Shown piece by piece: positions 1 through 64,000 of a stretch of DNA of 64,000 nt. The DNA is taken from NCBI GenBank assembly GCA_964013425.1, contig CAXGWC010000002.1:22818-86817 (forward strand), given 5' to 3'. The position numbers were made by a program, and so were the translations under genes. The notes beneath the pieces were generated by a model, which was not told where the DNA came from, did not search any database, and worked only from the letters and a program-made list of their open reading frames with translations. Within the stretch, counting starts at the first letter, position 1, and the number at the start of each line of letters is the position of its first letter. This DNA comes from an uncultured Candidatus Poseidoniales archaeon (GTDB lineage Archaea; Thermoplasmatota; Poseidoniia; Poseidoniales; Thalassarchaeaceae).

Positions 1-1
1 T

Positions 2-298
2 TGCGGGCGCCACTACAATGAAATCCTGACTGAGGATGGAATCGGCTTCCCACTCGTGCACAGCGAGGCCCAGTTTTACCATCCACTTTCATACGGAGAT
101 ACGGTAAAATGCAAGATTTCAGTTATTGACATAGGCTCATCATCCATAACATGGGCATACGAGTTCAGAAACCAGGAGGATACGGTTTGCTGGACTTCCA
201 AACAGGTAACAGTCTGTGTTAGAATGAAGGAGATAAAGAGCAAAATTCCAGTGCCTGAATGGATGCGTGAAGGGCTTTCAAAGCTAATGGATGAATAA
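2..298 (+). CDS. acyl-CoA thioesterase (hotdog fold, YbgC/4HBT-like), 5' partial at window edge
   Basis: Frame is open from position 2. Translation ...GIGFPLVHSEAQFYHPLSYGDTVKCK... matches the 4HBT thioesterase core; ends at stop 296-298. Confidence 0.55.
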   Translation, partial: CGRHYNEILTEDGIGFPLVHSEAQFYHPLSYGDTVKCKISVIDIGSSSITWAYEFRNQEDTVCWTSKQVTVCVRMKEIKSKIPVPEWMREGLSKLMDE

Positions 299-703
299 TC
301 ACTCGTCTTCTCTTGGCCATTTCTTAGTGAGTGCCTTCCTCAGGTCGTCATTCATCTTGGCATCCCACCAGTTAGCATTCCTCCAGATGGCATATCTGCC
401 CCTGATTCCACGTAAATCGGCTCCATCGAGTTTAGATCCTTGGAAATTAGACAGGTTCATCTTTGCTTTGAGGAACACAGCATCGCGCATGTCGGCTTCA
501 TCAAAGGCTGCCTTCATGAGATTAGCTCCCTTGAATGACGCTTTTCTCATATCGGCTCCAGATAGGTCAGCCCCTTCCAAATCTGCCCTATCGAAGACCG
601 CTCTCCTGAGATCAGCACCAGAAAGATCCACACCACGCAGGTCCTTGCCAATGTGAGAAGTGTATGACCAATCTTTTGGATCTTCAGCCATACTACTCAC
701 CAA
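299..703 (-). CDS. pentapeptide-repeat protein
   Basis: Tandem A(D/N)LxxA(D/N)Lxx repeats (GADLRRAVFDRADLEGADLSGADMRKASFKGANL...). Confidence 0.75.
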   Translation of the reverse strand: MVSSMAEDPKDWSYTSHIGKDLRGVDLSGADLRRAVFDRADLEGADLSGADMRKASFKGANLMKAAFDEADMRDAVFLKAKMNLSNFQGSKLDGADLRGIRGRYAIWRNANWWDAKMNDDLRKALTKKWPREDE

Positions 704-1250
704 TTGACAAGTCCTCTAGATAATCAAGACCAGCTTCAGTCAGGATTACGAAACGATTCTTCTCGGGAGCCCCAGAAGGAAAACTAAGCAGGGGCCCACG
801 ACCTCTCCCAGCGGTTCCCCCCTCTATCATTCTGTTAATGTAAAGGGAGAGATTCCACTTCTCCACTTCCTCCTCTGTCCATCTTCCAGTCTGAGAAATC
901 AAACGACGAATTTCTCGTGGTGGGGTATTGGCCTCCCTTTCTACAGACCTAAGGTAGTGAATCGAGGCCAGGATAATATCACCTGTCTTGTCAATCCCAC
1001 AGGTATTCAGGAGGTGACCGAAGGAAGTACCCCTTTCAGGTATTTTAGCCTCCAGGGCAGATCTCGTTGCGTTTTCAATGGCCGAATCTCTCGATTTTCT
1101 AATCTTTGATAGTGCTGACTGCCAGGTATCCGTCTTCAATATCCTGGTCAAAGAGGCCTCTACCTCGGAATCACTGCCTGTTAGATCAATTTCTTCAGAC
1201 CCTACTCTGATGAAGACACGTCCAATCGGACCCGAAACTTCTTCGCTCAC
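693..1250 (-). CDS. hypothetical protein, possible C-terminal winged-helix domain
   Basis: 185-aa ORF overlapping the downstream pentapeptide gene by 11 nt (operon-like). C-terminal NRFVILTEAGLDYLEDL resembles a wHTH recognition helix. No confident family match. Confidence 0.45.
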   Translation of the reverse strand: MSEEVSGPIGRVFIRVGSEEIDLTGSDSEVEASLTRILKTDTWQSALSKIRKSRDSAIENATRSALEAKIPERGTSFGHLLNTCGIDKTGDIILASIHYLRSVEREANTPPREIRRLISQTGRWTEEEVEKWNLSLYINRMIEGGTAGRGRGPLLSFPSGAPEKNRFVILTEAGLDYLEDLSIGE

Positions 1251-1355
1251 GTCCTACCCTACAAAGGGACTTATATGAAGTTATTATTTCTACAAATTCC
1301 TTAACAATGGCGTCCAGTAGATAATATCTGTGTAACCTATGAACGAGATATTGAA

Positions 1356-2147
1356 ATGTACGTAGCTCGAGCGACAATCATGGCAGAGGAGAGCAATGCT
1401 GCTTACCCACTAGTTTTGCATTCAGAGGCAGACCCCTCAAGCCTAGGTGGAATTGCCGTATGTGGGTTTTCAACTGTTGGCTCAGTGGGCGTAATTGCAG
1501 CTACCCATCTAATCAGATCACTGAAGCTCTCTCCCATGGGCACAGTGATGCATCCAAAATTCCCTGCGATAGCACTCATTCATGACTCGGTACCGAAGCA
1601 TCCCGTCAGGGTATATCAGGGAGATGGAGTCGGAGTCTTTACTGCCGAAATCCAATTCCCTCCTGAGAACGATGCGTACTTCGGTGAGACAGTACTGGAG
1701 TGGTTCACCAAAGGAGGCTTCGAAACACTATACGTGGTAGATGGAGTGATAAGCAACGATCTAGGGATAAAGGAGGATAGCGATCTGTGGGGAGTCTCAT
1801 CTAAACCCAGCGGGCGTGATAGTTTGGACAATGCAGGCATCAAGAGAATCCAAAATGGAATAGTTTCGGGAATCGCCGGGTATCTAATTGCTGAGGGAGA
1901 GAGGAGGGGGCTGGATATCACTGCCCTCCTCGCAGAGTGTAACCCAATGTACCCGGACGCAAGAGCCGCTTTGATCGCCATAGATGGCCTAAGCGAGCTA
2001 ATGGATCTAGAAATTCCTGTTCAGGACCTTCTGGAGGATGCCAAAAACATTGAGGAGAAGGTCAGGGAGGCCTTTGAGAGAGCACGGTCAACAGCTCTTC
2101 CCGCACCAGATCCCGACGATGAAGAAGACGACCCTATGATTCTGTAA
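1356..2147 (+). CDS. PAC2-family protein (proteasome assembly chaperone-like, ATP-grasp-like fold)
   Basis: N-terminal GGIAVCGFSTVGSVGVIAATHLIRSL...PVRVYQGDG pattern typical of the PAC2/DUF75 family; acidic C-terminus. Confidence 0.45.
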   Translation: MYVARATIMAEESNAAYPLVLHSEADPSSLGGIAVCGFSTVGSVGVIAATHLIRSLKLSPMGTVMHPKFPAIALIHDSVPKHPVRVYQGDGVGVFTAEIQFPPENDAYFGETVLEWFTKGGFETLYVVDGVISNDLGIKEDSDLWGVSSKPSGRDSLDNAGIKRIQNGIVSGIAGYLIAEGERRGLDITALLAECNPMYPDARAALIAIDGLSELMDLEIPVQDLLEDAKNIEEKVREAFERARSTALPAPDPDDEEDDPMIL

Positions 2148-2771
2148 TCAGTAAAAGGGATTCTCTCCTGCCTCGTGATCTGTGGCATCAATTACTTCTG
2201 TTATCGACGGAACGTTGTCTTTGATCATGGTCTCAACTCCCTGCTTTAGAGTCACATCAGCCATTCCACATCCTTGGCAACCCCCCCCGAATACTATCAC
2301 AGCCTTTCCATCTTCTACTCCCATCAACTCAACATGCCCACCATGAGAGGCCACTGCGGGATTCACTTCGCTCTCGATAATCTCAGCAACAGCTTTTGAG
2401 ATATCATCCATCCACAGGGGATTGGGGTTCTCGAAGCTGAATCCGCCTCCCATCAGTGTCTCTTGGTAGTCAAGAGTCGTCCCATCGATGTACTTCGCAC
2501 TCTTTGGATCTATGAAAACACACATTCCATCAACATCTATCTCAATATCTCCATCTCTGGAATCCTTTCTCTCGATGAACTGCAAGTCATACTCAAAGCC
2601 GTTTCTACCCCTTCCAGTAATCTCAACCCTCAGGCAGACCTCGTCAATCTCTTCAGCGGCCTCAGCAAACTGGTCTAGCATTTCCTTAGCCTTAGAACTG
2701 AAACTCAGCATGCTTCTCATGCCTCGTAGCATTAGGTCATTCTTCAAGGCTTGCTCAGGTACCACTATCAC
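2148..2771 (-). CDS. nfuA: Fe-S cluster biogenesis protein NfuA-like (IscA-like N-domain + Nfu C-domain)
   Basis: C-terminal Nfu motif HGGHVELMGVEDGKAVIVFGGGCQGCGMADVTLKQGVE; N-terminal A-type carrier-like domain. Confidence 0.75.
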   Translation of the reverse strand: MIVVPEQALKNDLMLRGMRSMLSFSSKAKEMLDQFAEAAEEIDEVCLRVEITGRGRNGFEYDLQFIERKDSRDGDIEIDVDGMCVFIDPKSAKYIDGTTLDYQETLMGGGFSFENPNPLWMDDISKAVAEIIESEVNPAVASHGGHVELMGVEDGKAVIVFGGGCQGCGMADVTLKQGVETMIKDNVPSITEVIDATDHEAGENPFY

Positions 2772-2831
2772 CGAGGCACCTCTGCATGGACTGTGAGCGA
2801 GCCCGGAATCTTCGATACTTTAGGGAGACCG

Positions 2832-3794
2832 ATGCGGGATCTCAGGATTTCAGTGACCGACAGGTGTAACTTCAGATGCACATATTGCATGCCTAAGGAG
2901 ATATTTGGGAAGGAATTCCCATTCATGCCCAAAGACAGCATAATGACATTCGAGGAGATAGACAGAATCGCAGGGATTTTCATTTCTCTAGGGGTGAAGA
3001 AGATCAGACTCACGGGAGGAGAGCCACTTTTGCGGAGAAATCTCCATGATTTGGTATCTATGCTCTCCATGAGGGACGCAGAGATAGCGATGACGACCAA
3101 CGGGGTCCTACTTCCCAGATACGCACCAGCTCTCTCAGCGGCAGGCCTCGATAGGGTTACTGTGAGCCTGGACGCCATCGACGAAGCAACGTTCGCCGCT
3201 ATAACAGATTCAGGCCACACGGTTGCTTCAGTGATCGCTGGTATTGAGGCAGCAGAATCAGTGGGCCTAGGCCCTGTGAAAATCAATACAGTTGTCAAGA
3301 GAAATTCAAACGAGAATGAAATCCTAGATATCATTGAGAGATTTTCTAGTAGGGACATTGCTGTCCGGTTCATCGAGTACATGGATGTAGGTACGACCAA
3401 CGGATGGAATTTGGATGATGTTGTTAGCGCTTCTGAGATACGAGATATGATTGGAGACATTGAGAGAATCATACCCGAAAATAATAGCGATGTGGCCAAG
3501 AGGTACAAGCTACCCAACGGTGGCGAAGTAGGAATCATCTCCAGTGTCACTGAACCGTTCTGTGGTGACTGTACCAGAGCTAGGATTTCTTCAGATGGGA
3601 GGCTCTTCACATGTCTTTTTTCGAATAACGGGCTTGATCTCCTCTCACCAATCAGAGCTGGACATACCGACTCCCACATCACGGACCTAATTCGTGAACA
3701 TTGGAATAAGAGGCAGGACAGATACTCCGAGGAACGCTCACTGAACAGCTCCAAGACATCTGAAAGAGTGGAAATGTCCTATATTGGTGGCTGA
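2832..3794 (+). CDS. moaA: GTP 3',8-cyclase MoaA (molybdenum cofactor biosynthesis, radical SAM)
   Basis: CNFRCTYC radical-SAM motif, GGEPLLR, C-terminal Cys cluster. Start chosen at internal ATG (MRDLRISV) preceded by GGGAG; the longer ORF from 2751 would overlap nfuA. Confidence 0.85.
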   Translation: MRDLRISVTDRCNFRCTYCMPKEIFGKEFPFMPKDSIMTFEEIDRIAGIFISLGVKKIRLTGGEPLLRRNLHDLVSMLSMRDAEIAMTTNGVLLPRYAPALSAAGLDRVTVSLDAIDEATFAAITDSGHTVASVIAGIEAAESVGLGPVKINTVVKRNSNENEILDIIERFSSRDIAVRFIEYMDVGTTNGWNLDDVVSASEIRDMIGDIERIIPENNSDVAKRYKLPNGGEVGIISSVTEPFCGDCTRARISSDGRLFTCLFSNNGLDLLSPIRAGHTDSHITDLIREHWNKRQDRYSEERSLNSSKTSERVEMSYIGG

Positions 3795-5161
3795 AGACTC
3801 AAGGCCACTTCAACGATATCATCCCAACTCGCCCCTGTCCTAAATGATGGCTTTCCGTAATGAGTCAACGAGGCATTGCAACCCATCTCGTTCAGTTTCT
3901 TTACCATCATAGTGGGACTTGGTGGAGAGCCAATACCCAGCCAGCTTGATAGGTCATCAACGAGAATATGGTGCGCTGAGCCAATTACAGCTCCCTCCTG
4001 CTCTATATTTCTGACCGACCTGACAACTCTCCTCCTCTCCATCTCGAAGTCCCTCTCAGACCACCCAGCCAAATCCCCATCTGCAAACTCCGGGGCACAC
4101 AGCCTCATAGCCTTCTCTTCTGTCATAGAACACATTGCACTCTGATCGCCAATACTTCCAATCCAGAGAGGTCCGGATATCCGGGGGTCCTTTCTTTCCA
4201 CAGGATTGGATAGTGGAAGGAGACAAGTCATTGGCAGGCTATCCAAAGAACAGTTCGGATGCAATCCTGCCTCTACTGAAGCCAAAACCTCTTCATAAGA
4301 AGGCGAATGAACTCTCCACCCGATCTCATCCTCGAAAATATTAGCACCACTCCTGCTCTTTCGTACTCTTGCTGAGACTCTTAGGTGGTGCGAGTCCCAT
4401 ATGGATAGTAACGGCTCTACACAGCGATCATGTCTAGCTGCAGTACTTGCAAGGTTAGCCAGCATCACCCTAAGTGCAGAGTCGTGAGCGAGACCATCGG
4501 TTCTTACTCTAGCACCATATCTCCTCAGCATCGCTCCGCGGGATGAGCCAGTCAGAGCAGCAGTGTCGGTTGCGCTGACTTCTATCACCCCACTTCTTGC
4601 TAGAGACTGAACTGCCGTGTCAAGAAAAGGTAATGGAGATCCAAAGGGATCTATATCCACCCAATGTCTTCCATGAGAAAGAACCAGCTTTCGAAGGTCA
4701 CCAACGCAGCTCGAGAGCTGTCCCTTTCCGTGGAGAGGGGGGAAATCTCGATGATTGCCGATTGCCCAATCAATAGCCTCTCCGTCTAAATCAGAGATAG
4801 TGACATCTAGTCTCTTAGCATTGTCCTCAGAGATTTCATTCAGCCATCTCCTTGCCCGTATACCTCCTGCAGCCAGTCCGTCCAAGGCATATACCGTCCC
4901 TTCTCCTAGAATCCCGCTTTCTATCGCATGATCAAACAGAAGAACGCTTCTCGTCCTACTTCCAGACATGGCTGGATTCAAGAATACACCTCCGCCCCTT
5001 CTGGAAACAGGACCTGTCATCTGTGAATTAGGCCTCTCGGATACCCTGACTAATGTACGCCCTTCTCTGTGAATTACACCGGGCCACCCTTTCGGTTCCT
5101 CCCAGTCCATGGTGACCGGAAGTGCCCACGGCACAAGGTATTGACTATGATGCTCAATCAA
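3779..5161 (-). CDS. trm1: tRNA (guanine(26)-N2)-dimethyltransferase Trm1
   Basis: FLNPAM...VLLFDHAIESGILGEG...DGLAAGGIRARRW matches the Trm1 SAM-binding core. Start codon overlaps the purM stop (ATGA). Confidence 0.8.
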   Translation of the reverse strand: MIEHHSQYLVPWALPVTMDWEEPKGWPGVIHREGRTLVRVSERPNSQMTGPVSRRGGGVFLNPAMSGSRTRSVLLFDHAIESGILGEGTVYALDGLAAGGIRARRWLNEISEDNAKRLDVTISDLDGEAIDWAIGNHRDFPPLHGKGQLSSCVGDLRKLVLSHGRHWVDIDPFGSPLPFLDTAVQSLARSGVIEVSATDTAALTGSSRGAMLRRYGARVRTDGLAHDSALRVMLANLASTAARHDRCVEPLLSIWDSHHLRVSARVRKSRSGANIFEDEIGWRVHSPSYEEVLASVEAGLHPNCSLDSLPMTCLLPLSNPVERKDPRISGPLWIGSIGDQSAMCSMTEEKAMRLCAPEFADGDLAGWSERDFEMERRRVVRSVRNIEQEGAVIGSAHHILVDDLSSWLGIGSPPSPTMMVKKLNEMGCNASLTHYGKPSFRTGASWDDIVEVALSLQPPI

Positions 5162-6294
5162 TAACTATCGAACCTTACAGCAGGATCACTATGGGTGACG
5201 ATTCGTCCATTGTCAGTAACTGAACCTACTATACTGGCTCCTGGTAGCCTTTCTGAAATCCATTCCAATACGGAATCAGAACGGCCCTTGGACACTGCAA
5301 TAACCATTCCCATACCCATGTTGAAAGTTCTGTGCATCTCCTTGGAATCGACGGACCCACTTTTGGCAAGCCACTCGAACTCGGGATGAGGAGGGAGCGG
5401 ATTTTCAATATGCCACCCCAAGATATCATGAAGCCGAAGAAGATTGGAAAGGCCACCCCCAGTAATATGTGCTATTGCCTTGATATCAGATAAGTCGCAA
5501 GGACCACTCCCTAGCCTGCACTCTAGAATTAAATCAACCACAGGATCAACATAGATTCTAGTTGGATTCAATAAAACCTCCCCAAGACTAATTTCTCCTT
5601 CCGAATCTGGAAAGCGCTCTATCTCTCTTCCCGGGTGAGATGTATCAAAAGGAGCATCCTCAATAAGAGAATGCCCACTCCTCTCGACAATCGCTCTGAC
5701 TAGGGTGTAACCGTTTGAATGAATACCACTACTTGGCAAACCGATTAGAATGTCTCCACACTCTAGACGCTCTCCCGTAATTGCCTCTCCCTTGGGAAAC
5801 CACCCCAAAGCAGTACCTGACATGTCCAGCTCTCTCACAATTCCAGGAAGGGTCGCCGTCTCACCTCCTGCCAGTGTAACTCTAGATCTGGAGCAACCCT
5901 CTGAAAGAGACTCTCCCAATATCGAATGGACCGAGCTATCAGTCTTCGGCGTTGCAATATAGTCGACAAAGGCCACAGGCTCTGCACCTACACATATCAA
6001 ATCATTCACATTCATGGCTATACAATCTATACCGACTCCCTCTAACCTACCCAAGTGATTTGCAATTTGCAATTTTGAACCAACTCCGTCGGTAGCCAAG
6101 GCCAATCTATAGTCCCCAAACTCAATTATTCCTCCAAACCCCCCAGGTAGAGGAACTGGAGCTCCGATTTCCCCTTTCTTCCTCACAGAATTGGCAAGTG
6201 ATCCAATCAGACTTGAGACCGCCTGGGCCTCTAAATCTATGTCTACCCCACTACTTGCATAGTCCATCGGCGCACCACTCATATCTCTTCGCAC
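5158..6294 (-). CDS. purM: phosphoribosylformylglycinamidine cyclo-ligase (AIR synthetase) PurM
   Basis: DYASSGVDID N-terminal signature plus PurM N- and C-domains. Confidence 0.9.
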   Translation of the reverse strand: MRRDMSGAPMDYASSGVDIDLEAQAVSSLIGSLANSVRKKGEIGAPVPLPGGFGGIIEFGDYRLALATDGVGSKLQIANHLGRLEGVGIDCIAMNVNDLICVGAEPVAFVDYIATPKTDSSVHSILGESLSEGCSRSRVTLAGGETATLPGIVRELDMSGTALGWFPKGEAITGERLECGDILIGLPSSGIHSNGYTLVRAIVERSGHSLIEDAPFDTSHPGREIERFPDSEGEISLGEVLLNPTRIYVDPVVDLILECRLGSGPCDLSDIKAIAHITGGGLSNLLRLHDILGWHIENPLPPHPEFEWLAKSGSVDSKEMHRTFNMGMGMVIAVSKGRSDSVLEWISERLPGASIVGSVTDNGRIVTHSDPAVRFDSY

Positions 6295-6404
6295 GAGTTA
6301 CCGCTCATGATACTCTCGCTTCCCGTACTCTGAGATTTGGTAGAAAAAAAATAAGATTAAGAGCCGTTTTTCTAAAAAACGCCCTTTTTCGACTTTTTTT
6401 TGAG

Positions 6405-6425
6405 AATCTCTATAACATATATACG
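6405..6425 (+). promoter_or_regulatory. TATA-like box (tataacatatata) of the divergent purM/SBP intergenic region
   Basis: AT-rich element ~35 nt upstream of the ATG at 6458, consistent with an archaeal BRE/TATA and a short leader. Confidence 0.3.
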
Positions 6426-6457
6426 TCGTCGTGCGGGCACTGGAACGTGAGTTTCTA

Positions 6458-9400
6458 ATGAAGAACAACAAGATGATTGCAATGATGCTTACCATGAGCA
6501 TGCTGGCGGCAGCTTTCGCCGGATGCCTTGGTGGGGATGATGAAGACGACACACCTGACTGGTCCATTTCGATGGCTAGTGACGTTAGTGCCGACTTCGT
6601 GGAGTCCGCATGGGACCCCATCATTCCCAACCTGAATGCCGGCGATATGTGCGACGCTATCATATCGGCGATGACGAAGACTGACGAGCGAGAGCAAGTT
6701 GTCGACTTCACCAGGGCCTACTACACAAGTAGCCAGGGTGTAATCGGCGGATCTGGCGCCGCTTCCATCAGTGCCGTCGCAGACCTGAACGCAGAAGGAA
6801 CCACCATAGGCGTACAATCGGGGACCACCTCGGATCTGTATGCTCAGAACAACCTAGGTGCAGCTACGATCAGTGCTTACGACGACTTCCCTTCGGTAAT
6901 CGCCGCTTTGAACAATGGCGATGTACACTATGCAATGGGTGACGCCCCAGTTCTGTCCCTGGAAGGTACCTTGATGGTCACCTTCTCGGATGAGAACTTC
7001 GGTATGGCTGTGCAGGGGGATTCCTCTGGAGAGCTACTTGGCGCTCTGAACATGGCAATTGGTGCCTTGGTCGACTCAGGTGAGTACGACCTGATCTATG
7101 GTGCCAGTTTCGATGGCGCAGTAACACTAGCCGATGACACCACAATGGATACAGCTACTTCCTACCCAGTACCAACTGAGGGAAGCGACCTGACCGCAGT
7201 TCTGGAGTCCGGAAGCCTAAGGCTTTGCACAGACCCGTTCTACCCTCCATTCGAGAGCTATGCTGACGATGGATCAGTAGTCGGATTCGATGCTGACATC
7301 GCTCATGCCGTAGCAGACGAGATAGCTGCTCACTACATGGGGGCAGCAAACCCAATGTTCGTTCCACCTGTCGTGGAAGAGCCAGCCGTGACAATCAAGC
7401 TAGGATTCTTGAATGACGCAACAGGGCCAATCGCTCAGTTCGCCGCTCCATTCACCTTTGCTTGGGGAGCCGCAATGGATGATCTAAACGCAATGGGAGA
7501 CGACTACGTCTTCGAGGTAATCGAGGCAGACTCCGGATGCGATGGCCAGATGGCCGGTACAGCAGCTCAGTCCCTCGTGGACGCTGGAGTTGTCGCAGTG
7601 GCTGGAGCCGCTTGCTCCGGAGCATCAATGGGTGCTAACGCAGTCCTTTCGGCTGCTGGAATCCCCATGATATCCTACGCCAGCACATCCCCAGCTCTGA
7701 GCGACGCAACCGCGTACCCTCACTTCTACAGGATCGTTCCAAGCGACGCTCTGCAAGGACAGGCAGCAGCTGACATGATCATGGCAAGCGGGGTTTCCAA
7801 CACCGCTGTCGTGCACATGACCAACGCTTACGGTGCAGGTCTAGCAGACGCAGTAGCGCTCAACCTGGGCGAGGACAACGTCTGCCTGCAGGCAGGATAC
7901 GAGGAGACAGCAACCGATTTCCAGGGCGCCGTTCAGGCAGTCATGGACGCAGGCTGTGACTCGGTCTTCCTAGGGTCCTACTCCGCTGACGGAGCCACGA
8001 TAGTCGAGACCATGGCAGTCATGGGTGCAACAATACCGATTTTCAGCGCTGACGGAATGGCCGGAGAGGCTGCTCTAGCAGACTACACCAACCCAGCAGC
8101 CGCAAACGGAATCGAGGTAACAAGGCCCAGAGCCGCAGCAGCAGGCGCTGGAGTTTTCGCAGCCGCATGTGCTGACGACCCTGTCTGCTCCACTGGAATC
8201 TTCACTTCTGAGGCGTACGATGCAGTAATGATGATCGGTCACGCAGCAATGATGGAGGACGGAGAGAACATGGGTACGCATGTACCCATGGTAGGCGACG
8301 CATATGCTGGAGACAGCGGTACTCACACCTTCTTGGACAACGGAGACGTTGGAGGATCAGGCTACGATGTCTGTACCTTCGCTCACGTACCAACCTTTGG
8401 AGAGTACTTCAACTGCGACAGGATGTGGGAAGCCGGAGGAGCCGGAGTAACTGCAGCACCATTCATGGGAGCTACAATCAAGATCGGATTCCTGAACGAC
8501 GCCACTGGGCCTATCGCCGTGTATGCAAACGGATTCGTTGCGGCATCACAGATCGCTCTAGGTCTAGCCAACACAATCGGATACAGTAACAATGTCCAGT
8601 TCGAGATAGTCTACGCAGACTCTGGTTGCGACAGCACCATGGGTGGCGCAGCCGCCCAGACACTGGTAGACGCTGGAGTATGGGGAGTCGTTGGAGCAGC
8701 CTGCTCCGGCGCATCCATGGGAGCCAACGCGGTGCTATCCGCAGCTGGAATCCCACAGGTATCCTATGCCAGCACAAGCCCAGCACTGTCTGATGCTACT
8801 GCATACCCATCCTTCTACCGCGTCGTACCAAGCGATGCGTTCCAGGGATCGGTAGTTGCAGAAGTAATGACAGCTGATGCACAGGACAACGTCGCAGTCA
8901 TTCACATGACCAACGCGTACGGATCAGGACTAGCAGACGCCTTTGTCGCCAACATGGACTCGGCAAGCATTTGCACACAAATTGGATACGAGGAGACAGC
9001 TACTGACTTCTCCACAATCGTGAGCACGGTCGTCAATGACGGATGTACCTCAGTAATGATGGTCTCATACGCCGCTGATGGAGCTATGCTAATCGAGGAG
9101 ATGTCTCTACAGGGATTCACCGGAGCCATCTATGGCGCTGATGGAATTGCCGAGGTAGGACTAGCAGCCGATATGGCTGACAAGTCCTTGGTCGATGGCG
9201 TAATCGCCACAAAGCCTGCAGCCGCAGGCGGAATGACCACTGTAGGCATGGTCTTTGCCGCACAGTGCATGGCAAACCCCGACTGTGCTGGAGGAATCTA
9301 CACTGCAGAGGCGTTCGACGCTGTCTACATCGTGGCTTTCGCCGCCTTCACAGCCCTAGCCACCCCTGGCATCACGCCAGACATGGCAATCGCTGGGACT

Positions 9401-9562
9401 GGTAACGGTCTAGAAGGAGCCAGTGGAGGAATCACCTTCATGGCAAACGGAGACGTTCCAGCAGCTGGTTTCTGTATCGGGGAGTTCTCTCACGATGCAA
9501 CCACAGACACAGTCTCATACGACTGTGCCAGGAACTGGGACCCAGTCAACGGAATCGTTTGA
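6458..9562 (+). CDS. livK: three-domain solute-binding lipoprotein: partial/permuted SBP type-3 module + two tandem LivJ/LivK-type branched-chain amino-acid-binding domains
   Basis: Signal peptide with lipobox-like AAFAGC. Residues ~60-230 resemble polar-amino-acid SBP family 3 (AIISAMTKTDEREQVVDFTRAYY). Two paralogous type-I LivK-like domains follow (IKLGFLNDATGPIA...GAACSGASMGANAVLSAAGIP...YPHFYRIVPSD, and again IKIGFLNDATGPIA...YPSFYRVVPSD). Start set at the internal ATG (MKNNKM). Confidence 0.8.
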   Translation: MKNNKMIAMMLTMSMLAAAFAGCLGGDDEDDTPDWSISMASDVSADFVESAWDPIIPNLNAGDMCDAIISAMTKTDEREQVVDFTRAYYTSSQGVIGGSGAASISAVADLNAEGTTIGVQSGTTSDLYAQNNLGAATISAYDDFPSVIAALNNGDVHYAMGDAPVLSLEGTLMVTFSDENFGMAVQGDSSGELLGALNMAIGALVDSGEYDLIYGASFDGAVTLADDTTMDTATSYPVPTEGSDLTAVLESGSLRLCTDPFYPPFESYADDGSVVGFDADIAHAVADEIAAHYMGAANPMFVPPVVEEPAVTIKLGFLNDATGPIAQFAAPFTFAWGAAMDDLNAMGDDYVFEVIEADSGCDGQMAGTAAQSLVDAGVVAVAGAACSGASMGANAVLSAAGIPMISYASTSPALSDATAYPHFYRIVPSDALQGQAAADMIMASGVSNTAVVHMTNAYGAGLADAVALNLGEDNVCLQAGYEETATDFQGAVQAVMDAGCDSVFLGSYSADGATIVETMAVMGATIPIFSADGMAGEAALADYTNPAAANGIEVTRPRAAAAGAGVFAAACADDPVCSTGIFTSEAYDAVMMIGHAAMMEDGENMGTHVPMVGDAYAGDSGTHTFLDNGDVGGSGYDVCTFAHVPTFGEYFNCDRMWEAGGAGVTAAPFMGATIKIGFLNDATGPIAVYANGFVAASQIALGLANTIGYSNNVQFEIVYADSGCDSTMGGAAAQTLVDAGVWGVVGAACSGASMGANAVLSAAGIPQVSYASTSPALSDATAYPSFYRVVPSDAFQGSVVAEVMTADAQDNVAVIHMTNAYGSGLADAFVANMDSASICTQIGYEETATDFSTIVSTVVNDGCTSVMMVSYAADGAMLIEEMSLQGFTGAIYGADGIAEVGLAADMADKSLVDGVIATKPAAAGGMTTVGMVFAAQCMANPDCAGGIYTAEAFDAVYIVAFAAFTALATPGITPDMAIAGTGNGLEGASGGITFMANGDVPAAGFCIGEFSHDATTDTVSYDCARNWDPVNGIV

Positions 9563-9575
9563 TTGGTAACGTAAA

Positions 9576-9620
9576 GCAGTGCGGCGGGGGTTTCCCGCCG
9601 CACTGCCCCAACAATTTTAT
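9576..9620 (+). terminator. intrinsic-type terminator hairpin followed by a T-rich tract
   Basis: Perfect 13-bp GC-rich inverted repeat GCAGTGCGGCGGG-ggttt-CCCGCCGCACTGC (9576-9606), then ccaacaattttatt, 14 nt after the SBP stop. Confidence 0.55.
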
Positions 9621-9646
9621 TCAAATCATGAAGGTACGTGTAGTAG

Positions 9647-12600
9647 ATGCTGCATGAGGCTCGGCACAAGTACTCGGATCTCTCTAGGGGAACACGAAGG
9701 ATACTAGTTGCAACAATACTTTTTCTAGATGCCAACTTACTCGGAACCTCAAACGGGATAGGATTACTCAACATTGTCGATACAATTCTTGGCGGGGGGA
9801 TCCCTGACGATATGGTATGGCTCCTCCAGGTTGTAGAGTCTCTAACAGCCGGATTCATAATCATCAAGGTATTTTTTGATGATGTTCCTCAAGGTAATTT
9901 CAGAACCATAGCCTTACTCACATCCCCGTTATTCATGATCCTGGTCACTTTCTTGACTCTCGACATCCTTCTCAGTGGGCTTGGAGAGGGAGCATCCTTC
10001 ACTCTGGATCTAGTTTCAGTAGCTACAGGCACTCTGACTTGGTCCTCGACTTATCTGGCAATTGCCATAGGACTCACTCTAACTTACAAGGTCCAGAGGT
10101 ATGGGAACTTCGCCCAATCTGAATTATTCATGATCGGGATGTATCTCTCAATGATAATGATCTGGAGTGACTACTTCTTCCCTCTTTCCAGTTTAAGCAC
10201 CACTAAAGACGGTGTTCTAACTTGGTCAGTCCTAATCTTCACACTCATCGCCGCATTCGTTCTTACGGGTCTAGCTGGAGTAATCATTGACAGATTGGTC
10301 TACAGGGGATTCCGAAGGACAAAGACCACTCCCCAGGTCATGATGATCGCTTCTCTGGGTGTCGCCCTAATACTGAGGGCCATCACTTACCTAAGATTTG
10401 GCTCTGGAAGAAATATGTTCGAGCCAGAAGGAGACTGGAGGATGCCAAATCTAAGGTGGGAGATACCAACCACCAAGCTCAGACTCAATCTCGGAGATAG
10501 GTCGATAGACGAGGGCAGGACCTATACTCAGTGGACATGCGAGCAGACAGGTGTGGACGAAACAACCGGAGAGCCTATACTGTCTAGAATAGTGACTGAA
10601 GCGTCAAAACCAGCATATGAACTGTATGATACTACTGCAGACTGCGTAACACAGGCTACCACCAACTACGCGTATTACAAGGGGGCAGTACCATTCGTAA
10701 TCTTCTCATCGGTACTCCTGCTGATGCTCCTACTCAACAAGACAAGGCTTGGCAGAAGAATGAGGGCGGTTGCTGATAATCCAGAGCTTGCCGCCAGTAG
10801 CGGAATCAACGTTGAGAGGGTTCACCTTTCGAGTGCTTTCCTGTCCGCTGGAATATCTGGGATGGGTGGTGCGATATTCGCAATGACGCTCAGATTCAGT
10901 CCAGAGACTGCTTTCACCCTACTCCTCCCTTCATTCGCAATCATTGTACTAGGTACAATTGGTTCCATTCCAGGGGCCATTGTGGGCTCCATCATCGTAG
11001 GGTTCGTACGAGCACTCTCATCTCCTGTACTGATTGGCATAGGATCACCACTCGGACGATCTAACTACTCTGCTTTGGACGGTGTCATGCCCTATATTTT
11101 CCTAGTTGCAATCCTAATGATAATGCCCGAGGGGATTGGAGACGCATATGAGAAGTGGAAGATTGACAGACTCCGCAATAAGAAGGAGACCAATACGGAA
11201 AGGGATGTCAAGATTGCCACTGGCTTAGCACTCCTCCCCACTGGAATCTTCGGATTGCATCACTGGTGGAGGGGCAGAACACACAGGATGCAAACATTCT
11301 CTGTGATCGCCATTGCCTCATACGTATTCCACAGATTCAGCAATTTTGTTGAAAGGAACTCCTTCGCCGACGGCTCTTGTGCTGACTCCTGCCAGGAAAG
11401 CGAGTTTGCTGAAACCAATTTGGCAATACTGACCGGAAGGAACGACGGAGAGCTAAAACTGGAGGATAGCCCTCTGACGGAGACCCATCTGTTGGATCAG
11501 ACTAGCGCCCCCAGTGGAATGACTCCTTTCGAAACCGAACAATGGATCCCAGACGCCCTGGCCGATATGCGACAGTCCTGGCTCAATCAAATGAAATTTG
11601 AGATCGATCTTGTCAACTTTATTGCTGACGCAGGAGATTTGATTTGGCCACTAGCATTACTGGTACTCTGGGCATTCTCTGTGTATGAAGGAATCAGGAT
11701 AATGAATGGCAAGGAGAATGAGAAAATATCATTCCCACTATTCTCCAAATGGAAATCCATCTTCGACTCAACTACCTCTCCAATATCAGATACTAGGCAA
11801 AAATTATCAGAGCTGGACAGGAATCATGAAAGAATAGTTAAACAACTGAGGGAGAAATTGAGTAATTATCTCAAAACCGGAGAGTTGAAGTCCCACGCCA
11901 TAGATTTCTCACTCAGATTCACTGAACCAGTAATGAAGGCACTCAAAATTCCAGAGAGTCGTAAGACAGAACTAAAGTTGTACGGAAGACAGAGTCCAAT
12001 AGGGTCTTGGATATCATTCTTCATCCTCATAACGATCTTAGTGATGTTTCTTGTTTGGCTTCCAATAGCCGAATCGGACAATTTTGAATTTAAGAAAGTC
12101 CTCCAGGTATCGAATGTATTACTCACACTCTCTATCTTCATTTTGATGGCCTTTTCTCTAAACTTACATACCGGGTATACTGGAATGGTAAATTTCGGAA
12201 TCATCTTCTTCGTCTCTGTTGGAGCGATAACAGTCTCAATATTAACCGCTCCAGAAAGAGTGTTCGGATATAATTGGGGGATTTTAGAGGCCACAATAGT
12301 AGCTATGATACTATCCGCCGCCATCGGTTGGCTACTCGCCTATCCTACTGCCAGATTGAGGACAGACTACTTTGCCATAGTGACCATATCGCTTGGAGAA
12401 ATCGTAAGAGTTCTCTTAGCAGGAGAACCACTTTTGAGAGCGGGGCCGGTTGCTTCTGCAATTGGGATATCAGGATACCCACTACCATTGGAAGACTGGT
12501 GGTTCTGTGGCTCGGAGAAGTCCGGTCCAGATACACAGTGGGCCAGTCCCGATGCCTGCAGAGATGACATATTGTTAGACAGCACCCCGGCGTACTACAT

Positions 12601-13384
12601 AGGTGAGCTACTGAATCTTGGCGAACCGGCTCCCTATATGATGATGCTAATGCTATTATCAGTGGCTTCAGTCATAGTCGTGTGGGCACTACTATCCAGA
12701 CTACTCTCATCACCATGGGGGAGGGTACTCAAGGCCATCAGAGAAGACGAGGAAGTCGCCCAGCACCATGGCCACGACATCTTGACTCACAAGGCGGCAA
12801 GCCTCGCTCTGGGGGCTGCAATAGCTGCACTTGCTGGAGCACTTTGGGCTTGGAAGCTAACTGGTTTCGACGCGAGTTTCATGTCTCCTGCGCGCTCTAC
12901 ATTTTTAGTATGGGCCGCCTTCATTATTGGAGGTACATCCAATAACAGGGGTATGATTGTCGGGGCCTTCATCATAGTTCTTATGGAATTCGTATTCAAC
13001 GTCCTAGTAGCGGCACAGGGTTCTTCAGATCTGCCACTACATGTTACCGCTAACAGAATAGACACTCTATTCGAGTGGATAATAACAAATCAATGGGATG
13101 TAGCCACTATATTCGCTATTACGGCTCTTGTGGGTTACATTACCAGATCAGAGAGGGTTTTCGATATTGGTTTTTCAGGAGCAACAATATTCCTCTTCGC
13201 CGCACTTGCTCTTGGTGAGAGATCCATCAATGAGTCGTTCTTCGCAGGGGTTGTTAGTGCGGATATGGTTTATGTCAAGCTCATGCTGATTGGGTGCCTA
13301 ATGCTGTTCTCACTCAAATTCAATTCCAAGGGCCTATTGCCAGAAGTCCCGATCAGACCTAGTAGACCAGACGGAGGCGAATAA
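9647..13384 (+). CDS. livHM: fused LivH-LivM branched-chain amino-acid ABC permease (1245 aa) with a ~300-aa internal linker
   Basis: LivH-like LVYRGFRRTKTTPQVMMIASLGVALILRAI in the first half; LivM-like ARLRTDYFAIVTISLGEIVRVLLAGEPLLRAGP in the second half. The linker has a TM2-like GLALLPTGIFGLHHWWRG segment and a CADSC motif. True start uncertain. Confidence 0.8.
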   Translation: MLHEARHKYSDLSRGTRRILVATILFLDANLLGTSNGIGLLNIVDTILGGGIPDDMVWLLQVVESLTAGFIIIKVFFDDVPQGNFRTIALLTSPLFMILVTFLTLDILLSGLGEGASFTLDLVSVATGTLTWSSTYLAIAIGLTLTYKVQRYGNFAQSELFMIGMYLSMIMIWSDYFFPLSSLSTTKDGVLTWSVLIFTLIAAFVLTGLAGVIIDRLVYRGFRRTKTTPQVMMIASLGVALILRAITYLRFGSGRNMFEPEGDWRMPNLRWEIPTTKLRLNLGDRSIDEGRTYTQWTCEQTGVDETTGEPILSRIVTEASKPAYELYDTTADCVTQATTNYAYYKGAVPFVIFSSVLLLMLLLNKTRLGRRMRAVADNPELAASSGINVERVHLSSAFLSAGISGMGGAIFAMTLRFSPETAFTLLLPSFAIIVLGTIGSIPGAIVGSIIVGFVRALSSPVLIGIGSPLGRSNYSALDGVMPYIFLVAILMIMPEGIGDAYEKWKIDRLRNKKETNTERDVKIATGLALLPTGIFGLHHWWRGRTHRMQTFSVIAIASYVFHRFSNFVERNSFADGSCADSCQESEFAETNLAILTGRNDGELKLEDSPLTETHLLDQTSAPSGMTPFETEQWIPDALADMRQSWLNQMKFEIDLVNFIADAGDLIWPLALLVLWAFSVYEGIRIMNGKENEKISFPLFSKWKSIFDSTTSPISDTRQKLSELDRNHERIVKQLREKLSNYLKTGELKSHAIDFSLRFTEPVMKALKIPESRKTELKLYGRQSPIGSWISFFILITILVMFLVWLPIAESDNFEFKKVLQVSNVLLTLSIFILMAFSLNLHTGYTGMVNFGIIFFVSVGAITVSILTAPERVFGYNWGILEATIVAMILSAAIGWLLAYPTARLRTDYFAIVTISLGEIVRVLLAGEPLLRAGPVASAIGISGYPLPLEDWWFCGSEKSGPDTQWASPDACRDDILLDSTPAYYIGELLNLGEPAPYMMMLMLLSVASVIVVWALLSRLLSSPWGRVLKAIREDEEVAQHHGHDILTHKAASLALGAAIAALAGALWAWKLTGFDASFMSPARSTFLVWAAFIIGGTSNNRGMIVGAFIIVLMEFVFNVLVAAQGSSDLPLHVTANRIDTLFEWIITNQWDVATIFAITALVGYITRSERVFDIGFSGATIFLFAALALGERSINESFFAGVVSADMVYVKLMLIGCLMLFSLKFNSKGLLPEVPIRPSRPDGGE

Positions 13385-13385
13385 A

Positions 13386-14177
13386 GTGACTGAACCAGTT
13401 CTGAAAGTACAGAGTCTTCGAAAGGAGTTCGGGGGGCTGGTCGCAGTAAAAGACGTCTCCTTCGAGGTTGGTGAAGGCGAATTCGTTGGGTTGATTGGTC
13501 CAAACGGATGTGGCAAGTCGACCACATTCAACTGTATTAGCGGGCTACTGGAACAGACTTCCGGCAGGATCGAGATGTTTGGTGAGGATATCTCTGAACT
13601 TAGGCCAGATCAGATTCAGAACAGAGGAATGACCAGAACATTCCAGCACACAAACCTCTGGAGGGAGATGACTGTGATAGAGAACCTAATGGTTCCTCCT
13701 AGGAAGCAGTTTGGAACAAATGGGAAAGAATTCCTAAAAGCGATCTTGTCTCGAAAAAATCCATCCGAGCGAGAAAGGCTCATGGATGCATATGATGCAC
13801 TCGATCAACTAGAAGTCCCTCACATGGCACATAACCTAGCTGGTGAGTTGTCAGGAGGGCAGTCAAAGCTGGTTGATATTGGGAGGTCAATGATGGGGAG
13901 TCCCAAGCTACTACTCCTAGATGAGCCTGTAGCAGGGGTAGCTGGGCCTCTAGCAATGAAGATTTTCAATAATCTCAGAAACATAGTAAGCGAAACCGGA
14001 ATCTCGATTCTTATCATCGAGCACAATATGGACTTCATACTGAGACAGGGAGTCGACAGAATCGTCGTGATGAACGAAGGAGAGGTGCTTATGCAAGGAA
14101 CACCAGACGAGGTGAGAGCCAATCAAAAGGTAATCGAGGCATACCTTGGCGCTGCTGGAAATACGGAGGAGGAATAG
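13386..14177 (+). CDS. livG: branched-chain amino-acid ABC transporter ATP-binding protein LivG
   Basis: Walker A GPNGCGKSTTFN, signature LSGGQ, Walker B LLLLDEP. Confidence 0.9.
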   Translation: MTEPVLKVQSLRKEFGGLVAVKDVSFEVGEGEFVGLIGPNGCGKSTTFNCISGLLEQTSGRIEMFGEDISELRPDQIQNRGMTRTFQHTNLWREMTVIENLMVPPRKQFGTNGKEFLKAILSRKNPSERERLMDAYDALDQLEVPHMAHNLAGELSGGQSKLVDIGRSMMGSPKLLLLDEPVAGVAGPLAMKIFNNLRNIVSETGISILIIEHNMDFILRQGVDRIVVMNEGEVLMQGTPDEVRANQKVIEAYLGAAGNTEEE

Positions 14178-14178
14178 A

Positions 14179-14898
14179 ATGACCAGGGTACTGGAAGTGA
14201 GAAACCTAGAAGGCGGATATGGGGCCGTTCAGATTCTTTACGGAATTGATCTCTATGTCGAGGAAGGGGAGTTCGTCACTATCATTGGGCCAAACGGATG
14301 CGGAAAATCAACACTGATAAAGACGATTTTTGGAATCGCCACATATTACTCAGGCGAGGTCTTCTATAACGGTACTGAGGTATCTGGTTGGAGAACAGAT
14401 CAATTGGTCAACCAAGGAATAGCATACGTACCCCAAGTGGACAATGTTTTCCCCTCGCTTTCTGTTATGGAGAACCTCCAGATGGGGGGCAATAGCCTCT
14501 CAAGTCCCCTATTGAGTGAGAGAATAGAAAGAGCACTAGATATGTTCCCAGATCTTAGGAACCGAGTCCATGATTTGGCCGCCTCTCTATCAGGGGGGGA
14601 GAGACAAATGCTCGCTATCTCCAGAGCGCTGATCTCGGACCCGAAGTTCCTGCTCCTCGATGAGCCAACCGCCGCGCTGTCACCGCTCTATCAACAGCAA
14701 ATCATAGAAAGAATAGACTCACTAAGGGAACAGGGCATAACAGTCCTAATTGTAGAGCAGAATGCTCGCCTCTCACTAGCCAGATCAGATAGAGGATACA
14801 TCGTATCAAACGGTAAGATAGTCCATACCGGAGTCGCAAAGGAGATTCTCACAGATCCAGAAATAGGAGAATACTTCCTAGGCTCAACGGGACATTAA
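14179..14898 (+). CDS. livF: branched-chain amino-acid ABC transporter ATP-binding protein LivF
   Basis: Walker A GPNGCGKSTLIK, LSGGERQ signature. Start at the ATG after GGAGGAGG, directly following the livG stop. Confidence 0.9.
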   Translation: MTRVLEVRNLEGGYGAVQILYGIDLYVEEGEFVTIIGPNGCGKSTLIKTIFGIATYYSGEVFYNGTEVSGWRTDQLVNQGIAYVPQVDNVFPSLSVMENLQMGGNSLSSPLLSERIERALDMFPDLRNRVHDLAASLSGGERQMLAISRALISDPKFLLLDEPTAALSPLYQQQIIERIDSLREQGITVLIVEQNARLSLARSDRGYIVSNGKIVHTGVAKEILTDPEIGEYFLGSTGH

Positions 14899-15483
14899 AT
14901 CAGATGCCAGGCTCTCTAATTTTGGAAGGCACTTCTTCATCCTATGTCCATCATCGATTACGACGAGCTCTACCATTTCTGAGATACTGGATACAGTCTC
15001 CGAGACAGATAACGAGACGACATCGTCCTTCGAACCATGAACAATAGTAGTATGATGAGCCACTTCAGGCCATGACATACTCTCAGCGGCTTCCATAAAA
15101 CTCCAATCAAGATCAATCTCCAGTTCGAACCCCCTGTAAGTCCTGAAACCAGAATTCTTCCAGTCTGCAAGCTCATCTTCAGATAGACCCTCCCAACTGT
15201 CACAAAGGCCGAACGCAGGAGCAATCAGTAGCAATCGAAAATCAGAATCTCTCCGCATCGATGAGGCATTGGCAGCCGCTAAACCCCCCATGGAAGAACC
15301 AATTACCAAATCAAAATCATGCTCATCAATGCATCTGAGCAGGACCTTAGTCTGGCTTTCTATATCCCAGCCAAGCCCTGACATTATTGGAGAGGTAACT
15401 TCCCAACCAAGAACTTCTCTCATGTAGGTGGGCTTGGACCCCGATGGACCTCCTTCGAAACCATGAGCGAACAAAACCCTCAT
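14884..15483 (-). CDS. alpha/beta-hydrolase, YqiA-like esterase
   Basis: N-terminal HGF, nucleophile elbow GSSMGG, ~200 aa, architecture like UPF0227/YqiA. Confidence 0.55.
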   Translation of the reverse strand: MRVLFAHGFEGGPSGSKPTYMREVLGWEVTSPIMSGLGWDIESQTKVLLRCIDEHDFDLVIGSSMGGLAAANASSMRRDSDFRLLLIAPAFGLCDSWEGLSEDELADWKNSGFRTYRGFELEIDLDWSFMEAAESMSWPEVAHHTTIVHGSKDDVVSLSVSETVSSISEMVELVVIDDGHRMKKCLPKLESLASDLMSR

Positions 15484-15501
15484 TTCATCAGACCCATTTT
15501 C

Positions 15502-15930
15502 TCAGCTAAACTCCAACCCAAGTAGCTCAAGACCATCAAGAGGGCGTCGAGTCATAATCGCATCCTCCATCAATCTAAGATGTATTTCTGCAACAACATG
15601 CACTGTCGACTGAAACATATGGCCAGCATGAACGTTATTGTCGTCATCAGACCAGCAACAGTGGATATGGGTGAAAGGATCCCCATGTTCTGTACGTGCG
15701 ATATTACCCGACAAGCTCACTAACTCTGATGGTGAGTCCAAGGGCCTCCTTTGGTAAACACCCTCCGCATCCATGTAGCCATATTGGTTGTCACGGGTTC
15801 TCCCGATCCCACTGGTTATCACCGCTGCATCAAATGCAAGGTCATTCGCCAATGCCTTCAGTGAGGCATGAATCTCCTCTCCCGGGTCTAGCCGTACTAG
15901 GACATCATTACCCGAACGCGTATGTTCCAT
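15502..15930 (-). CDS. PPC (DUF296) domain protein
   Basis: 142 aa; pattern LDPGEEI...AVITSGIGRT...HIHCC typical of PPC/DUF296. Confidence 0.5.
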   Translation of the reverse strand: MEHTRSGNDVLVRLDPGEEIHASLKALANDLAFDAAVITSGIGRTRDNQYGYMDAEGVYQRRPLDSPSELVSLSGNIARTEHGDPFTHIHCCWSDDDNNVHAGHMFQSTVHVVAEIHLRLMEDAIMTRRPLDGLELLGLEFS

Positions 15931-16003
15931 GCCCCTCCTATCACAAACATTGATTTCAACTTCTCTAAGGAATTTTCCACTATCGGCAAAAAATCATCGT
16001 CAT

Positions 16004-16015
16004 TCCAGTGGAAGA
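16004..16015 (+). repeat. ORB-like element 1 (TTCCAGTGGAAG)
   Basis: Matches the archaeal mini-ORB core TCCAGTGGAA. Confidence 0.5.
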
Positions 16016-16053
16016 GCTAAATGCCCCAAAATGACTTTGAAAAAGAAAAAAAT

Positions 16054-16065
16054 CTCCACTGGAAC
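16054..16065 (-). repeat. ORB-like element 2, inverted (TTCCAGTGGAGA on minus strand)
   Basis: Reverse complement of element 1 across an AT-rich spacer. Confidence 0.5.
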
Positions 16066-16139
16066 AAAAGGGGTCAACATTACCATACATTTTGGTTATA
16101 GACCGTGACTTCCCGTATCATGTGCCCGGCGGTTAGAAG

Positions 16140-18317
16140 ATGACGATGGCTACTCATGATTCGGCCGCAAGATGGAAGACCTTTCTCTCTGAGGCCAAGG
16201 AGCATGATATCACACTCCTTCTGTCAAAGCAAACTACTAGTCACACGGTTTCGGTATCATTCCATGAGTTGACCGGATTCGATCCAGATTTCGCAGAGGA
16301 TATCCTGAGCAACCCCCGTAGTATAATATCCAGTGGTCACAAGGTATTGAGCGAAATTTGTAGAGATAGAGGAGAGGATCTGGATGCAAGGGTCATACTT
16401 TCTGATCTTCCAAGAGATACCCTAAGCCCACTCAGAGATATAGGATCTAGAGATATAGACAAATTGAGGAGCTTAGACGTTATAGTAACAAAAATGTCTC
16501 AATTGAAGCCTAGGATACATGTTGCTGTCTTCGAGTGCGAATCCTGTGGTAACTCCCAACAGATAGATCAGATCAACGAAAGTGAATTGATTGAGCCGTT
16601 GAGATGCCCAGAGGCCACTGGATGTGGACGTTCAATCAGAGGAAATGACTCGACTAGATTCAACTTAGTATTGAATAGCTCACGGATGATAAACAACCAA
16701 TGGCTGGAGATTCAAGAGCTACCTGAGAATGTACCTAGTGGGGCACAACCTTCTCGGGCCAACGTGCTACTGGAAGGCGACCTAGTCAACAAGCACCTTC
16801 CCGGCCAAAGAATCACTGCAAATGTGATTCCTGTTGTCAGGTCCGAAATAAAGAGAAACAAGAAAACTCCAATGTTTGATATCGTATACCAAATGATTAG
16901 CTCTAGACACGAGAGTGTTCCTTTCACTGAGATTAAGATAAATGACGAGGAAAGAGAGCAAATCGAAGAGATTGCTGCATCGGGGGAATTATTGACTCTT
17001 ATGCAGAAATCTATAGCTCCATCAATATTTGCAAATGACAAGCTCAAGCTAATCAAAAGATCCCTCGCACTCCAGCTATTTGGAGGAGTAAGAAGGAAAA
17101 CCGCTGATGATACGTATCTAAGGGGCGACATCCATATTCTACTGATGGGAGACCCTGGTGTTGCCAAGTCTCAGCTTCTCGGATATATGTCGAATATCTC
17201 TCCCAGGGGAAAGTTTGCTTCAGGGGGAGGGACTTCAGGCGCCGGCTTAACTGCGGCAGCAATCAGGGACTCCTTTGGAGATGGTAGGTTTGCCTTGGAG
17301 GCGGGAGTCCTCCCTCTCTCAGACAGAGGATTAGCGGCTATTGATGAGTTTGACAAAATCTCTCCAGACGATCGGAGCGCCATGCATCCTGCGATGGAAC
17401 AACAGAAGATTTTCGTCGCAAAGGGAGGAATAACAGCGACCCTACCCTCTAGATGTGCGGTCCTCGCAGCGGCAAATCCGAAAGACGGGAGATTCTCAAA
17501 TAGGAATGAAAGGACCTCAATAATGACCTCATTCAAAGAGACTGACTTGCCTTATCCACTAGCATCTAGATTTGACTTACTATGGTTAATCAGAGATGAT
17601 ACTGAAAAGTCCACTGACACTAAAATAGCAACGCATATACTCGACATAAGAAGCTCATCACCGAGTGAAATGAGCCTACAGGATCTACCCTTTGAACCCT
17701 CTGAGACAGACGAAGGAGAGGTATTTGGTATCGGAGTCGATGGAGACAAACACCTAACGATGGATTTTCTTAGAAAATACGTGGCATACGCCAAGAGAAC
17801 GTTCTTCCCGCAATTAAATGATAAGGCAAAATTGATGATTTCGGATTACTATGTTCAAGTCAGGAATGAGACCGCCGCGCTAGATAGGTCTCCAGGAGAG
17901 TATGAGGGCGATGGGGACAAGGATAGACCGATTCCGATCACTGCTAGGGCTATAGAAGCACTAATTCGACTTACCGAAGCACATGCTAGAATGCATCTGA
18001 AACACACGGCAGATGAAAATGATGCTAAGATGGCCCTGGCCGTCTACAAGCATTGGAGAGAGGACTCAAACATTGAGGATGAGTCAGAAATTCACTCTGG
18101 AGTTTCGGCATCAAAGAGGAATATCGACAGGAACATTAGGAAAATCATTAGAGGTATTTGTATGGAGAGAGGTGGAACTGCAGATATAGACGAGATTTAC
18201 AACAGGGCTACTGATTTGGGGATTAATGAAGGACAGGTTGATGGAGTGATTTCCTCAATGAGTATCAGTGGGGAAATTTTCTCTCCTCGAGGAGGAACGT
18301 ACTCTTTCGTCCGTTGA
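16140..18317 (+). CDS. mcm: minichromosome maintenance (MCM) replicative helicase
   Basis: Zn-finger CESCGN...C, Walker A GDPGVAKSQLL, Walker B IDEFDK, arginine-finger region SVLAAANP. 725 aa, no intein-sized insertion. Confidence 0.92.
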   Translation: MTMATHDSAARWKTFLSEAKEHDITLLLSKQTTSHTVSVSFHELTGFDPDFAEDILSNPRSIISSGHKVLSEICRDRGEDLDARVILSDLPRDTLSPLRDIGSRDIDKLRSLDVIVTKMSQLKPRIHVAVFECESCGNSQQIDQINESELIEPLRCPEATGCGRSIRGNDSTRFNLVLNSSRMINNQWLEIQELPENVPSGAQPSRANVLLEGDLVNKHLPGQRITANVIPVVRSEIKRNKKTPMFDIVYQMISSRHESVPFTEIKINDEEREQIEEIAASGELLTLMQKSIAPSIFANDKLKLIKRSLALQLFGGVRRKTADDTYLRGDIHILLMGDPGVAKSQLLGYMSNISPRGKFASGGGTSGAGLTAAAIRDSFGDGRFALEAGVLPLSDRGLAAIDEFDKISPDDRSAMHPAMEQQKIFVAKGGITATLPSRCAVLAAANPKDGRFSNRNERTSIMTSFKETDLPYPLASRFDLLWLIRDDTEKSTDTKIATHILDIRSSSPSEMSLQDLPFEPSETDEGEVFGIGVDGDKHLTMDFLRKYVAYAKRTFFPQLNDKAKLMISDYYVQVRNETAALDRSPGEYEGDGDKDRPIPITARAIEALIRLTEAHARMHLKHTADENDAKMALAVYKHWREDSNIEDESEIHSGVSASKRNIDRNIRKIIRGICMERGGTADIDEIYNRATDLGINEGQVDGVISSMSISGEIFSPRGGTYSFVR

Positions 18318-18347
18318 GCCTATGAGCAAAAGCCCACTCGTTGGACC

Positions 18348-20381
18348 ATGGAGCCACTTGGGGACGTCTCAAATCCAACCTCCTTGGATCCAGACTCCCT
18401 AGGTTTCATGTGTGGTCTAGAGATACACCAACAACTAGCTACTGGAAAACTACACTCTAGAATGCCAGGTGAGCTGTATGAGTTCGGTATTGAAGACATC
18501 CCGGAAGACTGGAATCACTCTGAGAGGAGACTCAGGGCATCCCAAGGAGAGGGGGGTAAGATAGACATCGCGGCAAGGTTCGAACAACGCAGAAATAGAA
18601 CCTTCGTGTATGTTCAACCTCCAAATGCAGGACTAATCGAGTTGGATGAGGCGCCCCCTCTCCCTCATGATCCAGAGGCCGTAGACGTAGTCCTGACAAT
18701 GTCTGCTATGCTACATGCAAAGCCCGTACCCACCCTCCAGCCAATGAGGAAAACAGTAGTCGATGGCTCCAACACGAGTGGATTCCAGAGGACCACACTA
18801 GTCTCTACGAATGGTCAATTGCTAACAGACACAGGAGAAGTGGGCGTTTCTGTGATATGCTTGGAAGAGGACTCTGCGAGAAAGCTCGAGACTAAATCAA
18901 CCCCAGATGGAGAAGTGGTAACATATACTCTTGATAGGCTAGGTCTTCCACTAGTGGAAATAGCCACCGAACCTGATATAATCACTCCCGAGCATGCAAA
19001 GGAATCAGCCATTGCACTGGGCTCCCTACTGAGGGATACAAGAAGAGTAAGAAGAGGTTTGGGTTCTATAAGGCAAGACCTCAATGTCAGTATCGCTTGT
19101 GGCGACAGGGTTGAGATCAAGGGATGTCAGGATTTAGAGTGGATTCCAAGAATAATAAGAATTGAGATGGCCAGACAGCTACACATGTACAGGCTGGCAA
19201 ATCAGTTGAGGGACGAAGCAAAATTACCCCCACTCCCACCCAATCGAAGGGATACTGAGATAACGATAGAAAACAGGGTGGCAATGGCTGCCAGATCCAG
19301 AGTTCCAATGGAGTTCCATGATATTTCCGAATCACTACTTTCATGTGAATCCTCGATGGTGAACAATGCTCTTTCTGAAGGAGCAACTCCTCTCGCTGTT
19401 AGGATTCCAGGATTCAATGGAAAATTGGGCTCAAAGTCTCCAGATCAGGAAGGAGCTCAGCTACCTCGTCTAGGAAGGGAGCTCGCCAGCGCGGCAAAAT
19501 TAGCTGGAGTAGCTGGAATCTTCCATTCAGACGAACTGCCCTCATATGGAATATCAGAAGAAGATGTAATCACAATAAGAACCGCATTGGAGCTTTCAGA
19601 GAGTGATGCCTTCGCATTCTGCATCGCCCCACACTGGCAAGCAAAGCTAGCTCTGGAATCTGTCATAGAGAGATGTAGAATGGCATATCACAGAATCCCT
19701 CAAGAAGTTAGAAATGTTGTTGTTAGAAAGGGTCAGCCAGACGATGGAACGACCACTGCACTAAGGCCCCTTCCAGGTGGAGCAAGGATGTATCCAGAGA
19801 CAGATATACCCATACAAGACATCTCTATAGAAAGATGGGAAGCAATATGCTCAAACCTACCTCTTAGCTCAGATCAGCGATTACAGAGGCTGTTTGAACT
19901 GGACATATCTCATAACCAAGCAGAATCCATTCTCAACGGAGAATTGGACGATATTCTATTCGAGGGAATAGAGGGAGATCTCGCCCTTCCAGCCAAAGCC
20001 TGGGCAAGCGCTCTTCTGGAATTTGGAACTTCAAACGTCCCCGCACTTTCAGTGGCGATCCACCTAAAGGAGACCGGCCAGATAACTAGGGAGGGTATTA
20101 TTCCCCTCGTGGAAGAATCGTCTCGAAGAAAAACCACTGATTTGATTCATTGGATGCTATCTGAGGCTACATCTCAGGGTTTCATCCCCGCTAATAACAG
20201 TGAGGTCGAGGATGCCGTGGATGCAATTATGATAGAGAAAGCCGATTTCATTTCCGAACGAGGGATGTCAGCTGTGGGTCCTCTAATGGGGTTGGTGATG
20301 CAGAGGCTGGGAGGCTCTGCCGACGGCAAGATAGTAAGTCAGGTTCTTAGAGATAAGATAAGCTCAATTTCTAATGATTAG
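18348..20381 (+). CDS. gatE: Glu-tRNA(Gln) amidotransferase subunit E (GatE)
   Basis: N-terminal GLEIHQQL signature; GatB/E catalytic domain and C-terminal GAD/YqeY-like region. gatD not in window. Confidence 0.85.
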   Translation: MEPLGDVSNPTSLDPDSLGFMCGLEIHQQLATGKLHSRMPGELYEFGIEDIPEDWNHSERRLRASQGEGGKIDIAARFEQRRNRTFVYVQPPNAGLIELDEAPPLPHDPEAVDVVLTMSAMLHAKPVPTLQPMRKTVVDGSNTSGFQRTTLVSTNGQLLTDTGEVGVSVICLEEDSARKLETKSTPDGEVVTYTLDRLGLPLVEIATEPDIITPEHAKESAIALGSLLRDTRRVRRGLGSIRQDLNVSIACGDRVEIKGCQDLEWIPRIIRIEMARQLHMYRLANQLRDEAKLPPLPPNRRDTEITIENRVAMAARSRVPMEFHDISESLLSCESSMVNNALSEGATPLAVRIPGFNGKLGSKSPDQEGAQLPRLGRELASAAKLAGVAGIFHSDELPSYGISEEDVITIRTALELSESDAFAFCIAPHWQAKLALESVIERCRMAYHRIPQEVRNVVVRKGQPDDGTTTALRPLPGGARMYPETDIPIQDISIERWEAICSNLPLSSDQRLQRLFELDISHNQAESILNGELDDILFEGIEGDLALPAKAWASALLEFGTSNVPALSVAIHLKETGQITREGIIPLVEESSRRKTTDLIHWMLSEATSQGFIPANNSEVEDAVDAIMIEKADFISERGMSAVGPLMGLVMQRLGGSADGKIVSQVLRDKISSISND

Positions 20382-20431
20382 GATGTAATAAGTATCAAAT
20401 TAAAGTACCTGTTTACGTTGGTTTAATCTCC

Positions 20432-20986
20432 ATGTCTGACAGACTTAGACTAGGCTCCACGGTCTTACTTGTGGCAGTGTTATTCCTATTTCCTTTCATC
20501 AGAGACTCCGTAAACGAAGAGGTCGCTAGGTTCGTTAGCGATAGTGAGTCCTCCCACGACGGACTGCCGACTGAATGGGATGAAAGCCAAGTCATATGCA
20601 TTTACTTCCCAGCTGAATACCCCCATTCTGTATATTCTTCCGGCGTCTCGATGATTGATGCTGATGGTTCTATAATTGGAGTCAATAATGACCTCAATCT
20701 AACCGGCGCTTGCGTGGGGGGGCTAGAGGGCTACACAGATGGATTGAATTTTATGATGGACGCAACAAGGGTCGCTGGAGGGCACTTGGCCGTGGGGTAC
20801 TTCGTGAACCCCAACTGGGGAGAATTCGTTCATACAATTGGAGGTCTTAGCGATAAAGAGATTCAAGGGGACTTTAACGGAGCATACTGGAGCCTGACTC
20901 ACAATGGTCGGTACTCCATGGTCGGAATCGGCAGTTTGGTAATGGAAGAGAGCGATGTAATAAGTTGGAATATAGAGACATGGTGA
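20432..20986 (+). CDS. DUF4430-like secreted/membrane-anchored protein
   Basis: N-terminal TM segment. C-terminal ...FVHTIGGL...GAYWSLTHNG...ESDVISWNIETW fits the DUF4430 signature (YW..NG ... D.I.W). Confidence 0.45.
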   Translation: MSDRLRLGSTVLLVAVLFLFPFIRDSVNEEVARFVSDSESSHDGLPTEWDESQVICIYFPAEYPHSVYSSGVSMIDADGSIIGVNNDLNLTGACVGGLEGYTDGLNFMMDATRVAGGHLAVGYFVNPNWGEFVHTIGGLSDKEIQGDFNGAYWSLTHNGRYSMVGIGSLVMEESDVISWNIETW

Positions 20987-21045
20987 GAACTTGATGAGCG
21001 GAATTATGAATAGACAGGCCCTCTCATCACCGGGAGAGTGATTCA

Positions 21046-21696
21046 ATGCTGGACGCACATGCAATAGTCCTATCCCCCTTCGAGACACTGGTTCTCAACC
21101 TCTCCTTACTGGCAATAGTGGCATGGTCAATGTGGAAGGCCGAGAAATCCCTAGATTCTGGAAATGACCTGACAATACTAGTATTGATCACCATATTCGC
21201 AATCACTGGAAGGATACTCCTCGAACCGCTCCCTAACGTGCAACCGGTTACCGTGGTCGTGCTCCTAGTGGGAATTCATTACGGGGCTACAAGATCTATT
21301 GGCGTGGCCACGATAATTGCAATCTCATCTAATCTAGTAATGGGTCATGGCCTCTGGACATTTTATCAGGCACTGGGATGGTCACTAGTTGGAGTCACGG
21401 GCGCCTTGCTTTCACAGAGCCTGAGGGTCGATGACAAGATTTCCGTTTCTAGGGTGGCCAGTGTCTCATTTGTTGCAGCCTTCGCTTTCGACTGGGTCGT
21501 CTCAGTAAGCGTATTGCACACCCTTCCTCTTGAGACTCTTCCAGTGTACATATTGGCGGGCCTGCCATTCGACTTGGTTCACGGCGTCGGCAATGTCGCC
21601 TTCGCAGCGTGGATGGCCGAGCCGATATCCGATATCATGTCAAGGCACTCTACTAATAGAGAGGTGGTGGTAAGCCCTGTCAAGAGTAGCTCCTGA
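21046..21696 (+). CDS. polytopic membrane protein, possible ECF-type transporter substrate-capture (S) component
   Basis: 216 aa, ~6 predicted hydrophobic helices. Sits immediately downstream of the DUF4430 gene, a known genomic association. Confidence 0.4.
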   Translation: MLDAHAIVLSPFETLVLNLSLLAIVAWSMWKAEKSLDSGNDLTILVLITIFAITGRILLEPLPNVQPVTVVVLLVGIHYGATRSIGVATIIAISSNLVMGHGLWTFYQALGWSLVGVTGALLSQSLRVDDKISVSRVASVSFVAAFAFDWVVSVSVLHTLPLETLPVYILAGLPFDLVHGVGNVAFAAWMAEPISDIMSRHSTNREVVVSPVKSSS

Positions 21697-21703
21697 GCTA
21701 ACC

Positions 21704-22048
21704 ATGGTCCTAGTCACTAGGGCCGATCTAAAGCTAACTAAGGGAAAGATGGCGGCACAGTGCGGACATGCTGTCTCTGACTGTGTACTCAAGGCAAGCT
21801 CCAAGGATAGCAGAATGCTCGACAGGTACCTCAAAGAAGGCGCTAGAAAGATTGTCGTCTCTGCCCCTCATCTAGAAGGACTGAAGAGAATTTATGGAGA
21901 AGCAGCGGAAAGCGGAATAATTTGTTCCATGATAAAGGATGCAGGACACACAGAGATTCCACCCGGAACGATAACTGTAGTGGGGCTAGGCCCCGGAATT
22001 AGAAGCGATATCGATTCAATAACGAGTAGCCTTCCCCTCGTCAAGTGA
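21704..22048 (+). CDS. pth2: peptidyl-tRNA hydrolase, archaeal Pth2 type
   Basis: MAAQCGHA catalytic signature, 114 aa. Confidence 0.85.
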   Translation: MVLVTRADLKLTKGKMAAQCGHAVSDCVLKASSKDSRMLDRYLKEGARKIVVSAPHLEGLKRIYGEAAESGIICSMIKDAGHTEIPPGTITVVGLGPGIRSDIDSITSSLPLVK

Positions 22049-22071
22049 TAATAATAGAATACTTAAAAATC

Positions 22072-22102
22072 GGCAGACTGGGAGAAAATCCCCCAGTCCG
22101 CC
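22072..22102. terminator. imperfect hairpin between convergent genes (possible bidirectional terminator)
   Basis: GGCaGACTGGG-(9 nt loop)-CCCAGTCcGCC with a 7-bp core stem, between the pth2 stop and the stop of the minus-strand membrane gene. Confidence 0.3.
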
Positions 22103-22131
22103 TTACGAATGTTCTGTTACGGTTTACAGAT

Positions 22132-22803
22132 CTAATTGACTGCTTCATCGACCTTGACAGCAACTAGTGCTCCAATGCCACACATAAGACCATCAACTAT
22201 CCAAGCCTGAGCAATTTGAGCGATATCATGACCCGAACTAAATAGAGATGATGCCATCTCACCAGCTCCACTTGTGGTCGAGGATCCTGAAGCCATCACT
22301 GCATCTCCAGCAGCATCAACTCCCACTGCCATTGTCCAATCATAGGACATCCCCATCATCCCTGCAAGAGCCATCACGGCAAATCCACTCACCCAAGCCG
22401 ATTCAGCTCTGGTGTGAACGGTCCAGAAAATAGCGCCTGCGGCAATCATTGTAATTGCGCCCCAAGCATCAGGAGCTTCGAATCCAGGTTGTATAGTCTC
22501 CCAAGGGGAGTCTAGAGCGCCCATTTCTGACATCAGTGCTATGGCCAAACCGGCTCCCACGACCTGTGCTAGTAATCGCATGCCATTAGGCATCCAGTTA
22601 CCTTCCGTATCGCCAAGGTCACTTGTCATTATGTGCATCCACGTTATCACGGGTAGCACATGAGCCCCGGAGAATGCCATCCAAACCGCAGCCATCAAGA
22701 CGGCTGCAGTCAGGTCCCACTCCATTCCAATTCCGATCACGAGCCATGCTACTGCGAAGGCACCGCCGATCTCTGCTTTCATTGCATTCATATCCATATC
22801 CAT
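22132..22803 (-). CDS. hypothetical polytopic membrane protein
   Basis: 223 aa, Ala/Gly/Met-rich hydrophobic segments. No NPA or other recognisable motif. Confidence 0.5.
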   Translation of the reverse strand: MDMDMNAMKAEIGGAFAVAWLVIGIGMEWDLTAAVLMAAVWMAFSGAHVLPVITWMHIMTSDLGDTEGNWMPNGMRLLAQVVGAGLAIALMSEMGALDSPWETIQPGFEAPDAWGAITMIAAGAIFWTVHTRAESAWVSGFAVMALAGMMGMSYDWTMAVGVDAAGDAVMASGSSTTSGAGEMASSLFSSGHDIAQIAQAWIVDGLMCGIGALVAVKVDEAVN

Positions 22804-23030
22804 TTTATTTCCTCCTCACCTCAGTGAGTGGTCAACCACATGACTCATATCTTATAATAGAGACCTAATAAAAATGCTTTAAATGGTAAATTTTGAGGGT
22901 TTTGATAAAAGCCGGTGTAGTATAAAACACCTGATAACTAAAAAAATATCTAGTTTCCACTAGTTTATAAATAATTTTTTTCAGTGCGTAGCACTGTATG
23001 CTATGAATACCAGTTTCATACTCATTTGAT

Positions 23031-24104
23031 ATGCAACCACCTTCTGGGACCCCTATGCGACACTATCCTAGCGAGCTGGTGGACCTAAGAAGCGACACTG
23101 TCACCCAGCCTACTCCAGAGATGAGAGAGGCTATGGCCAAGGCATCTGTGGGCGATGATGTATTGGGCGACGATCCTACTGTTATCGAGCTTCAGGAGAT
23201 GGTAGCAGATATTTTCGGGAAGGAAGAGGCACTCTTTGTCCCATCGGGAACTATGTCGAATGCGATTGCTATTAGGGCACAGACCGAGCCAGGAGACGAG
23301 ATCATAACAGAGAGATACAGTCATATTTACATTTACGAGGGAGGTGGATATGCCGCTCTATCAGGATGCTCAATAGCACTCGTTCCAGGAGAGGGAGGCA
23401 TAATGGATCCAGCCGATGTGGAAGCCTCAATCAGGAAGGGCGATGGAAGCCTCGGGCACTACCCTAACGGTAGCATGGTATGCGTCGAGAATACCTCTAA
23501 CCGTGGAGGTGGGACCTGCTACTCTGAGGAAAAATTGGATGGAATCGCCAAGATCGCCAGGGAAAACAATTGCAGGTCCCACATAGACGGAGCTAGGATT
23601 TTCAACGCTTCAATATCTAGCTCACTGAGTCCTAAGAGAATGGCTAGGGAGTACGATAGTATCTCGGTATGCCTCAGCAAGGGACTAGGGGCTCCTGTGG
23701 GAAGTGTACTGGTGGGGTCGGCCGAAACCCTCTACAAAGCACATAGGTGGAGAAAAATGTTCGGCGGGGGGATGAGGCAGGCAGGAGTACTGGCAGCCGC
23801 TGGGATATACTCCCTGGAGAATAACGTCCATAGACTCTCAGAAGATCATCACAGGGCTATGGAGATAGCAACGGCTGTTGAAAGAATGGATTCCTACGAA
23901 GTCGATCTTGAACAAGTACAAACTAACATGGTGTATGTAAAATGTGACCAGGGAGGGGCCGAATCGCTAATCCATAGATTGGAGAAGTTGGGCATCCAAG
24001 CCCTTACAATTGACAGCTCCACAATAAGAATAGTAACGCACCTTCACATTACTGACGATGATGTACAGAGGACAATCAGTGCCCTAGAATCAGCACAACC
24101 ATGA
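23031..24104 (+). CDS. ltaE: low-specificity L-threonine aldolase
   Basis: DLRSDTVT motif, PLP fold-type I features (GTMSNAIA...VCVENTSN), PLP-lysine region [14 protein letters not shown]. Confidence 0.85.
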
Positions 24105-24140
24105 GTAACTCTTCAATAATACAATCTTCCGGCGTTCATT

Positions 24141-25082
24141 ATGAGGGTTATCCTAGCAGTGATGATGTCCGCAGTGATTCTCCTTCCATTGCAGGCCAGT
24201 GCAGCCACAGAACAGTTCTGGGATCACGCTAGGTACGACTCCGACGGTTTGCAAGTAGACGGCGGAACGATTGGTTTCACTACGCATTGGAACCTCTCCT
24301 CTAACAATGACACCGGAGAAAACCACTCCTACAATGTAGATGAAATGCCAATTTTAGTCGAGATATACACCGCTACATGGTGCACTAACTGCGTAACCAC
24401 GCAAGGCATAATGAGCGATGCTATAGGGGACTCAGATGTGGAAATGATACACTATCACAGACATTGGTTCGAGCCACGCGACCCTTTCGGGAGTAATAGT
24501 ACTGAAGAGCGATGGACGAACACATACGGTCACGCAGTGACACTCAACGGCGGGGCACCTCGGCTAGCACCCACCAAAGTAGTTGATGGGGAGAGAATGC
24601 ATTACGGGTCTAGGGCCAACTCAGACTCTCTGATGGACGATTATACAGCTTCCCTATCCAAGGGGCCTAACGGGCTCCTCAATGGAAATATATCACTGAA
24701 TCTACATCAGTTAGAGGACTTCATTAGTTTTGATTGGGACATTTCCTCGCTAGCTATTGCCACACAAAAAGAGTATAGCTTGGAACCATGGATTCTTCTA
24801 ATAGAAGAGGAGGCATATTTCCCAAATGGGTCGAATGGATTGGAGACGTACGAACACGTTCTCCTTGAGGCACTTTCACTAGACTCAAGTAAGAACTCAT
24901 CAGGAGTCATTGAAGTCCCCCTCCCCTCGCTATGGGATGGAGACGACCTGAAAGTGGCATTATTGGTCGATTGGCTCGTTGAATACTCTCCGTCTGGATC
25001 CCCCCTTCCGCCTCCAAGCATAGTCTATCTGCTCACATCATTGGTTGCTATGGCTTACGTTAGAGGTCCTAGACTGTCCTAA
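24141..25082 (+). CDS. secreted thioredoxin-fold protein (WCxxC) with C-terminal membrane anchor
   Basis: Signal peptide; VEIYTATWCTNCV thioredoxin-like active-site motif; C-terminal hydrophobic IVYLLTSLVAMAYV. Confidence 0.5.
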   Translation: MRVILAVMMSAVILLPLQASAATEQFWDHARYDSDGLQVDGGTIGFTTHWNLSSNNDTGENHSYNVDEMPILVEIYTATWCTNCVTTQGIMSDAIGDSDVEMIHYHRHWFEPRDPFGSNSTEERWTNTYGHAVTLNGGAPRLAPTKVVDGERMHYGSRANSDSLMDDYTASLSKGPNGLLNGNISLNLHQLEDFISFDWDISSLAIATQKEYSLEPWILLIEEEAYFPNGSNGLETYEHVLLEALSLDSSKNSSGVIEVPLPSLWDGDDLKVALLVDWLVEYSPSGSPLPPPSIVYLLTSLVAMAYVRGPRLS

Positions 25083-25123
25083 ATGCTATTTATGTCAGTT
25101 GGGTTGAATAACCTCCGCCGTCC

Positions 25124-28100
25124 ATGGTTGATTCTAGGAGGGACTCGATGGAGCCGAATGTGGACTCAATTACAATTGAAGAGATACCTGTTGGAGCAAT
25201 TCCCAACTGGCTCTTCGATCATTTCGTCGACCAGGCAATAGATCCTAGGCCCGTTTCCAAAGGGGGCCCTTCGAAAGTCCTAACAATATACTCCAATGAG
25301 AACAGTAGAAGACAACACATGTCTATGCTCAGCAACATAGGTTTCGCTTTCGACAGGACCCTCCACCATACTCTGGAGTCACTCAAGTCCTCCCTAATGG
25401 CGGACCTGAGGATCCCGAGAAAAATCTCTTTAGGACCTTCCTTCGACTTAGTACTGCATAATTTATGCTCAGAAAGAGCATCGGATCTTTCCTTCCCACT
25501 GATCAATCCTCTGCCTAATATGCATTGGGGGGAGGGGAAGACTACTGCTCTCTCAGAGCTACACACTTTCCTCTCAAAAGAGTCCTCAACAGCCTCATGG
25601 GATGGTCCAGGAATGCACTCTTTCAGAGAGATTCTAAGAGACATTGAATCGAAGACGGGAGGAACTCATCCTGATTTTCTGACATCTAAGATACTGGAAG
25701 GTATTGAATTCGTTGAAACTCCTTTCACACTACTGGATATTGATGGTATTATCATGCTAGATCATGCCTCTCCCATCAACAAGTCAGATTCGGAACTACT
25801 CACTGCTCTTTCCAAAATTCGCCCCATTCATCAATTAACATATCCAGGGAGTTACAGGCTTGGATTTCACGGGTTTCAACTGGTGGATGATTTCCCTATA
25901 ACAGATACAGACGATTTGCCAGAATGGATTCCCAGACATGAAATATCCAACCACAAAAATGCCCCAACTGTGAATAGGGTTTTTGTTAATAGAGAGGAAC
26001 AGTCTTTTGAGGCCTCTATTTCGATTGCCAGAGGCTTTCTATCAGAGGAACCCAATTCAACAGTCCTAATCATCGATCCATCATTTGAAGAAAATCAAAC
26101 CAGATGGAGCAAAATGATACATGATTTGGGACTGCCCGTATCTGGACTAAAGAAACCCATAATACATTCACCATTAGGCCACTGGTTACATGAGTTGGCT
26201 AAAATTGGAAACGGCTCTAACTCTTTCTCAATGGATAAGCTAAGATTGTTGGCCTTACAGGAATCGCTCTCCCCTTTTTCTCCTTTCCACAATGAAGATA
26301 ACACCAATGATATTTCACCTCATCCCGATATAGAGCTACTATCTCAAATTGCAAGGTCAGAGCACATTCTAGGAGGACCAGGCGCTTTAGAGAGGTGGAT
26401 GGAGGCTCTATGCAGGCCCTCCAAGAAAGACGAAAAGGGCCCCGCACGTGAATCAACTCAGTGGTGGATGATCGCACTCGTATCGTCAATACTTCCACTT
26501 CTAGATAAGACAGATAGAGAACTTCTATCAAATCAAAGACTTCTCACAGGATGCCACTCCGGAAAACTTCTCGAAGTGCCCAACTCGCCATCTACTGGGG
26601 ATGAGTGGCTCGCTAGAACTTTTCAACAAATAGACACCGCTATCACAATTGACTCTCTGGATGGAAACGCAATACCAATATCGTCCATAATAAAGGCAAT
26701 CACATCTGAGCACGAGTCCTTGAGGTCACTGCAAAGATCAGTCGGACAGCCTCCTCCTGCAGGAGGGTCAGAATGGGTATCAGAGCTATCATCCATACTC
26801 AAGACCGCTTCTCTTCCGGTTCCGGTATCAGGCATCAGCTCAAGACTAAGAGTCATGGCGCCAAAAGACGCTCTTGGTTGCAACTCAGACATAGCTATAC
26901 TGGCAAATACATCAGCACCCTCATGGAATCTCAGATCGCCAAAAATACCCTTCATAGGAGAAATGGAGAGACACAAATTCGAGCTTCTGAGGCCAGACGT
27001 TCCTATTACCAAGGCACGTCATCACCTGTATCACATTCTCAATTGCTGTAGTAAAGTGATTTTGATAGACCCCAGCTTGGATAAGTCCACACCTCTAGCA
27101 CCTCCCTTGGAGGAGATCTTAGCTTACTGTACCTCACCAGTCCACTTCGATCCAAACTCCGAGGAGAATCTCGGCCCTAGGGACATTAAGCAACTTGATG
27201 GAATACTACTCCGAAACATGAAGAATTCAAGCAATCCACCCCTCAATCCCAGTGCGATTACCATTCCCCTCGATGTAGAGCTTCAGAGGGATAGGGAGAG
27301 AAGGCAACCTAGCAAGGCTGACTCAGAAGGATACCTTCCAGCCGAATATAGAAACAGGGTTATTTTGTTCGACTACGACGATTTGACAAGAAAGACTCCA
27401 GAGGGAGTAGAAAATCCTCGTAATTCTACTATTTGGCCAGTCATTGGAGCCACCAGTAGCGACGGGAAGAACTCCGTAACCATTGATCCCAGACCATTTA
27501 CTCCGATACCGTCCGGTTCAGCTGTATCGGATAGCAGACATGGCCATTCAGACGGCGCCAATCAGGAAATACAACTATGGTCTCCAAGCAGGCTTCAAGA
27601 ATGGGCTATGTGCCCTCGAAGAGGATGGCTATCAAGAGGACTCAGAATTAGAGAGGAAGAGACACAGAGCGAAGATCTTGATCCGAGAATCCATGGGGAC
27701 CTCCTTCACCAGGTACATCACGATCTTATTTGTGAGGTCCTAGGCATGCAAGAGCAAGTGGAAAGGGACATATCAGGAGCTCTAGAGGGGCATTTTCCCA
27801 CCAATATAGCCGATTCGGGCTTAGAAGAGCAAGACATCATGCAGAAGGCCCTCGAAATCCTTGACAAACTAGCACCATGGCTGGAACGATCTGATGGTGT
27901 TTCCACCTTTAGACTCAGAATGCTCACCGGTATGTCACACATTGAATGGAAAGACTGGCTGGCCAACCCAGTCAGGGCCCCGCTAGGAGGTAGAATAGGA
28001 GCAATGATAAGATCAGAAATGCAACTTTCAGACTCAATGCCCATTGCGTTGGAATGGGAAATTTCTAATGGTTCAGAGACAGGCTCAGAAATTTCTCTGA

Positions 28101-28729
28101 ATCAAAATGAAACCAGTCCAAATCAGATAGAATTGCCTTCCATAATGATCAATGGAAAGATAGACAGGGTGGATATAATTCCATTCGACAAAGAAGGCAA
28201 TGAATGGATTAATGATGACGGATCAATTGAGATAGCGCCATTAAGACTCTTCGAAAAGAATGACTGGAAACCTCGTAGAAGAGTGATTATCAGAGATTTG
28301 AAGACTTCAGAGAAAAAGCCTTCAGATAGGAACAAGGAAGGCCTTCTTAACGAACTTCAATTGGCAATTTATTCCAGAGCATGGGAGATCAACCACCCAG
28401 GAGACTTGGTCGTGGGGGCTGGTATCTCAACCATTGGGCACTCCACAGAACATCTCGTTGAGCCTTCAGCCAACCATCGATCAGAATTAGAATCACTTTC
28501 AGTAGGAACGACCACCTCTCTGACCACCAGATTGCATAGATTCCCAGACGAATCCACCAATCCCAAGAGTGACCCCTTCAGAGCATGGATGGCCCAGCGA
28601 CTTTCAGTTGCATTAGGGGTTGCTAATGGGGCCGTTGAAGGTAGAGTACACCCAACTCCATCCAAATCAGCATGCAGATACTGCCCAGTGAGTAGTATAT
28701 GCGCAGTCAAAATGGAGGATGACTACTGA
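25124..28729 (+). CDS. addB: AddB/RexB-like nuclease subunit: degenerate N-terminal helicase-like region + C-terminal RecB-family nuclease with Cys cluster
   Basis: C-terminal nuclease motifs in AddB order: SPSRLQEWAMCPRRGWL, HGDLLHQVHH, GKIDRVD, IIRDLKTSEKK, QLAIYS, then CRYCPVSSIC (AddB-type Fe-S staple). N-terminal region has no canonical Walker A (KGGPSKV) or helicase motifs. Stop overlaps the start of the downstream helicase gene. Confidence 0.65.
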   Translation: MVDSRRDSMEPNVDSITIEEIPVGAIPNWLFDHFVDQAIDPRPVSKGGPSKVLTIYSNENSRRQHMSMLSNIGFAFDRTLHHTLESLKSSLMADLRIPRKISLGPSFDLVLHNLCSERASDLSFPLINPLPNMHWGEGKTTALSELHTFLSKESSTASWDGPGMHSFREILRDIESKTGGTHPDFLTSKILEGIEFVETPFTLLDIDGIIMLDHASPINKSDSELLTALSKIRPIHQLTYPGSYRLGFHGFQLVDDFPITDTDDLPEWIPRHEISNHKNAPTVNRVFVNREEQSFEASISIARGFLSEEPNSTVLIIDPSFEENQTRWSKMIHDLGLPVSGLKKPIIHSPLGHWLHELAKIGNGSNSFSMDKLRLLALQESLSPFSPFHNEDNTNDISPHPDIELLSQIARSEHILGGPGALERWMEALCRPSKKDEKGPARESTQWWMIALVSSILPLLDKTDRELLSNQRLLTGCHSGKLLEVPNSPSTGDEWLARTFQQIDTAITIDSLDGNAIPISSIIKAITSEHESLRSLQRSVGQPPPAGGSEWVSELSSILKTASLPVPVSGISSRLRVMAPKDALGCNSDIAILANTSAPSWNLRSPKIPFIGEMERHKFELLRPDVPITKARHHLYHILNCCSKVILIDPSLDKSTPLAPPLEEILAYCTSPVHFDPNSEENLGPRDIKQLDGILLRNMKNSSNPPLNPSAITIPLDVELQRDRERRQPSKADSEGYLPAEYRNRVILFDYDDLTRKTPEGVENPRNSTIWPVIGATSSDGKNSVTIDPRPFTPIPSGSAVSDSRHGHSDGANQEIQLWSPSRLQEWAMCPRRGWLSRGLRIREEETQSEDLDPRIHGDLLHQVHHDLICEVLGMQEQVERDISGALEGHFPTNIADSGLEEQDIMQKALEILDKLAPWLERSDGVSTFRLRMLTGMSHIEWKDWLANPVRAPLGGRIGAMIRSEMQLSDSMPIALEWEISNGSETGSEISLNQNETSPNQIELPSIMINGKIDRVDIIPFDKEGNEWINDDGSIEIAPLRLFEKNDWKPRRRVIIRDLKTSEKKPSDRNKEGLLNELQLAIYSRAWEINHPGDLVVGAGISTIGHSTEHLVEPSANHRSELESLSVGTTTSLTTRLHRFPDESTNPKSDPFRAWMAQRLSVALGVANGAVEGRVHPTPSKSACRYCPVSSICAVKMEDDY

Positions 28730-31700
28730 TGATTCCCAATACCGCTCAACGCCTCGCGCTAAACTTGGATTCACATATTGTAATCGATGCTGGAGCCGGG
28801 ACAGGAAAGACCAAGACCATCATCGATAGAGTGATTGAGCACTATCTCTGTGGAGATCAAAGGGCCACTAGGATACTCCCAGTCCCAGAAAGACCCCCTC
28901 CACCAAGAGGAGGGATCCTAATTTCCCCCTCTTCGGAGACGGTAGCTCCCAAGGATCACCCCGGGCTTCTCCCTGGAGAGGTAGTTCTGCTAACGTTCAC
29001 CAACAAGGCGGCAGATGAGATGAGGCATAGGTTGAGGGATGAGATATTGAAACTGAGAATGGGCTCCTCTTCGGTCTCCGAACAGAATAGAGCCGATCCA
29101 AGAGTAACCCATCCCGGCCTTCCTGAGCAGCTTCTAACCCTTCTGGAGGACGCCCCAATAGGTACCATAGACTCCTTCTTCAATCAATTAGTCTCTCCTT
29201 ACAGAGGATTCCTAGGAGATGCTCTCAGCAGGGAGAATATTTCTGATGCAAGCAGGATACTACTTATCGAAGACGCACTCGATACACTTTGGCGGCTTCC
29301 AAGCTCAATCTCTGGTCTAGGAGATGCAGTCGATGCAGGTATTCCAGCAGAGATAGCGTCAGATGTCCTCAAAGCCAGAGAGAGAATAGCTAGGAGATAC
29401 TCTGGTAGGAAGACCGCAGCTAGGCTACTCCGCGGTCTTGTTAGGAAATCCGTCTTCATCGAGGAAGGACTCAGGAGAATCACTGATAAGAACGGCCATG
29501 TAGACCCCCTACTACTCAGGGAAAGAATCCTATCTACAACTGATAGGAAACTAGTCGAGTCAATGTGTTCGAGGATAAATGAAAGTAGTGAGAGATATTG
29601 TGAAATCATCCTTGGATCTCCTGAAATGGTAGCTGGGGGCATTCCCCAAGAATCGAGAATGGCCTGTCTGTTAGCACTAAATAAACAGAATCCGTCTGAT
29701 ACATGGGGACAATTAGTATGGCTTGCGCATCATCTAGATTGCACCACAAGTGCGCCAACAGTTCAATCTGGTTCTCCAACCATATTTCCCAGACAAAATA
29801 TTCCTGATGACAGCCATTGGCCGAGAGGGGTAAAGTCTTGGAGCGCAATAAAGGACAAGCACACCAAGGAATCTACCAAAGAAGCACTAAACTTGGAAAT
29901 AGATAGAATCAGGAACGCATGGACCGACTCTACTGGTTCCCTGACTCTCCATTTTGCTCAGATTGCAATGCTTCTAGACTCGGCATCCCCTCCCTGCTCA
30001 CCTCCCTCTCGTGGAAAATCCCTGTCCCCCTTGCCAGACACCATCCCAGATAGGCTTCCTCAAGGAGAAAAATCAGAGAGATACTATTTCACCATAGAAG
30101 CAGAAGCTGGGAATCTGGATGATCTCAGGCTAGCACATCTGGGATTCAAAGGTATTCTGAAAAGAATGAAGGAAAGAGAAGAGGTCCACGACTTCGATGA
30201 TATACAGGCCTTAGCAGGCGACCTACTACTTTCCAAGTGCCCAGAAGTGTGTCGTAAATACTACCCCCAAGAGGTAATTAGAGAACTGGATTCCATAGGC
30301 GATGAACCTTGGAGAGACGATCATATCCTGGCTGCGTTAAAGCAGATATCCACATTAGAAAATAACCCAAAGTTAGCAGGAGAATCAATATCCGAATTAA
30401 CAGCTATCAGATCAGATCTGGAAAGGAGACACGATCTTCTCAGGACCATTCGAAGGAGATTCAGGGCATTCATCATTGACGAGGCACAGGATAACTCACC
30501 TCTCCAATGGAGGCTTCTTTCCAGACTCTGGGGAGAGAGGAGCGTCCTGGAGGGGGAGATTCCAACCCCAGATACGCCATGGCAACCCACTGTGTGCTAC
30601 GTTGGCGATGTCAAGCAGAGCATCTATGCTTTCAGACAGGCCGAGGTGGTCGGATTCCTTGAATATGCTAGAACACTGATGGCAATAAATCGTCACGAAT
30701 TCTCCAGTATCCAGTTATTACGACAAAAACCAACACTAAGAAAGATCGACAGTAGCAGGGACCCAAGAAATGCACATCTAGTGGGAATCAAACAGGCAAA
30801 GACACTGACTCGCTTATCTGGAATTGATACGACACCATGGGTTCCTTTCGATCTTCCAGATAGAGGACGTATCCCAGAGCCCGAGGAAATCGATAGAAGG
30901 AGGAACGGATTAATCCGACTAAATGTTAACTATCGTACCAAGGGAGGGCTTTTAGAAGCAATGAATCACTGGTGGGATGATGTGTTTTCAGACAGGCACA
31001 AAGACTTCCCAAGAGGAGATTTCTACGCTACATCACAACCCTTGCGCCCGTCTGAGGAAAACTCAGACTCGGCTGGTTCGATTGAATGGATATGCCCCGT
31101 ACTAAATGGCGGGGATGATGATGCTCCAGAAGATCTCACCGCTCCAATAGACTCGTTCGGTTTCGGAAAGCCGAACTCGATCGAAAGGCAGGCGATGCTA
31201 ATCGCACTGAGGGCCAAAAATTTGATCAAAGGAGAGCCAATAAGGGTTCTCTCATCATCAGGAAAGTGGAGCGAGCTACCGGCAGAAGAGCCAATCGCTC
31301 CGAGTGACATAATGATTCTCCTTCCGAGCAGGAGTAAGCTGAGAGATAGCATAATGAGAGAGCTCTCAGTTGTTGGTGTCCCTGCTCAGGCCGACAGGGA
31401 AGGAAGCCTCCTACAACGTCCGACCGCACACGCCCTCGATGGCCTACTACAGCTATTGGCAAGGCCCGACTCTCCCCATCACGCTGCATGGGTGGCAAGG
31501 TCTTCACTAATTGGCCTCGATGACAGACAACTTCAGAAATTCATTGGGGACTCATCTCGAGGGGAAGATATGCTAGCTAGATTACGAGATTTTACAGCAA
31601 ATGACAGGCATAAAGAAATGATAAAAAGATGGGAGATTCTCTCTAGGTCTAGCAGATTAGTCGAAGCTCTTAACGAGACATTGGATAGATCGGACCTATT

Positions 31701-33591
31701 GATGGCCTACCCAGATAATACCTCAAGACAGGATGCCGAGCAGTTTATCCAACTAGTGAGCACGTTGGCTATGGATCTCGGCGGTGACTGCAAAGTAATA
31801 GCGGACAGTGTCCGTAGGCTAAGAGAGGGGGATAAGAACAGTACAGAGGCAGTGAATGTGCCTGACTCAGACGCTGTCAGAGTTATGACAATCCATGGAT
31901 CAAAGGGCTTAGAATCTAAGGTAGTAATCCTGGCAGATGTATTCTCCGGAAGGCAGACCAATATCAGAATAGAATCCTCAGAGAGACTCATTGTCACTCC
32001 TGATTTATTCGGGGGGCATCCCAAGCCATGGCCTTCCAAAGATCCAGTTTCTCCTCTCTGGAAACACGTGAAGAAAATCCACTTGGCCAGAAGGAATGCT
32101 GAAGCAAGAAGGTTGCTTTACGTAGCGGCCACAAGAGCTGAAGACAAGTTGATAATTTGTGGTTCTCCCAAGCACACTAAATGGGAGGATGGAAAGGGAA
32201 TCACCTTTTCTTGGTCTTATGGAAAATCAGCTCCCCAACTCGGAGAGATGTGGCTAGAATCTCTTAGACAGGGTTCATGGAAGAGAGGAGAGGAATCATC
32301 TTATTGGCTTTCTTCAGAGGACTCACAATCTCAATCTCCTCCAAAAGTCACTAACGAAGGTATCAGGGAGATAGATCCACTATTAGCATCAACCTCTGGA
32401 ATGCTAGGGTCAAATAATCTCCATGGGATAACCATATTGCATCATCCGATGTGCTTTGAAACGACAGATAAGACAACTAGAACAGTCCTGACGCCCCTCC
32501 AAAAGATCGAGAGAACCAATCAAGCGTCTTCTGAATCAGCCGCCCTCCTTCCCGCACCAAATACTACATCCAGAAATGATAGGGGGAGCAGAGTAAGGAT
32601 CGCTCCTCACGATCTGACGGTATACAATGAATGTCCGAGGAGATATTGGCTCGAGACAAGGGGAGGTAGCCCGACAAAGAAATCGGAGTATCATTCGGGG
32701 CAACTAGAAAACAAAACATTGCCATCTGGCATAGATGCAGCCACTCTTGGTAAGGTGATTCACAGGATTTTCGAGATAGGGCTGATGAATCCTGGTCCTC
32801 CTAGTGATACCATCCCAAATCTACCCAGCTCATGGATAAGCAAGAGCCCGGACAGACTTACTGATGACTCACTTATGAAACAGGTGTTCCATGAAATACT
32901 GCCGCTGGAAGCAGATAGGGAAGGGTGCTCAAAAATTGTCAGGACAATACTTGAAAGAATTAGAAAAGGACCTCTGGGGGAACTATGCTCTGGCACCTCA
33001 GTTGATGGCCATTTAGTAGACGGCTTACGAACTGAGATGCCATTCCATATTGCTAGGACTGTAGACCCGGGAGGGATTACGAGAGGGAGATGGTCTCCTG
33101 ACGGAATAGAGCCTCTCTCATACATCGAACACGCCTCCTTAGAGATGGATGGAGTGATAGATCTGGTACTTTGTACTACGTCTGAGGAAGGGAGTTTCAT
33201 CAGGCCCATAGACTTGAAGACCGAGGAGGCAGTGAGTATCTCCGATTATGATTCCAATGGCCTAATCTCGTCTTTGGGTAACGATTCAATCAAGCCAGCA
33301 TCTCAAGCGGAGATGGATATTCTCGAACACCACGCAATGCAGTTGACGCTGTATTACTTGTCTTTGAAGTCTATCGAGGATGAGAGGAAGAAAAGAGGGC
33401 TACCTTACAGAGAGGTCCTAAGACCAGCAATATTAGTTGGCATAACTGGTAGAATCGTTGAGTACCCGGAAGACATGTTCCTAACGGCACTGCAAAAGTT
33501 AGACATGGCTATGAATACCGTAACGGAAATGGCACTCTTGTCAGAAGCCCCAATCGCTCGGTATCCTTGCACTTGCTCAACCTGCACTTAG
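28729..33591 (+). CDS. addA: AddA/RecB-like UvrD-family SF1 helicase fused to a C-terminal RecB nuclease domain (1620 aa)
   Basis: Helicase motifs: I GAGTGKT; Ia TFTNKAADEM; II IIDEAQDNSP; III GDVKQSIYAFRQA; IV NYRTKGG; V TIHGSKGLE; VI YVAATRAEDKL. Nuclease motifs: LTVYNECPRRYWLE, GKVIHRIFE, IDLVLCT...IDLKTEE, QLTLYY. Terminal ...RYPCTCSTCT. Confidence 0.75.
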   Translation: MIPNTAQRLALNLDSHIVIDAGAGTGKTKTIIDRVIEHYLCGDQRATRILPVPERPPPPRGGILISPSSETVAPKDHPGLLPGEVVLLTFTNKAADEMRHRLRDEILKLRMGSSSVSEQNRADPRVTHPGLPEQLLTLLEDAPIGTIDSFFNQLVSPYRGFLGDALSRENISDASRILLIEDALDTLWRLPSSISGLGDAVDAGIPAEIASDVLKARERIARRYSGRKTAARLLRGLVRKSVFIEEGLRRITDKNGHVDPLLLRERILSTTDRKLVESMCSRINESSERYCEIILGSPEMVAGGIPQESRMACLLALNKQNPSDTWGQLVWLAHHLDCTTSAPTVQSGSPTIFPRQNIPDDSHWPRGVKSWSAIKDKHTKESTKEALNLEIDRIRNAWTDSTGSLTLHFAQIAMLLDSASPPCSPPSRGKSLSPLPDTIPDRLPQGEKSERYYFTIEAEAGNLDDLRLAHLGFKGILKRMKEREEVHDFDDIQALAGDLLLSKCPEVCRKYYPQEVIRELDSIGDEPWRDDHILAALKQISTLENNPKLAGESISELTAIRSDLERRHDLLRTIRRRFRAFIIDEAQDNSPLQWRLLSRLWGERSVLEGEIPTPDTPWQPTVCYVGDVKQSIYAFRQAEVVGFLEYARTLMAINRHEFSSIQLLRQKPTLRKIDSSRDPRNAHLVGIKQAKTLTRLSGIDTTPWVPFDLPDRGRIPEPEEIDRRRNGLIRLNVNYRTKGGLLEAMNHWWDDVFSDRHKDFPRGDFYATSQPLRPSEENSDSAGSIEWICPVLNGGDDDAPEDLTAPIDSFGFGKPNSIERQAMLIALRAKNLIKGEPIRVLSSSGKWSELPAEEPIAPSDIMILLPSRSKLRDSIMRELSVVGVPAQADREGSLLQRPTAHALDGLLQLLARPDSPHHAAWVARSSLIGLDDRQLQKFIGDSSRGEDMLARLRDFTANDRHKEMIKRWEILSRSSRLVEALNETLDRSDLLMAYPDNTSRQDAEQFIQLVSTLAMDLGGDCKVIADSVRRLREGDKNSTEAVNVPDSDAVRVMTIHGSKGLESKVVILADVFSGRQTNIRIESSERLIVTPDLFGGHPKPWPSKDPVSPLWKHVKKIHLARRNAEARRLLYVAATRAEDKLIICGSPKHTKWEDGKGITFSWSYGKSAPQLGEMWLESLRQGSWKRGEESSYWLSSEDSQSQSPPKVTNEGIREIDPLLASTSGMLGSNNLHGITILHHPMCFETTDKTTRTVLTPLQKIERTNQASSESAALLPAPNTTSRNDRGSRVRIAPHDLTVYNECPRRYWLETRGGSPTKKSEYHSGQLENKTLPSGIDAATLGKVIHRIFEIGLMNPGPPSDTIPNLPSSWISKSPDRLTDDSLMKQVFHEILPLEADREGCSKIVRTILERIRKGPLGELCSGTSVDGHLVDGLRTEMPFHIARTVDPGGITRGRWSPDGIEPLSYIEHASLEMDGVIDLVLCTTSEEGSFIRPIDLKTEEAVSISDYDSNGLISSLGNDSIKPASQAEMDILEHHAMQLTLYYLSLKSIEDERKKRGLPYREVLRPAILVGITGRIVEYPEDMFLTALQKLDMAMNTVTEMALLSEAPIARYPCTCSTCT

Positions 33592-33625
33592 CATATTTCT
33601 CCTAACGCTGGACAGAAGAATCCAT

Positions 33626-35062
33626 TTGCTAAATTGTATACCAATACACATGGAACACGACTTGGACCGGCTTCTGACTATGAGTGATGATATATGGGAG
33701 AACTCAATTATCCCTAGTCTCAGTGAATTCATATCCATCAAGGCCCTCTCTCCACTGTTCGAACCAGAATGGCGCAGGCTAGGGGAGCTTGACGCCACAA
33801 TTGATCTATTCTGTAAGTGGGTCGAAACCCAGAATCTGAATGGAATGACCTACTCAGTTCACAGGATCGAAGACAGGTCTCCAGTTCTGCTTATCACTGT
33901 CGAGGGGACAGGACCGGGTGAGATTGTCTTCTACTCTCATCTGGACAAGCAACCCTCCAAGCCAGAACTGTGGTCCGAGGGACTCGGCCCTTTGAAAGCT
34001 GTCAGGAGAGGTCCGTGGCTCTTTGGAAGGGGAAGTATCGACGATGGATATGGAGGTTATCTATGCGTAGCTTCTCTGAAAATTCTTCAGAACTCCAATA
34101 TTCCTCATCCAAAATGCTCCTTCTTAATCGAAACATGTGAAGAATCGGGATCCTATGATCTACCTCCTTATCTCGAGGCTCTGAAGGAAGATTTAGGAGA
34201 ACCCGATATGATTGTAGTGATGGATAGTGGCGGTCCCGACTACGATCATATCTGGATTACAGAGGCACTAAGGGGTCTTATCTCGGGTACTCTTTCAATC
34301 AAGGTTTCACATGAGGGAATCCATTCGGGCACTTCTGGAGGCTCTATTCCATCTTCATTTAGAATAGCTAGGGCGCTATTAGATAGGGTTGAAGACTCAA
34401 AAACAGGTCAGATTCTAATCCCTGAAATGCACGTTGACATATCCGATGATCTCAGAAGCAAGGCAGAATCACTCGCCAATGTAGTGGGGGATTCGCTCTG
34501 GCAACAGCTGCCCACGGTAGACACGCTCCTCCCGGTTTCGGATAATACTGCAGACATGATTCTGGGAATGAATTGGCAACCCTCACTATGCGTCATAGGA
34601 GCTGATGGCCTACCGTCAGTTCAGACGGCTGGAAATGTACTAAGAACTAATACCGATCTAAAATTGAGCTTTAGGATACCTCCCGGAGTCGATGCAGGCC
34701 CTCTTGAGCCAATTCTGAAGCAAATTCTAGAGGAAAATCCACCATATGGAGCAGAGGTTTCATTCTCACCCGACTCGTCCGCAAATGGCTTTCATTCACC
34801 TCCGCTAGATGGAGAGGTAAAGAGGGCCATTACTGAGGCTTCTACGCTCTTAACCGGTAGACCGCCTTTAGCAACTTGGATTGGTGGAACAATTCCATTC
34901 ATGGCTATGATGCAGAGCAGATACCCAAATGCTAAGTTTCTATGCACAGGAGCCTCTGGACCTGGAAACAATGCGCACGGTCCCGATGAGAAGCTCCACA
35001 TTCCCACGGCAAAGAGATTGACAGCAGTACTAGCAACGACTGTAGCCGCAATATCTAGATGA
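33626..35062 (+). CDS. M20 family metallopeptidase (dipeptidase-like)
   Basis: YSHLDKQP metal-binding motif, GRGSIDDGYGG, dimerisation domain; 478 aa. Confidence 0.8.
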   Translation: MLNCIPIHMEHDLDRLLTMSDDIWENSIIPSLSEFISIKALSPLFEPEWRRLGELDATIDLFCKWVETQNLNGMTYSVHRIEDRSPVLLITVEGTGPGEIVFYSHLDKQPSKPELWSEGLGPLKAVRRGPWLFGRGSIDDGYGGYLCVASLKILQNSNIPHPKCSFLIETCEESGSYDLPPYLEALKEDLGEPDMIVVMDSGGPDYDHIWITEALRGLISGTLSIKVSHEGIHSGTSGGSIPSSFRIARALLDRVEDSKTGQILIPEMHVDISDDLRSKAESLANVVGDSLWQQLPTVDTLLPVSDNTADMILGMNWQPSLCVIGADGLPSVQTAGNVLRTNTDLKLSFRIPPGVDAGPLEPILKQILEENPPYGAEVSFSPDSSANGFHSPPLDGEVKRAITEASTLLTGRPPLATWIGGTIPFMAMMQSRYPNAKFLCTGASGPGNNAHGPDEKLHIPTAKRLTAVLATTVAAISR

Positions 35063-35130
35063 ATACACTAATCCCATGTATTTGTATCCCGTTTCCGCCG
35101 GGGTTAAAGGGGAGGCAGTAGTCCAGCTGT

Positions 35131-35778
35131 TTGGGATACACCATGAGCGATGAGGAAACGATACCTGTCGAACAGGACGATTTGGCCGAGCAACTAGCCA
35201 TGGAGAAGGAAAGACTTGACAAGCTATATGTGGCATATCAGGCAATTGAATCTGAGTTAGCCGACGCCAAGGCCCATATCGAAGTTCTTGAGAAGGACGC
35301 TATCGATAAGGAAATCGAGAAAGAGGGATTAGGGGAACTTCTCAATGAGAAGGACAGTCGTATCAGGAACCTCGAGATAGAGTCTGCTAAGGCAGGAACA
35401 AGAGTAAAGCATCTCGAACCTGAACTTGAGAAGATGGAAGAGATGTACACCAGAGAGCAAGCTAGGCTTGGAAGAGTATTCGATGTCGCAGAGGAGCTTG
35501 ATGAAGCCCTTCAGACCGCTACTTCTGAGTTGAAGGCTAGAGACGACTGGTACGTGGAGCACATGAAGATCTTCGAAGATATCAAGAAGGTCACAGAGAC
35601 AAGATTCGAGATGATTGACAGGGCTATGGAATACTTCAAGGAGTTCCAGGAGAAACAGGATACTTTCAGAGATAGGATGGATGAGACGCTTGAGGCTGTC
35701 AAGGAAGCTGCTTCTGAAAACGCTACTGTTGAAGAAGAGGCTCCTGAATCACCAGAGCAATCACAAGAAGAAGCGTGA
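35131..35778 (+). CDS. acidic coiled-coil protein, unknown function
   Basis: 215 aa, heptad-rich (LEKDAIDKEIEKEGLGELLNEKDSRIRNLEIE...), acidic Glu-rich tail. Confidence 0.5.
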   Translation: MGYTMSDEETIPVEQDDLAEQLAMEKERLDKLYVAYQAIESELADAKAHIEVLEKDAIDKEIEKEGLGELLNEKDSRIRNLEIESAKAGTRVKHLEPELEKMEEMYTREQARLGRVFDVAEELDEALQTATSELKARDDWYVEHMKIFEDIKKVTETRFEMIDRAMEYFKEFQEKQDTFRDRMDETLEAVKEAASENATVEEEAPESPEQSQEEA

Positions 35779-35789
35779 GATTAACTCCA

Positions 35790-36539
35790 CTACTCTGGTA
35801 TGGTACCATCTGCCATTCTGATACATCTAGCCGGAATTCCGCCCCATACTTCTCCTGCAGGAATGTTGGTCCACTTGGGAACTACGGCTCTGGATGCCAC
35901 GATTGCCCCCTCACCGATGACACAACCCGGCTGAATAACTGAACCCATCCCAATCAGAGCGTTCTTGCCAATATTAACCGGAGCCATCACCAACTCACCT
36001 TTCTCAGTCAAATGGGCATTGATGATTGCCTTTCCTCCTATTACCACACCATCTCCTAGAGTTACAGATCCAGCATCATTGATGTATGCTGAATTGATCT
36101 GCACCCCCTTTCCTAATTTCGCACCTGAAAGTCGATAGAAAGTGTTGCCAATGAATGACGGAACTAGAAAGGGCAAGAAGAAAAGAGCTATTTTGTGAAA
36201 AACCATCGACCACGCCCACTGGATTGTTACAAAAGACTTCAGTGGATATTTTCCCGGCTTTAGTCTCGGCCGAAATAGGCCTCCTAATAGTCCAGAGAGA
36301 ATCACAAGAGTCACTCCCCAAGCAGTTATTCCCATGCCAAGCGCCACTCCGGTGATTACAAAGCTCTCCAATGGAACACTATCTATCTCGTTGAATGAAT
36401 TTATACTGATTCCCAACAGATCAATAATCTTGAAAAAAATGTAGATCCCAGGAAAGGAGCAAAGACCTATGATGAGAGCTAGAAATGGAATTAATATAGC
36501 AGTCAGAAAATTCTGAATTATTGTGAACGACCTCATCAC
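35790..36539 (-). CDS. membrane-anchored hexapeptide-repeat (LbH) acyltransferase
   Basis: N-terminal TM segments, then left-handed beta-helix repeats (GDGVVIGGKAIINAHLTEKGELVMAPVNIGKNALIGMGSVIQPGCVIGEGAIV). Confidence 0.7.
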   Translation of the reverse strand: MMRSFTIIQNFLTAILIPFLALIIGLCSFPGIYIFFKIIDLLGISINSFNEIDSVPLESFVITGVALGMGITAWGVTLVILSGLLGGLFRPRLKPGKYPLKSFVTIQWAWSMVFHKIALFFLPFLVPSFIGNTFYRLSGAKLGKGVQINSAYINDAGSVTLGDGVVIGGKAIINAHLTEKGELVMAPVNIGKNALIGMGSVIQPGCVIGEGAIVASRAVVPKWTNIPAGEVWGGIPARCIRMADGTIPE

Positions 36540-38335
36540 ACCACTTCATTAGTTCCAGAGGCTACCTCTTCATCAACCTCTCTTGCGACGCGAATTCCTT
36601 CTTCAACATCCACAACGAAGAAGAAACACATTCCCATCAAGATGGGAACTACTACGCTCAGAAGCCCCATTCTGCTATCCATAGAGGCGGCCACTATTGC
36701 ATAAACTATCGGCCCTAGGACCGATACTGCCTTCCCTATGAAGGCGAAGAACCCAAAGAACTCAGTAGTCTTGGACGTAGGTATCAGCATACTGAAGAGA
36801 CTTCTGGATAGAGCCCCTGCGACTCCCATAACCATTCCAAACGTCATTCCCAGTATTATCCACTGTAGGTTAATTCCTATTCCCACAGGCTCCCAGACAT
36901 TATCCCTTAGCAAGTTAGGCCACCAGTCTATTGGCCCTCCTTCGATAACTGTGGGATGATCAATGCCAACTGAAGAGGCCCCATCTAATGCTCCTCCCCG
37001 GAAGGAGAAGGAGAATCTATGTTGTGTACTATTTTCCATCCTAAGGACAAGTAGTGAGGACTCTTCCAGACTAAGTAAGGGACGCTCGTCGTCGCCCGAT
37101 TTCAGGAATTGCAGGAATGCCTCCCTGAACTCTTCATCCCCCTCTCCTGACTCACTAACCCAACCGTCCACTCCCCGATTGTATAGTGTTGAAAGTTTGT
37201 ATGAATCCTCTTCCTGATCCCAATCATAACGGAAGTCATACCTCTCGTGGTCCCCCTCCAATTCAAGAGGTGCAAATCCCACTCCCAGAACCGACACAAC
37301 ACAAAATATCGCCAGAGCCCCACCTAGAATATTCTTGTTACTGTACCTACTAGCTAAGGAACCACCTATGATAGTCATTGGAATAGCAACTATATTGGCA
37401 GAAAGAAGAAGAACGAAGTTCATGCTGAAGTCTATCCTCAATACGGAATCTGCATATGCCGCGGCCAATCCTCCAATCGCATTTACTCCATCATAGAATA
37501 ACAGATACCCGCACATGAATAGAGTCAGGACCCTATATCTTCGAATCTCAGAGAATGTCTTACGAATCTCCCTGACTCCATCTATTGTCGCTTCAAAGAA
37601 TGACGTGTATTCAGTAGGATTTGGTATTTCAGGCTCGGGAGTATTTCTGAAAATAGGCACTGAAAAACCCAACCACCACAAGGCGCTAGTCAGGAAAACG
37701 AAACACTGAACATCAGGATCTTCGAATCCAAATCTTAAACCTACAATCAAATGAATTGTTAGTAGTGTAGAACCACCTAGAAAACCATAGGCATACCCCC
37801 AGCTGGAGATATGATCCATTAGACGTTTATCTCCCAGATAAGGGAGGAAGGCAGAGTAAATCGCATGACCACCAGCAAATCCTATATTGCCCATAATCAG
37901 GCAAATCGCAAGGAATTTGTACGATGACTCCTCACTCATATAGGGAGCCAATCCCATTAGAGCGGTAAATAGAATTCCAACAATAGTATAGATCTTTAAA
38001 ATCCTCTTCTTGATGGGCATCCTATCTGCTATGGCACCCAATACCGGACTGACAATAGCTACAAAGACACTGGAAATTCCAAGTACTACAGCATAGAAAC
38101 TGTCCCCAGTAAATGTCATACCGGCATATTCCGCGCTTCCTCCGTTTGCCAGGTTGAACATATTGGATAGCAGTGTCGGAACCACCACTGTGATTACCGT
38201 GAGCGCGAAGGCCTGATTAGCCCAGTCGAACCAATACCAGCTTTTCAGCGACTTCTTAGATTCCGGATCCATTTCACTGAGAAGCCTCTCAACCTCATCG
38301 GAGCTAGCAATCAGCTTGCCGAACCCCCCTGACAT
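36536..38335 (-). CDS. MFS transporter, UMF1/Atg22-like family
   Basis: WYWFDWANQAF signature near the N-terminus, ~12 TM segments, large internal hydrophilic loop. Stop overlaps the start of the downstream acyltransferase gene. Confidence 0.75.
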   Translation of the reverse strand: MSGGFGKLIASSDEVERLLSEMDPESKKSLKSWYWFDWANQAFALTVITVVVPTLLSNMFNLANGGSAEYAGMTFTGDSFYAVVLGISSVFVAIVSPVLGAIADRMPIKKRILKIYTIVGILFTALMGLAPYMSEESSYKFLAICLIMGNIGFAGGHAIYSAFLPYLGDKRLMDHISSWGYAYGFLGGSTLLTIHLIVGLRFGFEDPDVQCFVFLTSALWWLGFSVPIFRNTPEPEIPNPTEYTSFFEATIDGVREIRKTFSEIRRYRVLTLFMCGYLLFYDGVNAIGGLAAAYADSVLRIDFSMNFVLLLSANIVAIPMTIIGGSLASRYSNKNILGGALAIFCVVSVLGVGFAPLELEGDHERYDFRYDWDQEEDSYKLSTLYNRGVDGWVSESGEGDEEFREAFLQFLKSGDDERPLLSLEESSLLVLRMENSTQHRFSFSFRGGALDGASSVGIDHPTVIEGGPIDWWPNLLRDNVWEPVGIGINLQWIILGMTFGMVMGVAGALSRSLFSMLIPTSKTTEFFGFFAFIGKAVSVLGPIVYAIVAASMDSRMGLLSVVVPILMGMCFFFVVDVEEGIRVAREVDEEVASGTNEVV

Positions 38336-38442
38336 GAATCCCTGAGATTATATCTGGTCTTTAGTGTCGTCTACGTAATCAGGTATCTCACGACTCACCA
38401 CATAGTAGTCAATGTCAATAACACCTCCCTAGAGCGGAGCTC

Positions 38443-39576
38443 ATGGCCAGTTCGTGCGGCTTGATAGGAGATGGCAATAAGCCCGTTAAAATCCATCATC
38501 TAGTCAAAGCGCCCGAGAATACACCCGAATCAATAGCTTCCAGAGAGTCTTGGGATGCATCCAAGCCAGTTACAGTATACAAGACTCCCGAGAATCTTCC
38601 AGACGGCACTCCCTGTACTGCGGCCACTGTAATTCTACGCACGAAGGGCTGTGTATGGTGGTGGAAATCTGGATGTACCTTCTGCGGTTACTTCAATGAT
38701 GTCAGGGACGATGTAACTGCAGAGGATATGTTCTCTCAGTGGGAAGAGGCTAAGAGAGTCACGAGCGACTTCCGAGACTGCAAGATGGTCAAGGTTTACA
38801 CTTCAGGAACCTTCTTTGAGGATAGAGAAAACCCACCAGAATGGCAGGAGCACGTCCTCAGAGAGACTTATCAGATGGGGTTACACTTGGTAGTAGAGGC
38901 ACAAGCCCAAATGTGCACTCCTGAGAAGCTAGAATGGGTGGCTGAAAGACATCCAGGGTGTACTGTAGCCATCGGCTTAGAGGCATATGATAACACTGTT
39001 CTTAGATTCCACGCTAACAAGGGATTCTCCCTCAAGCAGTGGCATAAAGCAGTCGAAATCCTCAGAGACAATTCTCTAAGAGTCAAGACATATCTTTTGT
39101 TTAAACCACCTTTCATGTCCGAGGGGGACGCTCTTGAACACACAATCTCATGGGTCTCTGAAGTCTCCAAGATATCTGATGAGGTATCGATAAATCCGAT
39201 GAATATCCAGAGAGGGACAATAGTGGATAGGCTATTCAGGAACAGGGAATATCGGCCTCCTTGGCTCTGGTCATTGGTAGAGATGATCATCAGAACTCAT
39301 GACGATGTCTCGAAGACTGACTGCAGGGTGATCGTTCATCCAACAGCCGGTGGAAAGGCAAGAGGGTCCCACAATTGCGGATCATGCGATTCCGAGGTTG
39401 TTGCGGCGATTGAGAGATATTCAGTTTCTGGAAATCTAGGAGAATTTAATGAACTAGAATGCGAATGTAAGAAGGTCTGGCTTTCTGAGATACAGAATGA
39501 TTCTGCACTACCTACTCCTATGGGTTCCGGCATTCATCGCAGAGGGAACGCCCTGGATAGATTACGTGCCCCATGA
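38443..39576 (+). CDS. radical-SAM-like protein (archaeal TIGR01210/archaeosine synthase beta-subunit (RaSEA)-like candidate)
   Basis: Cys triad CVWWWKSGCTFCG near the N-terminus within a TIM-barrel-like region; C-terminal extra Cys cluster (HNCGSCDSE...CECK). Family assignment tentative. Confidence 0.45.
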   Translation: MASSCGLIGDGNKPVKIHHLVKAPENTPESIASRESWDASKPVTVYKTPENLPDGTPCTAATVILRTKGCVWWWKSGCTFCGYFNDVRDDVTAEDMFSQWEEAKRVTSDFRDCKMVKVYTSGTFFEDRENPPEWQEHVLRETYQMGLHLVVEAQAQMCTPEKLEWVAERHPGCTVAIGLEAYDNTVLRFHANKGFSLKQWHKAVEILRDNSLRVKTYLLFKPPFMSEGDALEHTISWVSEVSKISDEVSINPMNIQRGTIVDRLFRNREYRPPWLWSLVEMIIRTHDDVSKTDCRVIVHPTAGGKARGSHNCGSCDSEVVAAIERYSVSGNLGEFNELECECKKVWLSEIQNDSALPTPMGSGIHRRGNALDRLRAP

Positions 39577-39660
39577 TACTGAGGGACTCTGTCCCTCGCC
39601 CAACGCTTAAGGGGCCATCTCCGTTGGTTCGGTCCGCTTCTGTCGCGTCTCGCGGGGTGT

Positions 39661-39945
39661 GTGTCTATGTCTATCGAAGTACCAAGTTCAGTTGATGAGT
39701 TCATCCAAGGAGAGAAAGAGCCGGCTTCGTCGGGTGTAGTAGTGGTTCTAGGATTCGTTTCAATGCTCTCTTTCCTCATCCTCTACGGGATTCTGTTCCC
39801 AGGGAGGGACATGCCAGTAATTTCTGAAGTCTTACCCATGTTTGAGGGGGTCTTCGACTCAGGGATATGGTTCTTCCTTCTTGGAGTCATCTTCGGTGCA
39901 TTCTCAATTATAGCAACTATGCTTACGGAGGCCACTAGTGAGTGA
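39661..39945 (+). CDS. small two-TM membrane protein
   Basis: 94 aa with two hydrophobic helices; stop overlaps the start of the next membrane gene. Confidence 0.35.
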   Translation: MSMSIEVPSSVDEFIQGEKEPASSGVVVVLGFVSMLSFLILYGILFPGRDMPVISEVLPMFEGVFDSGIWFFLLGVIFGAFSIIATMLTEATSE

Positions 39946-41623
39946 GGTGATTGTCATGGATGTCGTAATATCAACCCTAGCAACTTTCTGGTTGTTGCTT
40001 GCACTATCCTTCGTTCTGATAAAGAGGGGCCTCTGGATATTCAATGATGTTGCCAAGGGCCTAAGCATGTTCATGCTGGAAAAGGCACTGGGTCCTGCCA
40101 TTGATTTTGTAAGCGGACGACCCGGTTCGTCTTCTTCTACATGGATTATCCATGGTTTAGTCTGGGCCTTCGTGGCTTCGACTCTAACATTCATGGGCCT
40201 GTGGCTAAATCATGATGCTACTGCCCTGCATAGCTTCGAATCTTGGGGCTATCACCCTGACTCCTCAGAGCTAATATATGCAGGAAGGCTAACTGCTCTT
40301 TTCGGTGCTATTGGAATGTTGGTAGTTGGGGCCTCCCTCTACTCACTTCCTAGACTATGCGGAACCCATCTTGCCAGTGAGTCAAACGCTACCTTGGTTT
40401 CTCTGCTCTGGACGCTATCTGTATTGCTAATGTTCCTGGGATCGCAGAACGCAGTAATTGCTGGCATCACCATACTTCCAATTGCAAACCTACTCTTGAC
40501 TCTAGCTTCGACTGCCTTGGTCATCAATATGATACTCACAGTTTCCGAGGCTACCCAGGAGATTCCATTCCCGGGCTGGCTCATCGTATACGCATTCATA
40601 GGAAATATAGCAGCCATCCTAGCTATCTTCATAAGCGGTGCATTCAATGAAGGAGTTGGCCAATGGTTACTCTTCCATCTCGCCGGTGGGACATTCTTCT
40701 TCTGTGGGGTAGCTGGAGTATCCCTCTACTCTGTTTCTGTCGGCTCCGGAAATCCACTATGGTCAAAGTCGCTGGTGGCATTCACTCTCTTTGGGGCTGT
40801 CATAACAATCAATCCAATGGGATCAACCGATCCCTCGATGGTTGTCGATTTATTCTCCCTCACAAGCAACGAACTCGAAGCATCATCCAGAGACGTCATT
40901 TCAGGCTCGTTCCTGATGGCTCTCTCCGCAATTCCAATTATTGCATTCAGTGCTAACATGCTGGTGACAATGAGGGGCTCAGATGCCTTCGTTGAGAATC
41001 CAGACTCTCCAGGAATTGCCGAGCTAAACCTAGGAGCTTGGATGCTAATTCCTATTGCTATAGGGTCACTGTTTGTCCAAACCGACGCTCTAGGGGGTGT
41101 CAACGAGCTGAGCGGAATATCACAGTCTCTTGATTTGATGGCAATATGGCTGGTGATGATGCCTTTGTCACTAGGAGCCGCTCTGAACGTTTTACCAAGA
41201 GCTAGTGGAAGGCACCAACTTTCGGCCAACCGCTCTCGATGGGCCTTCTGGATGATGTCAGGAGGTGCTTTCCTGGGACTACTCATTACACTGATGTCCG
41301 ACTTCACAGACATGGCACTCACCGAGTCGATGGCCGAGCAAGGCTCCTCGATTAATCAAGAACTTAGAAAGGTCGGATCAGTGATGTTCTATGGTACGGT
41401 TATCGGTGCAATATTCCACTGTACTAACACAATAAGTGGCCAGTACAGGGGACGAATTATGGGGGATATTTCCAAAGCATCATTATCATCTATAGCAATC
41501 GAGTCGTACAGCCTAACGGGGCCTACCACTATCAGGAAGATACTTGCTAGTGGCGCTACTCTTGATACAGAAGTCTCGCCCTCAGAGCAGAGCGAAGAGA
41601 AGGGCTCTGCAACCGAACTTTGA
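39938..41623 (+). CDS. large polytopic membrane protein (~13-14 TM), unknown function
   Basis: 561 aa, hydrophobic throughout, no recognisable transporter signature. Confidence 0.55.
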   Translation: MSEVIVMDVVISTLATFWLLLALSFVLIKRGLWIFNDVAKGLSMFMLEKALGPAIDFVSGRPGSSSSTWIIHGLVWAFVASTLTFMGLWLNHDATALHSFESWGYHPDSSELIYAGRLTALFGAIGMLVVGASLYSLPRLCGTHLASESNATLVSLLWTLSVLLMFLGSQNAVIAGITILPIANLLLTLASTALVINMILTVSEATQEIPFPGWLIVYAFIGNIAAILAIFISGAFNEGVGQWLLFHLAGGTFFFCGVAGVSLYSVSVGSGNPLWSKSLVAFTLFGAVITINPMGSTDPSMVVDLFSLTSNELEASSRDVISGSFLMALSAIPIIAFSANMLVTMRGSDAFVENPDSPGIAELNLGAWMLIPIAIGSLFVQTDALGGVNELSGISQSLDLMAIWLVMMPLSLGAALNVLPRASGRHQLSANRSRWAFWMMSGGAFLGLLITLMSDFTDMALTESMAEQGSSINQELRKVGSVMFYGTVIGAIFHCTNTISGQYRGRIMGDISKASLSSIAIESYSLTGPTTIRKILASGATLDTEVSPSEQSEEKGSATEL

Positions 41624-41646
41624 GGACGTAAGGCCCCTTCCGTAGA

Positions 41647-42942
41647 ATGATATCCATGCGAATAGGACTAGTGGGGAAGCCCAATGTGGGCAAATCTACT
41701 TCATTCTCAGCACTTACAGAGACCCCTGTAGAGATCGCAAACTACCCCTTTACCACTATAGATCCTAACGTCGGTGTCGCATGGATTCCACTAAGGGACC
41801 CATGTGCCTGCCTCGAGCTCAGGCAAAAGAGAGAACGAGAAGGAAGGCTGGAGAGTGTGGCCGATCAAGATCCACGCAAAGGAAGCATATGTACTCCCAA
41901 CTCCGGTGGATGTACAGGATATACTAGGCTGGTCCCAGTTACGATGATTGATGTCGCGGGGTTAGTCCCTGGTGCACATAAGGGGAGAGGAAGAGGGAAT
42001 CAGTTTCTCTCAGACTTAGCAAGATGCGATGCGCTAATCCAAGTCATAGATGCCTCTGGTTCGACCGATATCGAAGGAAACCCCGTTGGCTCAGGAGGAT
42101 CAAACCCTATTCAGGAATATGAATTCCTAACCGCAGAGCTAGACGCATGGATCAGTGGAATACTGAGTAATGGATGGGAAAGGGGGGCTAGGAGAGTTCA
42201 AGCAGAGGGAGAAAGAGCGCTGAATGACTTCATTCTAGACAGGCTCACTGGAATCGGTGCCAATGAGAGGCATGTCAGTGTGGGTATCTCATCTGTAAAT
42301 GAAGCGAATCCAGACGCCGGAATGCCCTGGACATGGACAGAAAACGAAATTACAATCCTGGCTTCAGCCATCAGGACTCAACTATTTCCTATATTCGTCG
42401 CCGCAAACAAGGCTGACAAGGCATCAACAGAATCTTGGACTGAATTAAAGAAAATTGTCTCGGAGTCCGGTGGAATTGTAGTTCCCACAAGCGCGGAGGC
42501 CGAACTAGCACTGAGAAGGGCTTCCAGTGCAGGTCTAATTGAAAACATACCAGGCGAGTTCGAATTTCAAATCACTGATTCAGGAGAAAAAAACCTCTCA
42601 GAAAAGCAGAGGAGCGCACTCGAGTCGATTTCGTCATCTCTTAGGGATTGGGAAGGAGGGGGCCTCCTAGGATTACTAGGAGAGGTTATTTTTGGTAATC
42701 TTGGAAGAAGAGTTGCATATCCAGTTCAGGATGAAACACATTGGACTGATGGAGACGGAAAAATTCTTCCAGACGCTCTTCTAGTCCCTTCAGGAACTAC
42801 TGCTAGGGAATTGGCATTCCTAGTCCATACTGATTTGGGACAGGGATTCATCAAGGCAGTTGATGCTCGCTCGGGGAGAGTAATCGGTGCTGAGTATGAA
42901 GTGATGGATAATGATGTGATTAGGATACATTCCAAATCGTAG
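41647..42942 (+). CDS. Obg-like GTPase of the Ygr210/YchF-related subfamily with a TGS domain
   Basis: G1 GLVGKPNVGKST, G3 DVAGLV, G4 NKAD, C-terminal TGS-like domain (VIRIHSKS). A 4-Cys insertion (PCACLELRQ...CTPNSGGCTG) lies within the G domain. Confidence 0.8.
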   Translation: MISMRIGLVGKPNVGKSTSFSALTETPVEIANYPFTTIDPNVGVAWIPLRDPCACLELRQKREREGRLESVADQDPRKGSICTPNSGGCTGYTRLVPVTMIDVAGLVPGAHKGRGRGNQFLSDLARCDALIQVIDASGSTDIEGNPVGSGGSNPIQEYEFLTAELDAWISGILSNGWERGARRVQAEGERALNDFILDRLTGIGANERHVSVGISSVNEANPDAGMPWTWTENEITILASAIRTQLFPIFVAANKADKASTESWTELKKIVSESGGIVVPTSAEAELALRRASSAGLIENIPGEFEFQITDSGEKNLSEKQRSALESISSSLRDWEGGGLLGLLGEVIFGNLGRRVAYPVQDETHWTDGDGKILPDALLVPSGTTARELAFLVHTDLGQGFIKAVDARSGRVIGAEYEVMDNDVIRIHSKS

Positions 42943-42943
42943 A

Positions 42944-43645
42944 CTACTCAGTCGGCTCAACCACCGACTCTTCAATCACCAATTCATAGGTAACCATTCT
43001 CCAAATAATATCAAAATCCTCATCAGAATCCACAAAACCTCCGACCACCGGGGCGGAGTTAATCTCAGCTGATATAGTAGCCGACCAGACACCAATTCCT
43101 AATCCATTATCATTCCAAGTCTCATATATCGTTTTCTGGGATGATTCAATACTGAAACTCTCCCCAGTGTAGTTGGTCGTCACATCCCATCTCAATGTGA
43201 AGCCACCATTTCCCCCCATACAGGTTCCTTCCGCATCCTGATCTTGAATATGTCCTGAGGAGTAACCCTCGACATCGATGAGGTCGCTAACTCCCTCCAC
43301 ACTATCCGAAAATCCAGGACCCGGGTCATCATTGTCGTTACACTGGATAACCAACTCGATGAAACCTATTTCCATATCGCCTAAATCCCCCATTCCAACT
43401 ATGAACTCGGTCATATGAGTGTCCCCATCTTCCAAAACTGTAGATTCTTCGAAAATAGACTCACTCTCACTGAAGCTAACCAACCATTCGCCCTGTCCAG
43501 AGCTCCCACCAGTTACTAAATTCTCATCCGCCAGGGGCATCCACGCGAAGTACATTGGAAATAGAAACATGAATGCGACTGTACCAGTCGCCATCCCAAT
43601 TCTTCTCGGGCTGTCGAGCATGTCAAATACCATCTGACTCAACAC
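42944..43645 (-). CDS. hypothetical acidic protein with N-terminal membrane anchor
   Basis: 233 aa; N-terminal hydrophobic segment, Asp/Glu/Gly-rich body. Confidence 0.45.
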   Translation of the reverse strand: MLSQMVFDMLDSPRRIGMATGTVAFMFLFPMYFAWMPLADENLVTGGSSGQGEWLVSFSESESIFEESTVLEDGDTHMTEFIVGMGDLGDMEIGFIELVIQCNDNDDPGPGFSDSVEGVSDLIDVEGYSSGHIQDQDAEGTCMGGNGGFTLRWDVTTNYTGESFSIESSQKTIYETWNDNGLGIGVWSATISAEINSAPVVGGFVDSDEDFDIIWRMVTYELVIEESVVEPTE

Positions 43646-43726
43646 TGGAAAATTGGCATCTCTTTCAAATCCTCTCTCTAGTCTCCTTTACAAACAGCCA
43701 TTTTCACTTTCAATCGTATATTCGGT

Positions 43727-44170
43727 TTAGAGTAATCCTTCAGAGGAGAAAACCCTCCTCGATTTCCTGAATTCGGGTATGAAGTATCCAATCATAGATC
43801 TCTCCCAGAAACTCCATTTCCACGGACATCTCGGTAATGAATCAGTCCAGTCACGAAGGAAGGAAAGCCACTCCTCTCCGTCTATTGATTCAGGAATCTC
43901 AAAAGAAACAATTGTGACTATTCCGGCTGAGCCGGGAGTGTAGCTCCATGCTCTCAGAGAGAGGCCTTCCGCAATTCCTTCACCAACTTCCATTCCTAGA
44001 ACTCTTGCGGAATTGGTTATTGGCATTATTATGGCCCATCGGTGAACCACTTTCGACTCTTCGAGTCTCGAACCAGGCCATCCCCGATTGTCACATGTGA
44101 TTCTGAAGTACCTAACTGCATCAGTAGCGGTGATGGAAACTGGAATCTCCAGTACTCGGGTAGAATGCAT
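43727..44170 (-). CDS. hypothetical protein
   Basis: 147-aa ORF co-directional with neighbours; no motif recognised. Confidence 0.4.
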   Translation of the reverse strand: MHSTRVLEIPVSITATDAVRYFRITCDNRGWPGSRLEESKVVHRWAIIMPITNSARVLGMEVGEGIAEGLSLRAWSYTPGSAGIVTIVSFEIPESIDGEEWLSFLRDWTDSLPRCPWKWSFWERSMIGYFIPEFRKSRRVFSSEGLL

Positions 44171-44232
44171 ATGTAGTCGCTGACAGGCTATCGCCCATAG
44201 CGCCTTCGCGATTTAGTTCAATTCAATACTGC

Positions 44233-44541
44233 TTATCCGAACAACGAGCCGAGACCTTCGAAGCCACCATCCTCTTCCTCAGGCTCCTCTTCAACTGCGG
44301 CCTCAGCAGGAGCTTCAGTAGCTCCTCCAGCGGCAGCAGGTGCGGCGCCCGAAGCAACGGGTGCGGCTATGGCAGTAGCCATGGCTTCTCCGATATCCAC
44401 GGATCCCAACGAAGCGACCAGTGCCTTAACACGGGCGCTGTCAGCATCCACTCCGGCGGCGGTTAGCACAGCGCTAACGCCATTCTCGTCAATCTCTTTC
44501 TCGGCCGAGTGCAGTAGCATTGCAGCGTATACATATTCCAT
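44233..44541 (-). CDS. rpl12: 50S ribosomal stalk protein P1 (aP1/L12)
   Basis: [22 protein letters not shown]... with acidic tail ending [15 protein letters not shown]. Start at the internal ATG preceded by GGTGA; the longer ORF (to 44721) overlaps rplP0. Confidence 0.85.
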
Positions 44542-44557
44542 TTTTTCACCTTCTTTT

Positions 44558-45598
44558 TCATCCGAAGAGGTCGCCAAGTCCACCGAACCCAGCTTCCTCC
44601 TCTTCCTCCTCTTCCTCGGAAACAGCTTCACTTGCTGTATCCTCTGCCGCTTCTGAGGCCGCGGCACCAACACTCGACGAGACCGTCGCCGCACCGAGTG
44701 CTGCGACAAGCTCTTCGTCAAGAGCTGAGGAATCTAATCGGCTAGCTAAAGCCATAGCGTGCGCGTTGGCGCGGGAAATTATGACGGAAGCCGTCTCATC
44801 ATTGACGACTCCAGCCTCCAAGGCAACGGAAAGAGCCTCGCTACTCGCCTTGGATAATAGTGCAGGCATTGTAGCAATGGAGAACCACTGAACATTGAAT
44901 GCCAGGTTGAATGCACCTGAGGTGGCCTGGATTATGTCATTTCTGAGCCCATCAGTATCAAGATCTAGCTCGGATGAGGAAAGAACCTGACCGTCGTCTA
45001 TAACTCCCATCAGTATGAGGCCAATTTCTATCGGGTTGATTCCTAGTTTGGAAAGCATCAAACCGAGCTCCCCCTCTATTGGATCTCCCTTGTTCACAAC
45101 AGTGACAGTTTTCTGAATGGCAACAGCCCCCTTGTCTATCTTTGCTGGGATTCCAACGGCATTGAACTCACCGACTATAGGGCCAGGACCAAACTCAGTT
45201 GGCCCCGCTTCGACGATTATATCCTCTGGAGCAATCTCTCCTTCCTTGGCTGCTCTACCCTGCCTTGTCTTTTCGAGCTCATCGAATAATTCGTAGCAGT
45301 TGAGCGAGTCAGTATGTACAACACATGGCTGTATCGCTCCTTCGAGCAACGTCTCAAGATTCTCCTCAGATAGTCCGGCCTCTTTCCAAGCCAACCTAAT
45401 CAGGCTCTTCTTGGCCATGGTCATCGTCAGCATACCTCGTAGAGAGCTTCTCATATCTAGCATATTCTTCGCGGGTACTCCTGAGATATCTACCACACCG
45501 ACGATCCCTTCTCTCCCAACTATGTCTTTCAGCTCATCAACACGGTCGGGCTTCCAACCAGCTACTTTGGGAATCAACCAATCACCTCGACCTTGCAT
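44558..45598 (-). CDS. rplP0: 50S ribosomal protein uL10 (P0)
   Basis: P0 fold, tail [18 protein letters not shown]. Start taken at [17 protein letters not shown], which aligns with archaeal P0 N-termini (alternative ATG at 45628). Overlaps the rpl1 3' end by ~25 nt. Confidence 0.85.
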
Positions 45599-46218
45599 GA
45601 TGGGCCCATGGATGTCTTGACGTAGCAAGATCTGATGTTTCCTGTGCCCCTCTCAAGCCTGCTCATGACCCTATTCCAAATCGCCATTGCGTTAAGAGTC
45701 AAGTCATTAAGGCCCTGCTCTCTGGAACCGAGTGCTGCATGGAATGTGATTTTATCTCTAGATCTAACAACTGCAGTATCCTTCAGTCCATTAGCAATCA
45801 TAGCGGGATCGACATTTGGTGGTACAGGCCTCGGCATCTTCCCTCTCGGTCCTAGAACAACCCCAAGGAACCTACCTACTGTACCCATGTGAGGTATCTC
45901 TGACAAGAAAAAGTCGTACTTATTTGCCATTTTCCTAGCCTGCTGACGGTTTCCCCCTATGTCCTCGATAGTCATAGGATCTATGACATCCAACCCCGCG
46001 GCCCTCGCCTTTGCAGACATCTCTCCACCAGCGAACATTGCAATCCTGACAGGTTTACCTCTGCCGGATGGGAGTCTTACCTCTTCTTGAATTCTGTTTG
46101 CTGGATTCTTCAAATCAACATCCTTGAGTGTGAATGAGATTTCTACTGACTCTACGAACTTTCGCTCGGGAGATTCCTCTAAGGCTTGTTGAATAGCGGT
46201 CTGTATATTTTCCTTCAT
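45574..46218 (-). CDS. rpl1: 50S ribosomal protein uL1
   Basis: 214 aa; ...YVKTSMGPS...VEVIG C-terminus and L1 core motifs. Confidence 0.9.
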   Translation of the reverse strand: MKENIQTAIQQALEESPERKFVESVEISFTLKDVDLKNPANRIQEEVRLPSGRGKPVRIAMFAGGEMSAKARAAGLDVIDPMTIEDIGGNRQQARKMANKYDFFLSEIPHMGTVGRFLGVVLGPRGKMPRPVPPNVDPAMIANGLKDTAVVRSRDKITFHAALGSREQGLNDLTLNAMAIWNRVMSRLERGTGNIRSCYVKTSMGPSCKVEVIG

Positions 46219-46272
46219 TCTAAGCCACCTCCGCGGTCAACGAGGAAAAACCTCTCCCGCAACTCGTGATTG

Positions 46273-46551
46273 TCAAGCGAAATGCTCGGCAAAATCCCCC
46301 TTGCTCATAGCACTAAGGGCGTCCTTAGGAGACATCCCTTCAATATTTACCCGCATTGAAACACAGGTTCCCATAACCTCTCTGCATCTTGCGTAAAGCG
46401 TTGCACCGGTCAACCTGTCCTTCTGGTCTTCAGCCAGCTTCTTCACCTGTTCCATGGTGAGGTTCTCAGTGGCCTCTTCCCACGATCCATTGCACTTTTT
46501 CTTACCAAGTGATTGGATGATCATGTGAGGAGTCTCATTACGTGCTGACAT
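46273..46551 (-). CDS. rpl11: 50S ribosomal protein uL11, C-terminal (rRNA-binding) domain only; N-terminal domain not encoded in place
   Basis: NLTMEQVKKLAED...REVMGTCVSMRVNIEGMSPKD...DFAEHF aligns with the L11 CTD. Only 79 nt separate it from the spt5 stop, and the frame is closed by TAA at 46648-46650. Confidence 0.7.
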   Translation of the reverse strand: MSARNETPHMIIQSLGKKKCNGSWEEATENLTMEQVKKLAEDQKDRLTGATLYARCREVMGTCVSMRVNIEGMSPKDALSAMSKGDFAEHFA

Positions 46552-46630
46552 ACTAAATCCCCCTATTGAGTGCCCCGCCGACCTGCTTTCCCTATTTGAG
46601 AGTGATGCAAACCGATGATTCCTCCAAACC

Positions 46631-47530
46631 TCACTCCATTCTCTGTGTTACTCTTACTTGATCGGCCCTGATGTTGAGTGCCACAGGTACAGCTGCTTCG
46701 AATAATTCTACGGTGACCTCTTCCTTTGACTCACTTACTCCAATCACACGAGCCGCGGCGCCCTTGAACGCGCCTCCACGGATTTCAACTATGTTTCCTT
46801 CCTCTATTCCCGATGTTGCCGCCTTTGGCTCTAGATATGGTAGTATGTCCATCAGAGGGGACTCTCCATCCAGAACCTTTCGACAATTCTTCATTGGGGT
46901 AGCCGATACTCCAACCCTTCCTATTAGCTTCTCAACATGATGGATTGCTGTAGCCTCAACAAAAATGAACCCCTTCAGGTAGCTAGGGCTCAGCACTCCG
47001 AAGATCTTGTCTTGTATGTCTTGAAGGGAGCCGGTTCCAGAAAGTCTAGCTCTGATCTCTCTCGCGACATTCTGTTCTTGTCCCATACTAGTTTTGAGGA
47101 TGTAGAGGAAAGATGCGACGTCACCGTACATGTTCCCCAGTTGGGGTACCATGTACCTCGATGATCTGCTTTCGGATGAGTCATCGGGCTCTACCCAGTT
47201 GATGTAACCTGGATCGACCCAGCTGTGATTCTTGTATAGTCCTCTGGAATTAACCTCTTCCGTGTCGCTGAGGAATAGAAGAGGGGTGACATCGTTCAGA
47301 CGGTTTCCGAATTCTAGTCCCCTGGCGTCCCCGGCTCTAATGAACGTCAGACTCTCCGGGGCAATTCCAGTGGTTTCCTCGATTCTGGCGGCAACAACGT
47401 CAAGGTCGTTGGAGTCCCCAACGCCGTAGACACCATCCCATGCTCCAGCGAAGTCTGAGACTTCGTCGGCACGTTGCATCAGTAGAACTTTCTCTGCGTG
47501 GCGGATATAGGCAACAAAAGCATCTGACAA
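46631..47530 (-). CDS. spt5: transcription elongation factor Spt5 (NGN + KOW) with a ~130-aa N-terminal Nudix-fold-like extension
   Basis: Residues ~140-299 show an Spt5 NGN start (ILKTSMGQEQNVAREIRARL) and KOW (GNIVEIRGGAFKG). The in-frame upstream 133 aa carry a degenerate Nudix box GAWDGVYGVGDSNDLDVVAARIEETTGI and run from 14 nt after the secE stop. Confidence 0.7.
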   Translation of the reverse strand: MSDAFVAYIRHAEKVLLMQRADEVSDFAGAWDGVYGVGDSNDLDVVAARIEETTGIAPESLTFIRAGDARGLEFGNRLNDVTPLLFLSDTEEVNSRGLYKNHSWVDPGYINWVEPDDSSESRSSRYMVPQLGNMYGDVASFLYILKTSMGQEQNVAREIRARLSGTGSLQDIQDKIFGVLSPSYLKGFIFVEATAIHHVEKLIGRVGVSATPMKNCRKVLDGESPLMDILPYLEPKAATSGIEEGNIVEIRGGAFKGAAARVIGVSESKEEVTVELFEAAVPVALNIRADQVRVTQRME

Positions 47531-47543
47531 ATCTCATCCCTCC

Positions 47544-47807
47544 TTAGTTAGTTAACCAGCTGAAGAAGTCGGGCAACAAAGTGTCCATACCCCAAAGCAT
47601 CACGAATCCTATTAGTCCGAGTACAAGCATTCCAATTCCACAAACTATCACTGTCTGCCTGAACTCTTGCTTCGAAGGCTTTCTGGCCATCTTCAAGATT
47701 CTGGCATATGATCCAGTTTGAAGGCCCTTGATTCTGCCTTCTATGCCATCCTGCCATCCCTGCACAGTGTCTTCTACCACACCAACATTGGAACTTTCAA
47801 CACCCAT
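47544..47807 (-). CDS. secE: protein translocase subunit SecE (Sec61 gamma)
   Basis: ARKPSKQEFRQTVIVCGIGMLVLGLIGFV; canonical position upstream of spt5. Confidence 0.8.
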   Translation of the reverse strand: MGVESSNVGVVEDTVQGWQDGIEGRIKGLQTGSYARILKMARKPSKQEFRQTVIVCGIGMLVLGLIGFVMLWGMDTLLPDFFSWLTN

Positions 47808-47887
47808 AGTTCAACCTCAAAGCGGTCTGCCGACCGACGAGCCTCATTTAAGCACAGCGGATGAGCTTGTCCGAGTACTCGGAGGGA

Positions 47888-49039
47888 CTATCCAATGAAC
47901 TCTACGGTCCTGCTCCTCAGATTCCTCATTTGAGTGTGCAATGCCGCACCATGAATCTGCTCGCTCTTGACTCCTGTGAGAACTAACAGTACTCTAATTC
48001 CATCTCCCATATTCGGGTCCGTTGTAGCTCCCCAAATTATCCTCGCATATGGATTGATTTTATCTCTAATTATTTTCGCACAGGACTCGGCATCCCCTAG
48101 TGAGAGACTTGGTCCTCCCACGACGTTTACCAAAGCACCTCTTGCATCTGAAACATCAATATCCAGCAGCGGAGATTGCAAAGCCTCCTCAGTAGCTGCC
48201 GCTGCCATTCCCTCTCCTCGGGCCTCTCCAAGACCAATCATTGCAACTCCCCCGCCGTTCTCCATAACAGATCGGAGGTCCTGAAAGTCAAGATTGACAA
48301 CCCCTTCCTTCGCAATCATCTCAGAAACTCCCTTGATACTACGCATGAGTAGCTCATCCGCTACTCTGAATGCTGCATCGAGTGGTAACTCTCTAACGCC
48401 CTCAACCTCTAGTAATCTCTCATTCGGAAGAACCACAACGGTGTCACAAACCTCTCTGAGCCTCTCAAGTCCCCACTCGGCATTCTGCCTCCTCAGTGCC
48501 CCTTCGGAAAGGAACGGATAGCTAACCACTGCAATCGTCAAGGCCCCAGCGGCCCGGGCCAGTCTGGCTACTACGTGAGCACTGCCAGTCCCAGTGCCAC
48601 CTCCGAGTCCGGCTGTGATGAAAGCCAGATCACATGCTTCAATCTCTGCTTTCAACGATCTCTCGGACTCGTAGGCGGCCTGCTCTCCTTTTTCGGGATC
48701 TCCTCCAGCGCCCCTGCCTCGCGCTGATCTCCCAATCAGTATCTTGTTTTGAACGGCTACTCGCAACAAGTGCTGCGCATCAGTGTTAACTGCTATGCCT
48801 CTGACGTAGTCGTCGTCGAACAAATCCTCATGCTCTAGTCTTGCTACAGTGTTGGAACCACACCCTCCACAACCGAACACTCTGATCTTTGGTTGTAAAG
48901 ACATCAAAAGGCTCTGTAGCTCCGGATCGCTCTCTGTGTCTATTCGTCCAGTGGGCAATTCGGACTCTTCATCAAGCTCCAGAACTCTGTTGATGAGATG
49001 CTTCACGGAGCCGAGGCGAGTATTACAGAGGATAACCAT
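47888..49039 (-). CDS. ftsZ: cell division GTPase FtsZ
   Basis: Tubulin signature GGGTGTGSAHVVARLAR, T7 loop, GCGGCGSN. Confidence 0.92.
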   Translation of the reverse strand: MVILCNTRLGSVKHLINRVLELDEESELPTGRIDTESDPELQSLLMSLQPKIRVFGCGGCGSNTVARLEHEDLFDDDYVRGIAVNTDAQHLLRVAVQNKILIGRSARGRGAGGDPEKGEQAAYESERSLKAEIEACDLAFITAGLGGGTGTGSAHVVARLARAAGALTIAVVSYPFLSEGALRRQNAEWGLERLREVCDTVVVLPNERLLEVEGVRELPLDAAFRVADELLMRSIKGVSEMIAKEGVVNLDFQDLRSVMENGGGVAMIGLGEARGEGMAAAATEEALQSPLLDIDVSDARGALVNVVGGPSLSLGDAESCAKIIRDKINPYARIIWGATTDPNMGDGIRVLLVLTGVKSEQIHGAALHTQMRNLRSRTVEFIG

Positions 49040-49093
49040 TACCCCAAATGATACACGGTATGTCGCTATTTACTCAGGCGTAAACATTTGCCG

Positions 49094-49768
49094 TCAGAGC
49101 AACTGACTGCGTGTCTTGATGAACCTAATCAAGAAAGTGTAAACTCCGCCCCATGCAGATATGGCAAGAGCGAATGTCATACCGTTAAGCTCGTTATTTC
49201 CTAGATTGAACACTTCCATTACCCAGTGCAATGAATCTAGAGATATTCCAGCCGTTCCTGTATAGGCCTGCCAAGAGGCCATAAGTAGGGCCAGAATTGT
49301 TAGAACCATCCTATCGGCCCGAGAGAATCCTCCATAGATCCTGCCGAGTCCTACTGACTGTGCCTGTGTGCCCATGTAAGACCCAAATAGTGTCAGCAAC
49401 CCCGCTATTAGACCACTGCTATAATCATCAACAAAATTTGAATTCATCCCTATGGCCACGAGTAATCCCACATCCACCACTCTGTCAATGGTATGGTCTA
49501 GGAAGTCACCATATGCGCCGTCTGTTCCTTGATGTCTCGCCAAGGCCCCATCCAGAGCGTCCAGAATACCCGCAACTAGGATAAGTAAAACCCCTCCGAT
49601 AATCCATATGGCCCCACTCGAGTCATTCCCGGCTTGCGAAAGGAGATAGAAAGATGCGATTGCTATTCCCAGACTCGTCCATGTTAACACGCTAGGATCC
49701 AAACTACCCATTCTCACGACAAGTGGCTGTATCGCCTTGGTCCATCTTTCCCTCATCTTTTCGAACAT
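49094..49768 (-). CDS. CDP-alcohol phosphatidyltransferase family protein (archaetidyl-inositol-phosphate/serine synthase-like)
   Basis: DALDGALARHQGTDGAYGDFLDHTIDRVVD = D-G-x2-A-R-x8-G-x3-D-x3-D motif; membrane protein. Confidence 0.8.
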   Translation of the reverse strand: MFEKMRERWTKAIQPLVVRMGSLDPSVLTWTSLGIAIASFYLLSQAGNDSSGAIWIIGGVLLILVAGILDALDGALARHQGTDGAYGDFLDHTIDRVVDVGLLVAIGMNSNFVDDYSSGLIAGLLTLFGSYMGTQAQSVGLGRIYGGFSRADRMVLTILALLMASWQAYTGTAGISLDSLHWVMEVFNLGNNELNGMTFALAISAWGGVYTFLIRFIKTRSQLL

Positions 49769-50310
49769 TAGGCGACCTCCTCTTCTATCCAGTCTATTCC
49801 CGTGTTGGGGGTCTTAGGCTTGAAGCCATCTGATATCCACGCCCGAATCAGTTTAACAATTGACCGAGCCGGGATCTTCGAGGTATCAAACTCAGTCCAT
49901 GGAATCGCAGAGTGATAATCATTCCATGGTCCCCCGATTAATTCCCACTCCACATTTGAATCGGACTTAGTATCATCATATCCACGCTCATTCATGCGAC
50001 TACGAAGTATGTCGGGCCTACAACGAAGTACTACGACACCGTCTACTGGTAGCAAGTGTGAGAGATGACCATCAATAAAAGTCAATTTTTGAGGAGGCTC
50101 AATCCACAACTTTTCGAGTATATCTGAGAGTATATTGATATCGATTGGACGAGCCCCATCGTTGAGATCAACATCCTCAATACATTCGTGTTCTACAGCA
50201 AGCTCCTCAACCGTGACTATCTCAAATTCACCCCTACCGAGGAGTGCGCATACACTACTCTTGCCCGTTGCAGGAGTTCCAGTCAGTGCCAGTCTCCGCA
50301 CACCTTGCAT
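49768..50310 (-). CDS. adenylate kinase isoenzyme 6-like / Fap7-type P-loop kinase
   Basis: P-loop LTGTPATGKSSV, ~180 aa, COG1936-like architecture. Stop/start overlap with the downstream gene. Confidence 0.65.
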   Translation of the reverse strand: MQGVRRLALTGTPATGKSSVCALLGRGEFEIVTVEELAVEHECIEDVDLNDGARPIDINILSDILEKLWIEPPQKLTFIDGHLSHLLPVDGVVVLRCRPDILRSRMNERGYDDTKSDSNVEWELIGGPWNDYHSAIPWTEFDTSKIPARSIVKLIRAWISDGFKPKTPNTGIDWIEEEVA

Positions 50311-50434
50311 GCACCTCGACTATAGCGAGAAGCAATGAACACTCCTGCTAAGGCGCAAATCAAACTGGATCGAGGGTGCTATGCTACTAGGCACTTACCT
50401 CGTCTTGGGAGCAGCCTTTTTGTTCCATCCATGA

Positions 50435-51934
50435 TCAGAAAGGAATTTCCAGCATCCCCACTGAGTCATACAGACTGGGTCCACTCCCTAGGTAGTACAC
50501 AGACCCGAGCCTACTTCTTGAGTCCTCGGCGGTTGAATTGAAATCAGACGCACAGGAGTCTACGCACCCATCCGCGAATGCCACGTAGACTCTGCCTTCC
50601 CTGTCTATGTGCAGGTCATTGAAGTCCAATAGATTTCTATTCGAACCGCCAATGTCACGGCAATCTCCGCTGTTGAGGCAGATGCTGCCAATTTGAACTG
50701 GGTCAGGAGAAACCCTAACTGTGTGGAAAACAGGAGATGAGTCTAGAGCATTTAGGCTGAATGTAATGTAAAGGTAGTAACTGACATTAGTAGTGGCGTA
50801 GTGGGCATTTCCAGTCCAATTCTCACCGTCAATATCTGGCTTTCCGAGCTCACTCGAGTTCTCACTTCCAAGATAGGTTATGGCTATCTTACCCGGATCT
50901 CCTGCGTCTACTTGGGGGAATGTAGTGGATATTACTTCCTTCGGACTTATCCGGATACTGGTCTGCTCCCATGTCTCTCCGGAGTCAATACTCCTTGACA
51001 TGTAGACTCCCTCATCACCACCGGTCCAGATATGGTATGCGTTAGATTGTGTATCTGTGGCAACCTCCGAGTTCTTCCTTGGGTATGGAGTTCCTACGTC
51101 CTCTCCCATCGAGTGCTCGTCCCAACTGAAGCCATTGTCCTTGGAAACTATTACAGTGGGAGTTTCAACTCTGGGGGTGACATAGACGGTCCCATCAGGC
51201 GCACTCGTTATCGCGCCATGCAGTCCGCCGTTAGAGGTGGCCAATCCGAAAATCTGTCCACCTGCTTCGAATGTCGCTCCTCCATCGAAGCTTGTGAAGC
51301 AGAAAATACCGATCCCTTTATTGTAGCAATAGTAGACAGCTTGATCGTAAAATGATTGGGAGAGAGAACCCCCTATTCCGTACCCACTACTGGTCCAAGG
51401 CCCGGTCGCGAGCTTGATGTGATCATTCAATGGCGTAGTGCCAGAATCATGTGGATTACCGAGCCAGCTTTCGCCATCGTCGTCACTCCAGCATATCCAG
51501 GATGTTTCGAGTCCCTGCATCTGGACATTGAAAATACGATCAGTGACAGGATCAACCCAACCGTATGGATCACTTGTAGTGAACGAACACTCCGGGCCAG
51601 TCACTTCCTCCCATGACTGTCCGAAATCGCATGATCGCATCACTTTTTCAAATGCTATGAAGAAAATGCAACCACTGGATGTAATCCCGATGCTCGGCTC
51701 GGCACCCTCCTCGCCTACATCGCTGAAAACGAACTCTAACGGGAGGGGGGGAATATCCAGAGACTCGCCGTCGGGCCCAGTAACGAAGATACCAGTATCG
51801 GTATTCAAGCTCTCTTCAGCCCCGTCTACGTCACTGTTGGTGTGTATACAACCAAGCCCTGAAAATGATAGCATCATGACGACGATAAGCGTTGACCCCG
51901 TCTTCATGTTCAACGCGGCTGGGAGGTCGCACAA
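50435..51934 (-). CDS. BNR/Asp-box repeat beta-propeller lipoprotein (sialidase-like fold)
   Basis: Signal peptide plus lipobox-like SGLGC; multiple Asp-boxes (SDDDGESW, SFDGGATF, SKDNGFSW, SIDSGETW). Confidence 0.7.
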   Translation of the reverse strand: MCDLPAALNMKTGSTLIVVMMLSFSGLGCIHTNSDVDGAEESLNTDTGIFVTGPDGESLDIPPLPLEFVFSDVGEEGAEPSIGITSSGCIFFIAFEKVMRSCDFGQSWEEVTGPECSFTTSDPYGWVDPVTDRIFNVQMQGLETSWICWSDDDGESWLGNPHDSGTTPLNDHIKLATGPWTSSGYGIGGSLSQSFYDQAVYYCYNKGIGIFCFTSFDGGATFEAGGQIFGLATSNGGLHGAITSAPDGTVYVTPRVETPTVIVSKDNGFSWDEHSMGEDVGTPYPRKNSEVATDTQSNAYHIWTGGDEGVYMSRSIDSGETWEQTSIRISPKEVISTTFPQVDAGDPGKIAITYLGSENSSELGKPDIDGENWTGNAHYATTNVSYYLYITFSLNALDSSPVFHTVRVSPDPVQIGSICLNSGDCRDIGGSNRNLLDFNDLHIDREGRVYVAFADGCVDSCASDFNSTAEDSRSRLGSVYYLGSGPSLYDSVGMLEIPF

Positions 51935-51957
51935 TTATGTTGCCCCGAGGAAACCTC

Positions 51958-53004
51958 TCACTCTACTACTACAATCCAACCGAATTCATCGGGTGCGCGC
52001 CTCTGCTGGATAGCAGTCAGCTCCTCGTATAACTGCCTAGTCACGGGGCCAACCTCGCCCCCATTGTACTCTGATACCTTGTCTCCGTACTCGATCTTTC
52101 CAATCGAAGAAACTACCGCGGCTGTACCTACACAGAAGCACTCATCCGCCTCCATTGCGTACTCAACGTCAACTTTTTCTTCCCTCACCTCGTAACCTCT
52201 CGAGGAAGCTAGCTCAATAATCGAGGACCTTGTTACCCCTGGCAGTATCGTCCCAGTAAGCTCTGGGGTTGATACCACACCATCCTTCACACAGAAAAAG
52301 TTCGCAGCACCGACTTCCTCTATGTATCTGTGATTGACTGCATCCAGATATATGATCTCAGAGTAACCCTCCTTCTTCGCCATCTTGGATGGAATCATCC
52401 CAGGAGCGTAATTTCCTATCGCCTTTACTCCTCCAGAGCCACCAGGAGCGGCCCTGTGGAATTTATCGGATACCCTCAGTGAAGTCGGGGTTATACCTCC
52501 TTTGAAGTAGGGCCCTACGGGTGATGTGAAAACTAGGAAGGTGTACTCAGGTGCAGGCGCAACCCCCAGAATAGGGCCACTACCCATCAAAAGCGGTCTG
52601 ATGTACAAGGCCCCCTTGCCCATCGGGGGAACCCATCTGGAGTTCTCTCTGACAGCACTAATGACTGCGTCTAGGAACATTTCTTCTGGTACAGGAGGCA
52701 TTCCAAGCCTCCTTGCACCTTCCTGAGCGCGCCTAGCGTTCTGCTGAGGCCTGAACAGAACTATGCTGCCATCAGAAGCCCGTTGCGCTTTGAGGCCTTC
52801 AAAGAGCCCTTGCCCATAGTTCAGAACACCAGCAGCAGGGGAGATCACCAAATCCTCGTAGTCCTTCATGGCACCTTTCTCCCACTCGCCCCCAATCTCG
52901 CATTTCGCCATATACATCCTGTCTGTCTGAGTGAAGCTGAAGGTCAGAGAATCCCAGTCGATTTCCGGTTCAGTATCACTTGGCATTGGCAGTCCCCTGT
53001 GCAC
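51958..53004 (-). CDS. ilvE: branched-chain amino-acid aminotransferase
   Basis: PLP fold-type IV motifs (GLFEGLKA, EVGAANFF, LTGTILPGVTR). Confidence 0.88.
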   Translation of the reverse strand: MHRGLPMPSDTEPEIDWDSLTFSFTQTDRMYMAKCEIGGEWEKGAMKDYEDLVISPAAGVLNYGQGLFEGLKAQRASDGSIVLFRPQQNARRAQEGARRLGMPPVPEEMFLDAVISAVRENSRWVPPMGKGALYIRPLLMGSGPILGVAPAPEYTFLVFTSPVGPYFKGGITPTSLRVSDKFHRAAPGGSGGVKAIGNYAPGMIPSKMAKKEGYSEIIYLDAVNHRYIEEVGAANFFCVKDGVVSTPELTGTILPGVTRSSIIELASSRGYEVREEKVDVEYAMEADECFCVGTAAVVSSIGKIEYGDKVSEYNGGEVGPVTRQLYEELTAIQQRRAPDEFGWIVVVE

Positions 53005-53121
53005 ACGGAAGCAAGTCGGCTTTCAACGATTACGCAAAGATTCCCTCCCGGTACTCTTATGGCCTTCTTCTGAGACATAGTTTGAAGGCGGTGTGTTGCC
53101 CGCTAACATTGAGGCGAGCTG

Positions 53122-55743
53122 ATGGAGTGGCAGGGCAGAATGTGCATTGTCTCCGGCTCGTACCAGTCTATCGACTCCACTGTTCCAAAAACAGTGGTAG
53201 AGTTGTGGTGCAGGGCGGAGGACGGGCACTCGGTTGTACTACTGGTTCATGGCCTCCGGCCTTACTTTGACATCGCTATACCGGGAGCCCCCAGACCGGA
53301 ACAAGACCCTGACCTGGAGTCAGTATCTGGAATGGGCGAGGTTGTCGAAGTCTCGGACCCGGTCATGAAATGGACAAGACACGGAATGAAGAGGCATTGG
53401 AGGGTCTATGCCAACCAACCCTACTCAGTAAGGAATCTCCGTAAGAAACTGGATAATTGGGAGATTACAAGCGCGGACATACCGTTTCAGAACCGTCTGA
53501 TGCTGGATCTTGATCTTGGGCCTCATATCAATGCAAGGGGAGAGGTTCTCTGGGCGGGTGAAAGAGCACCCGATGCCGTAAAAAACAGTTCCAATACTGA
53601 CCCATCCTTAGCTGAGGAAATTGTATTGAAAGACGGTGGGTCCGGAATATACCCGGTTGACATGATAGTTTCCTGCAATCTCGAAGGATTATCCAGAACC
53701 GAGCCCTTCCCCGCCCCCTTCGTTACTTTCTCTTTTGATCTTGAGACAAGTATTGCCACAAATCGAATACTCTGCGCAGCAGCGGTAATAGATCGTGCTG
53801 GGAAGCGTTCGGAGCACCAGTTCAGAGGCGAAGAGAGGGAAATTATGGAGGGGCTAACCGCCCTCGTTAGAGAGCAAGATCCAGACTTCATCACCGGGTA
53901 CAACATCGATAATTTCGACCTCCCTAGAATGCAGGAGAGGGCCGAGGTAATCTCCCCAAGGCCGAAGTACAGTAGATCACCTCTGTTCGGTTGGGGCAGA
54001 GTTCCCATGAAAGAAGGGGAGGGGAAACGGATTTTCCCAACTAGGCAGCAAAACAGGGTCTGGAGAATCCCTGGAAGAATCCCCATGGACGCATGGTGGC
54101 AGGCTCGACAGACACTGAGGCCACAAAGGGAGTCATTGAGGTACGTATCGCAGCTTCTATGGCCCGAGGACGAGGACATGAGGAAGCTCGACGTGGATGC
54201 AAGTAAGATGGACGAGGAGTGGGCTGCTAGACCCGATGTGGTGATGGAGTATTGTGTTAGAGATACTCATCTCCCCCTAGATATTCTGGGGCATCTTAAA
54301 GCCACAGCAAGGAAGGAAGCCCTTGCTTCAGTATCACTAACTGCAGTCGAGACAGCCGCTAATGGCACCACCAGCCAATGGATTGACTCATTGGTTATGA
54401 GACTGGCAGACAAGGAGTCGATAGCCGTACCAATGACAAATGCTGGACCCAGGAAGAGAGATCAGATTGCAGGAGGCTACGTGCATGAGGTCGAGCCAGG
54501 AATGGAGCCATGGGTAGTCGTTCTAGACTTCAAGTCGATGTATCCCTCGATCATGATTTCCAACAACATTTGCTCTACTACCCTTGTAACTGATGGAAAT
54601 ACGGGCGAATCACACAGTGTTTCCCCAACAACTGGAACCAGATACAAGTCAAAGGAGGAAATGAACGGGCTAGTCCCTAGGCTTTTAGAGGACTTAATGA
54701 GAAAGAGGGACCTATACAAGAGGGGCATGGAGGAGGCACAGGAGAGAAATGATCCAGTCGAGGCCTTCCTACTGGACCAACTGCAGTACGCGGTAAAGAT
54801 ACTGATGAACTCATTCTATGGGGTATTTGCGTCTAGTTTCTACAGGTTCACGCACCCAGACTTAGGGGCTAGCATAACAGAATGGGCTAGGCACAATATC
54901 AAAGCGATAATATCACAAGTCGAGGAAGGTGGCAACGACGTCATTTACTCGGATACAGACTCTATTTTCGTGAAGTCACCAGTGGACTCAGGAGCTCCGA
55001 CGAACCGATCCGAAGACCCGATAGTCTCGAAGAAATGGAAAAAGGCCAAGGAGGAGACCTTGGAGTTCGGGGAGGAGCTGGCGAGTAGATTCACAAGAGA
55101 GGGCGCTGAGTTAGAATTCGAGACAGCGCTTTCCGCATTCTTCAGCCATGGTGCCAAAAAGAGGTATGTCGGAAGAGTAGTGTGGCCCAGGGAAGAGATG
55201 CTCATTAGAGGCTATGAGGTGAGGAGGACCGACTCTTTTGATTTACTCTCTGAGACAATGACAGAGATGTTCGAGATGCTTCTCGATGGGAACACAGAAG
55301 GAGCTGTAGATATGACGAAGCTAGCGATCGACGAGGTTCGTGGGGGGGATGTCGACCCATCTAGATTAGTAATCAGCCGATCATGCAAGGGTAAGTGGAA
55401 CTCAAAGAAGAACGAATGGGATTTCGACAGTGTCTACGCTAATCCTGATGGCTTGCCATATGTCAGAGCCGCCAAGCAAAGAATTGCAGCAGGACTTCAA
55501 TTCACACCGGGAATGAAGGTAGGGTATGTAATTACTAGGCCAGAAGGTGGCGACAAGAAGCTCGGAGTCAAGGCATGGCTTGTCGACGAAATCGGTGGTG
55601 AACCACCTGAATACGATACAGATTACTACGCTAAGCGCCTGGCCAAATCCCTCGGGCGGGTTACAGAGGCATTCGGACAGGGGGAGAAGGAACTATTGGA
55701 TGGAGCTAGGCCCAAGGGCCAGAAGAGCCTCCTAGACTTCTAG
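53122..55743 (+). CDS. polB: family B DNA polymerase (PolB)
   Basis: Exo motifs (FDLET, YNIDNFDLP), Pol motifs (SLYPSI, KILMNSFYG, YSDTDS). 873 aa, no intein. Confidence 0.92.
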   Translation: MEWQGRMCIVSGSYQSIDSTVPKTVVELWCRAEDGHSVVLLVHGLRPYFDIAIPGAPRPEQDPDLESVSGMGEVVEVSDPVMKWTRHGMKRHWRVYANQPYSVRNLRKKLDNWEITSADIPFQNRLMLDLDLGPHINARGEVLWAGERAPDAVKNSSNTDPSLAEEIVLKDGGSGIYPVDMIVSCNLEGLSRTEPFPAPFVTFSFDLETSIATNRILCAAAVIDRAGKRSEHQFRGEEREIMEGLTALVREQDPDFITGYNIDNFDLPRMQERAEVISPRPKYSRSPLFGWGRVPMKEGEGKRIFPTRQQNRVWRIPGRIPMDAWWQARQTLRPQRESLRYVSQLLWPEDEDMRKLDVDASKMDEEWAARPDVVMEYCVRDTHLPLDILGHLKATARKEALASVSLTAVETAANGTTSQWIDSLVMRLADKESIAVPMTNAGPRKRDQIAGGYVHEVEPGMEPWVVVLDFKSMYPSIMISNNICSTTLVTDGNTGESHSVSPTTGTRYKSKEEMNGLVPRLLEDLMRKRDLYKRGMEEAQERNDPVEAFLLDQLQYAVKILMNSFYGVFASSFYRFTHPDLGASITEWARHNIKAIISQVEEGGNDVIYSDTDSIFVKSPVDSGAPTNRSEDPIVSKKWKKAKEETLEFGEELASRFTREGAELEFETALSAFFSHGAKKRYVGRVVWPREEMLIRGYEVRRTDSFDLLSETMTEMFEMLLDGNTEGAVDMTKLAIDEVRGGDVDPSRLVISRSCKGKWNSKKNEWDFDSVYANPDGLPYVRAAKQRIAAGLQFTPGMKVGYVITRPEGGDKKLGVKAWLVDEIGGEPPEYDTDYYAKRLAKSLGRVTEAFGQGEKELLDGARPKGQKSLLDF

Positions 55744-55758
55744 CATCTTATCGTAGGG

Positions 55759-56985
55759 TTGATTTCATACGACCCTCCAGCCGTATCCATGAGAGGGGGC
55801 AAGTCTGCGGGCCTGATGATGGTCATGATGATGATTTTCACTTCACTGGCCGGCTGCATGGATGTTCTCGGAAGCAACAGCCCCCCTACTGCAAACATGA
55901 CAGTTGACCCCTCTGGCTCTGTCAGGGCGGGAGACAGCATCACGTTCAGTGCTGTCGGGTCCTCAGATCCCGATGCCGACCCCATGACGTTCACATGGAC
56001 ATTCGGAGATGGAAACACTGGAAACGGACTTACCACTAGCCATTCATATGCTCAGCCCGGTGAGTATTCCGCCAAGCTTGCCGTGAGCGATGGTACCCAT
56101 GAAGTCACCACTAGCATGCTGATAACCGTCATCGACTCAACTGCAAGAGAGCCCCATGCGGAAATCTCCCCCAACAAAGACGATAACTGTGATGGCGACT
56201 CCCCTCCGAACGGAGATTTCGTCATGATTTGGGTATGCGAAGACAAGGAAATCGATGACAGGCAGGTTTCCGTCTCAACTACAGTGTCCCTGGACGGTTC
56301 GGGATCATGGGCCGGCTGTGATCCCGATGACTCTAATTGCTACGCGGAGGAGTACATAGTTAGCTATGAGTGGGACTTGGATAGGAACACTGACTCGGAC
56401 GAGGATGGGATCAAGGACAATGATGTTGATGCTACTGGAGAGATAGTGCAATGGGAGGACATGCCAGCCGGAGCTTGGGATATCAGGCTGACCGTCACGG
56501 ACAACAATGGACTCAGTCACTATGATGATTCCACAGTCTATATCAACTACCAAGGGAAGTGGAGTGACTTCGAGATGGATAGGAGGATTCAGGATCCAAT
56601 TACAATGACCTGGGACTTCCCAGTAACCTATGACGAGGATACCAAGGATAGAATCAGATATCTCAGAACCAAGGTAGACTACCCCCAGCAAGATGACGAT
56701 CAAGCAGGAGGGGGACTAGGAGGCGGACCAGTCACTACCACAGATAACAAGCTAGATATCTACCTTTACAACAGTACTGAGGATGAGATCGCCAACTCAA
56801 CCGGGCTGTCTAACGATAATCGTAATGCAGGAGACTGTGGTTCAGACGACTATTGTGTGTGGCTGGTGATAGGGGCCTCCACGGTTAGGGGCTTTCTTCC
56901 AGGCGAATGGTCCGCGGATTTAGTCAACGAGGAGACACATACGACAAAGGTCAACTATTTCATAGTGGAGCTTCAGTATAGATAG
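55759..56985 (+). CDS. PKD-domain surface lipoprotein
   Basis: Signal peptide with lipobox-like SLAGC; PKD motif (FSAVGSSDPDADPMTFTWTFGDGNTGNG...SHSYAQPGEYSAKLAVSDG). Confidence 0.7.
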   Translation: MISYDPPAVSMRGGKSAGLMMVMMMIFTSLAGCMDVLGSNSPPTANMTVDPSGSVRAGDSITFSAVGSSDPDADPMTFTWTFGDGNTGNGLTTSHSYAQPGEYSAKLAVSDGTHEVTTSMLITVIDSTAREPHAEISPNKDDNCDGDSPPNGDFVMIWVCEDKEIDDRQVSVSTTVSLDGSGSWAGCDPDDSNCYAEEYIVSYEWDLDRNTDSDEDGIKDNDVDATGEIVQWEDMPAGAWDIRLTVTDNNGLSHYDDSTVYINYQGKWSDFEMDRRIQDPITMTWDFPVTYDEDTKDRIRYLRTKVDYPQQDDDQAGGGLGGGPVTTTDNKLDIYLYNSTEDEIANSTGLSNDNRNAGDCGSDDYCVWLVIGASTVRGFLPGEWSADLVNEETHTTKVNYFIVELQYR

Positions 56986-57096
56986 CCCCAACGGCACACT
57001 GCTCACCACTTCGGTAACTGGTAGCGGAAAACGCTCTTGGGGAACGATTCATATACGCCCCTTCGGTCGGCGGGCCACACTTAGAGGTGTTATAAT

Positions 57097-58380
57097 ATGG
57101 GTTCACAGTGGGAAGACAAGAGCAAGCCGCATCTGAATATCGTGTTCGTAGGGCACGTAGATCACGGAAAGTCGACGACAGTTGGTCGTTTGCTTCTGGA
57201 CAGCGGTCACATCGAAGCGCACGTAATTGAAAAGAATGAGAAGCTAGCTGCCGAGGCAGGAAAGGCCGGATTCGGTCTGGCCTATGTCATGGACGGCCTG
57301 AAGGAGGAGCGCGCACGTGGTATCACCATCGATGTAGCTCACAAGGAGTTCTACACTCCTAATTATTACTTCACTATCATCGACGCTCCCGGTCACCGTG
57401 ACTTCGTCAAAAATATGATCACAGGTACAAGCCAGGCGGACGCTGCAGTACTGAATGTGGCTGCTAACGACGGTGTCAATGCACAGACAAGAGAGCACGC
57501 GTTCCTAGCAAGAGTTCTCGGCGTCAGCCAGCTAATCGTCAATGTCAACAAGATGGACATCAGTGGTGTTGACTGGTCTCAAGACAAGTACAACGAGACC
57601 GTAACTGAGGTTAGCGCCTTGCTAAAGGGCGCCGGCTACAAGCCAGATGAGATCACCTTCGTACCATGTAGCGCTTTCCATGGCGACAACGTGTTCAACA
57701 AGAGCGAAAACACCTCGTGGTACAGCGGACCTACTCTGTTTGAGGCAATCGACGCTATTGAGATGCCACCAAAGCCAACTGACAGGCCTCTACGCCTGCC
57801 AATTCAGGACGTTTACAAAATCAGCGGTATCGGAACCGTCCCAGTAGGAAAGATCGAGACTGGTGTTCTCAACACTGGAAAGACAGTCATCTTCAACCCC
57901 AGCCAGAAGTCTGCTGAGGTCAAGAGCATAGAGATGCACCACACAATGGTCGACAAGGCCGAGCCAGGCGACAACGTCGGTTTCAACGTACGTGGACTCG
58001 CAGCAACTGACATCCGCAGAGGAGACGTCGCTGGATACGGAGAGAGCGAGCCTGTATTCGTCCGACATGACGAGACTTTCGTTGGAAACATCCAGATGAT
58101 GGAGATACCAAAGGCAATCGGAGTAGGATACACTCCAGTGTTCCACGCTCACACCGCTCAGGTGGCTGTTCGATTCGTCGAGCTCATCAAGAATCTAAAG
58201 ACCGGAGAGACCCCTGCATTCCTCAAGTCTGGAGATGCAGCAACAGTAAGGTTCCAACCAACCAAGCCAATGGCTATCGAGGTCAAGGACAACTTCCCTG
58301 AGCTCTGCAGGTTCGCAATCCGTGACATGGGCAAGACCGTCGCAGCCGGAATGTGTATCGCAATCGAGAAGAAGGCTTAG
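57097..58380 (+). CDS. tuf: translation elongation factor 1-alpha (aEF-1A)
   Basis: [22 protein letters not shown]; GAGGTG RBS upstream. Confidence 0.95.
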
Positions 58381-58397
58381 GCGTAAGGTGAGTATCA

Positions 58398-58727
58398 ATG
58401 CCCGTCGTCACCACTATCAGACTGACGGGGGAAAATCACACTGACGTAAATCAGGTCTGTGATCAGATAAAGACAATATCCGATGAGACCGGAGTCAAGC
58501 TTCGAGGTCCAATCCCCCTCCCAACCAGAAGGATAGTCGTTCCTTGCAGGAAGAGTCCAGATGGAGAGGGTGCCGAGACATGGGATCACTGGGAGATGAG
58601 AGTCCACAAGAGACTTCTGGAGCTGGTAACCAACACTTCCAGGGATGAGAAGGCGCTGAGAAAGGTCCTGAGGATACCAATCCCAGACTCGGTCACCATC
58701 GAACTCTCACTGAGAAACCTAGGTTAA
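58398..58727 (+). CDS. rps10: 30S ribosomal protein uS10
   Basis: 109 aa; canonical position after tuf; RIRLTG...GPIPLPT pattern. Confidence 0.92.
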   Translation: MPVVTTIRLTGENHTDVNQVCDQIKTISDETGVKLRGPIPLPTRRIVVPCRKSPDGEGAETWDHWEMRVHKRLLELVTNTSRDEKALRKVLRIPIPDSVTIELSLRNLG

Positions 58728-60053
58728 CTAGGCCAAAGAGCCCATTGGGTCCCAAGCTTCTAGGACGATAGGTACTGTTTCCAGTCCCTTGACCATCTTC
58801 TCTGTGAGGTACTTCTTAGGAGATGCAATCTCAAACATATGTTCGTCATACCAATTATCGTTCATTGTGTAGAACCCCTTCTGTCCAGAGTCATCTCCCC
58901 ATGAGTTCTCCACTCTCCATCTCCTGGGCTTGCCTTCGTAGACGTCTACTCCAGTGAAGAGCATGGCATGGGTCATCATGGTTTGACCATATCTAAGCCT
59001 GTCAGCCTTACTCATACCATAATCCACACCATAAAGCTCGTTAGTTTCGAAAAGATTAGCATCCCAGAGCCCCCTCTTTCTGTCCATCTGCTTACCCACG
59101 TCGCAGCCCATCCAGACTGGCATACCATCTTCCAGGATTTCCTGGGTTATCGATTTCATTTCATCGCTCGGCACATTAAGATAGACAACAGGAGGACCTC
59201 CAGCAACATTCTGCAGGTAGTCAACAGTGTATGTCTGATAGTACTCATTTCTGGGATCGTTTACAATACATACGTATTCTTCCCAGTCCACGTCAACAAA
59301 CTCTTCCGCAAACTGCTGGGGAGTCATCTTTCCCCTTCTGTGAAACTCCTTGTCCTTGTCTCTCCACTGCCAGTCGAAACTCTCAGGGGGCGTTCCCAAG
59401 TGGATGCAAAGAACTCTCCAAATGTCCTCCATCCTACTATCCTTGTGTGATCTTGCTTCTTTCTCGCTACCACCGGAATCAAGGATTTCCCTAATCTCGC
59501 TAGCACTACTCCTGAGTATGTCCTTCAGAATCGAGTTCATCCATCTGGTGGAGCTACTACTGTTGGACTCTGGATATGCCGACTTTGGAACTAGTCCATG
59601 CTTCCTGATCAGGTTCATGGCCATGTTCCACTGGCCCCCGTCTCCAATCGGATCTGATAGTAGGAAGTGGATTGTCCTGTCATCAACAGGTCTTCCAGAG
59701 GTCTCAATTATGGCCTCCAAGAAGTGATTAGAACGCTCGAACTTATCCCAGAAATGAATGTGAGCCTGACTAAACTCGAACTCCTTCACATTCATCTTCT
59801 TCATAGTCCCCGGTCTGAAGAGATTCAAGGTTGCAAACAACCAGCAACGTCCGCTACTCTTCTGATTCGTGGCCTTCCACTCATCCAGTTTCGTACTGAA
59901 CGTGAAGTCTATTTCCTGAACCAAATCCCTCCTGAGAGTTACTGAGGACAGATTATTGCTGGTAACCGCGTTCTGCGCAACTCTGGCTGAAGAGTCACTT
60001 TCGAATTCCTTCCTCATCTTGTCAATTTGTTTTTTCGTAATCTCTCCTGGCAT
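58728..60053 (-). CDS. pepC: aminopeptidase C / bleomycin hydrolase-type cysteine peptidase (C1B)
   Basis: QKSSGRCWLFA catalytic Cys region; His/Asn region near the C-terminus; 441 aa. Confidence 0.85.
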   Translation of the reverse strand: MPGEITKKQIDKMRKEFESDSSARVAQNAVTSNNLSSVTLRRDLVQEIDFTFSTKLDEWKATNQKSSGRCWLFATLNLFRPGTMKKMNVKEFEFSQAHIHFWDKFERSNHFLEAIIETSGRPVDDRTIHFLLSDPIGDGGQWNMAMNLIRKHGLVPKSAYPESNSSSSTRWMNSILKDILRSSASEIREILDSGGSEKEARSHKDSRMEDIWRVLCIHLGTPPESFDWQWRDKDKEFHRRGKMTPQQFAEEFVDVDWEEYVCIVNDPRNEYYQTYTVDYLQNVAGGPPVVYLNVPSDEMKSITQEILEDGMPVWMGCDVGKQMDRKRGLWDANLFETNELYGVDYGMSKADRLRYGQTMMTHAMLFTGVDVYEGKPRRWRVENSWGDDSGQKGFYTMNDNWYDEHMFEIASPKKYLTEKMVKGLETVPIVLEAWDPMGSLA

Positions 60054-60109
60054 AGCTGCACCTCTGACGAATACTCATCGATGATGACGAACCTAAGTTA
60101 TTGCCTCTC

Positions 60110-61048
60110 TCAGAGGTCTGCGGCTTCAGCTATTCCGGCCGCTATCAGGGTATCAGCAATTATCGAAGGACAGAACTCTATGTCTCCGGCCGTCAGAGTA
60201 ATCTCCTCTCCTTCCTCTGTGATTATGGGATCATCAAGGTCTTGGAGAATCATAATCCTCCTCATATCAGGATCCTTTTGCTGTTGGGATAAGGACTCAT
60301 CCACAGATCCGCGACCCAAAGGAGATATCTCGGGAAATTCATCAATCTCCCTTATCCTATCTTCTTCGTCGTATTCCGGGTCCTCCCAGTGAGGCACAGA
60401 GTCTATGACCACAGGCGCGTCACTCTCCTCTGCTACCTCTCCACCGTTGGAATCTGGTACGAACTCAGTAAGAGGGGTATGCACAGAACTCATTGGTGGC
60501 GGAGCAGGAGAGTCCCAGTTGTTGCTTAAGAGAGCTTTCCAAGAAACCTCATGCCTGTACTTGTCAACAAGATGTCCAATTCCTGTGTAGAATACTCTCT
60601 CGGATGGGTCGTGCTTGTCCCATTCAATCGTATCCGGCATAATTCCCGCAGAAGCCCTAACATCCTCTGGCGATTGAATCAAATTTGTCAGAACTGCGTG
60701 TTGTGTGAACGCATTCAGCCTATTCCTTGTGAGATCCTTAACCGCCGTTCTAACCACTCCCAGTTTCCTCGACTGCAGTTGTGCCTTGGCAGTCATGCCC
60801 TCTGACCTAATGGTCTCAGCAAGTTCCGCCTCAAGATGCTGAACTAACTGGCCTACTGCGTCCCAGAAGTTAGGCATCGGCAACTCAACAGGAATGGATG
60901 ATCTTCTTTGCGTTCTTGCTAGCTCATCTAGTGCTCTATCAACAGCCATTAGACGATTGGCACTGAGCCTAGGCAAGCTTCCGTCGTCCATCATACTCGG
61001 TACCCGGACACGGTGCACGCAAGGAGCCTCTTGAACAATTCCTTGCAT
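60110..61048 (-). CDS. hypothetical protein, possibly GINS (Gins51-type) replication factor with a long acidic insertion
   Basis: Alpha-helical N-region (ANRLMAVDRALDELARTQRR...). C-terminal RIMILQDLDDPIITEEGEEITLTAGDIEFCPSIIADTLIAAGIAE resembles the GINS B-domain consensus. Assignment tentative. Confidence 0.35.
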   Translation of the reverse strand: MQGIVQEAPCVHRVRVPSMMDDGSLPRLSANRLMAVDRALDELARTQRRSSIPVELPMPNFWDAVGQLVQHLEAELAETIRSEGMTAKAQLQSRKLGVVRTAVKDLTRNRLNAFTQHAVLTNLIQSPEDVRASAGIMPDTIEWDKHDPSERVFYTGIGHLVDKYRHEVSWKALLSNNWDSPAPPPMSSVHTPLTEFVPDSNGGEVAEESDAPVVIDSVPHWEDPEYDEEDRIREIDEFPEISPLGRGSVDESLSQQQKDPDMRRIMILQDLDDPIITEEGEEITLTAGDIEFCPSIIADTLIAAGIAEAADL

Positions 61049-61106
61049 AACCCGACTTCATCGCTCGAGCGCGAGTATCAAGAGTGTGGATATGTTCGCA
61101 TCCCTC

Positions 61107-61191
61107 GCAGGTGTACCCGAGTGGTCAAAGGGGGAGGGCTCAAGATCCTCTGCGTAGTGCTTCGCAGGTTCGAATCCTGCCGCCTGCACCA
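61107..61191 (+). tRNA. tRNA-Leu (anticodon CAA), long variable arm, genomically encoded CCA
   Basis: Manual fold: acceptor GCAGGTG/CGCCTGC, D-arm CCC-GAGTGGTCAAA-GGG, anticodon stem GAGGG/TCCTC with loop CTCAAGA, long variable arm, T-arm GCAGG-TTCGAAT-CCTGC, discriminator A, CCA. Confidence 0.85.
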
Positions 61192-61194
61192 CTA

Positions 61195-61938
61195 CTAACC
61201 CCTGACTCTTTCCAGCAGAGCCTCTAACAGCTCTAGGGAGCCTTCCTTACCATGTGCGTCAGTCACGACGTCAGCCGCCCTAACCACATTTTCATAATGA
61301 TTGCTAACACTCACCGCAAAACCCACCAGGTCGAACATAGGGATATCGTTAGGCGCGTCCCCGCAAGCTATCACTCTCTTGGGGTCGATCCCTCTCTGCT
61401 CAAAAGCTACACGAAGTCCGGATGCTTTGTCATGCCCCGGTATAGTTAGGTGAACAGCGAACCCAGTTGGAATTACTGAGATATCGGACCACTCAGAAGA
61501 CTCGATCGCATCTCTTACTGCTTCCCAATCCTCAATCTCAGTAAGACACCATTCGGTCTCTCTCCACCTGTTAGACTCTATTCCCTCGGGATTGAGCCCC
61601 TCTATCTGGGTCCCAAGCCACTTTGCGGCCTCTTTGGGTCTAGATCCATCTGCCAGTGCCCTGATTGGGTGCCCCTCAGCTGAGTCCCAAACCATACCTC
61701 CGTTTTCACCGACTATGAACCCCGATATGCATAGTGATTGATGTATGGGGGTGATATTGGGCAGGGTCCTCCCAGAAGCCAGAGAAACAACCATTCCATT
61801 TCTCTCGAGCTCTCTAACGATGTGTATCATCTCAGGGATTATCCCATCTCTATCGAGTAAAGTACCGTCAATATCAAGCACAATCATGTCCCACTCTAGG
61901 TCGTCGGGTAGCTCCACCATGTTTTCCGAGAGTAGCAC
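61195..61938 (-). CDS. HAD-IIB hydrolase (archaeal phosphoglycolate phosphatase/Cof-like)
   Basis: Motif I LDIDGTL, motif II SLASGRT, motif IV ACGDAPNDIPMF. Confidence 0.8.
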   Translation of the reverse strand: MLLSENMVELPDDLEWDMIVLDIDGTLLDRDGIIPEMIHIVRELERNGMVVSLASGRTLPNITPIHQSLCISGFIVGENGGMVWDSAEGHPIRALADGSRPKEAAKWLGTQIEGLNPEGIESNRWRETEWCLTEIEDWEAVRDAIESSEWSDISVIPTGFAVHLTIPGHDKASGLRVAFEQRGIDPKRVIACGDAPNDIPMFDLVGFAVSVSNHYENVVRAADVVTDAHGKEGSLELLEALLERVRG

Positions 61939-62002
61939 ATGCTGATGATATCATCGTATACACTCTCATCATATTCAAGGTACTACGCCCTCTCGGGCAT
62001 CC

Positions 62003-64000
62003 ATGGAGGAGGAGGGACCAGTCTCCACCATTGTCCCTGATGGAGTTCATGAATTCGATTGGAACATCAGGGGAATGGACTGTGCTGATTGTGCTATGAA
62101 GGCTACAAAGGCAGTTAGCAGACTCCCAGGAATCAAGTCCTGTAAAATATCCGTTACAGAGGGAACTGCAAGGATATCACTAGATATCTCAAGAGGAAGG
62201 ATTTCCAGATCATGCTCCGTCTTGGAGAGTCTCGGGCACAGTCCCAAGATAGACTGGGTCCAGGCAATAGGAGTCACTCCGGGGGAGGCTGCGAAGAACC
62301 TAGGCACAAATCGAAAGGGACTCAGAGATGCGCTTCTTGCAGTGCCAGGAATATTAGCTGTTAGATTCGATGATGGCTTGATTGAATTAAGGAACGTCTG
62401 GATATCTGATCCAGACTTGAGGATGCTCGCTGAGTCGATGATTTCCACAATTCTAGGGGACGATGCTGAGTTCGTAGTATCTTCGAAGATGAGACTGAGG
62501 CCAGATCAAGTAAAGCTAATTGCAGCTGTAATGACGATTCCTGTACTATTCGCGATAATAGCGGTTGAGACAATGTCCCTACCAACCGTCCTCGCTTCAT
62601 TCCTTGGATTCTTTGGAGTTATCTTGGCGGGCTCGAGGATGTTCATGGAGGCCATAGCCAGCATTCAGAATGGTGTCCTTGGTTTTCAGGTACTAACCTC
62701 CCTAGCAGTCATCGGGGCCTCCCTGCTAGGAGAGTGGGTCGAGGCACTCACGGTGGTCGGACTAGTAGCTTTCGCATCTCATCTTGAAGATAGGGCAATA
62801 ACAAGGGCCAGAGAGTCCATGCAAGGTGGGCTAGATAGAATTCCAAGAGGTGCCCGTATAGTAAATCCAATTCAGGGAATATCGCCTAGGAAGCTCAATA
62901 TCGTTCAAATCACCCCTCAAATTCTCCCACACGGAGAGCCTGGCAAGACTCCTGTCGAAGCAGTAGTGGAAGGCGACATGGTAGAGGTACGCTCTGGAGA
63001 GGTCGTCCCGGTTGATGGGATAATCACCAGTGGAGGCGGCTCTATAGACAGAGCCCCACTCACAGGTGAGCCAGTTCCAGTCTTGGTTTCAGAAGGTGAC
63101 TTCGTTGAGGCGGGACTAACTTTGGTCAGGGGCCCTATTGTACTACGATCAGTAGCCACTGGGGAGAATACGAGACTATCCAACCTAGTAGAGCTGGTAA
63201 GGGAGTACCGTGACAAGCCCACTAGGACTCATACCACTATTGAGAACTTCACAAGAATATGGGTACCGATAGTCCTGATCGGGGCCCCGATAATTGGATT
63301 CTTCACCCATGGATGGACGGATCAGGGATTCCTGACTACACTACTGCTCTGGGTTGTTTCATGCCCATGCTCGTTGTTGCTAGCCGCCCCAATACCACAT
63401 GCCGCCGCACTCTCCACTGCCTCTGCCTCTGGGGTGATAGTTCGTGGTGGAGACGTCCTGGAAGCAACTGCAGACGTGAAACTAGCATTACTGGATAAGA
63501 CAGGGACGCTGACTAGCGGACGACCCTCGCTGACAGGCGTTACTGTAACGTCCACCGAGACAGAGGAAAGGGCAATTATGATTGCAGCAGGACTAGAGAG
63601 AATGTCCAACCACCCTTACGCGCGCACAATCATCCATGAAGCCTCAAAGAGAACACTGGAAGCTATCGATATCACCGAAATATCAGATGGACAGGCAGGA
63701 GTCGAAGGTGTCTTGGAAGGTAGTAAAACAATGTTAGGACGATCCGACTGGCTGGTGTCCGAGGGAGTCGAGTTCCCAAAGGATATCGACGACGCCCTGA
63801 CTAGGTCACGCAGGGCTGGTCACGGCTCTAGCATTCTCTCAGTATCGGGCAAGGCAATCGCAGTCTTCGAATTCTACCACGATGACGCCCGAGATGGCGT
63901 CGCCGAGCTACTTCAGTCCCTTTCAGACAGTGGGATCTCCGTAGAGATACTCAGCGGAGACGAGCAGTCAAGCGTCGAGCAGTTTGCGAGGGGTTTCGGT
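62003..64000 (+). CDS. heavy-metal-translocating P1B-type ATPase (CopA/ZntA-like), 3' partial at window edge
   Basis: N-terminal HMA domain GMDCADCAMKA, CPC transmembrane metal site (SCPCSL), phosphorylation site DKTGTLT. Frame open to the window end. Confidence 0.88.
   Translation, partial: MEEEGPVSTIVPDGVHEFDWNIRGMDCADCAMKATKAVSRLPGIKSCKISVTEGTARISLDISRGRISRSCSVLESLGHSPKIDWVQAIGVTPGEAAKNLGTNRKGLRDALLAVPGILAVRFDDGLIELRNVWISDPDLRMLAESMISTILGDDAEFVVSSKMRLRPDQVKLIAAVMTIPVLFAIIAVETMSLPTVLASFLGFFGVILAGSRMFMEAIASIQNGVLGFQVLTSLAVIGASLLGEWVEALTVVGLVAFASHLEDRAITRARESMQGGLDRIPRGARIVNPIQGISPRKLNIVQITPQILPHGEPGKTPVEAVVEGDMVEVRSGEVVPVDGIITSGGGSIDRAPLTGEPVPVLVSEGDFVEAGLTLVRGPIVLRSVATGENTRLSNLVELVREYRDKPTRTHTTIENFTRIWVPIVLIGAPIIGFFTHGWTDQGFLTTLLLWVVSCPCSLLLAAPIPHAAALSTASASGVIVRGGDVLEATADVKLALLDKTGTLTSGRPSLTGVTVTSTETEERAIMIAAGLERMSNHPYARTIIHEASKRTLEAIDITEISDGQAGVEGVLEGSKTMLGRSDWLVSEGVEFPKDIDDALTRSRRAGHGSSILSVSGKAIAVFEFYHDDARDGVAELLQSLSDSGISVEILSGDEQSSVEQFARGFG

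What the first reader, a model, noticed from the sequence alone, without database searches (positions are those of the whole stretch)
46273..46650. rpl11 encodes only the C-terminal domain; the N-terminal (factor/thiostrepton-binding) domain is missing
The 92-aa ORF aligns along its whole length with the L11 C-terminal rRNA-binding domain. The residue motifs are given in the feature entry. It begins about where the inter-domain linker would be. Upstream there are only 79 nt before the spt5 stop, and the L11 frame is closed by TAA at 46648-46650. The ~65-aa N-terminal domain therefore cannot be encoded here in any frame without massive overlap. The spacer contains ggg aaa gca ggt (GKAG), reminiscent of the conserved GGKATAGPP of the L11 N-domain. 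That suggests a decayed remnant, or an internal deletion or assembly collapse of ~120+ nt. Either a genuinely truncated L11 in this lineage or an assembly artefact would matter.
Basis: seen in the sequence. Interest (0 to 1): 0.55.

Follow-up and report, generated by a model that had tools for sequence, protein, structure and literature searches.

The report
Naturally half-size ribosomal protein L11
This marine archaeon, and every sampled member of its order (Marine Group II, Poseidoniales), encodes only the RNA-anchoring half of ribosomal protein L11, and this is a conserved feature under selection rather than an assembly error.

Summary
The 92-aa ORF at 46273-46551 (minus strand) is the C-terminal rRNA-binding domain of uL11 and nothing more. 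It matches positions 73-158 of the 164-position archaeal L11 model. Its predicted fold superposes on M. jannaschii L11 (TM 0.86, 1.4 A). It is not an artefact. More than 100 protein clusters from hundreds of independent marine assemblies have the same length. In 76 of 76 complete loci from GTDB species genomes of Marine Group II, a 91-107 aa CTD-only gene sits just upstream of L1 (downstream of Spt5 in the window), and its frame is closed upstream. dN/dS is about 0.05. An N-domain profile that detects E. coli L11 at 8e-17 finds nothing in the 64-kb window or in 559 kb of related loci. The "GKAG remnant" is part of a conserved TATA-box-like promoter motif, not decayed coding sequence. Best reading: an order-wide loss of the factor- and thiostrepton-binding N-domain that leaves a minimal L11. 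CTD-only L11 genes also follow Spt5 in a marine Woesearchaeote, an Aigarchaeote, an Aenigmarchaeote and one unclassified metagenome contig. I could not test whether an N-domain is encoded elsewhere in these genomes. I found no literature report.

The parts
46273..46551 (-). uL11 gene reduced to the C-terminal rRNA-binding domain (92 aa; ATG at 46549-46551, stop at 46273-46275)
   Evidence: Pfam PF00298 only. NCBIfam L11 model positions 73-158 of 164. PDB profile hit to P. furiosus L11 residues 74-158, E 1.3e-13. AF2 model and Foldseek match to 5d8h_C, TMq 0.86. dN/dS median 0.052 among 76 orthologues.
46552..46630 (-). 79-nt spacer between the Spt5 stop and the L11 start; no coding capacity for an N-domain
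   Evidence: Three-frame translation shows stops in every frame. The N-domain HMM finds nothing here.
46576..46600 (-). Conserved promoter-like motif CTCAAATAGGGAAAGCAGGTCGGCG: TATA-box-like core plus downstream block.
   Evidence: An anchored consensus over 70 MGII loci gives TtAAATAggGgaAGcAGGTCGgC, with the motif start 44-49 nt (one locus at 58 nt) upstream of the ATG. RNAalifold predicts 0 consensus pairs. Promoter function is inferred, not shown.
46557..46563 (-). Shine-Dalgarno-like GGGGGAT, 5 nt upstream of the ATG
   Evidence: Read from the sequence. GGAGG/GGTG-type blocks sit at the same place in related loci. Inferred.
46631..47530 (-). Spt5 (299 aa): N-terminal Nudix-fold extension (aa 1-140, 47111-47530) plus NGN and KOW domains. 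It is the upstream neighbour, and its intact C-terminus bounds the space available for L11.
   Evidence: Pfam NGN aa 142-204 and KOW aa 245-275; TIGR00405 aa 143-297. Nudix fold from the AF2 model and Foldseek.
45574..46218 (-). uL1 gene, 54 nt downstream of L11; probably co-transcribed with it
   Evidence: PF00687, E 8e-42. No TATA-like motif in the 54-nt gap and a GGAGGTG before the ATG. Co-transcription is inferred.
44558..45628 (-). uL10/P0 gene with the archaeal insertion domain and an acidic tail. The exact start codon is uncertain because the listed ORF overlaps the end of L1.
   Evidence: PF00466, PF17777 and PF00428.
44233..44560 (-). P1/aL12 stalk protein gene (approximate start)
   Evidence: ORF translation [11 protein letters not shown]...[14 protein letters not shown]. 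In one search (L001-L003) the 101-aa ORF at this position has no Pfam hit; the PF00428 neighbour seen is in the Woesearchaeota loci (L004-L006), on the opposite strand. Assignment rests on the sequence and its position after L10.

Best explanation
The organism is a Marine Group II archaeon (order Poseidoniales, family Thalassarchaeaceae). Its uL11 gene has lost the whole N-terminal domain. The start codon now sits at the former inter-domain linker. A promoter-like element directly upstream is inferred to drive an L11(CTD)-L1-L10-P1 operon. The remaining 92-aa protein is the three-helix, homeodomain-like module that binds helices 43/44 of 23S rRNA. By inference it still does L11's structural job: locking the tertiary fold of the GTPase-associated centre and helping the P0/P1 stalk bind cooperatively. 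Lost functions are the mobile N-domain 'switch' that contacts elongation and release factors and the P0 protuberant domain, and the protein half of the thiopeptide (thiostrepton/micrococcin) pocket. Shown here: domain content, fold, lineage-wide conservation, purifying selection and absence of an N-domain near the locus. Inferred: incorporation into ribosomes, the promoter, loss of thiopeptide binding, and genome-wide absence of the N-domain.
For: Domain content and boundaries. Fold: the AF2 model (pLDDT 85, pTM 0.77) matches archaeal L11 in the P-stalk base complex 5d8h_C (TMq 0.86, rmsd 1.4 A). It also matches laboratory CTD-only constructs bound to the 58-nt rRNA (1hc8, 1mms_B, 1y39). Lineage-wide: one search lists >100 clusters at 61-99% identity, nearly all exactly 92 aa, named Poseidoniales or Thalassarchaeaceae. 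An exhaustive HMMER search with cluster names shows three MGII subtypes of 92, 93 and 101 aa, 44-49% identical to each other, all starting at the linker. No full-length protein carries an MGII-type CTD. GTDB species genomes: 76 of 76 complete loci, plus one cut by a contig end, are CTD-only. Stop-to-stop frames are 93-158 aa, and 18 loci leave at most 5 codons open upstream of the start. Selection: NG86 dN/dS median 0.052 over 299 pairs with dS 0.1-1.5. The N-terminus MSxRxETPH is invariant in the window-type clade. Canonical synteny FtsZ-SecE-Spt5-L11-L1-L10-P1 holds. The N-domain HMM is negative in the window and in 559 kb of loci (best E 0.7), while it detects E. coli L11 at 8e-17. Literature: the CTD is the domain that binds and stabilises the 58-nt GAR RNA, and the NTD raises thiostrepton affinity 100-1000 fold and carries the resistance mutations (PMC1802607). 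The NTD contacts factors, and uL11-null yeast are viable but slow (PMC9122527, PMC2175356). L11 and the L10 stalk bind archaeal rRNA cooperatively, probably through RNA ordering (PMC1635324).
Against: Genome-wide absence of an N-domain, whether free-standing or fused to another protein, was not tested; only the window and homologous loci were searched. No expression, proteomic or ribosome-structure data exist for this uncultured group, so incorporation into ribosomes is inferred from synteny and selection. The CTD is unusually divergent: only 77 library representatives reach E<1e-3, identity to canonical archaeal L11 is 33-38%, the canonical EKGSG loop is replaced by KKCNGSW, and SMG is replaced by SMR. 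A modified rRNA-binding mode or an altered role therefore cannot be excluded.
Confidence: 0.75

Rival explanations
1. Split gene: the N-domain survives elsewhere in the genome as a separate small protein or fused to another protein, and joins the ribosome in trans.
For: Whole genomes could not be searched, so only 64 kb plus 559 kb of homologous loci were tested. Split genes are known in some reduced archaea (general knowledge).
Against: No N-domain signal in the window, the stalk-protein neighbours or the Spt5 extension. In MGIIa loci the ORFs inserted between Spt5 and L11 have no Pfam hit. The N-domain has little rRNA affinity of its own and depends on its tether to the CTD (established knowledge; PMC1802607 describes weak, variable NTD-RNA contacts). 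At least four other archaeal lineages show the same CTD-only gene, which suggests the domain is simply dispensable.
Confidence: 0.12
2. The 92-aa gene is a repurposed or decaying paralogue and a canonical full-length L11 is encoded elsewhere.
For: The CTD is very divergent from canonical L11. NCBI annotates it as 'hypothetical protein'.
Against: It occupies the orthologous slot between Spt5 and L1 in every genome sampled. dN/dS of about 0.05 is incompatible with decay. Duplicated r-protein genes are rare in archaea (general knowledge). No full-length relative of this CTD exists among 1.84 billion representatives.
Confidence: 0.05
3. Assembly artefact: a collapse or deletion of ~200 nt, or a frameshift, in this MAG.
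For: None found. It was a reasonable prior for a single window.
Against: The identical architecture appears in hundreds of independently assembled contigs from different projects and assemblers, and in 76 of 76 complete GTDB species loci. Sequence divergence down to 44% preserves the same start point.
Confidence: 0.01
4. The upstream 'GKAG' string is a vestige of the N-domain left by an internal deletion.
For: Four residues resemble the GGKA of the N-domain motif.
Against: The string is part of a nucleotide-level conserved TATA-like motif at fixed distance from the ATG in both MGII families. Only 17 of 76 loci have 'GKA' in any frame of the 150 nt upstream. Stops interrupt all frames, and no PPLGPALG follows. 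The N-domain HMM scores nothing there.
Confidence: 0.03

Closest known systems
Canonical archaeal uL11 (e.g. M. jannaschii L11 in PDB 5D8H/5COL, P. furiosus L11 in 4V6U)
   Same: C-terminal domain sequence family (PF00298), fold (TMq 0.86, rmsd 1.4 A), archaeal-type extra C-terminal helix, and gene position after Spt5 and before L1-L10-P1.
   Different: Lacks residues ~1-72, the whole N-terminal domain (PF03946) with the GGKAxxGPPLGPALG motif. The rRNA-contact loop EKGSGxP is replaced by KKCNGSWE and SMG by SMR. Only 33-38% identical. Scores 58.5 bits against the NCBIfam equivalog cut-off of 162.
Laboratory L11-CTD fragments (L11-C76; PDB 1HC8, 1Y39, and the CTD chain of 1MMS)
   Same: Same domain boundaries to within a few residues, and structurally superposable (rmsd 1.2-1.6 A over 66-67 columns). 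These fragments bind and stabilise the 58-nt GTPase-centre RNA on their own (PMC1802607).
   Different: They are engineered bacterial truncations used in vitro. Here the truncation is the natural, selected gene of a whole archaeal order.
L11-deficient or N-domain-mutant strains (thiostrepton/micrococcin-resistant bacteria; yeast rpl12a/b double deletion)
   Same: They show that cells can live without the L11 N-domain or without all of L11, and that loss or alteration of the N-domain abolishes high-affinity thiopeptide binding (PMC1802607, PMC2175356, PMC9122527).
   Different: Those are laboratory mutants with growth, fidelity or stalk-assembly defects. The MGII state is ancient, fixed and under purifying selection in an ecologically dominant group.
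Lineage-specific ribosomal protein losses in uncultured prokaryotes (e.g. uL30/bL9/uL1 in CPR bacteria; cited from general knowledge, not checked here)
   Same: Reductive evolution of the translation apparatus, recognised from metagenome-assembled genomes.
   Different: Here one domain of a universal protein at a functional centre is lost, not a whole peripheral protein. No report was found in the searchable literature.

Membership tests
uL11 (ribosomal protein L11) family | C-terminal rRNA-binding domain (Pfam PF00298) | tested here: met
   PF00298 at E 7.3e-8, 33.2 bits against a cut-off of 21.4. PDB profile hit to L11 chains at E 1.3e-13.
uL11 (ribosomal protein L11) family | N-terminal factor/thiostrepton-binding domain (Pfam PF03946) | tested here: not met
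   No Pfam hit. The alignment to the L11 equivalog starts at model position 73. The upstream frame is closed and the spacer is 79 nt. The N-domain HMM is negative in the window and 559 kb of loci, with positive controls at 8e-17 to 3e-39.
uL11 (ribosomal protein L11) family | Full-length equivalog score (NCBIfam PRK01143 / TIGR01632) | tested here: not met
   58.5 bits against a cut-off of 162, and 19.3 bits against 141.85. This is why NCBI labels the protein 'hypothetical'.
uL11 (ribosomal protein L11) family | Three-dimensional fold of the CTD (homeodomain-like three-helix bundle plus the archaeal C-terminal helix) | tested here: met
   AF2 model with pLDDT 85. Foldseek matches 5d8h_C at TMq 0.86 and rmsd 1.4 A, and 4v9f_I at TMq 0.82.
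uL11 (ribosomal protein L11) family | Orthologous gene position in the archaeal SecE-Spt5-L11-L1-L10-P1 cluster | tested here: met
   Gene order in the window. The same order holds in MGIIa loci, and the CTD gene lies just upstream of L1 in 76 of 76 complete GTDB loci.
uL11 (ribosomal protein L11) family | Binds helices 43/44 of 23S rRNA and is part of the 50S subunit | not testable with these tools
   No MGII rRNA, ribosome structure or proteomic data were available. This is inferred from fold, synteny and dN/dS of about 0.05.

The most novel reading that the evidence does not exclude
Ribosomes of the whole order Poseidoniales, among the most abundant archaea in the surface ocean, work with no uL11 N-terminal domain at all. 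The universally conserved 'switch' at the GTPase-associated centre would then be dispensable in nature. These ribosomes would lack the protein half of the thiopeptide pocket and be intrinsically insensitive. The same loss has occurred independently in a marine Woesearchaeote, an Aigarchaeote, an Aenigmarchaeote and the organism of one unclassified contig.
Probability: 0.6. Interest if true: 0.72.

Novelty: new variant of a known kind. Interest (0 to 1): 0.62.

Why it matters
uL11 is a universal protein. Its N-domain is treated as an integral, mobile part of the site where elongation, release and rescue GTPases dock, and it is the protein target of thiopeptide antibiotics. A natural, ancient, order-wide deletion of that domain in a globally abundant archaeal group has several consequences.

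- It is a natural experiment on which L11 functions are essential. Only the rRNA-folding and stalk-anchoring role is retained.
- It predicts an intrinsically thiopeptide-insensitive ribosome.
- MGII genomes should systematically lack the L11 N-domain model (PF03946) in marker-gene completeness estimates. The protein fails NCBI's L11 equivalog cut-off and is labelled 'hypothetical'.
- It offers a testable minimal L11 for hybrid-ribosome assays.

If an N-domain turns out to be encoded elsewhere, a split universal r-protein would itself be unusual.

Tried and rejected
**Ideas tested and rejected**
- Assembly collapse or frameshift: rejected by hundreds of independent assemblies and 76 of 76 complete GTDB loci.
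- Longer ORF from an upstream alternative start: stop-to-stop frames are only 93-158 aa and not conserved, and 18 loci leave at most 5 codons open upstream of the start.
- Read-through or fusion from Spt5: L11 is in a different frame and further stops follow the Spt5 stop.
- N-domain hidden in the Spt5 N-terminal extension: rejected. That extension is a Nudix fold and the N-domain HMM is silent on it. The weak ubiquitin similarity is probably spurious.
- N-domain in the ORFs inserted between Spt5 and L11 in some MGIIa loci: no Pfam hit and no HMM hit.
- 'GKAG' as a coding remnant: rejected in favour of a conserved TATA-like promoter motif.
- Conserved RNA structure or leader in the spacer: RNAalifold gives 0 pairs. 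Rfam finds only one tRNA in the window. A superficial resemblance of the spacer to the 23S GTPase-centre sequence was noted from memory, but it is confined to the window-type clade and was not testable without MGII rRNA.

**Things that could not be settled**
- Locating the phylogenetic boundary (Marine Group III and other Thermoplasmatota): the GTDB scan kept only the 80 best of 331 L1 relatives and all were MGII. Cluster names of the full-length hits were uninformative.
- P0135, a 91-aa protein with an MGII-like N-half and a eukaryote-like C-half on an 822-bp contig, looks chimeric and was ignored.
- Seven of the nine literature searches run (MGII/Poseidoniales + L11, uL11 + truncated + archaea, PF03946, Ribosomal_L11_N, uL11 + Thermoplasmatota, L11 + DPANN) found no prior description.
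- The search for relatives of the Woesearchaeal CTD-only protein found only two clusters, so that case is a narrow lineage.

Full report
**1. What is at the coordinates**

On the minus strand the window carries the archaeal cluster FtsZ (47888-49039), SecE (47544-47807), Spt5 (46631-47530), a 92-aa ORF (46273-46551), L1 (45574-46218), L10/P0 (44558-45628) and P1 (about 44233-44560).

The 92-aa ORF hits only the L11 RNA-binding domain PF00298 (aa 8-67, E 7e-8). It aligns to positions 73-158 of the 164-position archaeal L11 equivalog (E 8e-16, 58.5 bits against a cut-off of 162). The protein therefore begins at the inter-domain linker.

The spacer to the Spt5 stop is 79 nt. The L11 frame is closed by TAA at 46648-46650. 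All three frames of the spacer contain stops. Spt5 is in a different frame and its KOW domain is intact.

**2. Is it L11-CTD beyond chance, and does it fold?**

A profile of 27 orthologues hits P. furiosus L11 (4v6u, residues 74-158 of 164, E 1.3e-13). It also hits M. jannaschii and H. marismortui L11.

An AlphaFold model (pLDDT 85, pTM 0.77) has the expected helices. Foldseek places it on M. jannaschii L11 in the P-stalk base/thiostrepton complex (5d8h_C, TMq 0.86, rmsd 1.4 A over 88 columns). It also matches the laboratory CTD-only fragments bound to the 58-nt rRNA (1hc8, 1y39, 1mms_B; rmsd 1.2-1.6 A).

**3. Artefact or real?**

The word-indexed protein search returned 156 clusters, of which 120 were listed. 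Nearly all are exactly 92 aa, at 61-99% identity, and the named ones are Poseidoniales, Thalassarchaeaceae, Thermoplasmatota or 'Euryarchaeota' MAGs. Single sequences are seen on up to 476 contigs, and contigs reach 794 kb.

The exhaustive HMMER search of 1.84 billion representatives found three Marine Group II subtypes:
- MSARNETPH...KKCNGSWE, 92 aa (the window type);
- MPKPWTS...KCNGS, 93 aa, on 316 contigs;
- MSDNWT..., 101 aa.

They are only 44-49% identical to the query, yet all start at the linker. No full-length protein has an MGII-type CTD.

Using L1 as an unbiased anchor, I fetched 80 loci from different GTDB species genomes, all MGII and covering both families.
- Three loci lack upstream DNA and one is cut by a contig end.
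- In the remaining 76, the gene upstream of L1 is CTD-only: 91-107 aa from the first in-frame ATG, one with a GTG start.
- Stop-to-stop frames are 93-158 aa, and 18 loci leave at most 5 codons open upstream of the start.

Nei-Gojobori dN/dS among these genes has a median of 0.052 over 299 pairs with dS 0.1-1.5. The N-terminus MSxRxETPH is invariant in the window-type clade.

This is a real, old gene under purifying selection in the whole order. It is not a collapse and not a pseudogene. The window organism belongs to Thalassarchaeaceae (MGIIb) according to the names attached to its Spt5 and L1 clusters.

**4. Is the N-domain nearby?**

I built an HMM from seven full-length archaeal L11 N-domains. 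It detects held-out archaeal, eukaryote-like and E. coli L11 at 3e-39, 2e-11 and 8e-17. It finds nothing in six-frame translations of the 64-kb window (best E 2.5) or of 559 kb of fetched loci (best E 0.7).

In some MGIIa genomes extra ORFs lie between Spt5 and L11, but they have no Pfam or HMM signal.

The rest of any MGII genome could not be reached with these tools. That is the main open point.

**5. The 'GKAG remnant'**

Upstream regions from both MGII families share a nucleotide motif, TtAAATAggGgaAGcAGGTCgC-like, consensus TtAAATAggGgaAGcAGGTCGgC. It starts 44-49 nt (one locus at 58 nt) upstream of the ATG. A GGAGG/GGTG block follows a few nucleotides before the start codon.
- Only 17 of 76 loci have 'GKA' in any frame of the 150 nt upstream.
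- There is no conserved reading frame.
- RNAalifold finds no consensus pairs.

A TATA-like box about 27 nt upstream of a short Shine-Dalgarno-containing leader is the standard archaeal promoter layout (general knowledge). In one clade a GC-rich hairpin follows the Spt5 stop and precedes the motif. I therefore read it as the promoter of an L11-L1-L10-P1 operon. This is inferred, not shown.

**6. How it most likely works**

Established knowledge: the CTD is the part of L11 that binds and stabilises the 58-nt GTPase-associated RNA. The NTD is a mobile module that contacts EF-G/EF-Tu/RFs, raises thiostrepton affinity 100-1000 fold, and carries the resistance mutations (PMC1802607). In eukaryotes and archaea the NTD also touches factors and the uL10 protuberant domain. 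uL11-null yeast are viable but slow, with fewer P1/P2 proteins on the ribosome and more misreading (PMC9122527, PMC2175356). Archaeal L11 and the L10 stalk bind rRNA cooperatively, probably through RNA ordering (PMC1635324).

Inference for MGII: the 92-aa protein keeps the rRNA-chaperone and stalk-base role, and factor docking relies on rRNA and the P0/P1 stalk alone. MGII ribosomes should lack high-affinity thiopeptide binding.

Whether resistance, genome streamlining or drift drove the loss is unknown.

The CTD has diverged unusually fast since the loss. The KKCNGSW loop replaces EKGSG, and SMR replaces SMG. L11 identity between MGII subtypes is 38-52%, while L1 from the same loci stays at 68-72%. 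This hints at a re-tuned rRNA interface.

**7. Comparison with what is known**

It works like, and superposes on, the engineered L11-C76 fragment. By domain, fold and synteny it is an orthologue of uL11. It fails two defining features of the family as curated, namely the N-domain and the equivalog score, so it is best called a domain-truncated uL11.

I found no description of this in 7.7 million open-access papers and bioRxiv, using seven different queries. Subscription literature was not searchable.

**8. Wider occurrence**

The exhaustive search also surfaced CTD-only L11 genes with closed upstream frames immediately after Spt5 in four other places:
- a marine Woesearchaeote (89 aa, overlapping the Spt5 stop; 141 contigs up to 448 kb, but only two 90% clusters);
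- an Aigarchaeote (100 aa);
- an Aenigmarchaeote (138 aa, with a Lys/Glu-rich tail);
- an unclassified contig (94 aa).

These have canonical loop motifs, so they look like independent losses in narrow lineages. MGII is the only order-level case seen.

**9. Verdict**

'Genuine truncation' is supported, 'artefact' is rejected, and 'remnant' is rejected. It is a new variant of a known protein. It is moderately to highly interesting for ribosome evolution, and its practical consequences for annotation and completeness estimates are easy to check. The residual risk is an N-domain encoded elsewhere, which I put at about 0.1-0.15.

Noticed in passing
window 47111-47530 (minus), aa 1-140 of Spt5 (ORF 46631-47530): Spt5 carries a ~140-aa N-terminal Nudix-fold domain fused to NGN-KOW. 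The AF2 model has pLDDT 76. Foldseek top hits are Ap4A hydrolases and the RNA 5' pyrophosphohydrolase RppH, at E 4e-7 and TMq ~0.6. The Nudix box is degenerate (ARIEETTGI against REUXEEXGU). Pfam finds nothing. The fusion is conserved in MGIIa (304 aa) and MGIIb but absent from Spt5 of the other archaea looked at. It might link a 5'-end or nucleotide-binding module to transcription elongation.
   Followed up: partly
window 46576-46600 (minus); same position in L012-L090: A 25-nt DNA motif (TtAAATAggGgaAGcAGGTCGgC) starts 44-49 nt (one locus at 58 nt) upstream of the L11 ATG and is conserved across both MGII families. It is more conserved than the L11 protein itself. The TATA-like core suggests a promoter. 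The strongly conserved GC-rich block downstream of the TATA box is unusual and could be a regulator binding site.
   Followed up: partly
L004-L006 (4001-4270), L007 (3001-3303), L008-L009 (3001-3417), L010 (3001-3285): CTD-only L11 genes sit directly after Spt5, with closed upstream frames and no N-domain within 3-4 kb. They occur in a marine Woesearchaeote, an Aigarchaeote (GCA_033581295.1), an Aenigmarchaeote (with a Lys/Glu-rich C-terminal tail) and an unclassified JGI contig. These look like independent, narrow-lineage losses of the same domain.
   Followed up: partly
L002 3008-3884; L003 1232-3349: In some MGIIa genomes two ORFs without Pfam hits (161 and 129 aa) are inserted between Spt5 and the L11-CTD gene, and in one genome a C5-epimerase-like gene as well. 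The Spt5-L11 junction is therefore a variable insertion point. L11 keeps its own upstream motif in these loci.
   Followed up: no
P0118; P0137-type proteins in L055, L058, L059 and others: Some MGII L11-CTDs carry lineage-specific insertions. One has 22 aa between helices 2 and 3. The 101-aa subtype has about 9 aa in the rRNA-contact loop. This shows continued remodelling of the domain after the N-domain was lost.
   Followed up: no
window 45574-45628: The listed L10/P0 ORF starts at a TTG that overlaps the last 55 nt of L1. The true start codon is probably further downstream. In MGIIa the L10 gene starts 12 nt after the L1 stop. The start was not resolved.
   Followed up: no
P0135 (822-bp ENA contig): A 91-aa protein has an N-terminal half that is MGII-type (KCNGSWEAATENL) and a C-terminal half that resembles eukaryotic RPL12 (IARIMRPRS...EIP). 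It is probably a chimeric short contig.
   Followed up: no

What the first reader, a model, noticed from the sequence alone, without database searches (positions are those of the whole stretch)
46631..47530. Spt5 carries an N-terminal Nudix-fold-like extension
The spt5 reading frame is open for 133 codons upstream of the NGN-domain start and begins 14 nt after the secE stop, so there is no untranslated gap. That extension has the Nudix beta-grasp pattern and a degenerate Nudix box in which the catalytic Glu positions are not preserved. An inactive or divergent Nudix-like module fused to the universally conserved elongation factor is not a standard archaeal architecture. It might bind a nucleotide-derived ligand, or be a regulatory decoy.
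Basis: partly seen in the sequence, partly recalled or inferred. Interest (0 to 1): 0.55.

Follow-up and report, generated by a model that had tools for sequence, protein, structure and literature searches.

The report
Spt5 fused to inactive Nudix domain
In this marine archaeon, and in all the related Marine Group II species examined, the universal transcription elongation factor Spt5 carries an extra N-terminal domain that is a real Nudix-fold module without its catalytic residues, so it most likely binds something rather than hydrolysing it.

Summary
Window 46631..47530 (-) is one 299-codon ORF. It starts at a TTG that sits 7 nt after a GGAGGG and 13 nt after the secE stop. Residues 142-297 are a normal archaeal Spt5 (NGN + KOW).

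Residues 1-113 are a Nudix-fold domain:
- A profile of the extension finds true PF00293 proteins at E 1e-10 to 1e-5 among 1.84 billion proteins.
- hhalign against its closest active archaeal relatives gives 99.6% probability.
- The AlphaFold model (pLDDT 86) matches only Nudix hydrolases in the PDB.

Of the four Glu that are invariant or nearly so in those active relatives, three are replaced in all 87 fusion proteins compared: Arg49, Cys/Ala/Val/Thr53 and Leu/Ile/Met98.

The fusion is not an assembly error. In 79 of 80 Poseidoniales species genomes the two parts share one frame. The N-domain has dN/dS of about 0.08. The internal Met134 is Leu in 16 of 87 sequences. More divergent fusions exist outside the core clade.

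I read it as a lineage-specific pseudo-Nudix module that Spt5 carries to RNA polymerase. Its ligand or partner is unknown. I found no publication describing it. Interest is moderate: a new variant of known kinds.

The parts
47544..47807 (-). secE (87 aa), the gene upstream of spt5. Its stop codon TAA is at 47544-47546.
   Evidence: Pfam SecE PF00584, E 1.7e-6. ORF coordinates.
47538..47543 (-). Shine-Dalgarno-like GGAGGG. It lies 7 nt upstream of the spt5 start and directly after the secE stop.
   Evidence: Read from the sequence. The sample of relatives printed shows GGAGG or GAGGTG-like motifs just upstream of the start.
46631..47530 (-). Whole spt5 ORF of 299 aa with a TTG start: Nudix-like domain, linker, NGN and KOW. 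The stop codon is at 46631-46633.
   Evidence: Full-length homologues of 288-299 aa, named Spt5 by NCBI, appear.
47192..47530 (-). N-terminal Nudix-fold domain, residues 1-113. It is strongly acidic and lacks the catalytic Glu set.
   Evidence: AF2 pLDDT 86, pTM 0.79. All top Foldseek PDB hits are Nudix hydrolases. HMMER profile hits to PF00293 proteins. hhalign 99.6%. Net charge -10, pI 4.4.
47363..47425 (-). Degenerate Nudix box, residues 36-56: GVGDSNDLDVVAARIEETTGI. It takes the place of GX5EX7REUXEEXGU.
   Evidence: Alignments, column counts. The Glu of 'RE' is Arg49 in 87/87. The first Glu of 'EE' is Glu52 in 82/87. The second Glu of 'EE' is C/A/V/T at position 53, never acidic. The Glu of GX5E falls in a two-residue deletion.
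47108..47191 (-). Linker, residues 114-141. Its first part varies in length and is low-complexity. It ends in the conserved Y-x-x-P-Q-L-x-x-(M/L)-Y-G-D-V-A segment that abuts the first NGN strand.
   Evidence: Column counts: 42 of 87 sequences have gaps at positions 112-120 and 48 of 87 at 121-122. Tyr135, Gly136 and Val138 are invariant. Position 134 is Met in 71 and Leu in 16. pLDDT is below 50 for residues 114-126.
46640..47107 (-). Canonical Spt5 part, residues 142-297: the NGN domain and one KOW domain.
   Evidence: PF03439 matches 142-204 and PF00467 matches 245-275. TIGR00405 matches 143-297 at E 2.9e-30. Foldseek hits to T. kodakarensis, P. furiosus and M. jannaschii Spt5.
46273..46551 (-). 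Downstream ribosomal protein L11 gene. It is only 92 aa, the C-terminal RNA-binding domain alone. It is operon context, not part of the fusion.
   Evidence: PF00298 only. The same short ORF occurs across Poseidoniales loci.

Best explanation
The gene encodes the cell's Spt5 elongation factor with a permanently attached N-terminal pseudo-Nudix domain.

**Shown**
- One ORF with its own ribosome-binding site makes a 299-aa protein. Residues 1-113 adopt the Nudix fold and descend from an archaeal Nudix hydrolase family. Residues 142-297 are a normal NGN-KOW Spt5.
- The Nudix part has lost three of the four Glu that are invariant or nearly so in its closest active relatives. It keeps the fold-defining and other conserved non-catalytic residues: L16, R20, W31, G36, T54, G55, P83, L85, W104.
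- It has gained its own invariant residues: D32, R49, R70, Y99, D106.
- It is under strong purifying selection.

**Inferred**
- The domain no longer hydrolyses diphosphates by the canonical mechanism.
- It acts instead as a binding module for a nucleotide-derived small molecule or for a specific partner.
- Because the NGN domain docks on the RNA polymerase clamp, the module is carried to every elongation complex. There it could tune Spt5 activity or recruit a factor.

**Confidence by step**
- About 0.95 that it is a conserved, translated, non-canonical Nudix-fold domain on Spt5.
- About 0.4 that its role is ligand sensing rather than catalysis or pure scaffolding.
For: **One translated protein**
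- Single ORF with GGAGGG and a TTG start 13 nt after secE.
- 76 of 81 loci have ATG at the same position, and the printed sample shows SD-like motifs upstream.
- 79 of 80 species genomes have both parts in frame, with ORFs of 288-301 aa.
- More than 100 full-length homologues, named Spt5 by NCBI.
- The internal Met134 is Leu in 16 of 87 sequences and has no SD in the printed sample.

**Nudix homology**
- The A1 profile, built from fusion proteins only, retrieves PF00293 proteins at E 1e-10 to 1e-5 from 1.84 billion sequences.
- hhalign of A1 against A4 gives 99.6% probability, E 1.9e-23, over 113 columns.
- 7 of 14 family members hit Pfam NUDIX on their own.
- A profile search of PDB sequences is topped by Nudix enzymes; 3grn scores 4.6e-8.

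**Fold**
- The model has pLDDT 86.
- The model made from fusion proteins alone has the same secondary structure.
- Both models hit Nudix hydrolases at probability 1.0, with TM-scores of 0.55-0.77 for the domain-only model.

**Loss of catalytic residues**
- E61 of the active relatives corresponds to Arg49, 87/87.
- E65 corresponds to C/A/V/T at position 53, 0/87 acidic.
- E110 corresponds to L/I/M at position 98, 0/87 acidic.
- The Glu of GX5E is deleted.
- In the most divergent fusions Glu52 is also lost (Q or S: P0197, P0243, P0245). P0317 has KINRATKI in place of the REUXEEXGU segment.

**Selection**
- Median dN/dS is 0.08, against 0.02 for NGN-KOW.

**Precedent**
- The ligand-sensing Nudix domain of the regulator NrtR is among the structural matches (3gz8).
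Against: - No ligand, partner or activity is identified by any result here.
- A cluster of conserved acidic residues remains (D32, D39, D42, D44, E52, D106). It could form a non-canonical metal site, so residual or altered catalysis is not excluded.
- The domain is very acidic, with a median net charge of -9. That argues against general RNA or DNA binding. It fits a protein-interaction role at least as well as a small-molecule sensor.
- The relative position of the Nudix and NGN domains could not be modelled. The NGN part of the full-length model has pLDDT below 50.
Confidence: 0.55

Rival explanations
1. The domain is an acidic protein-protein interaction or scaffold module with no small-molecule ligand. 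It might stabilise the NGN domain in place of, or alongside, Spt4. It might contact RNA polymerase, chromatin proteins or the ribosome. This would resemble the acidic N-terminal region of eukaryotic Spt5.
For: - The N-domain has a median net charge of -9 and pI 4.4, against -1 and 6.4 for NGN-KOW.
- Some Thalassarchaeaceae add a further 50-75 aa extremely acidic tail in front of it.
- The catalytic Glu set is lost.
- The new invariant surface-type residues D32, R49, R70, Y99 and D106 are not conserved in active relatives.
Against: - The conserved non-catalytic residues shared with active relatives are all kept (R20, W31, G36, T54, G55, P83, L85, W104). That is not required for a mere scaffold.
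- The marine archaeal proteome may be acidic in general. This was not measured here.
- No partner is known.
Confidence: 0.25
2. The domain is still an enzyme with a non-canonical active site. It would work co-transcriptionally, for example removing pyrophosphate or a nucleotide cap from the 5' end of nascent RNA (RppH- or NudC-like), or destroying a damaged or regulatory nucleotide next to RNA polymerase.
For: - RppH, Ap4A hydrolases and NudC are among the best structural matches.
- Several conserved acidic residues remain: D32, D39, D42, D44, E52, D106.
- Tethering to Spt5 would place the domain on the elongation complex. This follows from established knowledge of NGN binding to the RNAP clamp.
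Against: - Three of the four Glu conserved in the nearest active relatives are replaced in every one of 87 sequences, one of them by Arg.
- Glu52 is also lost in the divergent fusions.
- The structural matches are equally good to all Nudix subfamilies, so they carry no substrate information.
- The strong negative charge disfavours RNA binding.
Confidence: 0.15
3. The fusion is an artefact, or the two parts are made separately. Possible routes are a sequencing or assembly error that joined two genes, or normal Spt5 made from the internal Met134 with the upstream frame untranslated.
For: - Met134 lies 7 residues before the first NGN strand, where canonical Spt5 proteins start.
- One MAG (L081) has the gene split after the NGN domain, and one locus (L024) did not pass the in-frame check.
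Against: - 79 of 80 independent species genomes have one frame.
- Hundreds of identical-architecture proteins come from many assemblies.
- dN/dS is 0.08 in the extension.
- The printed sample shows an SD before the first codon and none before Met134, and Met134 is Leu in 16 of 87.
- No stop codon ever separates the Nudix part from NGN. The L081 split lies between NGN and KOW, not at the junction.
Confidence: 0.02

Closest known systems
Canonical archaeal Spt5 (TIGR00405; solved chains such as P. furiosus 3P8B_B, M. jannaschii 4ZN3_A, T. kodakarensis 9BCT_G)
   Same: Residues 142-297 match the full Spt5 profile with NGN plus one KOW. The gene order secE-spt5-L11-L1-L10 is the same.
   Different: Canonical proteins are about 147 aa with nothing before the NGN domain. 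This one has 141 extra N-terminal residues forming a separate folded domain.
Archaeal Nudix hydrolases of the family found either alone (128-140 aa) or fused to an IF-2B / ribose-1,5-bisphosphate-isomerase-like domain (PF00293 + PF01008)
   Same: These are the closest sequence relatives of the N-domain. HMMER E-values are 1e-10 to 1e-5 and hhalign gives 99.6%. They share the same length and secondary structure. They also share L16, R20, W31, G36, T54, G55, P83, L85 and W104.
   Different: They have a complete (K/R)E-x-x-EE-x-G box and a fourth conserved Glu. The Spt5 domain has Arg, a small or hydrophobic residue and Leu/Ile at three of those four positions. It also has a two-residue deletion at the GX5E Glu.
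NrtR, the Nudix-related transcriptional regulator (PDB 3GZ8)
   Same: A Nudix-fold domain attached to a transcription protein and used to bind a ligand (ADP-ribose) rather than as a housekeeping hydrolase. It is a structural match at probability 1.0, TMq 0.68. That many NrtR proteins have a degenerate Nudix box is from my own knowledge, not tested here.
   Different: NrtR is a bacterial DNA-binding repressor with a winged-helix domain that acts at promoters. Here the partner is the RNAP-bound elongation factor, and no DNA-binding domain is present. There is no specific sequence relationship beyond the superfamily.
Other non-catalytic Nudix modules: CFIm25/NUDT21 in mRNA 3' processing, the NUDT9-H domain of the TRPM2 channel, TIRR/NUDT16L1 (from my own knowledge, not tested here)
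   Same: They follow the same evolutionary pattern: the Nudix fold is kept, the catalytic Glu are lost, and the domain is reused for binding RNA, ADP-ribose or a protein partner.
   Different: All are eukaryotic and unrelated in context. None is fused to Spt5/NusG. Their membership in a common subfamily with this domain was not tested and is not claimed.
Acidic N-terminal region of eukaryotic Spt5 (from my own knowledge)
   Same: It is an acidic extension placed N-terminal to the NGN domain of Spt5. The archaeal domain has a net charge of about -9, and some relatives add a 50-75 aa poly-acidic tail.
   Different: The eukaryotic region is intrinsically disordered and not a Nudix fold. There is no homology.

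Membership tests
Spt5/NusG (archaeal Spt5, TIGR00405) | NGN domain | tested here: met
   PF03439 at E 1.1e-9, residues 142-204. TIGR00405 at E 2.9e-30, 105 bits against a cut-off of 70.
Spt5/NusG (archaeal Spt5, TIGR00405) | A single C-terminal KOW domain | tested here: met
   PF00467 matches residues 245-275 at 20.0 bits, just under the Pfam cut-off of 22.3. The region is covered by the full-length TIGR00405 match to residue 297.
Spt5/NusG (archaeal Spt5, TIGR00405) | Conserved position between secE and the L11-L1-L10 ribosomal protein genes | tested here: met
   secE at 47544-47807, L11 at 46273-46551, and the L1-like and L10-like ORFs at 45574-46218 and 44558-45628. The divergent locus L081 has the same secE-spt5-L11-L1 order.
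Spt5/NusG (archaeal Spt5, TIGR00405) | Two-domain architecture of about 145-150 aa with no further domain | tested here: not met
   The protein is 299 aa, with 141 residues before the NGN domain. Solved archaeal Spt5 chains are 147 aa.
Nudix superfamily (PF00293) | Nudix alpha/beta/alpha fold | tested here: met
   AF2 pLDDT 86, pTM 0.79. The top 50 Foldseek PDB hits are all Nudix-fold proteins at probability 1.0, best TMq 0.77. The result holds with a model built from fusion proteins only.
Nudix superfamily (PF00293) | Statistically significant sequence homology to family members | tested here: met
   The profile of the domain hits PF00293 proteins at E down to 1e-10. hhalign E is 1.9e-23. 7 of 14 close homologues hit Pfam NUDIX. 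The window copy alone gives no Pfam hit.
Nudix superfamily (PF00293) | Nudix box GX5EX7REUXEEXGU with its metal-binding and catalytic Glu residues | tested here: not met
   Only G36, I50, E52, G55 and I56 remain. The Glu of RE is Arg49 (87/87). The second Glu of EE is C/A/V/T. The Glu of GX5E is deleted. The downstream Glu conserved in relatives is L/I/M at position 98.
Nudix superfamily (PF00293) | Hydrolysis of a nucleoside diphosphate linked to X | not testable with these tools
   This needs an enzyme assay.
Non-catalytic, ligand-sensing Nudix domains of transcription regulators (NrtR type) | Degenerate Nudix box on a preserved fold | tested here: met
Non-catalytic, ligand-sensing Nudix domains of transcription regulators (NrtR type) | C-terminal winged-helix DNA-binding domain | tested here: not met
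   The C-terminal part is NGN-KOW and no HTH family was found.
Non-catalytic, ligand-sensing Nudix domains of transcription regulators (NrtR type) | Binds ADP-ribose or a related NAD metabolite | not testable with these tools
   This needs a binding assay or a co-structure.

The most novel reading that the evidence does not exclude
The pseudo-Nudix domain is a metabolite or alarmone receptor riding on RNA polymerase. It would bind a nucleotide-derived signal, such as ADP-ribose, a dinucleoside polyphosphate, PRPP or ribose bisphosphate, or a capped RNA 5' end. It would thereby change Spt5's effect on pausing, processivity or transcription-translation coupling genome-wide.

That would give the most abundant planktonic archaea a direct small-molecule input into elongation. 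It would be an archaeal counterpart of ppGpp acting on bacterial RNA polymerase, built from a different part.
Probability: 0.2. Interest if true: 0.8.

Novelty: new variant of a known kind. Interest (0 to 1): 0.5.

Why it matters
Spt5/NusG is the only transcription factor conserved in all three domains of life, and archaeal Spt5 is treated as a minimal two-domain protein.

Here a globally abundant order of marine archaea has added a third, folded domain to it. The addition is found in 79 of the 80 species genomes examined and is under strong purifying selection. It derives from a nucleotide-hydrolase family and has been stripped of its catalytic residues.

If the domain binds a metabolite, it would be a new route by which cell state reaches the elongating polymerase in archaea. 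If it binds a protein, it points to an unknown partner of the archaeal elongation complex.

Either way the hypothesis is directly testable with recombinant protein, which matters for a lineage that has no cultured representative. Full-text searches of the held paper library found no description of this architecture. Public annotation calls the protein simply 'transcription elongation factor Spt5'.

Tried and rejected
1. **Single-sequence searches of the extension.** Pfam gave nothing. NCBIfam gave only faint NudB/NudG hits at E 0.07-0.13. These are not evidence by themselves and were replaced by profile searches.

2. **phmmer against PDB sequences.** It returned polyubiquitin chains at E 2e-5. 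This is an artefact of summing four 5.6-bit repeats, each with an individual E-value above 100. Rejected.

3. **JGI's label 'isopentenyldiphosphate isomerase' for one homologue (P0034).** IDI is a Nudix-superfamily member but only a mid-rank structural match (rank 32). No specific support.

4. **Sequencing-error or two-gene explanation.** Rejected.

5. **Internal start at Met134.** No SD in the printed sample, and Leu in 16 of 87 sequences.

6. **Full-length AF2 model meant to show domain packing.** The NGN part came out with pLDDT below 50 because the alignment was shallow there. No inter-domain inference was drawn.

8. **Search for Spt4 and for an L11 N-terminal domain in the window by tblastn.** The queries were sequences recalled from memory. 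Nothing significant was found. This is uninformative about the rest of the genome.

9. **Taxon of the divergent fusions (P0243, P0245, P0317).** The sources name them only 'archaeon' or 'Thermoplasmatota archaeon', or give no organism at all.

Full report
**1. What is in the sequence**

On the minus strand, 46631..47530 is a single ORF of 299 codons.
- Its first in-frame start is TTG at 47528-47530.
- GGAGGG lies 7 nt upstream, at 47538-47543.
- The TAA stop of the preceding gene lies immediately before that, at 47544-47546.
- The preceding gene is secE (Pfam PF00584).
- Downstream come an L11 gene, then L1-like and L10-like ORFs. The gene therefore sits in the universal secE-spt5/nusG-L11-L1-L10 cluster.

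Residues 142-204 match the Spt5 NGN domain and 245-275 a KOW motif. NCBIfam's Spt5 equivalog TIGR00405 aligns end to end with residues 143-297 at E 2.9e-30. The first 133-141 residues are extra.

**2. The extension is translated as part of Spt5**

A protein search with the full ORF returned more than 700 relatives. The best 120 are all 266-299 aa and cover the whole query. Where a source gives a name, it is 'transcription elongation factor Spt5' from MAGs labelled Euryarchaeota, Thermoplasmatota or Methanobacteriota.

A scan of one genome per GTDB species found 188 genomes encoding the extension. The 80 best are all Marine Group II, labelled Poseidoniales, Thalassarchaeaceae or Thalassarchaeum. 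The window is 98% identical in the N-domain to MAG UBA103.

In 79 of these 80 loci the extension and the NGN-KOW part lie in one uninterrupted frame. Complete ORFs are 288-301 aa.

The first codon of the extension is ATG in 76 of 81 loci. In the loci printed, GGAGG or GAGGTG-like motifs lie just upstream of it, whereas the internal Met134 has no such motif. Met134 is where a canonical Spt5 would begin. It is Leu in 16 of 87 sequences, so those species cannot make a separate short Spt5.

Nei-Gojobori estimates on 163 unsaturated pairs give a median dN/dS of 0.08 for residues 2-111. The NGN-KOW part gives 0.02. The extension is a protein-coding, selected domain, not an assembly accident.

**3. 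The extension is a Nudix-fold domain**

Alone, the window copy gives no Pfam hit and only faint NCBIfam hits to NudB and NudG.

I built a profile from 14 fusion proteins only (A1) and ran it exhaustively against 1.84 billion representatives. It found, in order of score:
- the Marine Group II fusions;
- more divergent Nudix-Spt5 fusions: P0243 (306 aa, a cluster of 444 sequences named Spt5), P0245 (385 aa) and P0317 (275 aa);
- from E 1e-10 to 1e-5, proteins that Pfam recognises as NUDIX (PF00293). These are stand-alone archaeal proteins of 128-140 aa and fusions to an IF-2B / ribose-1,5-bisphosphate-isomerase-like domain.

Further support:
- hhalign of A1 against an alignment of 16 of those active relatives (A4) gives 99.6% probability, E 1.9e-23, over 113 columns.
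- Seven of the 14 A1 members hit Pfam NUDIX on their own, best E 4.5e-6.
- AlphaFold2 on residues 1-126 gives pLDDT 86 and pTM 0.79. Strands span residues 2-11, 14-20, 34-37, 61-66, 70-74, 77-88 and 99-105. Helices span 43-54 and 107-112.
- The earlier full-length model, built from fusion proteins only, has nearly identical secondary structure in this region.
- Foldseek against the PDB returns only Nudix-fold proteins for the domain model, at probability 1.0. They include M. mazei MutT-related 3GRN (TMq 0.77), NudI, RppH, Ap4A hydrolases, MTH1, NudC and the NrtR Nudix domain.
- For the full-length model Foldseek returns Nudix proteins plus archaeal Spt5 chains.

**4. The Nudix box is degenerate in a consistent way**

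The MAFFT alignment and the hhalign alignment agree on the register. GVGDS--NDLDVVAARIEETTGI aligns to GYVETWETADVTALKEIQEETGL.

In the active relatives four Glu stand out. Three are invariant (E61, E65, E110 in P0265 numbering) and E64 is nearly so. In 87 fusion proteins:

| Glu in active relatives | Position in fusion | Residue in fusions |
|---|---|---|
| E61 | 49 | Arg, 87/87 |
| E64 | 52 | Glu 82, Gln 5 |
| E65 | 53 | Cys, Ala, Val or Thr, never acidic |
| E110 | 98 | Leu, Ile or Met |

- The Glu of GX5E falls in a two-residue deletion.
- In the divergent fusions Glu52 is also Gln or Ser. P0317 has KINRATKI in place of the REUXEEXGU segment.
- The non-catalytic conserved residues of the active family are all retained: L16, R20, W31, G36, T54, G55, P83, L85, W104.
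- The fusion clade has its own invariant residues: D32, R49, R70, Y99, D106.

This is the usual signature of a pseudo-enzyme that keeps its fold and probably its pocket. Canonical metal-dependent hydrolysis is unlikely. It cannot be excluded, because D32, D39, D42, D44, E52 and D106 form a conserved acidic set.

**5. Other properties**

- The domain is strongly acidic, with median net charge -9 and pI 4.4. NGN-KOW has -1 and 6.4. This argues against generic nucleic-acid binding.
- The linker (residues 114-141) varies in length in its first part and was modelled with low confidence there. It ends in a conserved Y-x-x-P-Q-L-x-x-(M/L)-Y-G-D-V-A segment next to the first NGN strand.
- A few Thalassarchaeaceae add a 50-75 aa poly-acidic tail before the Nudix domain.

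**6. How it most likely works**

*Shown:* Spt5 of these archaea is a three-domain protein whose first domain is a non-canonical Nudix fold.

*From established knowledge:* the NGN domain binds the clamp coiled-coil of RNA polymerase and closes the cleft during elongation. Anything fused to its N-terminus travels with the elongation complex.

*Inferred:* the domain serves as a binding module.
- My preferred reading, about 0.4, is a sensor for a nucleotide-derived ligand that modulates Spt5. NrtR and other inactive Nudix sensors are the precedent.
- The main rival, about 0.25, is an acidic protein-interaction module. It could be a substitute for or partner of Spt4, a contact with chromatin proteins or the ribosome, or an analogue of the eukaryotic Spt5 acidic N-terminus.
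- A non-canonical enzyme acting on nascent RNA 5' ends or on nucleotides near the polymerase is possible, about 0.15.
- An artefact or separate translation of the two parts is essentially excluded.

**7. Comparison with what is known, and novelty**

- The protein is a member of the Spt5 family in every feature except its architecture.
- Its first domain belongs to the Nudix superfamily by fold and homology, but fails the defining Nudix-box test.
- It works like the non-catalytic Nudix modules (NrtR, CFIm25, TRPM2 NUDT9-H) without belonging to any of those families.
- Full-text searches for Spt5/NusG together with Nudix, Poseidoniales or Marine Group II found no description of the fusion. Databases label the protein plainly as Spt5.
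- I rate it a new variant of known kinds: a new domain architecture of a universal factor, lineage-wide among the genomes examined in an ecologically dominant group. The function is unknown but testable. Interest 0.5.

Noticed in passing
window 46273..46551 (-); also L001-L080 about 70-100 nt downstream of spt5; L081 2869-3150: The ribosomal protein L11 gene encodes only 92 aa, the C-terminal rRNA-binding domain (PF00298). The N-terminal domain that normally contacts translation GTPases is missing, and only 79 nt separate the gene from spt5. The same short ORF beginning 'MSARNETPH' is present in essentially all 80 Poseidoniales loci and in the divergent clade (93 aa). No L11 N-terminal domain was found elsewhere in the 64-kb window. 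A truncated or split L11 across a whole order would be unusual, and it co-occurs with the Nudix-Spt5 fusion.
   Followed up: partly
L053, L064, L066, L073 (51-75 open codons upstream of the N-domain); proteins P0015, P0017, P0033: Some Thalassarchaeaceae Spt5 proteins carry a further extremely acidic (D/E-rich) N-terminal tail of about 50-75 residues in front of the Nudix-like domain. It is reminiscent of the acidic N-terminus of eukaryotic Spt5.
   Followed up: partly
proteins P0243 (306 aa), P0245 (385 aa), P0317 (275 aa); locus L081: More divergent Nudix-like-Spt5 fusions exist outside the core Marine Group II set, with 38-42% identity for P0243, P0245 and P0192 and a weaker profile match for P0317. 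Their Nudix boxes are even more eroded. P0245 also has an N-terminal extension of about 85 aa containing a C-x-x-C ... H-x-x-x-H zinc-finger-like motif. P0317 comes from a Lys/Ile-rich lineage. Their taxa could not be determined.
   Followed up: partly
L081 1865-2791: In MAG GCA_027624595.1 the spt5 gene is called as two ORFs, Nudix-NGN (207 aa) and KOW (88 aa). This is probably a frameshift in the assembly. The split is after NGN, not at the Nudix-NGN junction.
   Followed up: no
window 47528-47530: The window copy starts with TTG, whereas 76 of 81 related loci have ATG at the same position. The GGAGGG upstream is retained.
   Followed up: yes
proteins P0261, P0262, P0294, P0305, P0282; P0281, P0306: The closest active relatives of the domain are often fused to an IF-2B / ribose-1,5-bisphosphate-isomerase-like domain (haloarchaeal MAGs among them) or to an aconitase-X swivel domain. 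This hints that the ancestral enzyme acted on a phosphoribosyl compound. A paper in the library mentions a proposed Nudix step from PRPP to ribose-1,5-bisphosphate (PMC7300363).
   Followed up: partly
proteins P0001, P0011, P0015, P0167, P0170, P0042, P0221: Many short database 'homologues' of the N-domain end in junk such as 'LSLIHI' or 'SLIHISEPTRPY', or switch into unrelated proteins (SecE, PF05187). These look like contig-end, adapter or chimeric assemblies and should not be read as stand-alone Nudix genes.
   Followed up: yes
window 47888..49039 (-): A 383-aa FtsZ-like ORF lies directly upstream of secE on the same strand. It was judged by eye from the GGGTGTG motif in the translation and was not scanned against any family library.
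   Followed up: no
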